Positions 1-64,000 are shown, counted from the first letter of the stretch. The stretch is DNA of 64,000 nucleotides from a virus (IMGVR_UViG_3300028887_000070:64001-128000), one strand, 5' to 3'. A program made the numbers and translations. Notes: generated by a model from the letters alone, not told the origin.

Positions 1-300
1 ATGACTTACTACAAGAAAGCGAACCAGACAGACATTACAAGAAAAGAAGCTGTCTTTGTAACGAAGTATAATCACATTGTCGACAGAGTAGCTTCCAACG
101 TATGTGATTGGGTCCAGAATGAGGGGTTCGATATCAACTTCAATGACAATGGAGACCCATGCATGCAATTCACAGTAAAGGGACTTAACTTCAAAGTTTA
201 TGATTCAGCGGGCGATGGAGTTAGGTATTCCGACTATATGATCCTCAGTAGCGCGATCATGAGGCGCTATAGAGAGATTCTAAATCAAACACCGTTCTGA
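1..300 (+). CDS. hypothetical protein (start may lie outside window)
   Basis: 99-aa ORF co-directional with the downstream cluster; no recognisable motif. Confidence 0.6.
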   Translation: MTYYKKANQTDITRKEAVFVTKYNHIVDRVASNVCDWVQNEGFDINFNDNGDPCMQFTVKGLNFKVYDSAGDGVRYSDYMILSSAIMRRYREILNQTPF

Positions 301-825
301 TGAAAGGAGAAAGAACGATGAGGTTATACGAAAGAATCGCAAACGCAACTGCTAGACTCTCTATCGAATCTTATAACATAGTGAGCGTAATAGATCTTTT
401 CAATGTTAGGGCGAACTATTCTGCATTCTACCATTACAATCTTGATAACTGCCTTATGGTAAATTATACAGAGTGCTTTGACATACATTACTGTTTCGTA
501 TGCGATAACGGCTTTGTTGTTGAATATGAAGAAGAAAGATATAATATAAATCCCTATGACACCTATAATATCTATAACATAATGGTTCTCTATGGTGTTA
601 TGGGCTATAAGCAAAACGATATAGCTAAAGCACTGAACACTTCTGTGTCTACTATAGGAAATAGGATAAAGATAATCAAGCAGATATTAGAGGTATCCGA
701 TATAAAAGATTTAGATCCAGAAGATGCTGTCAAGATCAAATATGACCGTACCCACTTACGGTTATCTGATCTAAGCAACAGATTACAAGCAATCATCGAC
801 AAGTATGAAAGGAGAAAGAACGATG
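300..825 (+). repeat. exact 21-nt direct repeat ATGAAAGGAGAAAGAACGATG (300-320 and 805-825) carrying RBS and start codon
   Basis: Read directly in the sequence. Confidence 0.9.
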
Positions 826-848
826 GCAAGAATGAGTATAATGACTAA
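318..848 (+). CDS. small HTH DNA-binding protein, paralog 1 of 4
   Basis: RBS GAAAGGAG before ATG at 318; sigma-region-4-like HTH GYKQNDIAKALNTSVSTIGNRI. Confidence 0.7.
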   Translation: MRLYERIANATARLSIESYNIVSVIDLFNVRANYSAFYHYNLDNCLMVNYTECFDIHYCFVCDNGFVVEYEEERYNINPYDTYNIYNIMVLYGVMGYKQNDIAKALNTSVSTIGNRIKIIKQILEVSDIKDLDPEDAVKIKYDRTHLRLSDLSNRLQAIIDKYERRKNDGKNEYND

Positions 849-1251
849 AGCAAACAAGGCAGCTAAGAGACTTGGTATCCGTCCTAGTCAGATTACACAC
901 GTACATGATCTCTCAGAAGTCTCCTCAGAAGGAGCTAAGGGAATCATGATTGTATTCCAGGTAGCAGATGAGAAGTATGCTGCCATCGTGAGCGACAACG
1001 GACACATAAAGAAGTGGATCGTTGGCGAGAGACACGACAAGGTAGTTAACATGTCTACTAAGTCAAAGAAGACTATGAGACTCAACAACAACCAGTACAT
1101 CATATTCCTTCTGTATGCATACGGTTTCACACAGAGGGCAATAGCACATCTGATGGGTTGCAGCATAGAGCCCGTCAATAGAAGAATAGCAAACATTCGC
1201 CTTATGCTGGAGACTGCTAGTGTAGGCGACGAACTTGAAGAGGAGGACTAA
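823..1251 (+). CDS. small HTH DNA-binding protein, paralog 2 of 4
   Basis: Same RBS cassette as at 318; HTH GFTQRAIAHLMGCSIEPVNRRI. Confidence 0.7.
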   Translation: MARMSIMTKANKAAKRLGIRPSQITHVHDLSEVSSEGAKGIMIVFQVADEKYAAIVSDNGHIKKWIVGERHDKVVNMSTKSKKTMRLNNNQYIIFLLYAYGFTQRAIAHLMGCSIEPVNRRIANIRLMLETASVGDELEEED

Positions 1252-1253
1252 TT

Positions 1254-3062
1254 ATGAACAATCCACGTTTAACAATACCGTCACCTTGGATGACGGCAGA
1301 ACAACAGCACAAACCTTTAAAGACAACATTCGAGATCGATGGATACTCAGATCTAAGCACTATGCATACAGTCATTACTGTGAAGTCAGAAGGCTGTAAA
1401 GACATAACGCTGCATCTTGAAAGAGGTGGTAGAATCCCTGTCGATGACCCTAAAGATGGTTTCATAAGTTACTTCTTCAATGTACCAACACCAGGAGAGC
1501 CATCAAGTCGACTGGCATACATCAGAAAGTATAACAGTACAGATATCTCTTTGATGAATAAGTTCACGTTGTTCTTCACTAAGAACGAGTTTGAAAATGT
1601 CTTCGAAGAGCATGAACACTGCAATCTAACTAGAGGTAGAACTCTAACCAAACAGGACTACTGCTTCAATAGACCTATAGATCGTAGTATGTACGAAACA
1701 GGAGAAGCAGGAGAGTACAGAACACCTGAGGGTTATACAGGTGTATCATATCATAAGCGTAGTAAGGGTAATACTAATAAGTATGTCTCTGAATCTGTAA
1801 CTACACTTCCTTCAGTATATGCATCATACTACGAAAATGGAGATATCGGCAAGATCAGTGCTAACTTGGATGACATACACATAGATGTACATTACAATCG
1901 TGAAGGCAATATATGGGCTGTAGACTTCGGTGGTAATAGGGTATCATTAGACATAGACAAATTTATGTATAACATATCTACTACCATGGTAAAGTACTAT
2001 AGCGATCCAATCGGTAATCGCTTTTCATACACTAACATTGAACGATCTGTCAACAGTGATGTATGCACGAATGGTGTCATTGGATTTGTAAAAGAAGATG
2101 GATTCACTTCGTGCAATCCATTTGCTTCAAAGGATGAAGAGTTCATTGTAAACAAGATCTATGAAAGGGCAATGAATGAATTCATTCCAGAGGAGATCAA
2201 GAATCATGTCTTCAATAAGCGATCTCTCTTCTCTGTCAGAAAGATATCAACGCTGAACAATTCTTGTAGCTACTATCAGATTACGTATACCGATGACAAT
2301 GAAGTGAAGTACAATTCATTCTACAATAAATGTGCTATGCCGATCTATATAGCGTACTCATACACACAAGCTGATGGTAAGTATATTGAAGTGAAGAACT
2401 GTTATGATACGTTTATACCAGTATGGGCTAAAGAGGTCGTATATGAAACAATGACAGAGACTAGTCCTGATAAGTCGAACGTCAAGATCACAAACAGAAT
2501 AGGCAATACTACTGTCACGAAAGAGATCATCTATCTTGATCATGATAACAGAAACAAAACGTTATTCAAGGTCAATATAGAATCAATGATAAACAAGTAC
2601 CATGATATAGCTAAGTTCTTAAGCGATGTCATAGAAGGTGAAATCGATTTCAATGAGTATCTTGACGCTGTTGATGCTTACATAGATACCGAGAACGAGA
2701 GCAGGATAACTGTTCCAGTTCCAGAGTCTATCTATACATTCTTCAATAGTCTTATAGAAACAACAATGGATCATTCAACAATGGTTATACCTGTTACAAG
2801 TTTACCATACGGGAAGTTCAACTTTACCTACTTCAGAATGAACGACATCATAGACAACTTGATGGATCCTTGTAAGATTGATAGCTGGGTTCGTCAAAGT
2901 GGATCGTATTTCTATGAAGACGAAAGACTCAGACGTTACTTACAGCTCTTCAATAATATCGATTTCAACTCATTCATACTTCCTAAAGAAGAGGCTAAAG
3001 CATTGATTGAACGTGTAGATAAGCTGTTCCCAGAAGAAGACGGTGAAGGAGATGACTTTTGA
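1254..3062 (+). CDS. large hypothetical protein, paralog of 3738-5477
   Basis: 602 aa, RBS GAGGAGG; C-terminal DNLMDP..DSW..LQLFNNIDFNSFILP resembles the end of 3738-5477. Confidence 0.75.
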   Translation: MNNPRLTIPSPWMTAEQQHKPLKTTFEIDGYSDLSTMHTVITVKSEGCKDITLHLERGGRIPVDDPKDGFISYFFNVPTPGEPSSRLAYIRKYNSTDISLMNKFTLFFTKNEFENVFEEHEHCNLTRGRTLTKQDYCFNRPIDRSMYETGEAGEYRTPEGYTGVSYHKRSKGNTNKYVSESVTTLPSVYASYYENGDIGKISANLDDIHIDVHYNREGNIWAVDFGGNRVSLDIDKFMYNISTTMVKYYSDPIGNRFSYTNIERSVNSDVCTNGVIGFVKEDGFTSCNPFASKDEEFIVNKIYERAMNEFIPEEIKNHVFNKRSLFSVRKISTLNNSCSYYQITYTDDNEVKYNSFYNKCAMPIYIAYSYTQADGKYIEVKNCYDTFIPVWAKEVVYETMTETSPDKSNVKITNRIGNTTVTKEIIYLDHDNRNKTLFKVNIESMINKYHDIAKFLSDVIEGEIDFNEYLDAVDAYIDTENESRITVPVPESIYTFFNSLIETTMDHSTMVIPVTSLPYGKFNFTYFRMNDIIDNLMDPCKIDSWVRQSGSYFYEDERLRRYLQLFNNIDFNSFILPKEEAKALIERVDKLFPEEDGEGDDF

Positions 3063-3427
3063 TGGAAACTTTGATTGAGCGTACTAATGAGGCTCTTAAG
3101 TTCATGAAGATAGGTCACAACGATCTCATTAGAACTCAGAACCTTTATAGAAACATTCCTGGCAACAATGGACCTACACTTGTAGGTACAATTCTTGAGT
3201 ACTATAATAAAGACGGCGTGAGAACTTACGCCGTCTACACCCTTACGGGATGGGCAAAGGAATGGCCCATAGACAAAGGCGACATTCTTGATATGATCTG
3301 GTCGATGGAATACAATGACTTCTCATATGAAGAGATCGCTCAGATACTCAATATAACTAAAGAGTCTGCTGAGATGAAGCATAGAGAAGCATGCGAACGT
3401 AAACTTGGAGGGGACTACGATGGCTGA
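3062..3427 (+). CDS. small HTH DNA-binding protein, paralog 3 of 4
   Basis: ATG overlaps the upstream TGA; HTH DFSYEEIAQILNITKESAEMK. Confidence 0.7.
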   Translation: METLIERTNEALKFMKIGHNDLIRTQNLYRNIPGNNGPTLVGTILEYYNKDGVRTYAVYTLTGWAKEWPIDKGDILDMIWSMEYNDFSYEEIAQILNITKESAEMKHREACERKLGGDYDG

Positions 3428-3722
3428 TATATTTGGACGTGGTCTTGCTGCTTGCACGGTGATGGATATCGACCCCGACACAGTTATCAGCGTAAGGTCC
3501 ATCACTCTCGAAAAGCATCACAAAGTTAAAGATGTAGGTATATCGGTAGAAACTGATGACTACATAGGAGTTCTCATTGGAGACTTCGACAAATGTTATA
3601 AGAAGAGCACGGATTTAACAGTTATGAGAGAGATGCTCAAAGATGGTCTCAAGAAGACATACATCTCTCAGATTCTTGGTATAAGTCTGAACATAATAAA
3701 CGCGTTCAAGACTTCAATATAA
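3420..3722 (+). CDS. small HTH protein, paralog 4 of 4
   Basis: RBS GGAGGGG; C-terminal GLKKTYISQILGISLNII. Confidence 0.6.
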   Translation: MADIFGRGLAACTVMDIDPDTVISVRSITLEKHHKVKDVGISVETDDYIGVLIGDFDKCYKKSTDLTVMREMLKDGLKKTYISQILGISLNIINAFKTSI

Positions 3723-3737
3723 ACGGAGGTAATTACA

Positions 3738-5477
3738 ATGATCGAAATTAAGATAGAAGGACGCACAGACGGAACAACAGCTAATGCTACCATCGCTGTT
3801 GACTTAGATCCTAACATGAAGGAGTATCATGAAAGCTACAACTTCGAATTCAGCATAGACTCACTTGACCCTAACAGATCGACATTCTGGTATAAGTGTG
3901 AGCCGCTCTTTAATATCAGACATTCAACGTCAACATCTCCTCTTTCCAAAACAGAGGAACTTAACCTCTATGATAGAAACCATGAAGGAAAGACTACAAG
4001 ACTTGTTGAAACAAGAATGTCTGGTACAACAATTCTTCCCGACAACCACAGCAAGTTCTCTAAGAAGTTAAAAAATCCCAATAGAATCAAAGGATATAAG
4101 ATAAAGAGAAACTGTTACACAGAATCTCCTTTTAGTAATGGTAAGCGCTTTAAGTGCATTCTTACCAATGACAACAATCCTTTCCTCAAAGATGTAGAGT
4201 TCAAACTGCTCCCCGAGATATCATCAGAAGTGGTACCTTCGAGATACGAAGATGTCAATCGTCAGTTAATCTCTGTTGATCGCAGTATCATCGCAGAGGT
4301 TGAAAACCACGAGATTATTGGTTTAAAGTTCCTTAAGCTCGGTAAGAATATAGAAGTTTCTCATTCTGGTGACGATGCTTTTGGTTCTACTATCGTCAAA
4401 AAGAATGGAAAGATTGAAGCTATTCATCATAGCAAACAGATTGGCTATATAACAACTAATGAAAATGGTAGTGCTTCTTATAAGACATTAGCAGACGGCA
4501 ATGATGAGTATGAGTTTGCTATTAGCGGAAAGGCTATGAAGCTTACATGGAGTATAATGAAACATGATGAAGAGATGAAGAACGCTATAGAGAGAGCTGT
4601 AAACATTGCATGTTATGATGTAAATATCTATTACATAAAAGGTGATCAGAATGGTATGCCTGCTAAAGAATACTTCTACCTGACAAATCACAGCTCAATA
4701 TGGGCACTTTATAGAGCTGAAATGAGATTCGATAAGGAACTGAACGATTATGTCGCTCAGCCCATCAAGATAGCATATGAGAATCTCAAAGAATGTGGTG
4801 CTGATCACTACAGCTATAAGTGTACATACTACAATCGCTGCAGTGAACATGCTTACTCAAAGTGTATTGAAGATGACCCTGAATACTCTAGATACACTAT
4901 CGAAACAGAAGACTTTAAGGTGTACTGTAGAGTAGACAATCCTTGTCTCGATGGTGATAGAAAGTATATAGTAAAGATCACAAGACACACTGGCGGTAGC
5001 GGATACCTCTCATCAATAATCAAGAGATTTGACTCTATACATACTCATGGTTCTAATAACTATATCAAAGCCATTGAGTCTCTTATAGCTCATAATCATC
5101 CTGGAGAGAGTGAGCCTTTGGGGATATTCAGATACCTTAAGATGATAGAAGATATCTGCAAGAATCCGCATGATGCTATGAGACACTCTTGGTCATCTAC
5201 ATTCGTCGATACAGCTAACACACTCAGTATTGTAGACATCGATCTTCTTCTCAATCCTGGTGATACGATAAGCTGGGCAAAGCTTATACTTTGGGTTGAA
5301 GAAAGATATAAGTCTGATCCTACTTGTGAAGAGTTACTTCTTCTCGATAGAATCGTTTGGGAAGATTTCATGCTTCCTTCAAGTATGGAGTATGATAAAG
5401 TATCCAAGGTAGACGTAGACGAACACGAGATCCCTACAGCTTCCAATGCTTGTGAAGCAATGTATATGGATAACTAA
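3738..5477 (+). CDS. large hypothetical protein, paralog of 1254-3062
   Basis: 579 aa, RBS GGAGGT; C-terminal DLLLNP..ISW..LLLLDRIVWEDFMLP. Confidence 0.75.
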   Translation: MIEIKIEGRTDGTTANATIAVDLDPNMKEYHESYNFEFSIDSLDPNRSTFWYKCEPLFNIRHSTSTSPLSKTEELNLYDRNHEGKTTRLVETRMSGTTILPDNHSKFSKKLKNPNRIKGYKIKRNCYTESPFSNGKRFKCILTNDNNPFLKDVEFKLLPEISSEVVPSRYEDVNRQLISVDRSIIAEVENHEIIGLKFLKLGKNIEVSHSGDDAFGSTIVKKNGKIEAIHHSKQIGYITTNENGSASYKTLADGNDEYEFAISGKAMKLTWSIMKHDEEMKNAIERAVNIACYDVNIYYIKGDQNGMPAKEYFYLTNHSSIWALYRAEMRFDKELNDYVAQPIKIAYENLKECGADHYSYKCTYYNRCSEHAYSKCIEDDPEYSRYTIETEDFKVYCRVDNPCLDGDRKYIVKITRHTGGSGYLSSIIKRFDSIHTHGSNNYIKAIESLIAHNHPGESEPLGIFRYLKMIEDICKNPHDAMRHSWSSTFVDTANTLSIVDIDLLLNPGDTISWAKLILWVEERYKSDPTCEELLLLDRIVWEDFMLPSSMEYDKVSKVDVDEHEIPTASNACEAMYMDN

Positions 5478-5494
5478 AAACGACGCGAAGGATA

Positions 5495-5535
5495 GGCTAG
5501 AGCATAACGCTCTAGCCCGTCCCATTTATTTTTTT
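5495..5535 (+). terminator. intrinsic terminator
   Basis: GGCTAGAGC-ataac-GCTCTAGCC followed by a T-rich tract. Confidence 0.8.
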
Positions 5536-5609
5536 AGAAAGGAAGTACACATGAACTCTTTCAACCCTTACCATTATGTTACCTGGACGGACTAGATCAC
5601 TACTGACCG

Positions 5610-5621
5610 AACTTTATAATA
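5610..5621 (+). promoter_or_regulatory. AR9-type late promoter AACT-N6-TA
   Basis: AACTTTATAATA upstream of the RBS of 5649. Confidence 0.7.
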
Positions 5622-5648
5622 ATCAAATCTCGTAAAGGAGGGCTTAAC

Positions 5649-6590
5649 ATGCCTAAGAACTATGGTACAACCTACTTATATAACAAGTTTCCCTATGAGG
5701 AGAAAATTTTTAAGTTCATCATGAACGCTGAGCAGATCCCTGTAATGGACAGCTCATTCGACGACGTAAAGTATGAGTTCAAGAAGAGACAGCTCTCTCC
5801 TGCACTCACTAAAGTTCTTACATCTAAGAACGTTATCCTTCTTTCTGCTAAAGACGGAAAGCCTATCAACACTCAGTTCCGTGTATTCTGCTGCAAGGAT
5901 ATCAGAAGCAAGTCTAATGACCTTAAGGTCTTCATAGACGTTACTGGTATTGTATATAGAGACCGTGAAAGCAATGAGTTCAAGTGTCGTAACATCGACA
6001 TACTCATAGCAGACGTTCTGAATGCTATGGTAACTCTTATCTACCACAAGGCAGAAGATAAGATTCTCACTGTAACCATCGTTGAGCAGGCTATGAATGC
6101 TTTCTCTAGTCTTATGACACATGTAGTAGATTATCTCACTAAGATATCTGCTATCCCGTCAACTAAGAGTAAGTGTCAGTATCTCTGCTGCATCTACTTC
6201 GTAAGAAACATACTCTGCAAAAACTTTGACACAAATATGAAGCGTGTAGCTGGTAAGATCTGCGGACTCTCTGAAAGAGAACAGGATATGATCATCGCTA
6301 GCATAGACGAGGAAGATGACTTCATCAACCTCAAGTTCTTCATTGACTGTCTCTCTAGATCTATAAAGGCTCCTAGCCTCAAGATAGATAACATCGTGGA
6401 CAAGTGGATGTTCCTCTATGGTTCAAACACACCGTTTGCTATGGAGTACTTCCCTGCATTCTCAGCTATGCTGACTGATGCATATACTGGTGCTTACATG
6501 AACAACCAGAAGACAATCGAAAAGGTAATCGGCAACGTTCTCGTATCATATACAAAATCTGTTATTGAGAAAGGCAGTGTTTTAGTATGA
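5649..6590 (+). CDS. probable virion structural protein
   Basis: 313 aa, strong RBS and late promoter, first gene of a structural operon; function inferred from context. Confidence 0.55.
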   Translation: MPKNYGTTYLYNKFPYEEKIFKFIMNAEQIPVMDSSFDDVKYEFKKRQLSPALTKVLTSKNVILLSAKDGKPINTQFRVFCCKDIRSKSNDLKVFIDVTGIVYRDRESNEFKCRNIDILIADVLNAMVTLIYHKAEDKILTVTIVEQAMNAFSSLMTHVVDYLTKISAIPSTKSKCQYLCCIYFVRNILCKNFDTNMKRVAGKICGLSEREQDMIIASIDEEDDFINLKFFIDCLSRSIKAPSLKIDNIVDKWMFLYGSNTPFAMEYFPAFSAMLTDAYTGAYMNNQKTIEKVIGNVLVSYTKSVIEKGSVLV

Positions 6591-9586
6591 GCAATTTCAT
6601 AAGAGACGTGTCTGCTCGTTCAAGGGATATTCCCTTGAACGGGCTTCCTGCTATATACGAAGACTATAACTACCCTTCAGATACTACAAACAACTACGAA
6701 GAGCTCGGTAGTACTAGTCATCTGTTCAATCAACAGCCTATACAGCAGGTAGACTCGTATTATAACAATCTCTATAGACACACTATAGAGAGACTTAGAA
6801 CATGCACAGAAACATGGAACGACTATCATAACTCTAATGCGGTTCCTTTCTACATTCAGGAGCCAGTATCAGCGAGAATAAACGATGATACACTCCACAT
6901 GAGAGTCAACTCTGAGGATAGTGGTACATTCGTTCCAGACGCTTCTACATTTGTAGTAGAAGACCATATCATGAATGATAAGGACCTTGTGGCTAGTAGC
7001 GAAGTTATGACTACTAAGAGATTCACTTATCGTCTTAACTTCAATCCATATATGAACAACACAGAGAATCTTGAAGCTATGCATGAAGGGCACTCTCTGA
7101 AGTTCATCAATGGTACTATTCATATAGTATCCAGCTATGCAATACCACCAGTAGATGAGAATGATGAGGGTACTCTTGATACTCTCAATAGTCTTAAGGC
7201 AAACGTATTCGACTTCGATGTCAACAAAGCTATTAAGGCTTCTAAACTCAATGATAACTTCCTCGTTGATATAGCTCCCACGGCAGCTCAAGAAGAAGAC
7301 CTTCTAATAGATGGCGATACACCACTTGCCCTTGGTACTATCATTGATACTGGAATACCTTGCACACAAGAGGAACTTTGGAGAAGAGATATTATTGCCC
7401 CTTTCCTGTTCTTCATAGACGGTCATCCACTTGCTTGGCATAACGTAGTATTTACTTCAGACAAAAGAGATACTTACGTAACTCTTGTAGTTAGAACTAC
7501 CAATCTCAAGAATATAGTGTCTAATGAGCCTTACATTAGATGTGTCGGATTCCCGTTCCCTGTATACTATCTCACACCTAATAACTGGAATGATAGTATG
7601 ATAGAAGGTAAGTATGATCTGTTCTGTTGGAAAGGATTTGATGACACTTGGAGTGATCACATCTATCGTACAAGTAATCAGAGACAGTCAGCTTACAACT
7701 ATCTTCTTTACGCTATATACCCAGTACATGACGATATATACGTAGAAGACTTTGATATCAAGTTTGATGCCCTTCGTAAGTCTAACACAACCATGAATCC
7801 TCTGTACTACAATTACAAGTTCTCCACAAGCAATCTTCCTTATGAGAACAAGATCAAGAGGTCTAATGTCTTCTCATTCTTCTTCACTAAGGATTGTAAA
7901 GATAATACTGGTGCTAGAGGTGTCATCGCTCAGTTCGATAATACTGATCTCATAGATCTTACATGGCATCCATTCAATCATGTTAATGTCAAGGTGAATC
8001 CTGATACTATAGACTATGTAGAGAGATACTATAACAGTGAAGAGCTTAGACCTCTTTCACTCAACAGTATGTACTTCAGAGCTTTCTACAACAAGAAAGT
8101 AGTATATGACCAAGATAACGTTATGAGACTCTGGAACAAGACTCTTGTTAACCAAGATTATGAACGTTATGTAGCGACATTAGAATCAAACATCAAACTC
8201 TTCATAGATCGTATCTATGACCTTGCTCAGGATCCAGTATGGCAGATTCATATGGATATCATGCACTTCGACAACATGGAAGAAGGATCTACTCCTACAG
8301 ACGAGTTCATCTGGTATACGAACTATGAGACTAAGCTTAAGCTTCACGAGATAGCAGACGAAATGTTCTCTACAGATACTCAGATAGTTAAAGACACTAT
8401 CGGTGCTGTCATAGATGATGCCTTCGTAGCAGCTTTCAATCCTGATGCTCTTGATGAATGGTGTCTCCGTAAGAATCTTCCAGAGATGTTTGTCTATGGA
8501 GATAATATGGATCTCATCATCAACAACATTGGTCTTCTGGAAGAAGTGTTCGACTTTAAGTACAGAGATTACAATGACTACTTCAGAGATCTCTATGAAG
8601 CTACAGACTACATCATTGGATACGACCCTGATAAGATAGAGAAGTCTATCATCCATCCTACATTTAGCTATACTAAGACTGGAGCTGAAATGCAGTCTAT
8701 GATCTATATGGATCCAGATGATGGTTCTACTCTTAGAGTACCTATGGTAAATAGTGGTAATAGAGAGTCTAAGCTTATGCTCTTTAAGAATGGCCTTCTC
8801 TATTCTAAGTATAACACTATACGTGAAGATGGTCTCGATATCTTCTTCGAGATGGATAGGATAAATGACTGTCCTAACAACCCAAATGATATATGGGAGT
8901 TCGTATGGTTCCGTAATGTAAACAACGATGTCGTCAAGACAAGCTATCACAACAACACTGACGATAATCGTGCTACTATGTACTGCAGTGCTGGACATAT
9001 AATGGGTCAAACTACTTGGGGTAAGGTAATCGGATGCGATACTTCTGTATTCGCACCAGAAGACCTCATGGTAATGACAAACATCATCGACACTAACCCA
9101 TATAAAGAGAGAATCAAGCAGAACACTGATGCTCAGTTTACTGTAACCAAGTATCCTCTCTACTATCATATCTATTCATATGAAGCTCACCATAACGATC
9201 CTACCTATAATTACTATGGTGTATTCAAGTATATGGAGGACTACAAACTCAATGGTCTTCATAGAGTATCTCGTCAAGGTGGTGGAGAGTATTTCATTCA
9301 ACCACTCATAAGCAACTTCCTCAACTCAAGAAGTGTACGTTTCTCTAGCAATGATCCTAACCCAGATAGAATGGCTGAGTATAAAGCTAAGCCAGGTCTT
9401 GGCTCTCACTGCTTTGCATTCTGCTCCAAGATGAGTAATAGCCATACAGTCTTTGAAGGAGATGTACATGGTATCATACAGGTAGCTAAAGACAATAGCT
9501 GGTTCTATGGTACTAATATCAACCATATTCTTTGTGCTGCAGAAAATCCTCCTGCTTACTATACCATACACAAAGAAGAAGAATAA
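6587..9586 (+). CDS. large virion structural (tail/baseplate) protein
   Basis: 999 aa; repeated hydrophobic-F-x-(N/D)-G motifs (FFIDG, LFKNG) typical of beta-rich jumbo-phage virion proteins. Confidence 0.6.
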   Translation: MSNFIRDVSARSRDIPLNGLPAIYEDYNYPSDTTNNYEELGSTSHLFNQQPIQQVDSYYNNLYRHTIERLRTCTETWNDYHNSNAVPFYIQEPVSARINDDTLHMRVNSEDSGTFVPDASTFVVEDHIMNDKDLVASSEVMTTKRFTYRLNFNPYMNNTENLEAMHEGHSLKFINGTIHIVSSYAIPPVDENDEGTLDTLNSLKANVFDFDVNKAIKASKLNDNFLVDIAPTAAQEEDLLIDGDTPLALGTIIDTGIPCTQEELWRRDIIAPFLFFIDGHPLAWHNVVFTSDKRDTYVTLVVRTTNLKNIVSNEPYIRCVGFPFPVYYLTPNNWNDSMIEGKYDLFCWKGFDDTWSDHIYRTSNQRQSAYNYLLYAIYPVHDDIYVEDFDIKFDALRKSNTTMNPLYYNYKFSTSNLPYENKIKRSNVFSFFFTKDCKDNTGARGVIAQFDNTDLIDLTWHPFNHVNVKVNPDTIDYVERYYNSEELRPLSLNSMYFRAFYNKKVVYDQDNVMRLWNKTLVNQDYERYVATLESNIKLFIDRIYDLAQDPVWQIHMDIMHFDNMEEGSTPTDEFIWYTNYETKLKLHEIADEMFSTDTQIVKDTIGAVIDDAFVAAFNPDALDEWCLRKNLPEMFVYGDNMDLIINNIGLLEEVFDFKYRDYNDYFRDLYEATDYIIGYDPDKIEKSIIHPTFSYTKTGAEMQSMIYMDPDDGSTLRVPMVNSGNRESKLMLFKNGLLYSKYNTIREDGLDIFFEMDRINDCPNNPNDIWEFVWFRNVNNDVVKTSYHNNTDDNRATMYCSAGHIMGQTTWGKVIGCDTSVFAPEDLMVMTNIIDTNPYKERIKQNTDAQFTVTKYPLYYHIYSYEAHHNDPTYNYYGVFKYMEDYKLNGLHRVSRQGGGEYFIQPLISNFLNSRSVRFSSNDPNPDRMAEYKAKPGLGSHCFAFCSKMSNSHTVFEGDVHGIIQVAKDNSWFYGTNINHILCAAENPPAYYTIHKEEE

Positions 9587-9600
9587 GGAGGTGAATACAT

Positions 9601-11214
9601 ATGGCAACTGCAAGAGTATATTGTGGAGCTTCTGAAGAAGCGATTAGAGAAGCTATCCCTAACAATGTCAACGAACTTACCGTCTATGGTGCTGGTTCAA
9701 ACTTCACACTGACTAAAGAGTTCGTTGATATCGTTCTGTCTCTCAGAGCCACGATTACTACATTCAATCTTGAAGAGATTCATATTATCGGAAGAGAAGC
9801 TTTCAGATACGTTAAGTATATAAAGAGTTCAGCTCCTACTGGACTGTCTATAACTATCAATGCTGATGACACACTCGAAGTGATAGAGCCTTATGCATTC
9901 GCTCAAACTAACGTTCTAAGAAACATTGATCTACCTAAGTCTATCAAGAGAATAGAGAACTGTGCGTTCTTTGATTGTCAAAGACTTCGTAGAGTCAGAT
10001 TCGAGCATGAGGATAATGTATCTTCTCTTGAATATATCGGTATGTCTGCTTTCCAAGACTGTACTAAGCTTGAACAAATAGGACGTTATAATGGAGAAGC
10101 AGATGGTTACTTCCCAGAAGGACTTAAAGTTATAGATGCATATGCATTCGCTAGATGTACAGCATTAACTATAATTTTCTACGCACCAACTACTCTTGAG
10201 TCTATAGGAGCTTACGCATTTGCGTGGTCTGGTATAGGTGGATTCTGGCTACAAGACGGTTTGAACAAGAGAACAGGTACTTTACCCGCGAATGATGAAT
10301 TGAACGCTCCTGCGGATATTACACTGTGCTCAAAGCGCCAGTTTAGGTACTTCCACGTCGACGTAACTCAAGAAGTTAACAGAATAGAACTTCCAGAAGA
10401 GTTTATTACTTGTGTAAACGATGACCAGTTCATGGTTTTCAAGAATGGACGTCTTATACCTCATGGTAGTGTAATGTCTAGACCTGTAGATGGTACACCT
10501 CTCTTTAAGTATGAGATCTATATAGATACACCTAATGCTCAAGAGGGTGACTCTCTCGATATCTTCTACATACCAGAGATACTTACTAATATCAATAGCT
10601 ATGTAGAGAACTTCGGTCAATACAAGACACCAGAGCCTGAGATAGAAGGTATAATAGAAGACTATTCAAATCTTGAATCATACAACTATCTCCCTGCAGA
10701 TCAGAAGGGTTTCATCAAACTTACTACTCCACTCTATAACTTCAGCAATAAGAACTCAATGTTTATCTTTGTCAATGGTAAGAAGGTGGATATAGACCAT
10801 ATCTACGATGTCTCTACATCTACCATGAGAATCACTAAGTTCTTGCAACCTCTTGACATTCTAAACAATGAAGAGACTAAGCACTATCCTATACAGCTTC
10901 TCAACTTCGAGGATAATTACAAGATCAACTCTTTCGTGTTCTCTAAGGATGGACTCTCTCACTCACCAGATCAAGTAAACATAGTTCCATTCGAGTCTCT
11001 TGAGTCTTACAACAAGTTGTCTATACTTGACAGGATGCTCTACAATCTTCCTATAGATAAGCTAGAGACTCTCTTCCCAGTATCTACAAGCGATATGGAT
11101 GAAGATGACTTCGTAGGTGTAAAGTATCCTAGAAACGATGTCATACTTCAGAGACTCTACAATATCAACAAAGAAGCTGGAGACGACGATTGGTGGAGAT
11201 TGTTTAAATCATGA
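9601..11214 (+). CDS. BspA-type (LRR_5) leucine-rich-repeat protein fused to a virion-type beta domain
   Basis: Repeats IGREAF, IEPYAF, IENCAFFDC, IGMSAFQDC, IDAYAFARC, IGAYAF, then VFKNG/IFVNG domains. Confidence 0.8.
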   Translation: MATARVYCGASEEAIREAIPNNVNELTVYGAGSNFTLTKEFVDIVLSLRATITTFNLEEIHIIGREAFRYVKYIKSSAPTGLSITINADDTLEVIEPYAFAQTNVLRNIDLPKSIKRIENCAFFDCQRLRRVRFEHEDNVSSLEYIGMSAFQDCTKLEQIGRYNGEADGYFPEGLKVIDAYAFARCTALTIIFYAPTTLESIGAYAFAWSGIGGFWLQDGLNKRTGTLPANDELNAPADITLCSKRQFRYFHVDVTQEVNRIELPEEFITCVNDDQFMVFKNGRLIPHGSVMSRPVDGTPLFKYEIYIDTPNAQEGDSLDIFYIPEILTNINSYVENFGQYKTPEPEIEGIIEDYSNLESYNYLPADQKGFIKLTTPLYNFSNKNSMFIFVNGKKVDIDHIYDVSTSTMRITKFLQPLDILNNEETKHYPIQLLNFEDNYKINSFVFSKDGLSHSPDQVNIVPFESLESYNKLSILDRMLYNLPIDKLETLFPVSTSDMDEDDFVGVKYPRNDVILQRLYNINKEAGDDDWWRLFKS

Positions 11215-11220
11215 CGATGA

Positions 11221-11248
11221 TGTGGGTGGAGAAATCCACCCACACTTT
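11221..11248 (+). terminator. intrinsic terminator hairpin
   Basis: TGTGGGTGGA-gaaa-TCCACCCACA-cttt. Confidence 0.75.
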
Positions 11249-11256
11249 ACTGTCAG

Positions 11257-11268
11257 AACTATACTATA
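11257..11268 (+). promoter_or_regulatory. late promoter AACT-N6-TA
   Basis: AACTATACTATA between terminator and RBS. Confidence 0.7.
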
Positions 11269-11295
11269 ATCTACGAAAGGAGATGAAAGTGTCAA

Positions 11296-12090
11296 ATGTC
11301 TACAACAACTGAAATTGCTAATGAAGCAACCTCTCCAGATACTGTCGAGAGGTACGCTGAGTTGATAAATAGGTATGGTGCATTGATTGTTATAGCTGCA
11401 GTGTTCTTAGTGATAATACTTGCTGTGATGGTAATCATGCTGAAGTCCTATCAGAAGACTCAGAATCTAATTCAGACTCAGAACCAAACGATGTTCGAGG
11501 CAATCCTTGACAATCTAGCAAGCTCCAAAGAAGAGAAGACGAAAGATAAAGAAGAGCATAAAGAGCTCGTCGATATCTTTATCAAGATGTCTATCCCTAT
11601 CAGATCCACATTAGAAGTTCTAGCGGACAAGTTGAATGCAGATAGAACGTCAGTGTATGTATTTCATAATGGTACTAACACTAGTCACGGTCTACCATTC
11701 ATCAAAATATCATGTCTAACAGAAGTCATGAAACGGGGAACATTAGTCGCAAGAAAAGTCCTACAACACCAAGGATTACCTTTGAGCACATTCGACAAGA
11801 GTATAAGTTATCTTGTTTCTAGCCAGGTTGGGTATATACTTAACAACGAGGAAGATGACCGCTTCCCAGCTATTAAGAATATGCTTAAGTCGGCTGGAGT
11901 GTTATCGGCAGGATTCCTTGCACTATATGATGATGATAATAACATGCTTGGTATCATCATCTCTGAATTCGCTACAACGAAAACGGAGGAAGAGATGGAA
12001 TCTATCATCGAAGTGATGAAAGATGAAAGTCTCAAGATCATCCCTGTACTTGATTATGCAGACTATCAGGAAAAGAAGAATGAAGAATGA
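11296..12090 (+). CDS. single-TM protein with C-terminal GAF-like domain; T4 T-type holin candidate
   Basis: TM ALIVIAAVFLVIILAVMVIML; LNADRTSVYVFHNG...YDDDNNMLGII GAF pattern. Confidence 0.55.
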   Translation: MSTTTEIANEATSPDTVERYAELINRYGALIVIAAVFLVIILAVMVIMLKSYQKTQNLIQTQNQTMFEAILDNLASSKEEKTKDKEEHKELVDIFIKMSIPIRSTLEVLADKLNADRTSVYVFHNGTNTSHGLPFIKISCLTEVMKRGTLVARKVLQHQGLPLSTFDKSISYLVSSQVGYILNNEEDDRFPAIKNMLKSAGVLSAGFLALYDDDNNMLGIIISEFATTKTEEEMESIIEVMKDESLKIIPVLDYADYQEKKNEE

Positions 12091-12098
12091 AGCGACAG

Positions 12099-12126
12099 AG
12101 TCCCCTACCTTAACGGGTAGGGGACT
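12099..12126 (+). terminator. terminator hairpin
   Basis: AGTCCCCTACC-ttaacg-GGTAGGGGACT. Confidence 0.7.
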
Positions 12127-12150
12127 ATCTGTATCTTAACTGACGCTACA

Positions 12151-12163
12151 ACTATATATTATT
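12151..12163 (+). promoter_or_regulatory. early-type promoter motif
   Basis: ACTATATATTATT upstream of 12211. Confidence 0.55.
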
Positions 12164-12210
12164 GTCATGTATCCTTGAGAACCAAGCAATCTTGAAAGGA
12201 GAGATTGACA

Positions 12211-12972
12211 ATGAATATGGATGCAAGAAAGAATAGAAGGGTGATAGCTACTATCTTTGTAGCAGCACTCGTATCAGTCATAGTCCTGCTGGTAACTTTC
12301 AGTAGCGATACTAAGAACGATATGGTGACTGCAGAAGGTGAGTCTATTACTACTTCTACAGAGTGTAGAACAACAACCACTATGACAACTTCTACATCAA
12401 CAACCACGAAGAAGACTACAACAAGTACGTCTACTTCGACTACATCCACCACAACCACAGAGACTACTACAGTAGCTACAACAACCGAACAGGTGGTAGA
12501 GACTGAACCAGTAGCTCCAGAACCACATCCAGAGCCTCAGAACTATAATGAACAGATCATAGGAGGCAATGGATCCGTTACTATTAACGGATGGACTTTC
12601 AATAGTCCGATTGATGCACAGTATCTTTATGACCGCTGTGCAGACTATGGAATAGACCCTTCTGTCATGTACGGTGTCATGATGGCAGAGTCAACAATGG
12701 GAACCGCATGTGCAAACTTATGCGGTATCACACCAGTAGCTGCTCAGAGCTACAACAACTCCACTGGTAATGGCTATTGGGATTGGGCTTCCGACCCATA
12801 CCAGAATTTGGAGATATCACTTTACTGCCTTAGCGGAGCCTATGGATATTACGGCAATGGCTCTACTTATGATGCATTGGCAGGCTATAATACTGGCTAC
12901 TACGGCCACGCTGCAGGAAGCTACAGCTGGTATGCAGAGACAGTTATAGGATACGCTAATTCGGCGTATTGA
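12211..12972 (+). CDS. membrane-anchored lytic transglycosylase (SLT-like) with Thr-rich linker
   Basis: N-terminal TM, poly-Thr linker, YGIDP..GVMMAES, DPYQNL and ALAGYNTG motifs. Confidence 0.75.
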   Translation: MNMDARKNRRVIATIFVAALVSVIVLLVTFSSDTKNDMVTAEGESITTSTECRTTTTMTTSTSTTTKKTTTSTSTSTTSTTTTETTTVATTTEQVVETEPVAPEPHPEPQNYNEQIIGGNGSVTINGWTFNSPIDAQYLYDRCADYGIDPSVMYGVMMAESTMGTACANLCGITPVAAQSYNNSTGNGYWDWASDPYQNLEISLYCLSGAYGYYGNGSTYDALAGYNTGYYGHAAGSYSWYAETVIGYANSAY

Positions 12973-13050
12973 AACAAGCACAAGCACTAAGAGAGAAACC
13001 CAATCACACGTAACAAACTATAGGTTCTCAAATACAAAAAACATGACAGT

Positions 13051-13089
13051 CCGAGGAGAGTGGTTCTCTCCTCGGGCAATTCTTTTTTG
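13051..13089 (+). terminator. intrinsic terminator
   Basis: CCGAGGAGAG-tggtt-CTCTCCTCGG then TCTTTTTT. Confidence 0.75.
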
Positions 13090-13142
13090 TCAGTAGAAGC
13101 CCCCAGAGCGTTTGCCCTGGGGACTGTGTGTTCTGTTAAGGA

Positions 13143-13409
13143 TTAGCCTTCGCCGCCGTTATCATCAGCATTGTCATCGCCGTTGTCATCGCCGCCATTG
13201 TCGTCGATATCTGAACCGCCTTCCTTTGCTTCAGCACCAGCAGGAGCATAGGTAAGGATCACTGTGTCAGAGTAGAGAGCCTCTACTGTAACATCTGTAC
13301 CCTCAGCATCCTCGATAGCCTTGATAGCATCGTTGATCTGGTCAGTAGCCATCTTAGGGTCTGCAGCTATTCTTACAACCTCAACTGCTTTGTTCTTAGG
13401 CATTGCCAT
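13143..13409 (-). CDS. small acidic hypothetical protein
   Basis: 88 aa, RBS GAGGT, late promoter at 13496-13507, D/G-rich tail. Confidence 0.65.
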   Translation of the reverse strand: MAMPKNKAVEVVRIAADPKMATDQINDAIKAIEDAEGTDVTVEALYSDTVILTYAPAGAEAKEGGSDIDDNGGDDNGDDNADDNGGEG

Positions 13410-13509
13410 AGTGTGTTTACCTCGCTTTCTTGATTAGTTTGGAGTATATGTATACTCATCAAAAGGAGAATTTCATAACAGCACCGCTGCTATTTTACTC
13501 ATATGTTAA

Positions 13510-13543
13510 CAAAAAAGAAGGGATGGAACGAGCCATCCCTTCC
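13510..13543 (-). terminator. intrinsic terminator of the RNAP beta'N gene
   Basis: GAAGGGATGG-aacgag-CCATCCCTTC with an A-run on the left (U-tract on minus strand). Confidence 0.8.
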
Positions 13544-13560
13544 ATTAGGTCTGTTTACAT

Positions 13561-15114
13561 CTATGCAACCTTAGGCTCAAGATCGAGACAAGCCTGAATA
13601 TCATCGAGATCATTCTGATCATAAGCATCCATAGACAGATTAACAAAGCTGTTGAGACAGATGAGATTGTTAGTCTGAAGAGATACATTAGTCTCAAACA
13701 GACCAGTGTTTCTGGAGATCTGTCCAACGTAACGTGGGTTGAATACTTCCATACATGCCTTGAGGAACTCCTGATTGATGATGTACATACAGTTCAGAGT
13801 ATCGCCATCGAAGTCTGCATTGAGTCCAGAGAGGATCTCAAGTGGCAGGGACATAGCATATGAATCGAAGTGGATTCCTACTACCTGCATCTGAAGAACT
13901 GACAGAGACCAGATAGACGGATTACGATTGATAAGTACTCCGACATACTCGGAGTTAACTATGTTCATCATAATGTCATAGATCTCTCTGCTTGGATTGA
14001 TAGTTGCCATGAACCACTTCTGATATGCAATGTGACGAGGCATAGTCTTTGAGAGGATATTAACTATTCTGAACTCAAGGAGTTCTACCATAGTTGCATA
14101 TGGAAGTATAACCTGATCTATCTCAAGATCACTATTCGGAACGATTACCGATCTAGCACAGAAGTTATATCTACCACCTATAGTAGAACGTACAAGTCCC
14201 TTCTTATGAGAGAGCTGCTTCTCGAGATCTGCATAGATCTCCATCCACTTAGACTGCATTCTATATAGGATCTGTTTAGCAGGCTTACCAGTACGTCTAG
14301 AGACAAGCTGGTTACGATTGACTCTTGTAGCCTGAGCTGCAAGTATATTGTATAGAGAGTTGTTACCGTCAAAGTTGAACTGACTGTCGTCAAGATTGAA
14401 CGGTCTCAACTGTGTAGTGTATACAGGAATAGAGTGAGTGAACACAATGTCCTTATACTTCATGATGTGTTCATAGTACTCCATCTTCTCTGGTTTCTTA
14501 ACATGTTTGTTTCTATAGAACTCCATGATCTCGTCAAAGCGATCACGGAATGCAAGTATACCCAATCCTACGAATGGGCTACTCTTACTAGGCTTCACCT
14601 CAATAGGTTTACCATCTACATCTATCTTATCATCATTGTCTATGATTGCATCAAACTCCTTAGCACCAATGAATGCAGAGATAGACTTGAACATATTAGG
14701 ATGAATCAGACAATACTTCTCGTCTATACAGATCCATCCAAACTTCTCGAAGTCATCACCCATATAGTCTACAGGCTGATGACAGAACTCACAGATCTGT
14801 CCATAGTGCAATCTACCATTGAGATGATTACACTTGCATCTGTAACGGTTAGAGTATGCATCCTGATCATTCAGTGTGGGACCGAAGAATGAAGAGAAGA
14901 TACTCTTGTCTGACTTAAGGTCTTTCTTGATATCCTGACGCTTCTCGATGATCATACCTTTGCCTCTCATAAGGTCAGCTTCTCTTTCTTTATCAAGGTC
15001 TATTAGTTCAAGAGACGTCTCATATCTATACTGTTGTCTTGTTTTGGGATTTGATGATACGGGTATTACGGAAAGAGTTGTCCTCTTTTCGTATCTTTGG
15101 TAGTCGCTTAACAT
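13561..15114 (-). CDS. multisubunit RNA polymerase beta' N-terminal subunit (probably virion RNAP)
   Basis: Zn finger CKC..CEFC, GRYNFCARSVI, INRNPSI and catalytic LNADFDGD. Confidence 0.93.
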   Translation of the reverse strand: MLSDYQRYEKRTTLSVIPVSSNPKTRQQYRYETSLELIDLDKEREADLMRGKGMIIEKRQDIKKDLKSDKSIFSSFFGPTLNDQDAYSNRYRCKCNHLNGRLHYGQICEFCHQPVDYMGDDFEKFGWICIDEKYCLIHPNMFKSISAFIGAKEFDAIIDNDDKIDVDGKPIEVKPSKSSPFVGLGILAFRDRFDEIMEFYRNKHVKKPEKMEYYEHIMKYKDIVFTHSIPVYTTQLRPFNLDDSQFNFDGNNSLYNILAAQATRVNRNQLVSRRTGKPAKQILYRMQSKWMEIYADLEKQLSHKKGLVRSTIGGRYNFCARSVIVPNSDLEIDQVILPYATMVELLEFRIVNILSKTMPRHIAYQKWFMATINPSREIYDIMMNIVNSEYVGVLINRNPSIWSLSVLQMQVVGIHFDSYAMSLPLEILSGLNADFDGDTLNCMYIINQEFLKACMEVFNPRYVGQISRNTGLFETNVSLQTNNLICLNSFVNLSMDAYDQNDLDDIQACLDLEPKVA

Positions 15115-15172
15115 GGGCTAGATTCCTCCTTGTGTTATATTATAGAATCGTTACGGGTTCCATAACTTCCTA

Positions 15173-15691
15173 CTACTCGAAGATCTCACTAACAGTCTGA
15201 ATACCATCGTTGAACTCTTCGAAGAATCTATACTGCTTCTTTACTGAGATCTCGTATGAGTTTACTACGATCTCTGGATCGGGAACGAAGTACTCACCAT
15301 ACTTCTCAAGTATTCCACATCTACGAACGATTGTGTTTAACTTCTTTAGCGTCATATTCTCATCGAACTCGATATCCTCGTTCGCAGTGATATCGATGCC
15401 TTCGATTGAGGAGCCGTCTGATAACTTGCCGAACTCTGTTTTGATCTCAAAGGTAAAGTTACCTTCTGTATCTTGTTCAGCAATAACTTTGATACTATTG
15501 ATGACTATCACCTTAGACTTCACTATCTCAGGTGGTTCTTCATCTTCTTCTTTCTTTATATTAGGTGGCTTATAGTTAGAGAGCATCTTGTCTCTCGTAG
15601 CTTGGTCTACAGAACTTAGAAGAACATACCCTTGCTGTTGCGGCTTCTTGGGTTCTTCTCCATCCTCGAAAATCAGTTCGACTGTCGCCAT
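15173..15691 (-). CDS. hypothetical acidic protein
   Basis: 172 aa, RBS AAGGAGGT, early-type motif at ~15711-15725. Confidence 0.7.
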   Translation of the reverse strand: MATVELIFEDGEEPKKPQQQGYVLLSSVDQATRDKMLSNYKPPNIKKEEDEEPPEIVKSKVIVINSIKVIAEQDTEGNFTFEIKTEFGKLSDGSSIEGIDITANEDIEFDENMTLKKLNTIVRRCGILEKYGEYFVPDPEIVVNSYEISVKKQYRFFEEFNDGIQTVSEIFE

Positions 15692-15786
15692 AATTCTACC
15701 TCCTTACGGTACTATAGTATGTAAGTCTAACCATTATTGACTGGTTGAACAATTAAGTAATGAATTTGAAACAAGGAGGTCTATAC

Positions 15787-17001
15787 ATGGCTGTCAAACG
15801 TGTCGCTAAGGAGATCACTAAGAAGGAAGATCTCGATGAGATACTGAATCTGAGTGATCATGATTGTCTGAAGTTATCTATAGCAATGGAGTACTTCGGA
15901 GAGTTCAACGGTAAGGTAAGATTCCACCCATACGATTGGTTCAAGGTTCCGAAGGGAACTTTCCATAACAACAAGAACGTATTCACTACTACTATCGGAG
16001 CTTGGCTCTTCAATAAGGGATGTCTATCATGGAGTGGAGTGTTCGAAGAATCTGGATACATCAATGTACCTGTAACAAAGAAGGTCATTAAGGGCCTTCT
16101 AACAAAACTCTCTTATGCTATACTGGAAGAGAGACTCACTGTTCCTCAATATAAGAGAATGATTGATGCTATGCAGAAGATGATGCCATACAGTACCATC
16201 ATCTGTCCTACTACATCAGAGGCAATGCTTACTATCGGTAAAACTATAGAGCCTAAGAAGAAAGAGCTCTTCAAGAAGTACGAGAAAGAACTCGCTGCTG
16301 GAGATGCTCTTACAATGAACAAGATTGAGAAAGAGCTGCTTGACTACTGTAAAGAGAAGCTTGATGGTGATCCTTGTATGGATGGTATCAACTCTGGTGC
16401 TGGTGCAGACTGGGGTAACAACTTCAAGAACATGTATGTCATCAAGGGAGCTCAGAAAGATGCAGACCCTACTAAGGGCTACAACCTTATCACTTCTAAC
16501 TATATGGAAGGTGTAAGTAAGGAAGACTATTCTGCTATGGCTAACTCTCTTGCAGCAGGTCCTTATGCTCGTGCAAAGAATACAGCTGCAGGAGGCTACT
16601 CTGAGAAGCTCTTCTTGGGTGCAACCCAGCACGTCGTACTTGACGAGAAAGGCTCAGATTGCGGTACCACGAGGACTATCCAGATAACCCTCGATAATAC
16701 ACGTATGAGAATGATGATGTACTCATACATCGTAGAGGGGAGCAAACTGGTTCGTCTCGATAGTACTAATATGGATAAGTATAGAGGTAAGACTGTAAAG
16801 ATGAGATTCGCTTCTATGTGTAAGGGTAAGAAGATCTGTAACAAGTGTGCTGGAGATCTCTTCTACTTACTTGGAGTAAAGAATGTCGGTACAGCATCTC
16901 CTCAGCTCGCATCATGTGTAAAGCTGATATCAATGAAAGCTTTCCATGACTCTACAGATAAGTATATCAAGATGGATCCAGGTGAAGCATTCGGAACATA
17001 A
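15787..17001 (+). CDS. multisubunit RNA polymerase beta' C-terminal subunit (probably virion RNAP)
   Basis: Bridge helix TAAGGYSEK, DCGT, Zn site CKGKKICNKCAG, trigger-loop SMKAFH; late promoter 15748-15759. Confidence 0.9.
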   Translation: MAVKRVAKEITKKEDLDEILNLSDHDCLKLSIAMEYFGEFNGKVRFHPYDWFKVPKGTFHNNKNVFTTTIGAWLFNKGCLSWSGVFEESGYINVPVTKKVIKGLLTKLSYAILEERLTVPQYKRMIDAMQKMMPYSTIICPTTSEAMLTIGKTIEPKKKELFKKYEKELAAGDALTMNKIEKELLDYCKEKLDGDPCMDGINSGAGADWGNNFKNMYVIKGAQKDADPTKGYNLITSNYMEGVSKEDYSAMANSLAAGPYARAKNTAAGGYSEKLFLGATQHVVLDEKGSDCGTTRTIQITLDNTRMRMMMYSYIVEGSKLVRLDSTNMDKYRGKTVKMRFASMCKGKKICNKCAGDLFYLLGVKNVGTASPQLASCVKLISMKAFHDSTDKYIKMDPGEAFGT

Positions 17002-17007
17002 GATAAT

Positions 17008-17031
17008 GTCGGTGGGAGCAATCCCACCGAC
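17008..17031 (+). terminator. terminator hairpin
   Basis: GTCGGTGGGA-gcaa-TCCCACCGAC. Confidence 0.7.
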
Positions 17032-17119
17032 TATCTGTTATCGTTAAACTGAAGGTTGGTTGCATATCATTAAGGTATACAAAGCCAAACGGATCTGTTT
17101 GGTAGAAGGAGGACTTTAT

Positions 17120-17440
17120 ATGATAAAAGCACCAAAATATGTAAAAGAGCTGTATGATGTACTCAAGGCTTATACAGCTAATGATGATGAAACTGTATAT
17201 AGTTTCATCGCCGAACACGGCGGAATGATAATAGAGACCTGGCGCACGATGTATCAGGTTTATATCATAGTGTCAGAGAACCCAAGAATTAAGAATGACT
17301 CATTCATGAGCAGGCTCTCCGATTTCGAAGAAGAAATCGAATGCTTATCTGAGGATGAGCCAGAGGAAGAAAAGCTGATAAGGAAGGAAGTAAAGAAGTT
17401 TATCTCCTTCTTAGAGGAAAATTACAGGGGACTCGTATGA
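17120..17440 (+). CDS. hypothetical protein
   Basis: RBS AGGAGG before ATG 17120; followed by hairpin 17423-17449. Confidence 0.65.
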   Translation: MIKAPKYVKELYDVLKAYTANDDETVYSFIAEHGGMIIETWRTMYQVYIIVSENPRIKNDSFMSRLSDFEEEIECLSEDEPEEEKLIRKEVKKFISFLEENYRGLV

Positions 17441-17477
17441 GTCCCCTGTTTCTCTCTTCCACTACAACTTTCTTTTT

Positions 17478-18521
17478 TTAGAAGTATAAGTAGTAGGAGA
17501 TTTCAATTCCCTTAGAAGTGTCAGAGAGGGATTCATTAGGGAAGTTGAACTTGGTGAATGGTCTGATGTCCTGATAGAACTTCTTGTAGTCTGCATCTCC
17601 CGAAGCATCCTTACCAAGATATGGTACTGCTGTACAAAGTGAGATGCTGTTGATTCTAGCAGAACTTAGAGCATCAAGGTTCTTGAAGTACTCTCTACAA
17701 TCTGATGCAGAGATAGTCATATGAAGTTCTACTACCACATCAGCATCAGAGATCTTATCGCTTCTGAAGATATCTGTAGCAGAGTCAATGATGCCAGAAC
17801 CATCTGCCCATCTATAGTGAATGATTGGGTTTGTATCGAAAGCCTTGAAGAAGTACGATATCAACTGATTAGGTGATGTACCTGTAGTACAACGACCGAA
17901 GTAGATTCCTCTATCTGTAGCTCCAAGGTCACTGTTGGCTGCCTTTACTTTAAACGGTACGAGACAGTTGTCTACTGCTTCATCATTGATCATGCCAGGA
18001 TCATCGATGATAGTGTAGTTAGTATATCCATATGGAGCAATCCACTTGGTATTAGACACTCTGAATACTCTTGAGTTATCTATACCACATCCGTCAAAAC
18101 CAACAGCGAAGAGACAGATTCTCTTAGTGAAGTATTCATATACTGTCTTGAGTGCATCTGATGCATTGGCATATACTGTACCAGAGTCTCCACCGAATAC
18201 ACTAAGAGGATTAGTTGTGTCTGATGAACCCATGAGTCTCTTATCATTAGGCTCATTGAATGCTGTATGATATGTACTGAAAGCATAGTCATAGCTCTTT
18301 ATGCCAGCGAACTGTTCATCATACGATGTGGGGTCGAATGTAGGATCGAAGAGTATAGCCTTCTTAGCAGCTATCTCTGATCCTGAGACGAGTACCTTGT
18401 TTGATCCTCTGAAGAGAATCTTACCAGTACCAGTTTCTTTAAGTATAATGTCTGTACCCTTGATTGCAGCAGCATCACTTGTCTTATGTTCTACATCAAA
18501 GGCGTGTATCTGTTTATTCAT
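17478..18521 (-). CDS. virion structural (baseplate/tail) protein
   Basis: 347 aa, co-transcribed with the baseplate-like gene; C-terminal IEISYYLYF. Confidence 0.55.
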   Translation of the reverse strand: MNKQIHAFDVEHKTSDAAAIKGTDIILKETGTGKILFRGSNKVLVSGSEIAAKKAILFDPTFDPTSYDEQFAGIKSYDYAFSTYHTAFNEPNDKRLMGSSDTTNPLSVFGGDSGTVYANASDALKTVYEYFTKRICLFAVGFDGCGIDNSRVFRVSNTKWIAPYGYTNYTIIDDPGMINDEAVDNCLVPFKVKAANSDLGATDRGIYFGRCTTGTSPNQLISYFFKAFDTNPIIHYRWADGSGIIDSATDIFRSDKISDADVVVELHMTISASDCREYFKNLDALSSARINSISLCTAVPYLGKDASGDADYKKFYQDIRPFTKFNFPNESLSDTSKGIEISYYLYF

Positions 18522-18533
18522 TAGTATACCTCC

Positions 18534-21500
18534 TTATACGATTGTACGGTAACAGTCTGGAATCTCACACTCTATTACTACATCTGCCATGAAGCATGTA
18601 GCATCTATCATTGTACATGGATAGCCCTGAATCTCTTCAGGGAGTCTAATCTTGTTGTAGTTAGAGATATAGCGGATGAGACGAACTTCGCCATTCTCAA
18701 TAGCATAGATGAAGTCAAGCTCTGTAGTCTGATAGTATGAGTACTTACGGAAGAATTTAACTCTCTCTGTAATGTCAACCTTGTCTCTAAAGCCAAAGGT
18801 AGACTTCAATACAGGAGTGTCATATGTCGAACACTTCTCGAAGAAGAAGTGTGCTCCATTCTTGTTAAGGTTATCGAGTATGTGTACTCGGTTACCTGTA
18901 GTATCTGAATCATCATCTATAGAGAATACAGATGATGTATCAATGAGTTGTGTCTTCCAAGACTTGAAGAAGTTGATTATCTTAACAATCCAGTCTCTTA
19001 CATACTCTTGGTTATGTGAAGGGATAAGATTGTAGAGGTATACCCACTCACTAGAGTCAAAGTATGCCTCAAGCGCATAGACAACATACTCGCACACTTG
19101 GTTAATGTAAGTACGTCTGTCATCTATAGAACTATAGTTTCTAGCAGTATTGAGTATATCTGCAAGATGAGCATCACGATCACTGAGGAACTCATAGTAA
19201 GTCTCAGCTACATGAGGAGTACCCTCTTCATCTACAGTAAAGAAAGTGAAGTCATTCTGAGTCTCCATGAATGACTCATAGAGTATTCTATAGACATCGT
19301 ATTCTTTCTTAGACTCAGCATGCTTCATCATGTATACAAGATGCTCACGGAGCTTTACATTAGTATAGTAGATCTCCTTAAGCTTCTCGAATGTCTGAAT
19401 GGTCTGAATAGCTGTAGGATCTTCATCATTCGTATGGTAAGCATTCATGAAGTCAGCTTCAGTGTTTCTAACAAACTCGTACGGATGATAAGAGATATCA
19501 ACGATATGACCAAATCTAGTGGTGTCTTCTATAGGGAAGACATCTTCTGGATCGTACTTTCCAGCTACTACAGCATTGTGTACGCTTGTAGGATGAGCTT
19601 TACTCCAAAGTCCTTCAGCAGTAGCATCATCGTGTACCTTAAAGTAAGCTTTCTTCTTGATGATTCCTCCATCAAGGTATGATATCTCATAGAATCCCTC
19701 AAAGAAGTCATCTATCTTGTGGTTCTTAAGGTCTTGGAAGATTCTACTTCCTGGATCTATAGCATTAGGTTCGTATCGACCACAGAGGAATGCATTCTCT
19801 CTGATCTTTACTCCCTCTTCTACATACTCAAAGAACTGTTCAGGGTTCTCTAGTACGTCATCAAGATATACTTTCTCTCCAGTACCAGGCTGAGTGTAGT
19901 TGGAATAGGTATTGAAGAGGTCTATGATTCTATCATATACTTGACTCCAGTCTTGAGAGAAGTCAAAGCCATTGATAGTCATGTTAGCTTCCATAGAGCT
20001 AGCTATATTGTCTGCCTCTACTCCATTGTATAGATAGCTCAGAGCTATCATAAGTGCCAAGAGATCATTCAATCTTACTTGGTTAGGTGAGATGAATGTA
20101 TCTATGTTTACCATAAGAGCATCTGTAGCTCTAAGGATCTCATCACTATTAGTCATAGCATCAAAGACCATATTCATGAAGTACATAGTCTGATAGAGAT
20201 ACTTTGTACTATCTATAGCAGAGTCTACACAGATATACTTAGTCCTCTCACAAGAGAAGTCTTGAGTAAGAATTTCATTGGTCTTACGTTGATGATAGTT
20301 ATCCCTCTCAGTTTCAGACATAATCTCATCTCTAGAGAGTCCATCCCAGAAGGGATCTTCTCTAGTAATAGTATCATATGACCTACGGAGAGAAGCATTC
20401 TCTATATACTTATCAGCATTCTGATCTTCTATAGGAACTCTTAAGAAGGCTAGATCATAGTTTTCATAATACTTCTCAAGTCCTATCATGTCTTCAGTGA
20501 CTGGTATGTTACTACCAGGACATATTGGTTGTCCTATGTCATCTTCAGTATAGTACTTGAAGTTGGCTCTGTCTTTCTTTTTAGTCTTCAGAATCCAGTA
20601 TGTAAAGATCTCTATGTCATCTCTGCCAAAGAGGTTCTTGATATCCATGATGTTTTTGTTAGTACTCTTATACTTCAGAATCTCATTGATGTTCTTTATT
20701 AGCTTGATCTGATAGTTCATAGGGATCTCTTTATAGTACTCAATACCATAAGACTCAAAGAGGTAACGAATAGTACGTGAATCGAAGATGTCCTTATTGA
20801 TGATATATTCCTGTACTTCAGCGATGAGATCTATCATCGTCTGTATGAGAAGGAAGATGATAAGAACGTCTTCATAGTGCTCACTACCAACAGCATAAGC
20901 ATCACTATACATAGTAGTGATAGTGTACTCTCTGTTACGGTCAAAGTAACGGAGGAACTTATAGTAGATAGGGAACTCTGTATTGGTAGCTCCGAACTTA
21001 AGTGTAGGCTTAGGACAATACAGAAGTGAGAAGTCTGGTGCTATACGAGCTGTATAAGGATCGATAGCTTTCTCTCTAAGGTGATAAAGATACTTAAAGT
21101 CAGGACCAGTATAGTCCTGCTTCATGATGTCGAGTATGTTTATATTACGTCTAGAGTTCTCACCAATCTCTGAGACATCTCTATAGATCTCCCAGGCTTG
21201 GTTATCTGCAGGATCCAGATCAGGGTCTAACCAGTCAAGAATCTTTCTGGCTAATTCACCATCAGGTCCTTCAGCATTGTAATCCTTCTGGATCTCATGT
21301 ATGTACTGATACTTGTTTACCACATCAGGATCATAATCTCCAGTATCAGGATCATAGTATCCAATACCTACATTGTTAAAGACAGTAAGGTTTGCTTCTC
21401 TAGTTATGTAGCCTTCATCCTTATATCTTTGGAGAGGTACATACTTAGTAGCATTCAGCTCTTGCATGAGAGCATCGTATTCATCTGCAGAGATAACGCC

Positions 21501-21818
21501 ATGATAGTCATGAGTGGTTATCCATTCTTTTACCTCTGCTGTTTCAGGGTATGGCTGTTGGCCATTAAGCTGTCTATAGTAGTTGTTCAGCTCATCATAA
21601 GCTTCTTCGAGATAGTCTGACTCTTTGATAAGACCAGCCTTGTATCGAATCAGCTCATCAGAGTTTCTACGAGACTCAAGTGTCTCATGTTTGAGAGCAT
21701 CTCGTTCATTCTTGACTACGGAGTTGATAGCCATGTTCTTGGTATCTCTGACAACAAGGTCGATATAGGGGTTATCAGTAAACTTCATGTCATACTGAAA
21801 CGAGTAATGTCCGCCCAT
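18534..21818 (-). CDS. baseplate wedge-like virion protein with C-terminal LRR_5 cap-like segment
   Basis: 1094 aa; IKNINEILKYKST resembles wedge motif; C-terminal FIYAIENGEVRLIRY..LPEEIQGYPCTMIDATCF; late promoter 21849-21860. Confidence 0.6.
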   Translation of the reverse strand: MGGHYSFQYDMKFTDNPYIDLVVRDTKNMAINSVVKNERDALKHETLESRRNSDELIRYKAGLIKESDYLEEAYDELNNYYRQLNGQQPYPETAEVKEWITTHDYHGVISADEYDALMQELNATKYVPLQRYKDEGYITREANLTVFNNVGIGYYDPDTGDYDPDVVNKYQYIHEIQKDYNAEGPDGELARKILDWLDPDLDPADNQAWEIYRDVSEIGENSRRNINILDIMKQDYTGPDFKYLYHLREKAIDPYTARIAPDFSLLYCPKPTLKFGATNTEFPIYYKFLRYFDRNREYTITTMYSDAYAVGSEHYEDVLIIFLLIQTMIDLIAEVQEYIINKDIFDSRTIRYLFESYGIEYYKEIPMNYQIKLIKNINEILKYKSTNKNIMDIKNLFGRDDIEIFTYWILKTKKKDRANFKYYTEDDIGQPICPGSNIPVTEDMIGLEKYYENYDLAFLRVPIEDQNADKYIENASLRRSYDTITREDPFWDGLSRDEIMSETERDNYHQRKTNEILTQDFSCERTKYICVDSAIDSTKYLYQTMYFMNMVFDAMTNSDEILRATDALMVNIDTFISPNQVRLNDLLALMIALSYLYNGVEADNIASSMEANMTINGFDFSQDWSQVYDRIIDLFNTYSNYTQPGTGEKVYLDDVLENPEQFFEYVEEGVKIRENAFLCGRYEPNAIDPGSRIFQDLKNHKIDDFFEGFYEISYLDGGIIKKKAYFKVHDDATAEGLWSKAHPTSVHNAVVAGKYDPEDVFPIEDTTRFGHIVDISYHPYEFVRNTEADFMNAYHTNDEDPTAIQTIQTFEKLKEIYYTNVKLREHLVYMMKHAESKKEYDVYRILYESFMETQNDFTFFTVDEEGTPHVAETYYEFLSDRDAHLADILNTARNYSSIDDRRTYINQVCEYVVYALEAYFDSSEWVYLYNLIPSHNQEYVRDWIVKIINFFKSWKTQLIDTSSVFSIDDDSDTTGNRVHILDNLNKNGAHFFFEKCSTYDTPVLKSTFGFRDKVDITERVKFFRKYSYYQTTELDFIYAIENGEVRLIRYISNYNKIRLPEEIQGYPCTMIDATCFMADVVIECEIPDCYRTIV

Positions 21819-21923
21819 AGCAGTGCACTCCTTTCTCTAGTTTGATTTTACTGAGATGTTGAGGGTAGCGCGAATGACGCAAATGGAGGGATGCCTAGTG
21901 CATCCCTCTCACTTGTTCCTATC

Positions 21924-22376
21924 CTATATACCTGTTTGACCATTGTGCTCCATAACGAAGTTGGTCACTCTAAAGTATACTCTCTTAGCTATGATATCGG
22001 TAATAGCCTCTTCATTGTAGAGGATACATAGCTGTTCATAGAGAGCTTCTGAAAGTCTTTGCGATACAAGAGTACAGATGTCCTTGTTGATCTGTATCTC
22101 TTCCTCTTCTTTGATATAATAGTCACTCTTGTAAGCAATATTGAGGATAGTGAACTCCTCAAAACATTGCTCTACTACAAGATCAAGCTTCTCATCTATC
22201 TTGTTATCGATGTCGATTGTGGTGATATGCTTGTATCTTTCAAGTGCTATCTGACTATCCTTGCTTTTAGCCCATGCTAGTAATGCTTTCTTCACTATAC
22301 TCCTGAATGACAGGAGGTAGATCATACTAAAAACAATAAGGACTTTGAGCAGGAAGTGTAGTGATATGGCTGGCAT
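21924..22376 (-). CDS. membrane-anchored hypothetical protein
   Basis: N-terminal TM; RBS GGAG before ATG 22376; overlaps the end of the upstream gene. Confidence 0.6.
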   Translation of the reverse strand: MPAISLHFLLKVLIVFSMIYLLSFRSIVKKALLAWAKSKDSQIALERYKHITTIDIDNKIDEKLDLVVEQCFEEFTILNIAYKSDYYIKEEEEIQINKDICTLVSQRLSEALYEQLCILYNEEAITDIIAKRVYFRVTNFVMEHNGQTGI

Positions 22377-23052
22377 AAGTTCTTTCACTCCAATTCTTTA
22401 CTTCTTCAGCTACTTCGAGAAGACCATCGTCTACCGAGTCTCCCTCTTCGTAAGCTGTACGTATATAATAGAGCACCTTAGTACAGATGTCTGGAGTTAT
22501 GCCATTATAGTATCTCTTGAAGAGTTCTGTCCACTTTCCAAACACCTGGTTGGGGTGAGTATAAAAGTTATCAGCGTTATGATAGAGCTGATGCACTGTC
22601 TTACTCATCATAACTATTGGTACCATGTTGTTTGCATGAGCGAATCTGAGCTCTGCTACTACGTGAGGTACCGATACGTAACCATAGGTATTAAGAAAGT
22701 GTTCGGTGATCATAACTGTAATGTCAAAGATTGTAAGAATACAGTGGTTCATCTCCAACGTAGCCATGTTCGAATCGATATTGTGCAGTACTTGACAGTG
22801 GTCAAGACCCATCTCCATCAAGTATGCTTTATAGTTCTTATAGAATCTAAGGCCTCTGAAGAGATTGATAACACTATGTATGAATCTGTTATAGAGGTCT
22901 ACGTCAACCATTGAGTCTTTAGTCTGCATCATAGGGAGTTCATATGGTGAGCTAGGAGAACACAACGTAGGGTTGCCGTTATTAAGGTATGCTGTTACAT
23001 CAGGGAATGGCTGTCCATTGCCCATATAAGTGAGGTCTAATGTCTCATTCAT
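22327..23052 (-). CDS. HNH-like protein, paralog of 56427-57245
   Basis: YKNY..C..LEMNH...H..SKTVHQLYHN; late promoter 23078-23089. Confidence 0.6.
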   Translation of the reverse strand: MNETLDLTYMGNGQPFPDVTAYLNNGNPTLCSPSSPYELPMMQTKDSMVDVDLYNRFIHSVINLFRGLRFYKNYKAYLMEMGLDHCQVLHNIDSNMATLEMNHCILTIFDITVMITEHFLNTYGYVSVPHVVAELRFAHANNMVPIVMMSKTVHQLYHNADNFYTHPNQVFGKWTELFKRYYNGITPDICTKVLYYIRTAYEEGDSVDDGLLEVAEEVKNWSERTYASHITTLPAQSPYCF

Positions 23053-23096
23053 ATCTATGCCTCCTTTAAGCACGTATTATAAGATAGTTTGAGGCA

Positions 23097-23305
23097 AAAG
23101 AGAGGAGGAGGCCTGTTAAGCCTCCTCAAAGGGGGTGAAGGGTTCGGTAGAGCCAAATCAAGCACCACTTGAAGATTGGATGTCGCTACGCCAAACGACA
23201 ACCGAGGGCTCAATAGGCAATACATGATTGAACCGATAGCTAGAAATGAGTAAATGAATGTGTTAAATAATCCGATAGCGGGACGAATCCGTCAACATCC
23301 CGCTC
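23097..23305 (-). ncRNA. candidate ~200-nt structured ncRNA
   Basis: Promoter AACACTATAGTG (23305-23316), 5' hairpin AGCGGGA/TCCCGCT, terminator GAGGAGGC/GCCTCCTC, no ORF of 60 aa or more. Confidence 0.5.
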
Positions 23306-23333
23306 ACTATAGTGTTGTGAGTGGTGTAAAGTA

Positions 23334-23777
23334 CTACTCAGATTCCTTAACACTTGTCTTCTTTACGTCAATGATAGCGAGTAATTCCTCTGATGATACA
23401 GCAATATCGCTATTGAGAGGTCTGACGTAGATAGAATGAATCTTTCTAAAGTCTTGTAGCGCCTTGAACACGTCCTTATCGAACTCACAATGAAGTCCGA
23501 TGTTATACCCCTTAATGAACATGAACAATCTCACTATTCCCCACAAATCATCCCTAAAGAATGACAGACTTGCTTGCTTATCAATGATGATCTTTTGAAG
23601 TTGGGGAGTAGATTTGGCTTTGAAGTAGCGTTCCATCAGCTTAACACAAATGTCATGCTGATCTTCATATGAGTCAAAACCGTGTGTTGGTATATACCCC
23701 ATGCGCTTCATACAGAAACGGATAAAGGAATCCTTACCGTTCTTGTCAATGAAGCTATGAGCCTTATTGATAGACAT
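23334..23777 (-). CDS. hypothetical protein with degenerate peptidoglycan-binding (PG_binding_1-like) segment
   Basis: KGYNIGLHCEFDKDVFKALQDFRKIHSI; next to the endolysin; late promoter 23802-23813. Confidence 0.45.
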   Translation of the reverse strand: MSINKAHSFIDKNGKDSFIRFCMKRMGYIPTHGFDSYEDQHDICVKLMERYFKAKSTPQLQKIIIDKQASLSFFRDDLWGIVRLFMFIKGYNIGLHCEFDKDVFKALQDFRKIHSIYVRPLNSDIAVSSEELLAIIDVKKTSVKESE

Positions 23778-23873
23778 AAACAGTCCCTCCTTTAAAGTGA
23801 TTATAGAATGGTTACGGAGGGAGTAATGAGCAGCAATGACAGAGGGAGGCTATTGCCCCCCTCCGTATATATG

Positions 23874-25001
23874 TCACTTGATGTCAGATACTGAGATCCA
23901 ACCAGTTACATAATTGCCGATAGGTGTTTTGCCTACGTTGCTAAGAGTATTGGTGATTCTGATGCGTCCGTTAAGTACTTTGCTGTCATAGAGATAGAAA
24001 GTACCAGACTTCTTACCAGAAGGATTCTTAGCAGTAGACGATGTGTAGAGATCAGCACTGGAAAGATTAACTTTCTGACCTGCTGCTATAGTAAGTGCTG
24101 ATGATGCAGTCTCTTCCTTCTTAGCTTCCTGGACAGGAGCTGTTGCAGATGTAGGAGCAACTATCCAACCAGTAACGTAGTTACCAATAGGAGTCTTTCC
24201 TATATTAGCTTCCGAGTTGGTGATACGAATACGTCCGTTGACTACCTTATCATCATACTTGTAGAATGTTCCAGTCTTGGTGCCAGAAGCATTCTTAGCA
24301 GTAGACGATGTGTAGAGAGGAGTATTGTTGAGCTGGAGAAGATTCGGGTTGGTTGTAGGTGTCTGAGTAGGCTGCTGAACAGTCTTAGGCTCTTCCTTAG
24401 GCTGCTCTACTACAGGCTTAGCACCCTTGATCTTTGCAGGGTAGTCTACATAGCAGTAGTCTCCATCAACTTCTCCTACGATTCCAGGAATCCTGAGAGT
24501 CCAGCTATACTGCCATATAGTATGACCAGTATAAGGAGTCTTGTTTACTCCTACATGAGCGATCCAGACATCGTATGTGTTCTTGATCTGGGTGGATATT
24601 ACCTTGGACATGTCGTAGAATGTGTAGAGACCTACGTAATATCCTGCAGCTTTAACCTTTTCAAGGAATGCAGGAATGATCTCATTCACAATGCCTCTCT
24701 GTTTTCCTTCCTCTACGTCGTAGAAGAGAGGGTAGTCGAATGTCTTACCCTTTATAGCCTGAAGGAAACAGTCAGCTTCTATGCGAGCCTCTGCAGCAGA
24801 CATAGCATAAGAATACCAGTAAGTACCAACCATGAGTCCAGCAGCTTTAGCACCAGCATAGTACTCTTCGAACTTCCTGTCCTTTTGTGAGATAAGTCTA
24901 CCATATCCAGCGCGTATGATGACAAAGTCAATACCAGACTGCTTTACAGCATTCCAGTTTACATTGCCCTGGAAGTATGAGACGTCTATACCTCTGTACA
25001 T
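23874..25001 (-). CDS. endolysin: GH25 muramidase with two C-terminal SH3-like cell-wall-binding repeats
   Basis: GIDVSYFQG, YDVEE, WQYS, VDGD; repeat LYTSSTAKN..NGRIRITN..GKTPIGNYVTGWI twice. Confidence 0.92.
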   Translation of the reverse strand: MYRGIDVSYFQGNVNWNAVKQSGIDFVIIRAGYGRLISQKDRKFEEYYAGAKAAGLMVGTYWYSYAMSAAEARIEADCFLQAIKGKTFDYPLFYDVEEGKQRGIVNEIIPAFLEKVKAAGYYVGLYTFYDMSKVISTQIKNTYDVWIAHVGVNKTPYTGHTIWQYSWTLRIPGIVGEVDGDYCYVDYPAKIKGAKPVVEQPKEEPKTVQQPTQTPTTNPNLLQLNNTPLYTSSTAKNASGTKTGTFYKYDDKVVNGRIRITNSEANIGKTPIGNYVTGWIVAPTSATAPVQEAKKEETASSALTIAAGQKVNLSSADLYTSSTAKNPSGKKSGTFYLYDSKVLNGRIRITNTLSNVGKTPIGNYVTGWISVSDIK

Positions 25002-25072
25002 AGTGTAACCTCCTTTGCGGTTAATATTATATGAATGTTTAGGGGCCTACATTGTAGACCCCTAAATATCGC

Positions 25073-28000
25073 TTAGAATGAAGGATCATCTCCTACAACG
25101 GTCATAGAAGTGATTCTTCCCTTAGCATCAAATACACAAACGAACTCCTTACCATCATTACTGTCAATAGTAGTGTCAGTGTAGAGTCCTGAGTATCCTG
25201 AAGCAGAAGGATTGTATATCGGAACCTTACCATCATCAGTACCAGATATAGTGAGAGTGTCATCCCATCTAAATGTGAGTACTCTTGTAGTTGATCTAAG
25301 GATTCCTTCCTCCGCCGTTGCATAGTAAAGACCATCAACGTAATCATTTGAGAACTTGGTATCCGATGTATTGAATACTGAGCTAATCTTAGAAGCTGCA
25401 GAAGATGAATGGTGACCAGAGATCTTGAAGAATCCGAGTGCAAGAGGAGCCTTTCTTCCTTCTACAGAACCAGTAGTCTCTTCCCTTTCAGCAATGTAGT
25501 GGTAGAAGACCTTTCTGTTGAGTATCTCTTGGAATCCAGACTTGATATAGAATCTGTGATTAGCAGTGTCTATCTCTATACGAGCTGGATATCCAGCTAT
25601 GAATACTATAGGAGCAGTCAGCGACATATCTGCTAATCTTTCTATAAGTCCGTCTTCAGTATTAACCTCGTCGAATGCTATTCCTGTAGCATCATGAGAC
25701 TGTTTAACTACCTTAAACATGAATGCTTCATACCTTACAGGCTCAGAATCTCCAGTAAGATAGTCAGCAGCTATGTCAGTAAGTCCCTTGAATGATGCTC
25801 CTAAGATAGGACAGATAACAGGAAGTATTGTATCTACTTCTTTACCCATAGATCCAGTGTTAGCATCGATATACCAGTATGCTGGAAGTGTAGAGATGTC
25901 TATAATCATTGAGTCTGACCAGAACGCCTTAGCCCAGTTATATCTATCGTAACCTTCGATAGCCATACCAGTACTTGTACCGTCTGAGTTGTAGATCATA
26001 GCGTAACCAGTTGTAGCTTGTCTATTATGCTCTTCTAACTTACGATTAGACTTAGCATAACGCTTCATTCCTGCAAGAGGACCAGCTATGTCTATACTTC
26101 TATTAGAACTAAGTCCTAACAGAAGATCCTTCCAGTTGATAGTATCAGCTTCAATAAGATCTACACCAGTACCAGTAAGAAGAAGCTTATCACCATTCTC
26201 ATCAGTTAGCGAAAGTGCAGTTACCTTCTTCAGACCAGTAGTAACTTTAGCCACATTGATTCTGTTAGCCTCATTTACTGAGTAGTCTATAGTAGGATCA
26301 GTCTTGTCTCTGAGGAATGTATCTATACCACCATGAGGATGATCTGATGTTACATTGAACTCATACATTGCTGTTGTAGAATATGAGTTCTCTGCTTGCC
26401 AAGTGATCGCAGTGTTTGCATCAAAGAAGCTCATCTTAGTATTGATAGTTTCAAAGTTTCTATTTTGATCTGTGATTTTGGCTTTACCCTGTCCATTACC
26501 TATATCCTTAGTAAAGAGATCATACATGAAATCATACAGACTTCTGTACTTAGTCTTACTTGCATCAGTATAGATGAACTTCTCGTCGATACCTCTGTTG
26601 TACATAGCCATCTTCTCAAGAGCAGTAGACTCATTTCTGTCGAAGAGTTTCCAACAGTCTATAGTCTTAAACCACTTCTGGAAGTCGATTCCGTACTGTG
26701 TATCTGGACGAGGAGGGAACTCATTCATCCTAGGTACTCTTGGATAAGGACAGCTAGGCTGATAGAATGCTATTGATGAAGGAACAACTTGAACCACAGA
26801 GTATGGGAACAGTCTTACACCTCTAGGTCTTATGATATACTTATTTCTATCACAAGTAACACTCTCCCAAGAACTTGTTGAAGCGTTCCATATATGCTGA
26901 ACGAGATTCTCTTGATAGAATACATCGTTCTGTTGTACATCTGTAGAACCAGGAGATGCAGGAGTAAAGTGAAGTGTGATAGATCTCTCGTACCAACCAT
27001 AAGTCTTATGTGCATCATCATCCTGACCAGTGTAGTAATAGAGTGTCTTATCCACTGCAGCAGTCTTATAAGCCTCATACATAGTCTTAGTTACTACTGT
27101 AGTAAACTCTCTATCCTCAAAGAGTCGGAAGGAATCTATGTGCATTTCATCTACACCAAGATTCTGTACTACACTGATAGGACGTATTATCTGTCCAGGG
27201 TTACCATTTGCGGCAAACTCAGCACGAATGAACTCTTGGAGTATGAATACAGTAACACGTTCATAAAGTATTTCCTTAGTATCAAAGTTAACCATGTGAG
27301 GATACTCTACATGAAGCTTACGTACTGAGAAGAAGTTTCTACCTGTGTCACCATAGTTGTTGATGAAGTGAGGTACCACATCAAAGTTAGATATCTCGTA
27401 CTCGAATGTGTACTTTGGAGTAGCAAGATTGGTTCCTATGAGAAACTTAGCGTTATCCTGTGAGTAATCAAGTTGTATTTCAGAAGTGAAAGTTGTACCA
27501 TGACTACTGTCATCAAGCTTGTATACAATATCTTCGATGTCCTCGGCGATATGAACAACTCTGAAGTTAAACATAACCTCTTTACATTGGTCTTCGGAGA
27601 TACCTGTAGCTGTCTTGATATCTTCAATGATGCTATCAGACATCAAGTAAGTTGCTGTACAATGACGGTCATCTGTAGTAGGTGTAACAGATGTCTTGTC
27701 GAAAGGATCGATTGTAGAAGAGAGTTCTACGAACTGATCGTCATTAGAACCAAACAGGCCATTGCCGCTACCAGCAAGCACGAGATGACTATTTGAAGGA
27801 TTGCTGAACATATCTATTCCAATGTTCTTGCTACCATTAGCTCCAGTATTCCACCAATGAGTAGTGATGTATGGAGCATAGTCAGAGTTCTCTATATTGA
27901 TCTCAGTGTTTACACCATTGATCTTGAAGCTTATTGGTCTCTGAGACGTAAGAGATATGTAGTTATCTACGTCTCTTACAGGAACGAACTTAATACCTTG

Positions 28001-29452
28001 GTTCATATATTCTACGCTAGTACCAACGTCTGTAAAGGCTACAGTCAGATAATACTTAGGAAGCTCATTCAGTTCTTTGATATACTCAAAATATCCTCCA
28101 GGATATGGAGTAAGTCTAAGCGGATTAGAACCATTATCTCTATCCATGATACTCTGGTAAGCAGATGCAGGATCAGAAGAGTAAGGTATAGCATATTTTG
28201 TTCTGAAGGGTTCTGAGAGATTACCTATAGTCTGTATAATAGCCTGAGTTGCTAATATAGTAGCATATCCTCCAGCAAGTTTACCATAGACTGATCCGTA
28301 TTCGCCAGAATCTCCATTAGGAGTCATGAATGCACATACAGCTACGTTAGACTGAAGACGATTAAGGTCATCTATTTCAACGTTTGCTATAGGAGCCATT
28401 GCAAGTCCTTTATCACCACTCTCTGGTTGATAAGGATAGAACTGATACATCACAAGATCTTCATTATTCCTGATGAGAGAGTAGTTCATACAGTTGTTCT
28501 TCTGAATTGAAGCTGCTCTTGAGAGAAGATTGTATGATGTGCCTACAGTAGCATTTATAACTTCTTCTATTTCTCTGTCGAGATCTACTGAGAACATCTT
28601 AACTGTACCAGGTGCATTTGTGTCTACAGGGAAAATAAGGTCATACTGAGTAGACTCATCAGTAGTATTATTGATCGAACTGCAATACAGAGTAGGCTGA
28701 GGATCTATATTGTCCGATATGTACAACTGAGAAGGGTTGATGTCTACAAAGTACATGTATGCTTTGTCGGCATCTCTTGAAACTGTAGCGTATGCCTTAT
28801 TAGTCTTCTTCTGTGCAAGAAACAGTACAGATGCTTTGCCTTTCTTAGTCTTAAGCTTACTCGTAGTGGTTTGCATAGAACTTCTAAGAGTATGGTCTGT
28901 GTTCAGAGTATCATAGTATTCTTCTGGATACTGTCTTTTTGTACTACTAGAACCTTCAGCCGTACTATATCTGTAGAAGCTTAATGGGTTTATAGACTTC
29001 ATATCTATGATAGGGTCAGCATCACTTACAAGTGATGAGCTATCATCTTCTATTATCTGTCTTTTGAACTCTTTGAATGATCCTCCACCTATATCGTCAG
29101 TAGGAGCTATGAAGATCTTGTTAGCATCGAGATCTATAAGAGCCATTACATAGTCTCCGACTGCTGGAAGAGAGTCAAGTGGATCCCCATCAAAGTTGAA
29201 GCATTCGTCTTTGGTAAACTCTGCCACTAAGTCGTTGTTCTGGTTCTTTACATCAAATACCTTATGCCAAGAACTGTATGGAAAGTTAGGGAGAGTAGCA
29301 GTTGCTATGTATTCTTTGAGTATAATTCCTTTGACCTTAACTGGATATGACGTATCCATTGTAAGGTGATTGACTGCTGGTGCAGACGATCCAGGTTCTT
29401 GTGTAAGCGTATGGATAAGATCCATACGTCTTATGAGAAGATCTGTACTCAT
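25073..29452 (-). CDS. large virion protein, probable tail fibre/receptor-binding protein
   Basis: 1459 aa, beta-rich S/T/D composition, own late promoter 29479-29490; function inferred. Confidence 0.5.
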   Translation of the reverse strand: MSTDLLIRRMDLIHTLTQEPGSSAPAVNHLTMDTSYPVKVKGIILKEYIATATLPNFPYSSWHKVFDVKNQNNDLVAEFTKDECFNFDGDPLDSLPAVGDYVMALIDLDANKIFIAPTDDIGGGSFKEFKRQIIEDDSSSLVSDADPIIDMKSINPLSFYRYSTAEGSSSTKRQYPEEYYDTLNTDHTLRSSMQTTTSKLKTKKGKASVLFLAQKKTNKAYATVSRDADKAYMYFVDINPSQLYISDNIDPQPTLYCSSINNTTDESTQYDLIFPVDTNAPGTVKMFSVDLDREIEEVINATVGTSYNLLSRAASIQKNNCMNYSLIRNNEDLVMYQFYPYQPESGDKGLAMAPIANVEIDDLNRLQSNVAVCAFMTPNGDSGEYGSVYGKLAGGYATILATQAIIQTIGNLSEPFRTKYAIPYSSDPASAYQSIMDRDNGSNPLRLTPYPGGYFEYIKELNELPKYYLTVAFTDVGTSVEYMNQGIKFVPVRDVDNYISLTSQRPISFKINGVNTEINIENSDYAPYITTHWWNTGANGSKNIGIDMFSNPSNSHLVLAGSGNGLFGSNDDQFVELSSTIDPFDKTSVTPTTDDRHCTATYLMSDSIIEDIKTATGISEDQCKEVMFNFRVVHIAEDIEDIVYKLDDSSHGTTFTSEIQLDYSQDNAKFLIGTNLATPKYTFEYEISNFDVVPHFINNYGDTGRNFFSVRKLHVEYPHMVNFDTKEILYERVTVFILQEFIRAEFAANGNPGQIIRPISVVQNLGVDEMHIDSFRLFEDREFTTVVTKTMYEAYKTAAVDKTLYYYTGQDDDAHKTYGWYERSITLHFTPASPGSTDVQQNDVFYQENLVQHIWNASTSSWESVTCDRNKYIIRPRGVRLFPYSVVQVVPSSIAFYQPSCPYPRVPRMNEFPPRPDTQYGIDFQKWFKTIDCWKLFDRNESTALEKMAMYNRGIDEKFIYTDASKTKYRSLYDFMYDLFTKDIGNGQGKAKITDQNRNFETINTKMSFFDANTAITWQAENSYSTTAMYEFNVTSDHPHGGIDTFLRDKTDPTIDYSVNEANRINVAKVTTGLKKVTALSLTDENGDKLLLTGTGVDLIEADTINWKDLLLGLSSNRSIDIAGPLAGMKRYAKSNRKLEEHNRQATTGYAMIYNSDGTSTGMAIEGYDRYNWAKAFWSDSMIIDISTLPAYWYIDANTGSMGKEVDTILPVICPILGASFKGLTDIAADYLTGDSEPVRYEAFMFKVVKQSHDATGIAFDEVNTEDGLIERLADMSLTAPIVFIAGYPARIEIDTANHRFYIKSGFQEILNRKVFYHYIAEREETTGSVEGRKAPLALGFFKISGHHSSSAASKISSVFNTSDTKFSNDYVDGLYYATAEEGILRSTTRVLTFRWDDTLTISGTDDGKVPIYNPSASGYSGLYTDTTIDSNDGKEFVCVFDAKGRITSMTVVGDDPSF

Positions 29453-29523
29453 TACGTTTCCTCCTTTGTGTTGATTGTTACTTAGATGTTTCGGGACAAG
29501 AAAAAATAAGGGCAGGGGAGAGC

Positions 29524-30330
29524 CTAGTGCTCTCCCCTTCTTGTCAAGAGATACAGTTCGGAGACTACTGTATTCAGACTCATCAACAGGCTGTAGTTGT
29601 AATCAATGTTCAACGCTCCCCTATATGGTGGGTCTGGTGCCCTATCTATTGTGAACTCACTGACGAATCCAGGCATGATCCGAAAGTGAGACTGACTGTT
29701 GAACTCCCTATACCATTCGACAGGGAGTGATCTATTGATATACTCTTTCGATATACCACTTAGATAGTTGATAGCGGACTCAGTTCTTCCGTTCAATAGG
29801 TGGCCGAAGAGAGTACAGAGGAATGTAATCCAAGTGTCGGTGTGAATGGGAAGTGCTTCATCTTTAATACCCTTCACGTCTATGATAGAATCTTCATCTG
29901 TAGCTACTCCGAAGAAGAATTCTAACTTAGGACACTCTGTCTTCAAGAACAAGTCGTATCGGTTCTTTAAGACAAACTCTATAGGTGAGAACGAGGTCTG
30001 TTGTAGTGGACGAGTGATAAAGAGTGCATCTTTCTTTATCGAAACGATCTCATCCAGTTCTATAGAGTTGGATTCTATAAGAAGCCTTCTAGCTTCCTCA
30101 AAACCAGTCTCAAGTATTTGCTTGAGTTCTGGATTGTTCCTTTGCATGAGGCCTATCCTAATCTGTCGTTCTAGTTTATCCATCACTAGGAACTCATTAT
30201 AGGTCTCCTGAGATATAGCCCCATATTTCAATAAGATGGAGATGTTTGCTTTCCGTATGTCATACTCGTAGATGCTAGTCTGAATGTACCGTAGTGGTGT
30301 AGTATAGTTAGTCTTCTTCCATATGCTCAT
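29524..30330 (-). CDS. minimal family-B DNA polymerase-like protein (palm/thumb only)
   Basis: EYDIRKAN (motif A-like), SIKKDA (motif C-like), KNRY, DVKGI; 268 aa, no exonuclease domain. Confidence 0.5.
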   Translation of the reverse strand: MSIWKKTNYTTPLRYIQTSIYEYDIRKANISILLKYGAISQETYNEFLVMDKLERQIRIGLMQRNNPELKQILETGFEEARRLLIESNSIELDEIVSIKKDALFITRPLQQTSFSPIEFVLKNRYDLFLKTECPKLEFFFGVATDEDSIIDVKGIKDEALPIHTDTWITFLCTLFGHLLNGRTESAINYLSGISKEYINRSLPVEWYREFNSQSHFRIMPGFVSEFTIDRAPDPPYRGALNIDYNYSLLMSLNTVVSELYLLTRRGEH

Positions 30331-30345
30331 ACGTATCCCCTCCTA

Positions 30346-30828
30346 TCAGTATGGAGGATCATTTGGAAGATCGCTCCATCCAAAGTTTTCTCGAACCCAT
30401 CCGAGATCAAGTTCAATCTGCTCTAATCCTCTATCAGAGAATGTAGCTTCCTTGATCGTACTGATGTCTTCTGGTTCTTTGACTATATTACTTACACACC
30501 CATACATCATCAAGAGATATCCTGCCATAGTTTCAGCAAGATACTCCGCATATGGAATGCTGAAGTCAACTAAGATAACAACGTCATTACCATAGTGAAC
30601 GTAACGCATGATGTCTACAATCGCTTTGTGAGCTTCTGGACTAGCCGTCCACAAGTTATAACAGAAACGATTGAACTGAGCATCATCATTGTACATAGCA
30701 TAGTTGTTACTATAGTTGAAGGGGTCCAAGATAGCTACGCTATTGAACCCCTCCTTATATGAGCACAATGTAAATATCATTGTGTCTGTAGTACTTATTG
30801 CAAATGGGAATTGACTGAAAGCAATCAT
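30346..30828 (-). CDS. hypothetical protein
   Basis: 160-aa ORF in operon, 4-nt overlap with upstream gene. Confidence 0.7.
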   Translation of the reverse strand: MIAFSQFPFAISTTDTMIFTLCSYKEGFNSVAILDPFNYSNNYAMYNDDAQFNRFCYNLWTASPEAHKAIVDIMRYVHYGNDVVILVDFSIPYAEYLAETMAGYLLMMYGCVSNIVKEPEDISTIKEATFSDRGLEQIELDLGWVRENFGWSDLPNDPPY

Positions 30829-31409
30829 CTCTGATCACCCCACATAGGAGTGAACAACATCTGCTGCTGTGGCTGCTGAGGTAGCGGATAGATTCCGTAT
30901 GCATAAGCCTTGTTCTGTATCTGTCCTACATATGCTTGGTGGATACTGGATGCCTGAGGCGGCTGTGGGAATGTAGCTATTAAAATACCATAGAAGTCTC
31001 TTAAGACATCAAACAGAACATTTGTGAATGCTCTCGGGTCTAAAGGATTCACTATCTTGTCTCCACCCTCCTGATAGAAGATGAAGTCGATATCCTCAAA
31101 GAGCATCTTAGCTGCAATAATTGAGATGAACTCATCTATTGCTGGAGTCATATCTGACTTAACAAGATACATCTTATAGTTGATCTCGAAGTTGTATCTG
31201 TCTCCATTCTGTAAGAACGCAAAGCAGTTCAAATCAGGAAGCAGAATACTTCCAATCAATACATTCTGAGCTGCCATAGCCTGAACTTGTGCCTGATCAA
31301 TCATAGGATCATCAAGCAAAATAACAAAGTGATTACGTCCATTGTTAGTAAGAGTCTGTCTTACCATTCCAAGGTCGTTAGCATTGTTTATATAGTACGC
31401 AAGTGCCAT
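30825..31409 (-). CDS. hypothetical protein
   Basis: 194 aa, RBS AGGAGGT, Q/P-rich tail. Confidence 0.7.
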   Translation of the reverse strand: MALAYYINNANDLGMVRQTLTNNGRNHFVILLDDPMIDQAQVQAMAAQNVLIGSILLPDLNCFAFLQNGDRYNFEINYKMYLVKSDMTPAIDEFISIIAAKMLFEDIDFIFYQEGGDKIVNPLDPRAFTNVLFDVLRDFYGILIATFPQPPQASSIHQAYVGQIQNKAYAYGIYPLPQQPQQQMLFTPMWGDQR

Positions 31410-31468
31410 ACTAGTACCTCCTTTTCTATAGTGTTAGGGGGTGAGTAAAATCACCCCACACATTATGC

Positions 31469-33868
31469 TTAGTGACGCTTCTTGTTGTTCTTCTTATTCT
31501 TACCGCCACCGTTATAGTCGTTGTTCCTGTTGTTCTTCTTGTTCTGCTTGTTAGCGTACTTCTTAGCTCTCGCTGCCTTAGCAGGATCATAGTAACCAAC
31601 AGGTGTATTGTTTGTGATGATTGAAGAGGTTGTGATGGTCATTGAATCATCATCGTCTTCTTCAGGATTGAAGTTCTCGTCGACATAGTCTCTGAACGAC
31701 TTCTCCTCTTCACCCCAATCTTCTCCTTCCTTTCTAGGCTGAGGAGCGAAAGTTGATGAATTGTATTCCTGCTTCTCAGGATTAGGCGTTGTATCGCCAG
31801 GCTTAATCATCCAAGGGAACAGCTGACCTTTCTCGGCAGCGTCTTTGATAATCTTTGCCTTTTCTTCTTCGTCATCGATATATGACTCATCTTCATCATA
31901 CTTATTCAGAAGAATGTCATCATCTGAGAGTTTTACTTCAACAGTGTCTTCTACTCCTGCATAAGCAGCAGTGTCACTTTCAGAGATCACTACAGGATCT
32001 TCCATAGGAACTTCTACTGTCTCTTCCTCGTCATCAGGCACATTAGGCTCTGACTCACCCTCTCCTGTTACAGTCTCCTGAAGTTTCTCTTCGATAAGCT
32101 TAGGGATATGCTTAAAGAGCGCAGGAATGATCCTCTTGACTGTCTCCTTGATAAGTTCGTCTTTATCAGACTCTTCAAGAATGCATTCACGAACGGATAT
32201 ATCCTTGATAGCGTTCTCGAGTCCCATAAGTCTGTCTTTGAACTCACCAATTATAACAGTAACGTTATGATCGATTCCTTCAATTGACTCTCTCATACTC
32301 TTTGAATCTACCTCGATAGCAGAGAAGTTCTCATTGATCTTCGTTGCATCTCCAGTATATTCATCATTTATAGCTTTCAGACCAGTTGTAAGGTTGTCAA
32401 CCTTTTCGCTGATAGTGTTAACTGTTCCCTCAAGCTCGTTGATCTTGTTATAGATTGAGGTAGCAAACTTGTCAAACTCATCACGAGTGATGTAGTCATC
32501 CTCATTGTCTTCGTTATTATCGTCCTCATCTAAACCTTCAAGCTCTCCCTTATAACTATCAGCAAGAACTTCAGCAGTATCCGAATAGGAGTTGAGTACT
32601 GCGGTGTCATCGAAAGACGATGTCTCTTCGATAACTTCTCCTTCGAAATGTTCTACAGGAGTTGTCTCGTCTTCTTCAACGTCAATAACTTCTTCCTCTT
32701 TTTCAACTTCATCTTCATCGTCTTCTGCCATCACTCTAAGACCTGAAGAGAAGTTGTTGCTGTCAGATGCGAATGCTGTAAGTTTATTCATAGACTCAAT
32801 GAACTGATCTACTCCTTCTTCGGCTGCTGTAGGAGCTTCTATAGGACCGCTTATCACTGGAGGTGTGATACTCTCTGGTGCTGCTTTGGGAGCATGCTCC
32901 ATATCGATAAAGCTTGATGCTCTGCTAGGTGTAACTACCTGCTTAGTTTTCTGACTTACTCCGTCGATGATTACATCATCTGTGTCAAAGATAATTTCGA
33001 TGCTCATATTACTTAACTCTCCTTTTCTGTTTGAGCCACCCTTTACATAGGTGGTGTTACGGTTGATTGTGGTTGCGTTTGTAGCCATAAGGCTTTTGAT
33101 CTCGTATTTCTGTCCGCAGACAGTACATTCCATCTTATTGAACCCGAGATCGAAGTCGATAAGACCATTACATGGCATCTCTATACCATGTCTTTTAATC
33201 CTCTTAGTACAATAGCACTTCTTAGGATCAAGGATAACTACTGATGGGAAGTCACATAAGATTGGGCCGAAGTTTCTTCTGATAACCCACTGCTTAGGAG
33301 TTGCGATTCCCACATCAGTCATAGCAATCTTTCTTCTTCTGAAGACTATATCAAGAATGTCGAAGATCTGATCACCATAGTCTACTATACTATCCTTATC
33401 TACTCTAATACCAACTTCATCCAAAGCTATTGCCCCAGACTGGGTAATGTCGTAGACCTTAGTACAGTATGGCTTCAGAACGTGCTGGACATTGAACTCG
33501 TCCTTGTTGTTCTTAAAGCCTTCGAATGAGGTGCTTATCTTAGCACCAAACTGAGGGAACTCTATAGATGAATAGAACCTACGATTGGTTCCACCTATCT
33601 CAGTCTTGAACCCTCTGCTTGCCATAAACTCGTCCAGAAGATGATACTTCTCTATTGGGTGAGTAGTTAGAGTTGGTGAGACAGCTACGTCCTCGACGAA
33701 CTTAACGTCTTGAGGAGTGAACCATCTCGTCAGTGGTGGACTCTGCCAAGAATCATACCAACGTATCATTTGATCGTCGATAGTCATCTCTGGATTGAAT
33801 CCGTGCACTTCTTTGTACTTCGCTACAGGGTCGAAGTATATCTTGTCAAGATTTTTGTTAACCTTCAC
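31469..33868 (-). CDS. protein-kinase-like domain + Zn ribbon + acidic coiled-coil protein
   Basis: GGTNR, AKIS, NKDE, TDVG..KQW, ILCDF; CYC..CNG..CTVC; very acidic C-terminal half with basic tail. Confidence 0.5.
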   Translation of the reverse strand: MKVNKNLDKIYFDPVAKYKEVHGFNPEMTIDDQMIRWYDSWQSPPLTRWFTPQDVKFVEDVAVSPTLTTHPIEKYHLLDEFMASRGFKTEIGGTNRRFYSSIEFPQFGAKISTSFEGFKNNKDEFNVQHVLKPYCTKVYDITQSGAIALDEVGIRVDKDSIVDYGDQIFDILDIVFRRRKIAMTDVGIATPKQWVIRRNFGPILCDFPSVVILDPKKCYCTKRIKRHGIEMPCNGLIDFDLGFNKMECTVCGQKYEIKSLMATNATTINRNTTYVKGGSNRKGELSNMSIEIIFDTDDVIIDGVSQKTKQVVTPSRASSFIDMEHAPKAAPESITPPVISGPIEAPTAAEEGVDQFIESMNKLTAFASDSNNFSSGLRVMAEDDEDEVEKEEEVIDVEEDETTPVEHFEGEVIEETSSFDDTAVLNSYSDTAEVLADSYKGELEGLDEDDNNEDNEDDYITRDEFDKFATSIYNKINELEGTVNTISEKVDNLTTGLKAINDEYTGDATKINENFSAIEVDSKSMRESIEGIDHNVTVIIGEFKDRLMGLENAIKDISVRECILEESDKDELIKETVKRIIPALFKHIPKLIEEKLQETVTGEGESEPNVPDDEEETVEVPMEDPVVISESDTAAYAGVEDTVEVKLSDDDILLNKYDEDESYIDDEEEKAKIIKDAAEKGQLFPWMIKPGDTTPNPEKQEYNSSTFAPQPRKEGEDWGEEEKSFRDYVDENFNPEEDDDDSMTITTSSIITNNTPVGYYDPAKAARAKKYANKQNKKNNRNNDYNGGGKNKKNNKKRH

Positions 33869-35472
33869 TATACTTCCTCCCCCATCGCCTTGTACTGAGC
33901 CAACCTTGCATTGACATTGTACTCAGTCAACGCATCTTGCTGCTCTGGTGTCAGTTGCGCTGTTAGATCCTTTGTTGGATCAAACAGAGGCTTACCATAC
34001 ATGTCTCTAATCACTCCATTGGCGTCAGGAGCGATAGGAGCTGTACCTACAATTGGAGGGCATGGTTCTGTATCTCTTTCAGGTGGATTATAATCTACCC
34101 TCATATCACCAGTTCTAAGCTTCTCCAAGAATGCTCTCTTTCGCATTTCGTAGTTGACTTTCAGTTTGTTAGTCAGATACTGTTCGACCTGAGGGCCATT
34201 GAACAACTCTGGGTGGTTCTGATAGTCATAGGCGAGTTTCACGTCTCTTCTATCTCCGAGATGAGTCGGAAGAGTGTTCATGTCGAATCGAATGTTCGGA
34301 TCAATGCCACTCATATAGAAGCTCTGCGTATACTCCTTAGGACTCATATAGCAACCCGCCTTCCAACGAGTCATATGTCTCTTATAGTCCTTAAGATAGT
34401 ACGTATTGTACACCCACTTCATATATGGATCATCAACCCCAAGTTCCATCTTACTCTTGTATGTCGATGCCAACGCTTCTGCAGGTGGAGCGCAAACTAC
34501 ATCAAAGATGTACTGAGCTCTTTGTTGTTCATAAGCTGCTCTATAACAGTTATCGTAGAAGTGAAGTCTAGACTGATACTCTGCTACATCATAAGACTTA
34601 GTATACACTATCTTGTGCTTACCTGTCTCAGGATCATTTGGCTGAGTCATGAGTCTCTCCTCACCATCTTCCATAACGGCTACTACACTAACTCCAGACT
34701 CTTCAACTCTCTGGAAGTTCTCATCATACGTATAGCCCATGAAAGAATGGTCTGCTTCATATCTCTTCTTCTGAAGATCTTCTGGAGAAGGATACATCTG
34801 TCTCATCATTTCGTCTACCTGCTTAGTCCAATCTTCAACGGACACATTCTCAGGTCTACCCCACATGAGGGTACCTCTCCAATAGTTCTTTTCTGTCTCT
34901 ATACGAGCTTCTTGAGCCTTTCTGATTTCTTCAGCTTGCTCTTGGTTCATCATAGGAGCTCCATAGATTCCACCCATGCCAAACATTGCTGCTCCATAAC
35001 CCTGTTGTGGTTGAGAATAGCAAGATCCTCCCAACGGATTGTATGCAGTAGCTGCAGCATTGATGATTGGGTTTCTGTTCACAATCGGCATCGTCTGAGT
35101 CTGACTAGCCATATTGCTCTGCTGTCTTGCTATCTTCTGCCAAGTAGTAGAGTTTACTCCATCATCGCTAGATACACAAGACATTCCTTCTTCTAACTCA
35201 TTCAGACCATCGAATGAGAAGTCGACTGCTTCCTGTGCTGTAGGAAGCGTTTTAGAGCCAGACAATTCACTATTCACATATGCCTGACTGTTTCTTAATA
35301 ATCTCTCCTTTCTCTCCGCTCTTCTTTTCTTATGCTCTTCTAGCATAGATAATGCGTCTGGTGGCGGAGTTGGTGTAGTGGTTGTTGTTCCTCGTTTCAA
35401 TTTGTTGAGTGAAGCCATTTGATCATTCCTTTCTCGTAATGAGATGTCGAGAGTATAGTAAGGTTGTGCCAT
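33868..35472 (-). CDS. hypothetical protein with low-complexity N-terminal third
   Basis: 534 aa; early-type motif at 35503-35517. Confidence 0.7.
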   Translation of the reverse strand: MAQPYYTLDISLRERNDQMASLNKLKRGTTTTTPTPPPDALSMLEEHKKRRAERKERLLRNSQAYVNSELSGSKTLPTAQEAVDFSFDGLNELEEGMSCVSSDDGVNSTTWQKIARQQSNMASQTQTMPIVNRNPIINAAATAYNPLGGSCYSQPQQGYGAAMFGMGGIYGAPMMNQEQAEEIRKAQEARIETEKNYWRGTLMWGRPENVSVEDWTKQVDEMMRQMYPSPEDLQKKRYEADHSFMGYTYDENFQRVEESGVSVVAVMEDGEERLMTQPNDPETGKHKIVYTKSYDVAEYQSRLHFYDNCYRAAYEQQRAQYIFDVVCAPPAEALASTYKSKMELGVDDPYMKWVYNTYYLKDYKRHMTRWKAGCYMSPKEYTQSFYMSGIDPNIRFDMNTLPTHLGDRRDVKLAYDYQNHPELFNGPQVEQYLTNKLKVNYEMRKRAFLEKLRTGDMRVDYNPPERDTEPCPPIVGTAPIAPDANGVIRDMYGKPLFDPTKDLTAQLTPEQQDALTEYNVNARLAQYKAMGEEV

Positions 35473-35584
35473 TGGCCATTTGTCGCAACCCTATACTCGC
35501 TCTTATAATATATAACTTACACTTTGTTTGCGATAACTACTTAGTAACAAAGCCTGGATGGGCATGATTAGAAAGCGAGTGTGA

Positions 35585-36307
35585 ATGCACATGGAAAAGT
35601 TAAGAGATATGATGATGGACTCTATCGCCCCGTTTCATAAGAAGCGGTCTCGTTATGAGAGTGGCGGAAGAGGTGTTCCATCGGTAACAGAGATCCTCGG
35701 TTATATAGATAACCAGGGTCTGATTGATTGGGCGAATGCCATTGGCCGAAGAGGTCAGAACAACAAAGATGTAGCAGCGAAGGCTGCTAGATATGGAACA
35801 GCTACTCATTCAGCTATAGAGAACTACTTGAAGGAGGGTTACGATACAGGATTCCTTGATAACTCCTCGTTCAAAGCTTTCCTTAAGTGGTGGAACGGAA
35901 TCAATAGCTGTCACAAGGTAGTAATTTTAGGACAGGAAGAAGCTCTAGTAACTGAGCTCTTTGCTGGCACGTATGATCTGCTTGTCTCTATAGATGGAAA
36001 GATCTATATGATCGACTTCAAGACAAGCAATCACGTAAACTATAAGTACTTCATGCAGCTGGCTGCCTACAGATATCTGATATACAGACTCAAAGGTATC
36101 AGCATTGATGGAGTAATCATTCTTCAACTGGGTAAAGGTCCAAATGCAGGGTTCACAGAGTTCCCTCTGGACTTCAATATACCAGAACACTACAACTTCA
36201 TAGAGAATTGCATGAATGCCTTTGTGGGAGCTCTCTATACATATCATAACGCAGAGCCTCTAAAGGATCAGTTCAAAGATGTATTCTATGAGCTAAACAA
36301 AAAATAA
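35585..36307 (+). CDS. PD-(D/E)XK exonuclease (Cas4/RecB-like superfamily)
   Basis: PSVTEIL, GTATHSAIE, AGTYDLL, IDFKTS, QLAAY. Confidence 0.85.
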   Translation: MHMEKLRDMMMDSIAPFHKKRSRYESGGRGVPSVTEILGYIDNQGLIDWANAIGRRGQNNKDVAAKAARYGTATHSAIENYLKEGYDTGFLDNSSFKAFLKWWNGINSCHKVVILGQEEALVTELFAGTYDLLVSIDGKIYMIDFKTSNHVNYKYFMQLAAYRYLIYRLKGISIDGVIILQLGKGPNAGFTEFPLDFNIPEHYNFIENCMNAFVGALYTYHNAEPLKDQFKDVFYELNKK

Positions 36308-36337
36308 GGGTGGGGAGTCAATCGACTCCCCATACTC

Positions 36338-37717
36338 TTACGTCCATTCTGCATCTGATATCATCTGGTTATCAACAAGCAGTTTCTTAAGCTGTCTCTT
36401 GATCTGACCATATGATCTAGTCTTCGCAGGATCATACTCAACACCAATAGCACAGCACATTGCCTGATATCTATCGATGCCGTTTCTCTCAGCATCTTGA
36501 TATGCATTGTATGCTGCAGCTGCAAGGTTGACGTCATAAATGACTTTCTCACTGTTGCTCTTAAGATGTTCAATCTCCTTCTTCATAGCTTCGATTGTAG
36601 CCTTGTGTCTCTCATCAGCAGCTTTGAAGTTATCAACTACTTGCTTAGACTTTTCCAAAGCTTCGTTTTGTGTACTGATAATAGATTCAAGCTTAGCAAT
36701 CGTACCTTCAAGCTCCTTGATCTTCTTATTATAGTCTTTAGGAAGATCTTTCTGCTTCTCAAGAACCTGTTCGAGCTGTTCACGTGCCATTGCTTCTCCA
36801 CAAGCCTGCTCATTGAGCTTCTGATTCTCTTCGACAAGTTCATTCCTCTCCCTACGGAACTCATTCCTTTCTTTCTCAAGCTCCATATACTGATCTTGAA
36901 GTTTGTAGAGTTCTGTATTGTCTTGGTAGAGTCTGAAAGACTTTGGATCTTGTTCGTAGAGATAACTTAGAATACGGTTAACGTTGTATCCTTTCTCTAC
37001 ATATACCATTTTAAAGTCTTCCAGAAGAACCTGTTCTACTGCAGTTTGGTTCATTGTTACTGGAACTGACTCAACTGATGATATAGGGAATGTTATGATT
37101 TGTCCATGATCAAGATACGAGATCGCATTAACGTTCCTGCTCAGGACGTCTGGTGTACTAGGAATCGCACTACGACGATTTCCAGTGATACTTCCGATCA
37201 TACCAGGCTTAGAGCACAATGGGATTCCCCTAGCCAAATGGCTATCGCACCAGAGCACGAGAACGGGGCGATGAGCACCTGCTATAAGCTCGTTTTCGAT
37301 ATCGTCTTTCTCATCGAAGACACCTGAAGTGATAACTACATCTCCAGGCTGAACTAATGGTCTGTTGAACTGCTTCACCATATTTTTGTTAAGTATAAGA
37401 TTGGGTCTGTTCTTCTTACTAGAATCGACGATAGGCACTTTAACAGTCTTAGGAGTTTCGACTGTATCTAGAAGAGTGATAGCCTCAGTCTTCGGTTTCG
37501 GAGGCTCTATAACTACTGGTTCTGAAATGGGGAGCTTTGATTCAGTAGCTTCAATAATCTTGGCCTCTACAGAAGCTTCTTTCTTCGATAAATCTTCTTC
37601 GATTTGGGATTTGGTTTCTTCCACTGTCGGTGTAATAGGTGATAGTTCTTGGATCTTCTTCGAACCGATGTAAAAGGTGTTATTGCTTCGGTTCTTTTTC
37701 TTCTTACGTGATTGCAT
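36338..37717 (-). CDS. PemK/MazF-like domain protein with C-terminal coiled coil
   Basis: QPGDVV..HRPVLVL..IPLCS..SYLDHGQIITF; early motif 37762-37780. Confidence 0.55.
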   Translation of the reverse strand: MQSRKKKKNRSNNTFYIGSKKIQELSPITPTVEETKSQIEEDLSKKEASVEAKIIEATESKLPISEPVVIEPPKPKTEAITLLDTVETPKTVKVPIVDSSKKNRPNLILNKNMVKQFNRPLVQPGDVVITSGVFDEKDDIENELIAGAHRPVLVLWCDSHLARGIPLCSKPGMIGSITGNRRSAIPSTPDVLSRNVNAISYLDHGQIITFPISSVESVPVTMNQTAVEQVLLEDFKMVYVEKGYNVNRILSYLYEQDPKSFRLYQDNTELYKLQDQYMELEKERNEFRRERNELVEENQKLNEQACGEAMAREQLEQVLEKQKDLPKDYNKKIKELEGTIAKLESIISTQNEALEKSKQVVDNFKAADERHKATIEAMKKEIEHLKSNSEKVIYDVNLAAAAYNAYQDAERNGIDRYQAMCCAIGVEYDPAKTRSYGQIKRQLKKLLVDNQMISDAEWT

Positions 37718-37835
37718 ACACAATCTCCTTTCATGATAGATTAGCATAGGCGTCTATGCTTACTATAATAGTATATAACTCTATAGATACTTACCATACC
37801 CAGAACTTCTAAGTAATCGGAAAAGGAGGAGTTAC

Positions 37836-38969
37836 ATGTTCTATACTAACCCTAATGCTACCAGACCTACTTTGGTAGAGATACACACAGCAGACATTCA
37901 CTTTGGAGCTATGGATCCAAAGGTTCAATATGATCTCTTAACTAAAGGGATGCTTGACAAGCTTCAGAACGTACAGTTTGATCTGTTCTGTATCAATGGA
38001 GACTTGTTTCATCATAAGTTCATGAGCAACTCGGATGCTGTACTCTATGCATCCATGTTTGTAGATAATATCATACAGCTCTGTAAGAGAAACAGAGCTG
38101 CTCTTATAATACTTCACGGTACAGCATCGCATGATGCTAACCAATTGAAGCTCTTCTATCATTACTTAGCGGACACTACACTCGAAATGTACATCATAGA
38201 AACTGCTACATTCGTCACTACACACGGTAAGAAGATACTCTGTCTCCCAGAGGAGTACAATAAGGGTAGAGATTACTATCTAAACCTCTTAGAATGGAGT
38301 GGTTCATATGATAGTGTATGTATGCACGGTAACCTTAAGGGAGCTATCTTCGGATGTGATAAAGAAGACCTTGATACAGTGAAGAACCCTACGTTCGATA
38401 TTGATTCATTCCAGTTCTGCAAGGGTCCTATCATTGCAGGACATGTACATGTATCTGGATGCTATCAAGGTCATATGTACTACTCTGGAAGTCCTCTTAG
38501 ATGGCAGTTCGGAGAAGAAGAAACTAAGGGCTTCTTGATAGTGATACACGACCTTGACTCTACATACTACACTGTACAGATGGAAGAAGTTGTGTCATTC
38601 AAGTACAATACTATCAACCTAGATGATATGGTTAACTATGATCCTAAAGAAGTGATCAAGTATCTCACCGACTTAAAGGCAAGTGGAATAGATTTCATAA
38701 AGGTTAAGTTCACCAAGGGTGGTTCAGCAGTAGATGCTCTAAAAGCATACTATAAGATGAACAACGAGATCACTATAGACGCTTCAGACGTTCAGTTTCA
38801 AGAGACCATAAAGGAGAACCAGAAGGTGAGTGAAGAGTATGCTAAGTACTCATACATCACTGATGGTAATCTTACTCCTAATGATATCATAGTCAGGTAC
38901 ATCAATGACGAGAAGGGTTGTGCGTTCATCACTGTAGATGAGCTTATCAAGTTACTGGAAGTGGAATGA
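37836..38969 (+). CDS. sbcD: SbcD/Mre11-like DNA repair nuclease
   Basis: ADIHFG, GDLFH, GTASHD, MHG, AGHVH, YSGS..FGEE..KGF. Confidence 0.88.
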   Translation: MFYTNPNATRPTLVEIHTADIHFGAMDPKVQYDLLTKGMLDKLQNVQFDLFCINGDLFHHKFMSNSDAVLYASMFVDNIIQLCKRNRAALIILHGTASHDANQLKLFYHYLADTTLEMYIIETATFVTTHGKKILCLPEEYNKGRDYYLNLLEWSGSYDSVCMHGNLKGAIFGCDKEDLDTVKNPTFDIDSFQFCKGPIIAGHVHVSGCYQGHMYYSGSPLRWQFGEEETKGFLIVIHDLDSTYYTVQMEEVVSFKYNTINLDDMVNYDPKEVIKYLTDLKASGIDFIKVKFTKGGSAVDALKAYYKMNNEITIDASDVQFQETIKENQKVSEEYAKYSYITDGNLTPNDIIVRYINDEKGCAFITVDELIKLLEVE

Positions 38970-38998
38970 TGATGGGGACACGATGGTGATATTTGCGA

Positions 38999-39026
38999 AA
39001 ACCTTATATTATATAATATAAGGTTT
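38999..39026. repeat. perfect 28-bp AT-rich palindrome inside a longer imperfect inverted repeat
   Basis: AAACCTTATATTATATAATATAAGGTTT equals its reverse complement; flanked by TGGTGA/TCACCA. Confidence 0.9.
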
Positions 39027-39178
39027 CTGCATTTTTCACCACATCCCACACACTACTTCTAGCAGTTCGTCACTGCATAACCCTCTTCTCAAGTATATAC
39101 TATCCCTAAGTACTAAACTATCATATCAGAAACATACAAGTAATCATATGAATCCTATGATAGAGGAGGCATAACACT

Positions 39179-41299
39179 ATGCGAGTTAGAACCGCAGGCA
39201 AAGAAGTAAAACCAGTGGTCTCTGAGGTGCAGATACCTCAGAGACTTTCAATAACACTTTTAGATACAATCTGTTCCTACATGGTAACAGATAACAAGAA
39301 CATTCGTCGCAAAGGTTACACAAATATCATTATGGCGATGAATACATTAGACCTTAGCATCTATACAGACGATGCTTACTTAAGACGTTTCGACTTCATT
39401 AAGACTGCACTTACAGCCAGAGTCGAGAATGGATTGACAAATCAGGCTCTTGTAATGGACTTTATAGAGAACAACCTCGGTGATCTCTATAAGGATATTG
39501 AACTCAAAGAGCTCAACAACAAAGAGATTGACTACATCAACAACACTGTTTCAAACATGCTTGACAATGTGGTCTTCGCACGTAATATCATGTCCTTTGA
39601 GACTGTTGCTCAAAGGTTTAAAGAAGCTAGTCCTAACCAGAAACCTGCTATAATAGAAGAATGGAAAGGACTTGTAAACGACAGCAAGAATGCTATTCGT
39701 CGTCATCGTATAGAGAAGACGGATGAGCAGATGTATTGTCTGCAAGAAGGTATATTTGAAGATTATGTAATGTATACTCATGCAGACCTATCTAGTCCAG
39801 GCAACAAACTTGCAACTGGAATGGTTGGACTTAATATACTTCTAGCAGGAGGCTTTCAGTCTGACAGAACTTACTGTGTCTTTGGTCTCCAAGGTGAAGG
39901 TAAGTCATCAACCTTAGTTAACTTAGCATATCAGATCAAGATGTATAATAGGACTTACAAGTGTAAGGATCCTACGAAGACACCTTGTGTAGTATATCTG
40001 ACCATGGAAGACCATCCTAAGGAAACTCTGTCCCGTCAATTCTCGATGGTAACAGAGCAGGGTAGTCTTATAGAACACGATGTAAACGAGTCTATTCAAC
40101 TTATGAGACAGGGTGGTCTTGCGGTAACTCCAGACAACCCTATAGACATCGTAGTTAAGTATAAGCCTAATGAGTCTGTAGATACTTCATATATCTACGA
40201 CTTAGTAGATGATCTTGAAGAAGCAGGATACGAAGTTATCTGCGTCATTCTGGACTATCTTAACAGAATACGTTCAGTTAACAGATTTACTGCATCTGAA
40301 GAGAGACTTAGACTTGGCGCTGTAACTAATGAGCTCAAGACAATAGCAACCGAGCTTCACATTCCAGTTCTCACAGCAGCTCAGTTCAACAGAAGTGCAA
40401 ACAGAAACATAGATGAAGCTAGAGAGAACGGAATAGATGATCTTGTAGATCTTCTTGGAAGAGACAATATAGCTGAGTCTATGAAGATACTTGATAACCT
40501 TGACGCGGCATTTATGATAGTGCCAGAGTTCGACATCAATCATCGCAAGTATCTTGGTATCAAGCTCGCTAAGAACAGATACCAGGCTGACTTAGAGTCA
40601 CCTCTTATCAACACAAAGCGTAGATGTATTCATCATCCTTACACAAACAACTTCTCTATGCGTCTTATGGAAGACGTAGGCTTACCTGAGCCTGTACACA
40701 AGAAGACACTTGTAGAGATGAACATGGGTGATGATGAAGGAGGCATTATGGTGGATGATGACACTGTGATACCAGATAACTCTAATAGGTTCAACTCAGC
40801 AGTTGCTGAGACAACTAAGAAGAACCTTCTCAAAGAAGCAGATATTGAGAGTAAGAGCAAGACGACCGTTATAGGTGGAACTGTCATGCCAAATCTCGAT
40901 AAGATGACTGAAGATGAGAAGAGCAAGTATAAGAAGAAGACATCAAAGAGTAAGAGTGCAACTAAGTGCACTCTCACACCTGATAGATATTCGTACTTAT
41001 ACACATTGTTACACGATCCTTTGGGTTCAATCCACCAGAGGTTTGTAGATGACTTCAATAAGGAGTTCAAGACAAACTATGGCATAGAGATGTACCCATA
41101 TATAGCTAGTACTAGAGAGATCATCCGTCTTAGTAAGATAGAAGGTTCTCAGTACGAAGATATAAAGTGTAAGAAGGGTGAGCTATATGCACCACTCTTC
41201 AGAGTAATAGAACGGAGAAATCTGTTCGAAGTTATGACTCCACAAGAGTATGAAGCCTCACGTAGCAGAGGCGGACTGGTTGTAGGAGTCAATAAATGA
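39179..41299 (+). CDS. dnaB: DnaB-like replicative helicase
   Basis: Walker A GLQGEGKS, YLTMED, ILDYLN, LTAAQFNR, KNRY. Confidence 0.88.
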   Translation: MRVRTAGKEVKPVVSEVQIPQRLSITLLDTICSYMVTDNKNIRRKGYTNIIMAMNTLDLSIYTDDAYLRRFDFIKTALTARVENGLTNQALVMDFIENNLGDLYKDIELKELNNKEIDYINNTVSNMLDNVVFARNIMSFETVAQRFKEASPNQKPAIIEEWKGLVNDSKNAIRRHRIEKTDEQMYCLQEGIFEDYVMYTHADLSSPGNKLATGMVGLNILLAGGFQSDRTYCVFGLQGEGKSSTLVNLAYQIKMYNRTYKCKDPTKTPCVVYLTMEDHPKETLSRQFSMVTEQGSLIEHDVNESIQLMRQGGLAVTPDNPIDIVVKYKPNESVDTSYIYDLVDDLEEAGYEVICVILDYLNRIRSVNRFTASEERLRLGAVTNELKTIATELHIPVLTAAQFNRSANRNIDEARENGIDDLVDLLGRDNIAESMKILDNLDAAFMIVPEFDINHRKYLGIKLAKNRYQADLESPLINTKRRCIHHPYTNNFSMRLMEDVGLPEPVHKKTLVEMNMGDDEGGIMVDDDTVIPDNSNRFNSAVAETTKKNLLKEADIESKSKTTVIGGTVMPNLDKMTEDEKSKYKKKTSKSKSATKCTLTPDRYSYLYTLLHDPLGSIHQRFVDDFNKEFKTNYGIEMYPYIASTREIIRLSKIEGSQYEDIKCKKGELYAPLFRVIERRNLFEVMTPQEYEASRSRGGLVVGVNK

Positions 41300-41722
41300 C
41301 TTCTCGGAGCCATTGATACTACTGAGTGCTTGTGACATTTGAGACTTTGAGATAAGACGAACTTCTCTGAAGTTGAAGTCTTTGACAGACCAAATGTCAT
41401 TGAGCCACAGTATAATGTAATAGAGCTCTCCGTTTCCATAGAGGAAATCGGCTAAGAGCTTAGGTCTAAAGCGATATCTGAGATACTCTTGTTCAGATAA
41501 CGTGACCTTAGTAGACATATCTTTCAGATTCTGTATGTAGTCTGACATGACATTGTATACATCGAACTCGATGTGATGTGCTGTATCAGGCTCTAACAGA
41601 GAAAGATAGTAGTATGACAACTGTCCAGATGGCTTAGCATTGACAAAGTCATCCAGAGTACAGGTTCTTGAAGGAACCTGTTGTGCAGAGTTGACGTAGG
41701 TAGATGAGTTATTATACTTCAT
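41258..41722 (-). CDS. baseplate wedge protein (T4 gp53-like LysM fold)
   Basis: YRFRPKLLADFLYGNGELYYIILWLN. Confidence 0.65.
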   Translation of the reverse strand: MKYNNSSTYVNSAQQVPSRTCTLDDFVNAKPSGQLSYYYLSLLEPDTAHHIEFDVYNVMSDYIQNLKDMSTKVTLSEQEYLRYRFRPKLLADFLYGNGELYYIILWLNDIWSVKDFNFREVRLISKSQMSQALSSINGSEKSFIDSYNQSASAT

Positions 41723-42066
41723 TCATAACACCTCCCGATGATCTGTACATTGTTTATATTACCGCCTACGAACGCGACTAAGAACTTAGTACCCTTAGGG
41801 ATGAACTTGTCCTCATAGGCAAGCATGATCTCTCTAGGTATCTTAAGATCTAGCGTGATTTCACTAGTCATCTTACTAGTGGACAACCAAGTAAGGTCTT
41901 TGTTCATGATGTAAGATCTATTAACTACTACAGTCCTACCAACTTCCGTTTCGAAAGGTACTAATGCCTTAATATAGAATGGATGCTTGACTGTAGGGTT
42001 TTCATACTTGTTTACTTCTTCGTATAGGATAGCTTCCTGTACGTAGTTGTACTCCGAGTATTTCAT
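41719..42066 (-). CDS. small baseplate hub/spike OB-fold-like protein
   Basis: IPKGTKFLVAFVGGN resembles the gp5/VgrG OB-fold motif; late promoter 42088-42099. Confidence 0.4.
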   Translation of the reverse strand: MKYSEYNYVQEAILYEEVNKYENPTVKHPFYIKALVPFETEVGRTVVVNRSYIMNKDLTWLSTSKMTSEITLDLKIPREIMLAYEDKFIPKGTKFLVAFVGGNINNVQIIGRCYE

Positions 42067-42125
42067 TCAATCACCTCCAGAATAACTTATTAGATGGTTC
42101 TGGAGTACAATAAGGAGGAACCTAT

Positions 42126-42773
42126 ATGGCCATGCTTTATACACTTGACTATTCACCCTTTAGAAAGCTTACACCAAGTCAGTATAAGAAAGGCATACCT
42201 GATCTGGACAGCTATACTGGTATAGAAGGTTTGTTACAGTCAGTAAGGCCAAAAGATCGTGAGGCTATCAGAACAGTTCTCACATACGATCCATCAGTCA
42301 TATTTATGGATATCATGTACTATGCAGGTATTGGTACAAGTAATGGTATCATCGTAGACAATGATACTATGAGACCACTACCATACAACGGAAACAAGTT
42401 TATGAGATATCCTGCCGTTATCGGCAACAACAGAGACGTAAACATAGTCAACTTTGATCCTATCTTCAATCTTAAGATGATGGAGATAGTCTTCACAGTA
42501 TACATCACCAAGATAGCTAGAGAGAGAAATCTGAGTGTTAAGTCGTTCTACATATATGGTCGTCAGAACCAACTCAAATCAGCCGAGTTATGCTTTGATG
42601 ACTGTAATGGAACTAGACTTACTTCAGATCAGTTCATGACAGACACAGTCTGCTACATCAATCTTATGATGCAGATAGAGGGTATAGATAAACAGACAGC
42701 ATACAACCAGTGTGCGGATCTGGATAACTACATCATCTGTTCCAAGAAGATGAAAGGACGTCACTATGAATGA
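42126..42773 (+). CDS. hypothetical protein
   Basis: 215 aa, RBS AAGGAGG. Confidence 0.7.
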   Translation: MAMLYTLDYSPFRKLTPSQYKKGIPDLDSYTGIEGLLQSVRPKDREAIRTVLTYDPSVIFMDIMYYAGIGTSNGIIVDNDTMRPLPYNGNKFMRYPAVIGNNRDVNIVNFDPIFNLKMMEIVFTVYITKIARERNLSVKSFYIYGRQNQLKSAELCFDDCNGTRLTSDQFMTDTVCYINLMMQIEGIDKQTAYNQCADLDNYIICSKKMKGRHYE

Positions 42774-43977
42774 TTATGCTTCACTGAATACTAATCAGCG
42801 TAGAGTGTTCGACGCAGCTATGGAATGGTGGAGAGGAGATCGATCAGAACCCTTTGAGATCTCTGGACCGCCAGGTTCAGGTAAGACATACCTGATAAAC
42901 ACTATAATAGACTATCTCGGTATAATGAGACACAGAGTTGCCCCACTTGCGTACACTGGGGCAGCTGCAATTAACATGAGAGTCCATGGTATGGAGAATG
43001 CTAAGACTGCTCATTCATGGCTTTACATGCCAGTGTTGAAGCCTGTCTTGGATAAGAACGGCAATCAAGTCGTAGACCCAAAGACCAAGAAACCAAAGAT
43101 GACGATAATGTACGTGGAAAGAGATCATTTACCAGATATAGACCTCATACTGGTAGATGAAGGGAGTACTATACCTCCTAACATGAGAGTTACTATAGAG
43201 AAACACCGTATACCAGTCATAGTAGCAGGTGATATAGACCAGTTACCACCAGTACATGACAAGCCTGCATATCTGAATGATCCCCGAAAGATACACTTCC
43301 TCACGGAGATCATGAGACAGGCTCAAGATAGTGGTATAGTCTACATATCCCAGATGGTAAAGGATGGTAAGCAACCTCATTGCGGTCTTTGGAAAGATGC
43401 ATATGTGATCCATAGAAATCAGATCACTCTAGATATGCTCTTGAAGTCGAAGATCATACTCTGTGGTAGGAATACTACAAGAGACTATTATAATGAGTTC
43501 ATGAGAGCTACTTATGGTTTCAGAGGACAACTACCTATGTATGGCGAGAGAGTAGTATGCCGTAAGAACAACTGGAATATAGCGACTCCAGACGGTATCA
43601 ATCTCACCAATGGACTTTTAGGTATGTGTATAAACGATCCTAAGTTCACTTACAATAGAAACGAAGACAGTTTCATCTTAGACTTTGCTCCAGACATGGG
43701 TTCTAATGACCTAGCAAGCAATGCATTCTACAATCTGGAGTGTTCGTATACATACTTCACTTCTAACGCCAAAGGACGTGAAGCCCTAAGAAACGATCCA
43801 CTATTGAAGAATGAAAGGTTTGAGTTTGGTTATGCCATCACTACTCACATGTCTCAAGGCTCTGAGTATGATAATGGCATATACATAGAAGAATCACTCA
43901 ACAAGTACATAGATCACAAGCTTAACTACGTTGGAGTTACACGCTTCAGAAAGTTCTGCATCTATGTGAAAGAGTGA
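42766..43977 (+). CDS. RecD/Dda-like SF1 helicase
   Basis: GPPGSGKT, VDEGS, GDIDQLPPV, LTEIMRQ, YAITTHMSQGSE, YVGVTR. Confidence 0.9.
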   Translation: MNDYASLNTNQRRVFDAAMEWWRGDRSEPFEISGPPGSGKTYLINTIIDYLGIMRHRVAPLAYTGAAAINMRVHGMENAKTAHSWLYMPVLKPVLDKNGNQVVDPKTKKPKMTIMYVERDHLPDIDLILVDEGSTIPPNMRVTIEKHRIPVIVAGDIDQLPPVHDKPAYLNDPRKIHFLTEIMRQAQDSGIVYISQMVKDGKQPHCGLWKDAYVIHRNQITLDMLLKSKIILCGRNTTRDYYNEFMRATYGFRGQLPMYGERVVCRKNNWNIATPDGINLTNGLLGMCINDPKFTYNRNEDSFILDFAPDMGSNDLASNAFYNLECSYTYFTSNAKGREALRNDPLLKNERFEFGYAITTHMSQGSEYDNGIYIEESLNKYIDHKLNYVGVTRFRKFCIYVKE

Positions 43978-44010
43978 TGTAATCTTTTAGCAAACTTACA
44001 ACAATATAGT

Positions 44011-44111
44011 ATGGCGGTGCAGCTATGCACTTAGGCTCTAACAGCAATACTTCTTGTTAAAATGGTATAACAGTACGGAGCCTAGCTATGAAGCTCAGCA
44101 GCACCTGCCAT
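44011..44111 (+). ncRNA. candidate 101-nt structured ncRNA
   Basis: Late promoter 44000-44011; 5' ATGGCGGTGC pairs with 3' GCACCTGCCAT; inner TAGGCTC/GAGCCTA and TGTTA/TAACA stems; downstream hairpin. Confidence 0.65.
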
Positions 44112-44116
44112 ATCCC

Positions 44117-44150
44117 CTTACCGTAGTGGAAGTGTCCACTACGGATAAGT
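44117..44150 (+). terminator. terminator hairpin after the candidate ncRNA
   Basis: CCGTAGTGGA-agtg-TCCACTACGG. Confidence 0.7.
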
Positions 44151-44228
44151 TGTCTTAAAACGTCTTTTGACTACATATCATACCTTTGAGTCGAGACCTA
44201 TACTAAGACTCAGAAAGGAAATGAAACT

Positions 44229-44945
44229 ATGAACGATAAGATTATCAATCCCTTTGGTATAGTAGACCCAGTTTCTAGAGAGGTAACTGAGCAGAAAGCT
44301 AACCCAACCAAAGAGGATCTCAGACTTATCAAAGAGAAAGAGAAAAGACTGGCAGAAGAGGCTAAACAGAACCTCAAGACAGTCAAGGTTGCAGATGGTG
44401 CAACTACAACAACTAAGAGACCTACTAAGAATAAGAGAACCCCACAGGCTCCAGTAGTAGGTACACCACAGCAGAATGTTCCTCAGAAGCCACAGCAGAT
44501 ACATTCCGATACAGAGTATCTTGTATGTTTCACATTAGAGGAACAGGATATGACAGCACCAGACTGGACTCGTTCCAGATGGATAACAGCAGTAGGAAGA
44601 GGTCTTTGTTTCAACAAGATCACAAACATGATACATGATTTGACCTCTGACGACATGGAAGACTTCTATGATCCTATAGATTATGAGGAGTCATTCGTAA
44701 TCTGCACAGGTGTCAAGTATGAAGAGAAGGTTCCACTCCTTCAGTTCATCAGACTCTGTGTCGAGAAAAATGCTAAAGCTGTAGACAAGTATATGCTTGC
44801 CTATATGCAGGCTGTCCTCAAGTCGTATGAATCTGGCTCGTTTGAACCTATCGATGATTGGATAAAGGCTAACAACGATACACCTTGTACTCCGCAGGTT
44901 CAGCAGACCATGTATACATCGCTTGAAGGAGAAGACATCAACTAA
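44229..44945 (+). CDS. hypothetical protein
   Basis: 238 aa, RBS GAAAGGA. Confidence 0.7.
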   Translation: MNDKIINPFGIVDPVSREVTEQKANPTKEDLRLIKEKEKRLAEEAKQNLKTVKVADGATTTTKRPTKNKRTPQAPVVGTPQQNVPQKPQQIHSDTEYLVCFTLEEQDMTAPDWTRSRWITAVGRGLCFNKITNMIHDLTSDDMEDFYDPIDYEESFVICTGVKYEEKVPLLQFIRLCVEKNAKAVDKYMLAYMQAVLKSYESGSFEPIDDWIKANNDTPCTPQVQQTMYTSLEGEDIN

Positions 44946-44969
44946 TCTAGCCACAAGGAGGACACTAAT

Positions 44970-45728
44970 ATGGCACAGAGCAAACCAAGACAGCCTCGTA
45001 AGTCCTGGTTCGACAATCAGGCTGAGAGGAAAGGTCAGAAGTTTCTGGATGGATGGGCCAATGGCCAGGACAGAGACTTCTTTTCACCAGACAAAAAGAT
45101 AAGAGCAATCGATAATATCCTTAGAGATATCAAAGATGGTCTTATCGACATCAACAAGGACATGACTGAGACAAGACTTCTTAACAAAGATCTTCTTGAA
45201 TCTATCATTCAGGTATGTTATAGCAGACTCGAGTTCTTCAGACGTATGAGCAATGCATTCGCAATGCTTAACAATGTAAGCTATTGCGTCAAGATTCAGC
45301 GTCAGTTCAATGAACAGACTGCTAATATGGACGAGTTTAGTAAAGCTCAGTTCATCAATCAGATGGATCCAAACTATAGATGGATAGCTTATTCACCACC
45401 ATTAGATGGAATCATCAATGAACAGACTGGTAATCAGGAAGGAGGAATACCGCTTGCTCACCCATTAGCAGAAGCGTGCAACCATCCTGCTTATCAGAAA
45501 CAGAAGTGGATAGCAGACACAATCGTCACGATGTACAACAATATCCTTGTAGTCTTCTCAAGACTCTATAACGATGTGTGCAACAACACACTTCAGCCTA
45601 GCGATATGACATCGATCTATGAGATCCAAGCATCCATAGACAATATGACGAAAAGCAAAGCATTCCAGAACAGAATGAATCTGCCAATGGATTTCAATGT
45701 ATTGACTGGTTACGATCTCACGCTTTAA
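44970..45728 (+). CDS. hypothetical protein
   Basis: 252 aa, RBS AAGGAGG. Confidence 0.7.
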   Translation: MAQSKPRQPRKSWFDNQAERKGQKFLDGWANGQDRDFFSPDKKIRAIDNILRDIKDGLIDINKDMTETRLLNKDLLESIIQVCYSRLEFFRRMSNAFAMLNNVSYCVKIQRQFNEQTANMDEFSKAQFINQMDPNYRWIAYSPPLDGIINEQTGNQEGGIPLAHPLAEACNHPAYQKQKWIADTIVTMYNNILVVFSRLYNDVCNNTLQPSDMTSIYEIQASIDNMTKSKAFQNRMNLPMDFNVLTGYDLTL

Positions 45729-45774
45729 CGTCCAGTCAACTTATCTATAATACTAACCAAAGGAGGTTACAGTT

Positions 45775-46317
45775 ATGGATAAAGCAACTGTAGTAGCTCT
45801 TAGACAAGAGCTTCATCAGCTCACTAATGTAGCTAGAGCCAATCCCGATAAGAAGATAGATGTACCGCTGATCATTCAGATAGATCATGGTAACACTGTA
45901 GTCGACGAGAATAACAGCTGCATCATGTGGGACGACTCAAACGAAGTATTCTATTCAATAGAGTATAACAACGACGTCAATGATAAGCTGTACGATATCT
46001 GTCCGATGAGGATCAGAGCATTCCAGTACAGCGCTATCATCTCAATCACTGCAAGAACGGATCTCAATATGCTTATGGACTTCTTCGATGCTAAGATAAC
46101 AGACGGTATCACAAACGATAGTACTAAGGAGAAGTACAGAAAGGCATATATGGACATGAGAAACCCGAAGACCTTCGCCGCAGGACATCCTAGTCCATCT
46201 ACCTCAAAGGATCTTCCTTTACAACAGGTAGAGAGGTTCAACGAAGACTTCCCGCTCATGAACCCATCAGCACTCATGGCAAACCTCGAGAACTCAAATC
46301 CAAATCTTGAGGATTAA
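45775..46317 (+). CDS. hypothetical protein
   Basis: 180 aa, RBS AGGAGGT, late promoter 45738-45749. Confidence 0.7.
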   Translation: MDKATVVALRQELHQLTNVARANPDKKIDVPLIIQIDHGNTVVDENNSCIMWDDSNEVFYSIEYNNDVNDKLYDICPMRIRAFQYSAIISITARTDLNMLMDFFDAKITDGITNDSTKEKYRKAYMDMRNPKTFAAGHPSPSTSKDLPLQQVERFNEDFPLMNPSALMANLENSNPNLED

Positions 46318-46404
46318 ACCTAATCACGATTGTATACAATAGAGGGGTACGAGAGGTTCCCCTCTTGTATATAGACTAATTTCATCAAAAGGAGGACATC
46401 GAAA

Positions 46405-47514
46405 ATGATGTACAATTCAGCACCCGCATTTGGAGCACCTATCAATGGAGGATTCACTTATCCTTCAACCGTTATCAACCCAATCCAGGAGAAGCCTCAG
46501 GTTTCTACTCTTACTGCTAAAGAAGAGAAGATCCTTGCTTCAACTGGTGGCAATGAATTTGTGTTCACTGAGGAAGAGATGGCAGTAGCTCACTGCAACC
46601 ACTCTCCTTCAACAAATGGACAGAATGTACTTCAGGTTGAGTCTGACGACGGAACAGTAGCTAAGTTCTATTGTACTAGATGTCACACTCGCTTCGAGGT
46701 TGACAGAAGAATCACTGAGCAGGACGTAACTAAGGTTTGTGAGGTAATGCATAACATCCTCAACATGATCAAGACATATCTTGGCTCAGAGATCTCACCC
46801 GAGTTCGCAAGAGACGTATTCAGCATTCAGGCAGCGTTCCCGAAGCTTCCTCGTCTCTATGGTCAGGCTAAGAAGAGCATCGAACAGAAGGTTGCTGCTT
46901 ACAATCAGCAGTTCCAGTATGCAAATCCTGGTGCTTTCTACGGTCAGCCTAATCCGTATCAGACTGCATTCGCTAATGGTCTTACAAGTCCTACAGCTCA
47001 GTATCAGTATAGTCAGTATGCTCAGGCAGCTTATCCGATGTTTAACGGTAACGGCATGCCTCAGCAGATGTACGGATATGCAGCTCAGCCTATGAATGGT
47101 GCAATGCCTGTACAGAATCCATATGCACCTCAGATGGCTAATCCTTATGCTCCTCAGGCTGGTTTCGCACCTGCACCTGTTGGAGGTCTTATGACTGCAG
47201 ATAGCAATCCGCTCGTAGCTTCACAGCCTGCTAGTGGTACAGCTCCTGCAGGCACTGGTACATTCACTGTTCCTGCACCTAATGGTGGAATGATGTTCAG
47301 CAGTGTTCAGCCTTCTCAGGTATCAGCTGCTCCTTCAGCTCCTATGATAGCAGGTGCAGCTCCTCAGGTAACACCTCAGATGAACGTACCAACAGTCGGA
47401 ACACCTGCACCTGCAGTTCCTCCGATTGCTAACCCTGCAGCAACAACAGCTACAGCTGCTCCTAATGCAGCTCCTGCAACACCTGTAGGTAACGCAAGCA
47501 CTATCACACTGTAA
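46405..47514 (+). CDS. Zn-binding protein with long Q/P/A/Y-rich disordered C-terminus
   Basis: CNH..CTRC; C-terminal ~200 aa nearly free of charged residues. Confidence 0.7.
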   Translation: MMYNSAPAFGAPINGGFTYPSTVINPIQEKPQVSTLTAKEEKILASTGGNEFVFTEEEMAVAHCNHSPSTNGQNVLQVESDDGTVAKFYCTRCHTRFEVDRRITEQDVTKVCEVMHNILNMIKTYLGSEISPEFARDVFSIQAAFPKLPRLYGQAKKSIEQKVAAYNQQFQYANPGAFYGQPNPYQTAFANGLTSPTAQYQYSQYAQAAYPMFNGNGMPQQMYGYAAQPMNGAMPVQNPYAPQMANPYAPQAGFAPAPVGGLMTADSNPLVASQPASGTAPAGTGTFTVPAPNGGMMFSSVQPSQVSAAPSAPMIAGAAPQVTPQMNVPTVGTPAPAVPPIANPAATTATAAPNAAPATPVGNASTITL

Positions 47515-47530
47515 TACGTAACATCCCATA

Positions 47531-47564
47531 GGGAGGTGAGAGAATCTCTCACCTCCTTATTTTT
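47531..47564 (+). terminator. intrinsic terminator
   Basis: GGAGGTGAGAG-aat-CTCTCACCTCC then TTATTTTT. Confidence 0.8.
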
Positions 47565-47607
47565 ATCAATCCAGTAACAATGCAATAAACTGAATCAGAA
47601 AGGATTG

Positions 47608-49980
47608 ATGCTACGTATGGCAACTACAAAGAAGAAGATAGATTCGTTTGACGAATCAATAGAGAAGTACGCTTCCGAGATCAAAGAAATCTCAGATGAT
47701 GTAGAAAGAGTTCGTCAAACTCCAGATATGTACATAGGTACTTTAGGGGATAAAGGGTTCTTAACTCTCATTAGAGAGATAGTACAGAACTCATTCGACG
47801 AGATAATGAAAGGTCAAGCACTAGATATGAACATCTCCGTGATCTTCGATGAGCGTACTAACGCTGTCACAGTTACAGATCATGGACGAGGAATACCTTT
47901 CGGCAAGATCAATACGATCTTTGGCAAAACTCATACAAGCTCCAACTATGAGAAGAAACTTGGTGTGTATTCCGCAGGCAAGAATGGTGTCGGCGGCGCT
48001 GTTACAAACATGCTTTCTCATAGTATGATTATAGATGTCTTTCATAAAACAGCACAAGAAGGACGACACGCCGAATTCGTGGAGGGACATCTCTGGAAGA
48101 AAGGCGAAGTTGCAATCCCTAAGAAGGATTGTAAAGGGAAACAGGGTACAGTCATTACTTTCATTCCGTCTGAGTCATGTTTGAACGTTGACAAGTTCAG
48201 GCTCACTTGGGAGAATGTGTATGACTTGATTGCTACCATAGTTCCGTTGCAACCAATAGGAACATCATGTTCATTCGATGGAATAGACATGAATGGTGTT
48301 ATCCATCACGAGGATATAGTCAATCAAGATGGGGTGATAACCCATTTGTTCAACATGACCCAGAATCCATTCATCAATCCAGTCTTTGTACAAAAAGATA
48401 CAGGCGAGATGAGTATGGAATTATATTTCACATATGACACTAGTGTTGAGAACAACTTTGAAGACTATCGAAGCTTCAGTAACACATGTCCAAATAATGG
48501 CGGCCGACATCTTGAAGGTGCTATCGATGGAGTCGTACGGTTCTTCAAAGAGTACATGAACAAGATATACCTTGTCAATGCAAAGAGCAAGGCGAAGCTG
48601 GTATGTGGAATAAACGATATCAAGCAAGGGCTTAAGCTGGTAATCAGTACGCAACTCTTGTATCCAATGTATAATGCTCAGAGTAAGGAGATTCTCAAGA
48701 ATGATGAGATCTTCCCATTCGTATCTGACACTACTTATGAAGCGCTTCAGGCATGGAGTCAGACTAACAGTACTGATCTTCAAAACCTCTGTAAGTACTT
48801 CAGAAGCATAATAGAACTTAGAATGAAACAGGATAAAGATAAGGTGAAACTGGCGAATTCTTATAAGTCATCTATCCTTTCGGGCTATCCTGATAAGTTC
48901 AAGAAGCCTAACATGAAGAAGGGCTTCGAGCTGATCATAGTAGAAGGAGACTCAGCTTTCGGTTCTGCAGAGAACTCGAGAGACAACAACATTCAGGGAA
49001 TCTACCCCATAAGAGGTAAGTTACCTAATGCCTTCGAAAAGCCAGCAAGCGTAATCTTCCAGAACGAAGAGGTAGCTTCTATCTTCCAAATCATAGGTGG
49101 AGGCTATGGTAAGAACTTTGACATATCAAAGGTTAACATCTCCAAGCTTATATTCATGGCTGATGCTGACCCTGATGGTAAACATATCTTGACACTTCTC
49201 CTCAGGCTGATCGCACTGTATGCGAGACCGCTTTTGGAGGCAGGTATGGTTTACGCGGCAATACCGCCGTTGTTTGGAGTTCCTATAAGTAAGGACAAGT
49301 ATAAGTACTTTGTCGACAAGAAGGACTACTATCAGTACATACAGAAGAAGTTCTCTACAGACAACGTTCTTACTGATCTCAATGGTAAGTCTATGACTAC
49401 CAAGAACATCACAGATCTTCTTGACAGAACAGACAACTACATCAGCGTTCTCGAGAGCACTGCTTCAAACTATGCGATTGATCCTTATCTGCTTGAGACA
49501 ATCCTTATCAATAAGGACCTTACACAGAAGAAGTTCAAGTCTGTCATAGAGAAACAGTATAGATTCATGAAAGTACGTACTGAGAATGGTATCACTGTTC
49601 TTGATGGTTTAGCTGGAAACAAGGCTCACTTCATATATCTTACTCCGCGTCTTCTTGCAGCGTGCGGTATGGTTCTGAGTTACTTAAACGCCAATGAAAC
49701 ATACTTCAAGCTCAATGGACAGGTAGTATCACTGTATGGACTTAGACTTGCATTCAGTAAATATGAACCAGCTCATCTGCAGCGATTCAAGGGACTTGGT
49801 GAGATGAATCCAAAGATGCTCGGTGTAAGTACACTGAGACCTGACGGAGACAGAATGCTTGTTAGATACACGTTTGAAGATATCAATCGTGAGATCATCG
49901 AGATGAGAAAGCTCAACGACAGTAAGGATCTTCTCCTCAAGGGCATTGGAAAGCTGCCTAGACAAGATATCTTAGGATGA
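47608..49980 (+). CDS. gyrB: type IIA topoisomerase subunit B (GyrB/ParE)
   Basis: PDMYIG, EIVQNSFDE, DHGRGIP, GKNGVG, EGDSA, PIRGK, DADPDG, RFKGLGEM. Confidence 0.93.
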   Translation: MLRMATTKKKIDSFDESIEKYASEIKEISDDVERVRQTPDMYIGTLGDKGFLTLIREIVQNSFDEIMKGQALDMNISVIFDERTNAVTVTDHGRGIPFGKINTIFGKTHTSSNYEKKLGVYSAGKNGVGGAVTNMLSHSMIIDVFHKTAQEGRHAEFVEGHLWKKGEVAIPKKDCKGKQGTVITFIPSESCLNVDKFRLTWENVYDLIATIVPLQPIGTSCSFDGIDMNGVIHHEDIVNQDGVITHLFNMTQNPFINPVFVQKDTGEMSMELYFTYDTSVENNFEDYRSFSNTCPNNGGRHLEGAIDGVVRFFKEYMNKIYLVNAKSKAKLVCGINDIKQGLKLVISTQLLYPMYNAQSKEILKNDEIFPFVSDTTYEALQAWSQTNSTDLQNLCKYFRSIIELRMKQDKDKVKLANSYKSSILSGYPDKFKKPNMKKGFELIIVEGDSAFGSAENSRDNNIQGIYPIRGKLPNAFEKPASVIFQNEEVASIFQIIGGGYGKNFDISKVNISKLIFMADADPDGKHILTLLLRLIALYARPLLEAGMVYAAIPPLFGVPISKDKYKYFVDKKDYYQYIQKKFSTDNVLTDLNGKSMTTKNITDLLDRTDNYISVLESTASNYAIDPYLLETILINKDLTQKKFKSVIEKQYRFMKVRTENGITVLDGLAGNKAHFIYLTPRLLAACGMVLSYLNANETYFKLNGQVVSLYGLRLAFSKYEPAHLQRFKGLGEMNPKMLGVSTLRPDGDRMLVRYTFEDINREIIEMRKLNDSKDLLLKGIGKLPRQDILG

Positions 49981-49985
49981 TCAAA

Positions 49986-50019
49986 GGGAGGTGTGGAGCA
50001 ATCCACACCTTCTTTTTTG
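49986..50019 (+). terminator. intrinsic terminator
   Basis: AGGTGTGGA-gcaa-TCCACACCT then TCTTTTTT. Confidence 0.8.
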
Positions 50020-50105
50020 TCGTAATCATTTACTGCTCATCCTACATATATATAATCGAACCAGATTGGGCGATATTAAAACTACATCTAAAGGAGAGTA
50101 TCATC

Positions 50106-50549
50106 ATGAACAAGAACCCCAAGTACAACAGCAACAAGAAAGGCTACACAAAGCCTAACCCGAATACCACAAGAGTGGCTAAGTACACGACAGCTGAGTT
50201 TGAACTCGGTTCTTCAGACAAGTACGATTCTATAATCGATACACTCATCGCTATTATCGACTCATGTAGCTTCGACTGCTGCGCTATCACTGCTAAGATG
50301 AGAAAGTCTACTTTCTTTGATAGCTCCGAGTCCAAGGGAATGATCGATCTCGGCGAGATCAGAGAGTTCAACAATGAAACCAAGAAGTTCACTGTATCAA
50401 TGCCTACAGCAACATACACAAAGCTTAAGGACGTTATCAACAACGGCAGCCTTAAGATCGTACCTGCAGTAAGACTCAACAAGGACACTGGCGAAGTTAA
50501 GTTCATCTCTTGCTTCGAAGCAGTTCTTCCTCCTACTGCAAACGAATAA
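50106..50549 (+). CDS. hypothetical protein between the topoisomerase genes
   Basis: RBS AAGGAG before ATG 50106; the upstream ORF extension runs through a terminator and is probably spurious. Confidence 0.7.
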   Translation: MNKNPKYNSNKKGYTKPNPNTTRVAKYTTAEFELGSSDKYDSIIDTLIAIIDSCSFDCCAITAKMRKSTFFDSSESKGMIDLGEIREFNNETKKFTVSMPTATYTKLKDVINNGSLKIVPAVRLNKDTGEVKFISCFEAVLPPTANE

Positions 50550-50727
50550 GACATCCCCTCCTACTATAGCGCTCACGCGCTGTTCTGGAACTTCCTTAAT
50601 TTAACTCACGGGAATCGGTGGAGGTCCAACGGCCTCCACCAATTCTCGCGTCCATTGTATACTATAGAGAGGTAATAAAGGAGTTTGGTCAGAACTCTAC
50701 AATAATCACACAAGGAGGTCATATCAC

Positions 50728-53118
50728 ATGTCAGAAACAATAGTAGAGAAGAACATGTTAGGCGAGTACCATGGAGACTATAGAGCTTATGCTCTGTATT
50801 GTGAGATGCAGAGAAGTGTTCCTAATATGAATGATGGACTCGTTCCAGTTCACAGAAGAACTGTACATTGTGCATGGGAGTATTGCCGTGCTTACTTTAA
50901 AGAGAATGAAAGACCCAACTTGATGAAGTGTGCTAATATTATTGGAGCAACGATGGCACACGATCATCCTCATGGAGATGCAGGTATCCAAACTGCTCTC
51001 TATACAATGATCAACTGGTATCAGACAAAGTATCCTCTATTTCTTGGACAGGGTAACTTTGGTAATACATATACTAGTACTGGCGCTTCGCCGCGATACA
51101 CAGAGGCTACCATCTCACCATTCTGTAGAGATGTAGTACTCGATGAAGTTATGCAGTTCAAAGATGTAATAGATTGGACTCCTAACTACGATAAGAGAAG
51201 CTTGGAGCCATTGTATCTACCTACTAAGGTTCCGCTGCTTCTTCTGAATGGTTCTATGCACATGAGTGTTGGTGATAAGGTTGATGTACCTTCACATAAC
51301 ATATGTGAAGTTATTGATCAGACTATCAAGCTCATCAAGAATCCTAAGCATCAGGTAGTTCTTATACCTGATCACACTCAGGCTTGTGAGATCATAGATA
51401 CTGACTGGAAAGAGATGTCTAGAACAGGCTATGGTCTTTATAAGGTTAGAGGTGTAATAGAGATCAAGGAGTACTTCGGTAAGACTAAAAAGTATAAGGG
51501 ACGTACTGTCCTTGCTATACGTAGTTGTCCGAACCTTACTTATCTCGGAAACATCATAGCATCTATCGAGAAGCTCGTTAAGGATAACAAGCTCATCGGT
51601 ATAGAAGACATTGAGGATGAGTCTGGTATCGACGATATGAACTACATCCTCATTCTTAGACCTGGTGTTGATCCTAACTTCGTTAAGGAGAGTATCTATA
51701 CAAACACCAGACTTCAGAACACATTCCGTCTCTATCTGAAGGTGTTCGTAGACGATGGAATGTATGTATCTACCAAGAGAATGAACTACACAGAGTATCT
51801 CACTCACTTCATTGATATCAGACGTATCACGAAGCAGAGATACTATTGTCACAAGCATCAGAAGCTTCAGACTCGTCTGCATGTAGTAAACAACTACATC
51901 TGGGCGTTTGAGTCGAAGAAGGTTACTGATGAAGTGCTTGGACTCATTCGTAAGAAGAAGGTAGTCAACGATGCAGAGCTCATAGAGGATCTGATCAAGA
52001 AGTTCGATTTCACTGATCTTCAAGCTAAGTTCATCATCGATATGGAAGTTAAGAAGCTTTCGCAGGGATGGTATCTTAAGTTCAAAGAAGAGAGAGATCA
52101 GCTTACTGCAGAGGCTAAGATATGTGCAAACATCATCGCTAATGACAATGTACTCGATCAGCTCATCATAGATGAACTTGAAGATATCAAGAAGAAGTAT
52201 GGTGACAAGAGAAAGTGTAGAGTCATCTCAGCAGCAGAGGCATCTGGTATCCCTCAGGGTATCTTTAAGATATCTCTGTCAGAACAGAACATGCTCAAGA
52301 AGTTTGGTCCAGAGGAGAATATCACTGGTACTAGAACTGGAGACACCGTGAAGTTCCTCATCAAGGGAGACAACTCTAAGAACGTACTTCTCTTCGACAT
52401 CAAGGGTAAGGTATTCAATATCCCGATATCGAAGATACCATTCGCAGATAAGTCTTCACCAGGAACAGACATCAGAATAGTCAACAAAAACATCAATGCT
52501 CCTATAACGGCTGTAATCTACGAGCCTTTGTTTGAGCAGTATAAAGATGGTCATCTTGTAGTATTGACTAAGAGTGGACTCATCAAGAAGATGACTATAG
52601 GAGACTTCTTAGCAGTTCCACCTAGTGGTCTTGTGTATACCAAGATCGATCCAGATGACTATGTAGTAAGTGTCAACTTCTTCTATAGTGACAACGCAGA
52701 CATAGTTATCTACAGTCAGAGCAAAGCACTTAAGCTAAACATAGCAGAGATACCTCTCTTCAAGCGTAATGCTAAGGGTAATATCTCTATGGGTGGCACT
52801 AACAAACAAGTAAACGGTATGAGTGTACTTAGACACGATAGTACTGAGTATCTCGTATGTACCACACATGGCTACATCAATAAGATAACTCCAGACTCAC
52901 TTCCTTCTGGAAGAACTAAAGCTGGAAAGTCTGTAACTAAGTTAGTCAAGGGGGACAACATAGTTGCTATACTTGGTGTAAATGAGTCATCGACTATAAG
53001 AGTGATAACTGCTAATGGACAGCATTCAGACATTGCAGTAAACACAATTCCTATGGGTAGCTCAGTATCTGTAGGATACAAGGCCAACTCTGGTATACTC
53101 GGAGCTTGGAACGTATAA
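50728..53118 (+). CDS. gyrA: type IIA topoisomerase subunit A (GyrA/ParC)
   Basis: DGLVPVHRR, HPHGD, GQGNFG, ASPRYTE (catalytic Tyr), PSHN, beta-pinwheel-type CTD. Confidence 0.93.
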   Translation: MSETIVEKNMLGEYHGDYRAYALYCEMQRSVPNMNDGLVPVHRRTVHCAWEYCRAYFKENERPNLMKCANIIGATMAHDHPHGDAGIQTALYTMINWYQTKYPLFLGQGNFGNTYTSTGASPRYTEATISPFCRDVVLDEVMQFKDVIDWTPNYDKRSLEPLYLPTKVPLLLLNGSMHMSVGDKVDVPSHNICEVIDQTIKLIKNPKHQVVLIPDHTQACEIIDTDWKEMSRTGYGLYKVRGVIEIKEYFGKTKKYKGRTVLAIRSCPNLTYLGNIIASIEKLVKDNKLIGIEDIEDESGIDDMNYILILRPGVDPNFVKESIYTNTRLQNTFRLYLKVFVDDGMYVSTKRMNYTEYLTHFIDIRRITKQRYYCHKHQKLQTRLHVVNNYIWAFESKKVTDEVLGLIRKKKVVNDAELIEDLIKKFDFTDLQAKFIIDMEVKKLSQGWYLKFKEERDQLTAEAKICANIIANDNVLDQLIIDELEDIKKKYGDKRKCRVISAAEASGIPQGIFKISLSEQNMLKKFGPEENITGTRTGDTVKFLIKGDNSKNVLLFDIKGKVFNIPISKIPFADKSSPGTDIRIVNKNINAPITAVIYEPLFEQYKDGHLVVLTKSGLIKKMTIGDFLAVPPSGLVYTKIDPDDYVVSVNFFYSDNADIVIYSQSKALKLNIAEIPLFKRNAKGNISMGGTNKQVNGMSVLRHDSTEYLVCTTHGYINKITPDSLPSGRTKAGKSVTKLVKGDNIVAILGVNESSTIRVITANGQHSDIAVNTIPMGSSVSVGYKANSGILGAWNV

Positions 53119-53171
53119 GAAACTTGGGTAGAGGATAACACCTCTACCCATCTTTTCATAGGAGGGATAAT

Positions 53172-53897
53172 ATGAGCGAAGCAACTAAGATCAATGCGAA
53201 GATCAACGCACAAATGGAGTTCACCATATCTAATGGTGGAACTATCTGGCTCATGACAGATTGGCATCTCATCCGTTATAACAAGAAGACTGGTGAGTTC
53301 TATGAAAGAGAGAATGCTGCTGATATACTTGGAGCAGCAGTAAGTGCTGTTAAAGAAGGAGACGTGGTTATCTTCATGGGTGACCTTGTTGACTCTGAAT
53401 GCTACTCTGATTATCCAGTAGTAGCACTCTATAGAAAGCTAGCTACTATCTGTAGTGTGTTCAAGAAGGCTAAGAAGAAGTACTTCCTTATAGGAAACAA
53501 TGACACTGACACCGTACAACTCTATAAGGACTTAGGCTTCGATGAAGTGGTTCCTTGTATCCTATTCAGAGGAGACATAGTAATCAGTCACATGCCTTTC
53601 AAGTGTAAAGATGCCAAGTATAATCTTCACGGTCATCTTCATATCGGAGATCCTGATTTGAAATATACTTGCCACTACTGGCCGCAATATGGAGTAGAGA
53701 AGACTCGACAGCACATCAATGTATTCAACAACGAGAGACATCCTGTGGATCTCGTGAAAGACGTTCTCGAAGGCCTCTGCGTCAATGGCGTTCCCAATGA
53801 CCAAGCACCATTGGCTACTACAGAGATGAAACCTAAGAAACGTAATGCACATCTTCTTAAGGAGACTAAGTCTTACTACAAGGAACTTAAGAAGTGA
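53172..53897 (+). CDS. calcineurin-like metallophosphoesterase
   Basis: TDWH, MGDL, GNND, SHMP, HGHLH. Confidence 0.8.
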   Translation: MSEATKINAKINAQMEFTISNGGTIWLMTDWHLIRYNKKTGEFYERENAADILGAAVSAVKEGDVVIFMGDLVDSECYSDYPVVALYRKLATICSVFKKAKKKYFLIGNNDTDTVQLYKDLGFDEVVPCILFRGDIVISHMPFKCKDAKYNLHGHLHIGDPDLKYTCHYWPQYGVEKTRQHINVFNNERHPVDLVKDVLEGLCVNGVPNDQAPLATTEMKPKKRNAHLLKETKSYYKELKK

Positions 53898-53952
53898 TAC
53901 TATAGGGGTTGCTAGCCACAACCCCTTGTTTTTTGTGAAAGGAGGTTAGAGT

Positions 53953-54549
53953 ATGAACAACAGAATACCTAAATTGCCAAAGATGAGGATAGAGGATCTT
54001 CTCGAGAAGTTCAAAGACGAATTCAGAATAGGACACTGGGATCCAAAAGAGGAAGTGTTTACTCCAAAGGGAGCATTCAACATGTACACCATTTACAGAA
54101 CACTATCTCCACAGCAGTTTGAATCTTTTAGATGTGGTCTTAACTATGACTACACCGAATACCTTGCATGGTATTTTACTACCTACTTCAACTCAACACA
54201 CTATGAACTCTACTACATAGAATTTGACGACGGATACAACTACACTTTCCTTATCTATCAAGATCAGTATGGATATCATCTTGTCATTCCAGATGGATAC
54301 CTTCCAGTATATGGTATCATTGATAAAGGTACTGAAGATGAATGTGTACAGTTCATAGTCAACGTTATCAGTAGCTATAGAATGTATAAACCAGAATGGA
54401 TAGTCTTCAAGTACTTACCTACTGGAATCTATGGAAGCACTATCAGACAGTTCATGGACGAAAGATGGGTATGGAGATGGTACTATAAGTCTTCATGCAA
54501 AGAGAGTCAGGTTCAGTTCTTATTCAAGAGAGTCAATACAGTCCTGTAG
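53953..54549 (+). CDS. hypothetical protein
   Basis: 198 aa, aromatic-rich, RBS GGAGGT. Confidence 0.65.
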   Translation: MNNRIPKLPKMRIEDLLEKFKDEFRIGHWDPKEEVFTPKGAFNMYTIYRTLSPQQFESFRCGLNYDYTEYLAWYFTTYFNSTHYELYYIEFDDGYNYTFLIYQDQYGYHLVIPDGYLPVYGIIDKGTEDECVQFIVNVISSYRMYKPEWIVFKYLPTGIYGSTIRQFMDERWVWRWYYKSSCKESQVQFLFKRVNTVL

Positions 54550-54582
54550 TTATATACTATTAGGATGAAAGGAGGACTAGTT

Positions 54583-54972
54583 ATGGCTAGTGGAGTACGT
54601 ATAGTATCAGTCCCTAGGCGAGTAACTAAAAAGAATGAAGAGCGCAAACTTGATGGATACCACTATGTAGGTATGGAAGACGCTCTTCGAAAATACACCC
54701 ACCCAAGATTTGCGGATCAATGCTGTTGGGTCTATATGCAGAGAGATCCTAAAGATCAGAACAGCATTGTTCCAGACGCATTAAGCATCGTAGGTAAAGT
54801 TATCAACTATGACGATGAGCAATTTACTATAGAGCTCTTCAGAACTGAATGGTATGATGCTTTACCAAAGCCAGAAATCTCTATAGCTTGTACTGGCTAC
54901 AGAGATGTCGAAAACAAGACTATCGAAGTAAAGTCTATAACAGGACTTTATCTAGGTAGCATTATAATCTAA
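54583..54972 (+). CDS. hypothetical protein
   Basis: RBS GGAGG before ATG 54583; early motif 54549-54561. Confidence 0.65.
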   Translation: MASGVRIVSVPRRVTKKNEERKLDGYHYVGMEDALRKYTHPRFADQCCWVYMQRDPKDQNSIVPDALSIVGKVINYDDEQFTIELFRTEWYDALPKPEISIACTGYRDVENKTIEVKSITGLYLGSIII

Positions 54973-54988
54973 CCAAGGAGGAATACAC

Positions 54989-56371
54989 ATGAGAACAATC
55001 AGAATGGGTATAATAGTGAAAGACACTAAGAAGCCATTTCCATTCAACCAGGAGAAGGTCGACAGAATTTGCAAGACAGAAGAGGGTTATTCAATCCTCG
55101 TACACGGTGGTGTAAACCACTTTGATGATAGAGCTTGTGTTGCTCTGTTTAGACTCATCATGGCAGGTCAGCCTACAAGCTATACAAGAAACACTATCGC
55201 ACCTATTGAAGGTGATGAGCCTGCATGGGAACATGAAGTTACAATTGCTGAAGAAAAGATAGACAAAATGACCTATCAAAAACTTACCACATTAAGAAAA
55301 GGTAAGTACTCTATCATTTGTGACATTGGCCGTAAGTATGATCCTGAGAAAGGATACTTCGACCATCACCAGGAGCTCGATGAAGCTCATAAGAACTATG
55401 CAGCTTTCGGACTCCTCTGGGAGTACTACACAACTCCAGAAATGAGAGAGTACTACAAGGAGTTCGATCGTTTCGTACATCAGATGGACGATCATGATAT
55501 GGGAGTTAAGAAGTCTCCTGTATGTGATCTGTTCCGTAACTTCAATGCATTCAGTGAGACAACTGGATACAGTGATAATGATGAGACACTCTTTGAGGAG
55601 TCTGTACAGACACTCACTCATCTCTTCAGACGTATGCTTATTAACTCTCATATCAATCGTATCGCAGAGAAGGAAGCTGCTATACAGGCTGAAGTTAAGA
55701 CAGTTAAGAAAGAATCTGGTAAGGAGATGAAGATCTGTATGCTTAGACAGTTCTTCCCTGCTGGAGAAGCATACGCTGCAGAGAAAGGATGCGAACTTGT
55801 AGCATGGAAACTTTCAGAGAATGATGATCGTAATCCTAACTGCTATCACGTTATCTGCGTGCGTCCAGATAGAAGTTCTTACTCTACTCCTGTTCGTTTC
55901 CCTGCTGAATGGGCTGATAAGGAGAACGCTCCAGAGTGGGTACAGTTCTGTCATAAGACAGGCTTCCTTGCAGTAGTGGATACATATGAGCACGCTGTAG
56001 AGTGTTTACGTCATGTAGTACTCAATGAGAAGGCAGATAAGTGCTTTACTCTTACTCTTAAGTGCTCAGACAATGTCAAACTTGAGGATATGTACAATCA
56101 GTACATGTCAGAGTTCGGAGTTATGGGTGACTATAGTGAAGGAAACATCACTATCAAACAGTTCCCAGAGCCAGACAACATGGGTATCTATGAAGACACT
56201 AGAGAACTTACAGTTACTTTCGACTTAAAGAACTGCATGGGTAGCAATCAGCTTCTTAGTATGCTCGGAAGAATGTTCCCTGATCAGTGCTTAGAAACAC
56301 TGTATGACTATCATGACGAGATACTTGAAAAACCTGCAGGTAACTTCCCTTCTATGAACTTCGGCGGCTAA
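54989..56371 (+). CDS. MYG1-family (DHH superfamily) nuclease with C-terminal extension
   Basis: VHGGVNHFDD, CDIGRKYD..FDHHQ, AAFGLLW, MDDHDMG, FCHKTGFLA. Confidence 0.8.
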   Translation: MRTIRMGIIVKDTKKPFPFNQEKVDRICKTEEGYSILVHGGVNHFDDRACVALFRLIMAGQPTSYTRNTIAPIEGDEPAWEHEVTIAEEKIDKMTYQKLTTLRKGKYSIICDIGRKYDPEKGYFDHHQELDEAHKNYAAFGLLWEYYTTPEMREYYKEFDRFVHQMDDHDMGVKKSPVCDLFRNFNAFSETTGYSDNDETLFEESVQTLTHLFRRMLINSHINRIAEKEAAIQAEVKTVKKESGKEMKICMLRQFFPAGEAYAAEKGCELVAWKLSENDDRNPNCYHVICVRPDRSSYSTPVRFPAEWADKENAPEWVQFCHKTGFLAVVDTYEHAVECLRHVVLNEKADKCFTLTLKCSDNVKLEDMYNQYMSEFGVMGDYSEGNITIKQFPEPDNMGIYEDTRELTVTFDLKNCMGSNQLLSMLGRMFPDQCLETLYDYHDEILEKPAGNFPSMNFGG

Positions 56372-56391
56372 TCTTATCAAAAGCAACAAGA

Positions 56392-56425
56392 GGAACGGTG
56401 GGAATCATCCCACCGTTTCTTTTTT
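56392..56425. terminator. terminator between convergent genes
   Basis: AACGGTGGGA-atca-TCCCACCGTT then TCTTTTTT. Confidence 0.8.
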
Positions 56426-56426
56426 G

Positions 56427-57245
56427 TCAATCCCATGGAGAACGGAACAATGGTACACATACAGGTTGCTGTACAGGCGTTTGTGAGGGAGGAGCAGCAT
56501 AACTAGCGTTACCATCTCTTAAAATCGACAGACGCTGTTTAAGCAGTTCACGAGTAGCCCCAAGCTGGTCAACTTGGGAGTTGTCTCCCATGTCAATTGC
56601 AATATACTTCTTTTCAAGTATCTGCATATAGTCATTATAGATCTGATCTTGTGCAAGCTTCTCAATCATCTTCAGCTTGTCGAGGAGTTCAGCATCTATA
56701 TAGTCATGATACTGTTGTACGAATGCATTGTAGTAACCGTATACTCTGTTCGCAGGAACATAGATATACTGATTATGTACAAGCTCATGAACAGTCTCTG
56801 ATAATGGGATGAGTCCTACCATCAGACAGTAGTGTACATAGAGTACTTCATATGCCACTGCCTCTATAGTAAGGAGTTCTCCAAGAGCCATTCTCTTTCT
56901 TATGATGATACTACAGATCTCATAGAGTGTCATAGGAGAGTGATGAATCTCTATCCTTATCTTAGGAGTAAACTCATTCGTTACGTTAGGCAGAAATGCA
57001 CAGTTTCTCATGTCCATATACTCTCTGAGGTACTGTACCATATTCTTGTATTCGAGAGACTGTCTAACAAACCTCTCGAGGTCTTTCATATACCTAACCA
57101 TATCCTTCTCGTCAAACATATCATAGTCCTGGACACCGTACTCTGGTATGTCGTTAGGGATAGTAACTACATCGATTTCATTCGGAGTGAAGGTGTCAAG
57201 AGGATTAGTATCCTCAACTTCTTGGTACTTGTTGTTGTAATCCAT
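56427..57245 (-). CDS. HNH-like protein, paralog of 22327-23052
   Basis: EYKN..C..IEIHH...H..SETVHELVHN; late promoter 57269-57280. Confidence 0.6.
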   Translation of the reverse strand: MDYNNKYQEVEDTNPLDTFTPNEIDVVTIPNDIPEYGVQDYDMFDEKDMVRYMKDLERFVRQSLEYKNMVQYLREYMDMRNCAFLPNVTNEFTPKIRIEIHHSPMTLYEICSIIIRKRMALGELLTIEAVAYEVLYVHYCLMVGLIPLSETVHELVHNQYIYVPANRVYGYYNAFVQQYHDYIDAELLDKLKMIEKLAQDQIYNDYMQILEKKYIAIDMGDNSQVDQLGATRELLKQRLSILRDGNASYAAPPSQTPVQQPVCVPLFRSPWD

Positions 57246-57332
57246 ACAAATGCCTCCTTTCAGGTATTTACCATGATGTTTCAACAAAAAAGAAACCTGA
57301 GCGTACTGCTCAGGTCCCTTAGTGTTTTACTC

Positions 57333-57668
57333 TTACAGAACGTTCCAATAGCCGTCAAAGATATACACTCTAACAGACGGATAGTCGGGCCATGTCTCAA
57401 ACATGGTATAGCCTGCCCATGATGGCATAAGGAATCGGTACTCGCCATCGATGACTACCAGTAGGCAACCATCGAACTTCTGTACCATCTCTCTTATAGT
57501 CCATCCAGGGAAGTATGCATGATCGTCTCCACTCTTCAAACGTGGAGCTGTAGTGACTATCTTCTTACCGAATGTGTTCTTGATGTCTTCTATCGTCTTG
57601 TAGTCCGATAGCTTAAACGTGAAGTTTAAGGGCTTCTTGTATTCTGTGATTGTTGCAGATCTTTTCAT
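57333..57668 (-). CDS. hypothetical protein
   Basis: RBS AGGAG before ATG 57668. Confidence 0.55.
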   Translation of the reverse strand: MKRSATITEYKKPLNFTFKLSDYKTIEDIKNTFGKKIVTTAPRLKSGDDHAYFPGWTIREMVQKFDGCLLVVIDGEYRFLMPSWAGYTMFETWPDYPSVRVYIFDGYWNVL

Positions 57669-58077
57669 AGTTGAACTCCTCTCCAAATCTGTTCTTGAAT
57701 GCTCGTATGATTTCATTCTCTAGTATCGCATAGCAATAGAATGATTCAACAGGTGTATCATCATCAAAAGAATAACCCATACCCCATCCTCCAAGTCGTA
57801 TACGTATTCTATCGAAGGTATACAAGATGGCTGGGTAGGAAACTTTTTCTGATAATGATATAGACCTCTTTGATTCTTTGTAAATCATACCACGTATCAA
57901 TACTCTTATGTACGTATCGATACTCATTGTACTTGCAGCCTGTACAATGTATCTTTTAGCTGTTTCTACTAGTTTATCTAGGAACAAGTTCACATAATAA
58001 TCCTCCGTGAACTTTTCCTGATAGATCTCTTCACACACTGATTCTGGTGTGGATGATACTTGAGCAAATATACTCAT
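57613..58077 (-). CDS. hypothetical protein
   Basis: RBS AAGGAG before ATG 58077; early motif 58152-58166. Confidence 0.6.
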   Translation of the reverse strand: MSIFAQVSSTPESVCEEIYQEKFTEDYYVNLFLDKLVETAKRYIVQAASTMSIDTYIRVLIRGMIYKESKRSISLSEKVSYPAILYTFDRIRIRLGGWGMGYSFDDDTPVESFYCYAILENEIIRAFKNRFGEEFNYEKICNNHRIQEALKLHV

Positions 58078-58209
58078 AGCTTTGTCTCCTTTCATATAGA
58101 TTAGGTCTAAGACCCATAGTGATGTACAGAGTTGAGTGACTCTATACATATCTATAGTATATAATGGAGACGAAGATTCCGAGATCCACTAGGGATCTCG
58201 GAGTATCTC

Positions 58210-59088
58210 TTACTTACTGCACCAGTCCATGATAGCGTTCTGTACATACTGCTCAAGGTTAACGATAACCTTCTTACCGTCTTTAGTTGCAAGAGCAACT
58301 CTCTTACCGCCATCAACGATGATAGCAGACTCATACAGAGTCTCGAATGTATCAACGATGAACTTAACGTTAGCAGACTCTTCTTTGATGAAATCACATA
58401 CCTGCTGGTTCATGATAGGAGTGAGTATACCATCAGTAGCAGCAGCTTCTGTGATCATAGCCTTTCTGTGAAGTTCATTGTCTACGAGAGGCTTTCCGTT
58501 TATACCTACTATAGCAGACTCATTGATAGTCTTGTTCTTATCCTTAGGATCGATGAGATGACTTGTATAAGCTCTCTTATGAGACGGGAAGATAACGTGG
58601 TCCCAAGTGATGATTCTGATGTTTCTTACGTGACATCTACCATCCTTAGAGCGATCTACACTACCCAATGCTCTGAGTGAGAATGCAGGCTTGCATCCAT
58701 CAATGAGATCCTGGTTAAACATAGCACCAAGTTCATTGTTAGTTCCATGGAAGTTACCATGGATATCCTTACCATCTCTCCATACCTTGTCGAACTGTAC
58801 GCAGACAAGCTTAGGATCGATTACACTCTGTATAGAGAGTTCATTGCTAGAAGGATGTCCTGCATGACCTCTAAGGTATCCTGCCTTAATGAGTTCCTGA
58901 AGACGCTCACCGTTCAGCTCAGGATCCATTTCCTTAGTTTCGTAGATACGACCATTTCTGTTCTCTATCTCAAGGTCCTGCAGTATACCAGTAGCATATA
59001 CTCTGCCACCTTCCTGTGAGATGACTACAGAATCTGATTCAGTGACTGACTCGTTGATAATCATACCAACACATACATCTTTGTTCAT
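58210..59088 (-). CDS. prohead core protease (T4 gp21-like)
   Basis: GILQ..ENRNGRIY, GHAGHP, FSLRALGS, TWDHVIFPSH. Confidence 0.85.
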   Translation of the reverse strand: MNKDVCVGMIINESVTESDSVVISQEGGRVYATGILQDLEIENRNGRIYETKEMDPELNGERLQELIKAGYLRGHAGHPSSNELSIQSVIDPKLVCVQFDKVWRDGKDIHGNFHGTNNELGAMFNQDLIDGCKPAFSLRALGSVDRSKDGRCHVRNIRIITWDHVIFPSHKRAYTSHLIDPKDKNKTINESAIVGINGKPLVDNELHRKAMITEAAATDGILTPIMNQQVCDFIKEESANVKFIVDTFETLYESAIIVDGGKRVALATKDGKKVIVNLEQYVQNAIMDWCSK

Positions 59089-59255
59089 AGGGTTTACCTC
59101 CTTTGAGTGATATTGTTACTAAGATGTTTGAGAAGAACCATTCAGAAGGGTTTCTATAGTAATATCTATAAACGAACCCGTTTGGGAGGATTACAGAATA
59201 CACTTTTACACAAGCAGAACATAATAGTAATCTCCTCTAGAAAGGAGTTGGTGGC

Positions 59256-59453
59256 TTGAGTAAGCCAATAAAGAGCCATTACGAAAGAGGAAGCTTCTTA
59301 GAGCATCTTGCTTCAATGACACCAAGCGAGATCAATGAGTTCCTTAGGACTAATGGTAAAAGTAAACCAGTCAACCCATTTATAAGAATCGATCCTAGAG
59401 ATAGGTTCGATCAAACTACAACCAAACAGGAGGACAAAGACTATGGCAACTAA
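59256..59453 (+). CDS. small hypothetical protein
   Basis: 65 aa, TTG start with RBS AAAGGAG, late promoter 59218-59229. Confidence 0.55.
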   Translation: MSKPIKSHYERGSFLEHLASMTPSEINEFLRTNGKSKPVNPFIRIDPRDRFDQTTTKQEDKDYGN

Positions 59454-60015
59454 CAAGAATGCTACAGCCAACACAGAAGAGATGGGAGTTACAGCTCTCG
59501 TCAACGACATCAAGACTCATCTCACACAGAAGAGTGCTTCTACAAGAGATGAAGTAAGAGTAATGAAAGCAATGCTCAACGACACAAGCTTCAAGTATAC
59601 TGAGTACTCAAACAGCGGTGTTACACAGCATTGTCCTGCAACAGAATTCAGAGGAATGGTAGCAGGTATCGTATCAGCAACAACAAAAATGCCTAAGGCT
59701 GAGGCTGAGACACTCGTTAACAAGTATGAGGCTAAGAAGAGCGACGCTGAGACAATGGTAAAGCTCTCTAAGGACTTCATGAACACAGCTCTCAGAACAG
59801 GAAGAAGTGTAAACCTCGGCGGTACAGAGAAGAGCAATATCTCTATTCAGCTCAAGGACGTTGAGATGACAACTAAGAGATATCCCAAGAAGGTCGGCGT
59901 TAACCAGGATGGTTCTATCCGCTACGAGAACGCTGAGTCTATCGTACCTGCTCATGAAGGACTCAAGGTTAAGTCACCTTGCCCTGATTGGGTATCAGAC
60001 AAGAAGAAGAAGTAA
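59443..60015 (+). CDS. HU/IHF-like DNA-binding protein with N-terminal extension
   Basis: ALRTGRSVNLGG...KRYP...IVPAHEGLKVK follows the HU fold pattern. Confidence 0.6.
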   Translation: MATNKNATANTEEMGVTALVNDIKTHLTQKSASTRDEVRVMKAMLNDTSFKYTEYSNSGVTQHCPATEFRGMVAGIVSATTKMPKAEAETLVNKYEAKKSDAETMVKLSKDFMNTALRTGRSVNLGGTEKSNISIQLKDVEMTTKRYPKKVGVNQDGSIRYENAESIVPAHEGLKVKSPCPDWVSDKKKK

Positions 60016-60379
60016 TCTCATCTGAGATTACTCTTCACATACAATCTTTTCCATTCAATCAAGTGTATATGATGACCAACTGACAAGCAACACTGTACCC
60101 AGTCCAGGTAGGACAACGTTTTGGGAGATTTGTGTATATGAGAGCAGTACGCGCGTCAGTCTCATCTTACATGGACTAGCCTGTCATAATAACTATGGCG
60201 TTATCATTTCGTATAATATCCTAGCTCTATATAACATACTAGCTCCCGCCTACTGGGTTAAGTAGGAAACCACCAAAGAATACGCTCCCAATCGTATTCT
60301 TCCCTTCATTACAATAACTTCTAGCAATGTGTATGCAATCATTTCTATTTGGCAATCTAATACTAAACCCTATGATTTG

Positions 60380-60414
60380 GCCCACTGGGTGTTCCCCAGT
60401 GGGCATTCTTTTTG
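60380..60414 (+). terminator. intrinsic terminator
   Basis: GCCCACTGGG-tgttc-CCCAGTGGGC then ATTCTTTTT. Confidence 0.8.
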
Positions 60415-60418
60415 TCGC

Positions 60419-61231
60419 TTAGATATAGTCGTTAGTTACTACTGCAGACTCATCTACGTTCTTCATACGTCTCTTCATCAGGAAGTTGTATTCCTTGTTG
60501 AAGGTAGCAAGCCACTCATCGAGTTTGCTCTGAACGTGAGACTTGTCTGAAGCATCTCTTGCTTCCTTGGTTATATCGATGAGCTTTCTGAGAGTCTCAC
60601 TGACTGCAGTACAAGCTGTCTCATAGTCATATGTCTTCTCAGTCTCTACACCCATCTCAGGAACATACTTAGCAGCATTGCAGAAGTTATCAAGCTCACA
60701 AGCTTCATCCTCAAGAGCAAGCTCTGCTACTGTATCAGTGATGTACCATAACTTACCGACAAGATTGTCTGTCATTGAGTGTATAGTATCGAACTTCTTA
60801 CCAGCACACATGAGGTGTACATGCTCGAAGTTGTTTGTTGCAACGACGACTGCGTATGCAACTTTAGCGAGGAGTCCAGACTCCTGTGCACAGCACTCTC
60901 CTGAATCTGATGAAGACTCATCGTCTCCGAGATAATCATTAGAACTATAATCATCATCGGAATCGCTCCAATCGGAGTCATCCTCCGACGAATCCGAATC
61001 TTCTTCGTCGCCAAGGTAGTCATTACCTTCAATATCACTATCACTATCAGAAGAAGAATCATCATCCTCTTCCTCGGAATCAAGATCATCAAGGTAGTCA
61101 TTTCCATCGCTAGAAGAATCATCGTCGTCATCATCCTTCTCGTCTTCGTCCTTTTCATCGTCGAGCTCTTCATCTTCGTCGTCTTTCTTCTTCTTGAGCT
61201 CGTCGTCATCTTCTAAGAATACGTTAGGCAT
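60419..61231 (-). CDS. Dps/ferritin-like protein with ~110-aa D/E/S-rich N-terminus
   Basis: HVHLMCAGKKFDTIH...TDTVAELALE resembles the Dps ferroxidase signature; late promoter 61256-61267. Confidence 0.6.
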   Translation of the reverse strand: MPNVFLEDDDELKKKKDDEDEELDDEKDEDEKDDDDDDSSSDGNDYLDDLDSEEEDDDSSSDSDSDIEGNDYLGDEEDSDSSEDDSDWSDSDDDYSSNDYLGDDESSSDSGECCAQESGLLAKVAYAVVVATNNFEHVHLMCAGKKFDTIHSMTDNLVGKLWYITDTVAELALEDEACELDNFCNAAKYVPEMGVETEKTYDYETACTAVSETLRKLIDITKEARDASDKSHVQSKLDEWLATFNKEYNFLMKRRMKNVDESAVVTNDYI

Positions 61232-61266
61232 AACGTGTTCCTCCTTTCAATAATTTATTATAAGGT

Positions 61267-62583
61267 TCACTTGATCTTGGTGTTCTTAATGTAGGTCTGC
61301 TGAACATCCTTCTCTGTATCGAACTCTTTGCTTCTGATGAGATATTTTGGATCTCCTCCACAAGCATGATACAGGAATGAATGTATGAAGTTCTGTACTA
61401 TTGCAGGGTTCTCGATCTTCTTACCATTCTCAAGAATCTCTTCTATAGTATCCTCAGTCTCCTTGATATCTCCCTTCAACTGTTTCTTGAGCTTAGGAGA
61501 TATACCAGGTTGATTAAGGTCTTCGTTAAGACCATCAAGAATGTTCTTGTAACGCACTTGAGTTGCTGGATGTTCATTGAACACTTCTGAGATCCACTGA
61601 AGAGGTAATGAAGATATAGTCTGGATGTGAGAGTATATCGGAATCCTCATAACGTATCCTCTCAAACCAGAGTCAGTTCTAGGATCCTCAAACTTAGACA
61701 ATCCAGTAACAAGATCTTTACCAAATCCATAGTATGAAGCAAACTTGTCTGCCATGATCTCTCCATAGTATGAATGTCTCTTCTCAAATGGAGCTGTTAT
61801 GAGTTTGATGAATTCTCTCTTCAACCTCTTCAGAGCTCTCTTACCTATATTGATAGGTGGTAAGAAGATGCATAGTATATCAAGACCAAGATTAAGAGTG
61901 TTAGAGTAGATACCATACAGAGTGTTAGCTGTAGATATGAGGCTATTCTTCTGTCCTATGTTCATCTCATTGTATGACTTAGATACAGCACCCATCATCT
62001 TGTCATTGAACAGCGGATACATCAAAGGCTCATAGTTGCCTAGAGATAAATCTATTCCAGCAAGCACAAGTCTGTTCAACTTAGCTACTTGTCCTATAGT
62101 ATGCATCCTGTCAGAGATAACGTCTTGGAAGTTATGACCTATCTCATGGAGTATGATAGCGAAAGCCTCTCTATTACTGAACTCTGTACTGAAGAACATA
62201 CCTGCAAACATACAGGTCAGCATAGATACTTGACACTCTTTCTTGAACTTATAGCCGTCCTTACCAAATTCTACTCTCTGAGTACCCTTAAGTGAGCTGT
62301 TGAAGTTGAAGAAGGTTGGGAAAGTGAAAGCATTCACCATATCTCCATTGACTATGATGAATGAGTAAGAGTAAAGACCGAACTCCCTCTCTATCTCTGC
62401 TACGAACTTACCCAACATAGGGTCACGTTCAGCAGCACTGTTCATCATATAGAGCTTTCTGTCCATAAGATACTTACTTCTCCATGTAGAGAAAGCTTCA
62501 AAGCATCTCATGATACCAGGAGTCTCTCCGAAGTATACTTCGTTAAGTACTTCGTCTCTTGGTTGTATTGAATATATACCCAC
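61267..62583 (-). CDS. zinc metalloprotease (M48-like HEXXH), probably virion-associated
   Basis: VNAFT, AIILHEIGHNF, EIMADKFA..GFG, EHP...R. Confidence 0.75.
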   Translation of the reverse strand: MGIYSIQPRDEVLNEVYFGETPGIMRCFEAFSTWRSKYLMDRKLYMMNSAAERDPMLGKFVAEIEREFGLYSYSFIIVNGDMVNAFTFPTFFNFNSSLKGTQRVEFGKDGYKFKKECQVSMLTCMFAGMFFSTEFSNREAFAIILHEIGHNFQDVISDRMHTIGQVAKLNRLVLAGIDLSLGNYEPLMYPLFNDKMMGAVSKSYNEMNIGQKNSLISTANTLYGIYSNTLNLGLDILCIFLPPINIGKRALKRLKREFIKLITAPFEKRHSYYGEIMADKFASYYGFGKDLVTGLSKFEDPRTDSGLRGYVMRIPIYSHIQTISSLPLQWISEVFNEHPATQVRYKNILDGLNEDLNQPGISPKLKKQLKGDIKETEDTIEEILENGKKIENPAIVQNFIHSFLYHACGGDPKYLIRSKEFDTEKDVQQTYIKNTKIK

Positions 62584-62594
62584 TAGAGTTCACC

Positions 62595-63779
62595 TCACTT
62601 GTTTGCAGAGTTTATGATCAGAGCGAAGTATGTAAGAATTGCTCTGTTGTACGAGAGTTGTGTAGCCTTACGGCTCTTACGTCTAGAGTATGCAGTAGAG
62701 TTACTCATAAGCAGCTCTTCTACTACTTCTCCTTGACGAAGAATGTCTTTGTTCTTAGTGTTTGGCTTAGCCTTGATAGAGAATGTAATGAAGTCGATGT
62801 CTCTTACATCCTTAGTACTACTACTCTGGAAGTATGTAGATACCATGAGGTAGAGAAGTTCTCTCATCAGATCGAGGTTATCAGTGTTCTTTACGATACT
62901 CTCAATGATAGAACGTATTTCATCAGTCTTAACGTTCTCATCACTACACATCTTACATAGACGGTAGTCTACATCATGGGAAGTGATGTAGGTAAGTGTT
63001 CTATTGACAGCAGTGTCTATCTTAGTAGAGTCATTCTGAGTGAGACGGAAGTTATCTTGACTCATATCGTCAGACTCATATGTGAGATAGTCCTTGTCAT
63101 TGTAGCACTTGTAGTACACTTCGGCAGTGTTCTTGATGAAGGATTTGATACGAACGTGGAGTTGTTGTATGATATAGACATAGTCTTCGTCATCAGTCAC
63201 TCCAGTGAATCTATCCTTATAGGTGTCGATCCATGTCTGAGTAGTGTTTCGCATAACACCAATAACGTTTCCTTCTGTCTTCAGAAGGAACTTGTCAGAG
63301 AGTTCATTGTTCACCACATAGTCACATACGAATCTGTAGTCTGCAGGAACAGCCTTAGGGTACTGTGCATAGTGTATAGAGGGGTAGAACTTACCTGTGA
63401 AGCAAGTATAGATCATAGCAAGCTCAAGATTCTTCTGATCTCTCTTAGAGTAGAAGTACTTGATCATGCACATACAAAGCACTGTAACAGGATCCTTAGC
63501 AGCTCTAGGATTGAAGTTGGCTATCTTTCCGTAGTAGGTTTCGTTGATGAATCCTTGTATCTCGTTAGCCTTAACTCCAAGAGCAGAACATAACATATCA
63601 GCATCTTGTTGTCCATAGAGCATACGAGTAGCAGGGAAAGTATCATATAGTCCCTTAGATCGAGTAGACATAAAGTTCGACATCAGAGACTTAAACTTAG
63701 TAAGCGATTTGGATAGTGTGTTCTTAACCAAGGGATAGATCTTAGCGTCTATAACTTTAGTGATCTGATTGTTAGCCAT
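62595..63779 (-). CDS. probable virion protein
   Basis: 394 aa, late promoter 63803-63814, head-gene neighbourhood. Confidence 0.5.
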   Translation of the reverse strand: MANNQITKVIDAKIYPLVKNTLSKSLTKFKSLMSNFMSTRSKGLYDTFPATRMLYGQQDADMLCSALGVKANEIQGFINETYYGKIANFNPRAAKDPVTVLCMCMIKYFYSKRDQKNLELAMIYTCFTGKFYPSIHYAQYPKAVPADYRFVCDYVVNNELSDKFLLKTEGNVIGVMRNTTQTWIDTYKDRFTGVTDDEDYVYIIQQLHVRIKSFIKNTAEVYYKCYNDKDYLTYESDDMSQDNFRLTQNDSTKIDTAVNRTLTYITSHDVDYRLCKMCSDENVKTDEIRSIIESIVKNTDNLDLMRELLYLMVSTYFQSSSTKDVRDIDFITFSIKAKPNTKNKDILRQGEVVEELLMSNSTAYSRRKSRKATQLSYNRAILTYFALIINSANK

Positions 63780-63952
63780 TGTTGCACCTCCTTATGTATG
63801 ATTATAGTGATGTTTCCGACAAAAAAGAACCCACGATGCGTAAAATGGGTTGGGCTTATGCCCTACAACCACTTACACTACAAGAATATATAGTCGAATC
63901 TTCTTACTTTAACAATCCTATAATACACTAGATCGAAGGAGGATCATAGACT

Positions 63953-64000
63953 ATGAACGCTAATCGTAAGAAAGCCGAGATGCTTATCTACAAAGCCTTT
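63953..64000 (+). CDS. start of a late gene truncated by the window edge (MNANRKKAEMLIYKAF...)
   Basis: Late promoter 63911-63922, RBS AAGGAGG, open to the end. Confidence 0.6.
   Translation, partial: MNANRKKAEMLIYKAF

Follow-up and report, generated by a model that had tools for sequence, protein, structure and literature searches.

In the genome of an uncultured giant phage from the cattle gut, the gap between a helicase gene and the next open reading frame carries what we read, on a modest balance of probability, as a stand-alone gene for a late small non-coding RNA of a new family. Comparison across the genome and among relatives brings out its components: an AR9-type late-promoter-like motif, a 101-nt RNA with a closed fold, and a hairpin of terminator class. 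From these we infer where transcription would start and end, and that it would be late. An earlier sequence-only reading had proposed a late-expressed non-coding RNA; a non-coding, structured plus-strand unit with a late-promoter motif and a terminator-class hairpin stands, while stand-alone transcription is the predicted part of that proposal.

The window, i.e., the whole 64,000-nt stretch analyzed here, represents bases 64001–128000 of a 231,846-bp IMG/VR virus record (G+C 41%). The source is a jumbo phage related to Bacillus phage AR9, and related contigs originate from bovine and rumen metagenomes. The 231.8-kb genome encodes a split RNA polymerase made of two beta-like fragments and one beta'-like piece, the nearest cultured relatives of which (~30% identity) are found in phiR1-37, AR9-like Bacillus phages, and Staphylococcus jumbo phages (S6-type). 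Profile searches of the phage genome found no sigma-70 region 2 family and, in a search run without a positive control, no T7-type polymerase family. In two regions outside the window, genome 175487–175871 and 158692–158765, the ARAGORN calls are one tRNA-Gln and a tRNA-Thr that is doubtful and would contain a 287-nt intron.

The motif AACA-(6N)-TA/G is found at 94 late start sites of AR9, its last base being the transcription start, and the early promoters of AR9 follow AAATATATATTAT-(6N)-G (PMC5312081). Both classes are recognizable in this genome. The late pattern AACA-(6N)-T[AT] has 42 sense matches in 15.3 kb of gene-upstream DNA, versus 12.5 expected and 16 in antisense; these sites typically lie 19–41 nt before an ATG and have the extended consensus gAACATCTnWRTAa. 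The early class (TATATACTAT/TATATTATAT) is concentrated in intergenic DNA, with 18 of 40 core sites located there. Because the late and early motif classes are enriched where expected, an AR9-like promoter grammar is in use by the phage. At early-class sites of the form (T)ATATAYTAT-(6N)-G, the base after the 6-nt spacer is mostly G and often opens a 5'UTR hairpin.

The RNA locus occupies the 251-nt gap at 43978–44228, between an SF1 helicase gene and a 238-aa ORF that sits in a region of replication genes (helicases, gyrase). Features are collected in Table 1. The helicase, whose homologs are graded from 91 to 45% identity, was used as the anchor to find relatives. The early-type promoter of the downstream gene follows the terminator-class hairpin in every lineage, RNA-bearing or not, and its predicted start opens a conserved 5'UTR hairpin followed by a ribosome-binding site.

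Table 1. Features of the RNA locus and its surroundings, in window coordinates.
Feature	Position	Strand	Basis
Beta'-like RNA polymerase piece	13561–15114	minus	Homology search
Upstream gene, SF1 (PIF1/RecD/Dda-like) helicase, 403 aa	42766–43977	plus	Pfam AAA_19, AAA_30, PIF1
AR9-type late-promoter-like motif AACA-ATATAG-TA (AACAATATAGTA), predicted start A44011	44000–44011	plus	Sequence, class enrichment, conservation
Structured RNA core, 101 nt, closed by terminal helix	44011–44111	plus	RNAfold −33.6 kcal/mol, z −1.95; covariance model R1, 75.8 bits; covariation
P1, 5' strand, ATGGC+GGTGC	44011–44020	plus	Pairs with 44101–44111, T44106 bulged: ATGGC/GCCAT (44011–44015/44107–44111), GGTGC/GCACC (44016–44020/44101–44105)
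Two exclusive pairings: local hairpin GTGCA-GCTA-TGCAC or rod extension (GCT 44022–44024/AGC 44097–44099)	44017–44030	plus	RNAfold, RNAalifold, relatives
P3, 5' strand, TAGGCTC	44032–44038	plus	Pairs with GAGCCTA 44078–44084; 100% paired
Conserved, mostly unpaired segment TAACAGCAATACTTC, consensus U-N-ACAGCA-R-U-N-CUYY	44039–44053	plus	Alignments; candidate functional surface
P3b, apical stem-loop, TGTTA-AAATGGTA-TAACA	44055–44072	plus	44055–44059 pairs with 44068–44072
P3, 3' strand, GAGCCTA	44078–44084	plus	Pairing alignment
P1, 3' strand, GCACC-T-GCCAT	44101–44111	plus	Sequence, RNAfold
Single-stranded C/U-rich tail ATCCCCTTA between P1 and hairpin	44112–44120	plus	Sequence not conserved
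Terminator-class hairpin CCGTAGTGGA-AGTG-TCCACTACGG, 10 bp, then pyrimidine-rich tail 44145–44158	44121–44144	plus	Folding, genome-wide class, relatives
Early-type promoter of downstream gene, ACTACATATCAT-(ACCTTT)-G, predicted start G44188	44170–44188	plus	Fits AR9 early consensus; kept in relatives
5'UTR of downstream gene: hairpin GAGTC...GACTC (44188–44211) and ribosome-binding site AAAGGA	44188–44228	plus	Sequence, folding, relatives
Downstream gene, 238 aa	44229–44945	plus	ORF; matches no family

The sequence-only reading had described a bulged terminal helix, a 7-bp stem, and an apical stem-loop. All three are present in the sequence, and RNAfold recovers the first two. An AGCT/AGCT pairing that it also proposed is disfavored by folding and by the relatives, which point instead to the GCT/AGC rod extension or the local hairpin. 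RNAalifold chooses the local hairpin. In the relative L070, both options are retained with a changed sequence, the hairpin as GATGC-GATT-GCATC, with three double changes at its pairs, and the rod as the minimum-free-energy fold; because both survive there, we make no choice between them. The segment at 44039–44053 is conserved in the window, L069, L003, L002, and L070, and has no consistent pairing partner. In a shuffle test, the 101 nt reach a z score of −1.95, compared with −1.5 to −3.3 for the relatives and −4.1 for the whole gap with its hairpins. The minus strand of this genome folds about equally well, which makes folding energy indecisive for strand. As the folding energy is modest and the opposite strand folds as well, the case for the RNA is built on comparison rather than on thermodynamics.

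Seven related lineages, with helicase identities of 91–62%, keep the promoter motif, the closing helix, and the hairpin. The RNA is present in the window, L069 (91%), L003/L117/L197 (89%), L002/L202/L203 (84%), and L070 (78%), and in the more distant L072 (68%, where it measures ~60 nt) and L073 (62%). It is absent from L076 (59%) and L077 (56%), which carry a promoter-like block with AACT for AACA, ~12 nt, and the hairpin, and from L074 (61%) and L078 (54%), where the early promoter is the sole element upstream of the downstream gene. In L076 (3712–3857) and L077 (2587–2746), the AACT-(6N)-TA block followed by a hairpin has the form of a dead promoter or a ~45-nt mini-transcript. Because the distant relatives (61–54%) lack the RNA, and in L076 and L077 the hairpin comes directly after the helicase, the RNA was probably gained or expanded in one sub-clade, where it came to separate the helicase stop codon from a terminator that was already there.

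A covariance model, R1, was built from six sequences and used to search the genome, the window, and 34 loci. It scores 75.8 bits in the window, 75.8 in L069, and 34.3 in L070, and does not find L072 and L073, which are positional homologs only. Covariation among homologs, which the sequence-only reading had proposed as a check, is seen as compensatory changes: in a nine-sequence pairing alignment that was fitted to the covariance model, 98.9% of pair cells hold standard pairs, and both sides change in 7 of the 22 pairs. None of 500 shuffles reach the observed pairing, and slid controls are 29–46% paired. The independent covariation events are few, mainly those of L070 plus one G-C/A-U switch. 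P3 changes from G-C to A-U in four sequences and from U-A to A-U in L070, where pairs in P1, the local hairpin, and P3b are altered as well. In P3b, every cell is paired and one pair is doubly changed, and there are two U-G wobbles, which would be A-C on the other strand; G-U/U-G wobble pairs are compatible with the plus strand only. Similarly, a side hairpin found in some relatives (P4) goes from GAUUC/GAAUC to GAUCC/GGAUC in L203, and the rod extension switches from G-U to G-C between L002 and L202. The closing helix is kept with differing sequences (TGGCGGT/ACCGCCA, GGCGGA/TCCGCC, ATGCGC/GTGCAT, and ATTGCGAA/TTCGCAAT), those of L072 and L073 being quite different.

Columns 1–77 of the RNA have identities of 0.89, 0.93, 0.85, and 0.67, where four-fold sites of the helicase have 0.68, 0.71, 0.56, and 0.47. 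The 3' third, unlike the 5' two-thirds, is conserved at or below neutral expectation. Conservation across seven lineages, compensatory changes, and conservation above silent sites together make the RNA real beyond chance. It is single-copy: blastn-short and R1 found no second copy in the genome, the window, or the 34 loci. A scan of IMG/VR and metagenomes for further relatives yielded only L002/L003 types and one partial contig; when IMG/VR was scanned for the hairpin and promoter patterns, and prokaryote genomes for the core motif, all matches were of the kind expected by chance, and cultured phages had no DNA match.

The strong 3' hairpin of the sequence-only reading exists as a perfect 10-bp stem with an AGTG loop, but it spans 44121–44144, not 44117–44150. 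About 100 intergenic hairpins of 9–16 bp with pyrimidine-rich tails lie at gene ends in this genome, some of them between convergent genes. An apex of the form GTGG(G)A-loop-T(C)CCAC, shared by the hairpin at the RNA locus, occurs 13 times in the genome versus twice in the reversed control, mostly at gene ends, which suggests sequence-specific hairpin tops recognized by a factor or by the phage polymerase. Window examples of this sub-class lie at 11226–11247, 17012–17035, 44126–44147 (the RNA locus), and 49993–50014. The tail of the hairpin studied here (ATAAGTTGTCTT) is among the least U-rich in the terminator class, so read-through is possible; the same hairpin has clear U-rich tails in L070, L073, and L077.

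This tail bears on the main rival explanation, a structured late leader of the 238-aa gene, which we consider unlikely but worth serious attention. The AACA motif would then be the late partner of the gene's early promoter, and the fold and hairpin would form a ~218-nt 5' leader, possibly regulatory. Such an arrangement has a precedent in the 'continuously expressed' genes of AR9, which pair late and early promoters; read-through past the weakly U-rich tail is plausible, and the downstream gene belongs to the replication-gene region. However, paired motifs elsewhere in this genome lie ~50–85 nt from the ATG with no intervening hairpin, whereas a terminator-class hairpin separates the two promoters here. 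Relatives without the RNA retain the early promoter and the gene, and in two of them, L076 and L077, the helicase is immediately followed by the hairpin. Inspection of the fold and the hairpin revealed no alternative pairing able to switch termination, i.e., no anti-terminator, and no Rfam riboswitch aptamer matches the locus.

The promoter motif AACA-ATATAG-TA was confirmed in the sequence, with the predicted +1 at the first base of the terminal helix, as the sequence-only reading had placed it; the chance expectation of the bare 12-nt motif in the gap is ~0.2. The motif is kept as AACAATAWARTA, with an upstream CA, in 7 of 7 lineages that have the RNA, even where helicase identity is as low as 62% and silent-site identity ~40%. 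With this CA, it is more conserved than the RNA itself and present even where the RNA sequence is unrecognizable, and in each of the seven the closing helix begins 0–3 nt beyond the predicted +1. A position weight matrix (PWM) from 29 mRNA late promoters gives the motif a core score of −1.2, where training scores are mostly 10–25; the score is low because of an A instead of a T after AACA and the G-rich start of the transcript. The notion that the RNA has its own phage promoter thus stands as far as the minimal consensus and its conservation in seven lineages go, but since the motif scores poorly against the phage's mRNA late promoters, we treat the promoter as putative.

A sub-type of the motif, CAACA-N-TATA[GT]T, has five genomic copies versus ~0.6 expected, four of the five being intergenic, and precedes another non-coding unit on the minus strand (window 23095–23316; CACAACACTATAGTG). 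Four sub-type sites, at window 23316 (minus) and 43999 (plus) and genome 146927 (plus) and 224699 (minus), precede two non-coding units and two genes with unusually long leaders (76–94 nt). The likeness between the RNA locus and the intergenic region at genome 224.7 kb is confined to a 15-nt promoter block.

The second rival explanation, which we rate as improbable, denies the RNA a promoter of its own and makes it a 3'UTR element of the helicase operon, a tail that would protect against 3' exonucleases or yield a 3'UTR-derived small RNA. The weak PWM match agrees with this, as does the location of the RNA: on one side is the stop codon of the helicase, and on the other a hairpin that in L076 and L077 comes directly after the helicase. 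A promoter block that outlasts the RNA across seven lineages, a helix that starts at a fixed distance from the predicted +1 every time, and the same promoter sub-type ahead of another non-coding RNA in the genome all argue against it.

The RNA belongs to no known family, as the sequence-only reading had supposed: Rfam cmscan of the whole window at gathering thresholds gave no match, and at E<=10 three short stretches (window, L003, and L073) gave only sub-threshold noise on hairpins. In L002 (6584–6643), the hairpin and ribosome-binding-site region has a sub-threshold match to cow-rumen-4 (26.3 bits versus a gathering threshold of 48.5), probably a terminator look-alike. The reading had gone further and compared the bulged terminal helix and a tRNA-like arm to Y-RNA/tRNA-mimic architecture, with an anticodon-like loop and a role as a Ro60 ligand or a decoy for anticodon nucleases.

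Two related ideas of this sort can be formulated. The first, which we regard as highly doubtful, is that AR9-like gut jumbo phages make a polymerase-specific set of late small RNAs that act as protein decoys, in which a GC-rich 6–7-bp closing helix and the 3' overhang next to it (A-CCA in two lineages) would pass for the acceptor minihelix of a tRNA, so that the RNA would soak up a host tRNA-directed defense nuclease or a processing enzyme late in infection. The second, more doubtful by a shade, is a tRNA-like or Y-RNA-like mimic proper, the closing helix serving as an acceptor or Ro60-binding stem of a decoy for host tRNA-directed nucleases or of a Ro60 ligand. The length and G+C richness of the helix (6–7 bp, GGCGG/CCGCC) fit this second idea, as do the A-CCA that follows it in the L003 and L002 lineages and its extension in L197 to 7+5 bp, which is as long as an acceptor/T-stem minihelix.

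The remaining evidence speaks against mimicry. ARAGORN (-ps, -ps80, -i, and -mt) found no tRNA, whether in the window, in its relatives, or in the RNAs excised from them, and cmscan at E<=10 on the short stretches matched neither tRNA nor Y RNA, so that a tRNA (RF00005) cloverleaf was rejected. The ACCGCC-A-CCA end is found only in the L003 and L002 lineages and is absent from the window, L069, L070, L072, and L073. An acceptor end with a T arm was likewise rejected, the 3' strand continuing as GCC-ATATCC in the window, GCC-ATAAAC in L069, and GCC-TACCTA in L070, with no hairpin abutting it. The T44106 bulge is specific to this genome (absent from L069, L003, L002, and L070), and the supposed anticodon-like loop varies in length and sequence among relatives. 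TROVE/Ro60 (PF05731) and RtcB (PF01139) genes are absent from the 231.8-kb phage genome, whereas control genomes were positive; for this reason, and because there is no Rfam match and the bulge is not conserved, Y RNA/YrlA was rejected as an identity, and neither the Ro60 ligand nor the anticodon-nuclease decoy is supported. As neither the bulge nor the CCA-like end is conserved, the tRNA/Y-RNA reading as a whole is unsupported.

Other identities fared no better. 6S RNA, a ~180-nt rod with a promoter-like bubble, gives no Rfam match, while the RNA here measures 101–138 nt and its loop sequences are not conserved; 6S-like mimicry by an 'extended -10' (TGGTATAAC) or a UA-N5-UGUU template-strand mimic is not conserved in L002 and L070. 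The tail box considered as an anti-Shine-Dalgarno seed against this phage's ribosome-binding site (AAAGGAGG) reads UCCCCUU here and CCACCUUU in L003/L002, and is missing from L070, L072, and L073. In a search for complementarity to other phage sequences, the longest match is 13 nt, no more than chance would give, and its orientation is wrong. A link to a suspected MazF-like gene (ORF at window 36338–37747, minus) was dropped because Pfam gives the ORF no match at E<=0.01, PemK/MazF included.

The sequence-only reading had also stated that the region holds no ORF or ribosome-binding site. There is indeed no ribosome-binding site and no conserved frame, but the predicted +1 falls on the first base of an ATG that opens a 7-codon frame (MAVQLCT-stop). 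Frames from this ATG run to 7, 10, 19, 26, 29, 31, and 49 codons across lineages, with no ATG in L073, and indels in relatives do not come in multiples of three. A leaderless micro-peptide from ATG 44011 (44011–44034) is unlikely. Least probable of all is that the locus is no RNA gene, being instead a DNA-level palindromic insert (a small mobile element remnant) or a leaderless micro-ORF: its terminal inverted repeats, the similar folding of both strands, the coincidence of ATG and +1, and the 26–49-codon frames of L069, L002, and L070 could be read in that way, but the element is single-copy, its wobble pairs suit the plus strand only, its internal helices have compensatory changes, the frame has 7 codons here, 10 in L003, and no ATG in L073, and conservation of the 5' part exceeds neutral expectation.

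If the locus is a stand-alone late RNA gene, the following sequence of events can be envisaged. The phage's AR9-like non-virion RNA polymerase would start late in infection at A44011 and stop, at least partly, at the hairpin at 44121–44144, giving a product of ~135–150 nt. As comparison among relatives shows, its first 101 nt fold into a closed, rod-like, multi-helix structure in which the ends pair (P1) and a 7–9-bp P3 carries the apical stem-loop, with P4 as a side hairpin in some relatives. The paired ends and the 3' hairpin should stabilize the RNA. The conserved, largely unpaired segment 44039–44053, displayed on P3, might be the working surface, perhaps acting in trans by protein binding or base-pairing. 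Comparison also suggests that the unit arose in its single sub-clade when the stretch from the helicase stop codon to the operon's older terminator expanded.

Among known systems, the late units of AR9 are the closest in their AACA-(6N)-TA/G grammar with the last base as start, their split multisubunit phage RNA polymerase, and the separate early promoter type (ATATATTAT-(6N)-G). Abundant late transcripts of AR9 have no ORF assigned to them, and Table S3 lists late transcripts as 'antisense' (PMC5312081). However, the polymerase piece is only ~30% identical, AR9 has no known homologous RNA, none of its late transcripts is described as forming a family of folded small RNAs, and the start in our phage is predicted rather than mapped. 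The virulent jumbo phage PA5oct has four stand-alone, ORF-less transcripts found by RNA-seq (ncRNA001–004; 236–619 nt) with no family match (PMC7318152). The RNA described here is similarly ORF-less and outside known families, but those of PA5oct use the host polymerase, have no described structure, and are unrelated in sequence, and ours is defined by comparative structure, not by expression. Like 6S RNA and Y RNA/YrlA, it has its ends paired in a long helix with interruptions, which encloses a conserved region without pairing; unlike 6S RNA, it is far shorter, matches no Rfam family, and has no conserved promoter-mimic bubble that we could find, and unlike Y RNA/YrlA, it has no Rfam match and comes from a phage with no Ro60 gene. 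The small stable RNAs RNAC and RNAD of bacteriophage T4 are further stand-alone phage transcripts without ORFs.

Giant phages with their own RNA polymerases are known almost solely through their proteins, and a dRNA-seq study of phiKZ posed the late use of small RNAs by such phages as an open question (PMC8244752). The locus described here is a compact and comparatively well-defined candidate, with an own-type promoter, a fold backed by compensatory changes, a terminator, and a clear gain in one sub-clade, and the RNA is short enough to synthesize for pull-down or structure probing. As the genome holds another such unit, non-coding RNAs made late may be a regular part of these genomes.
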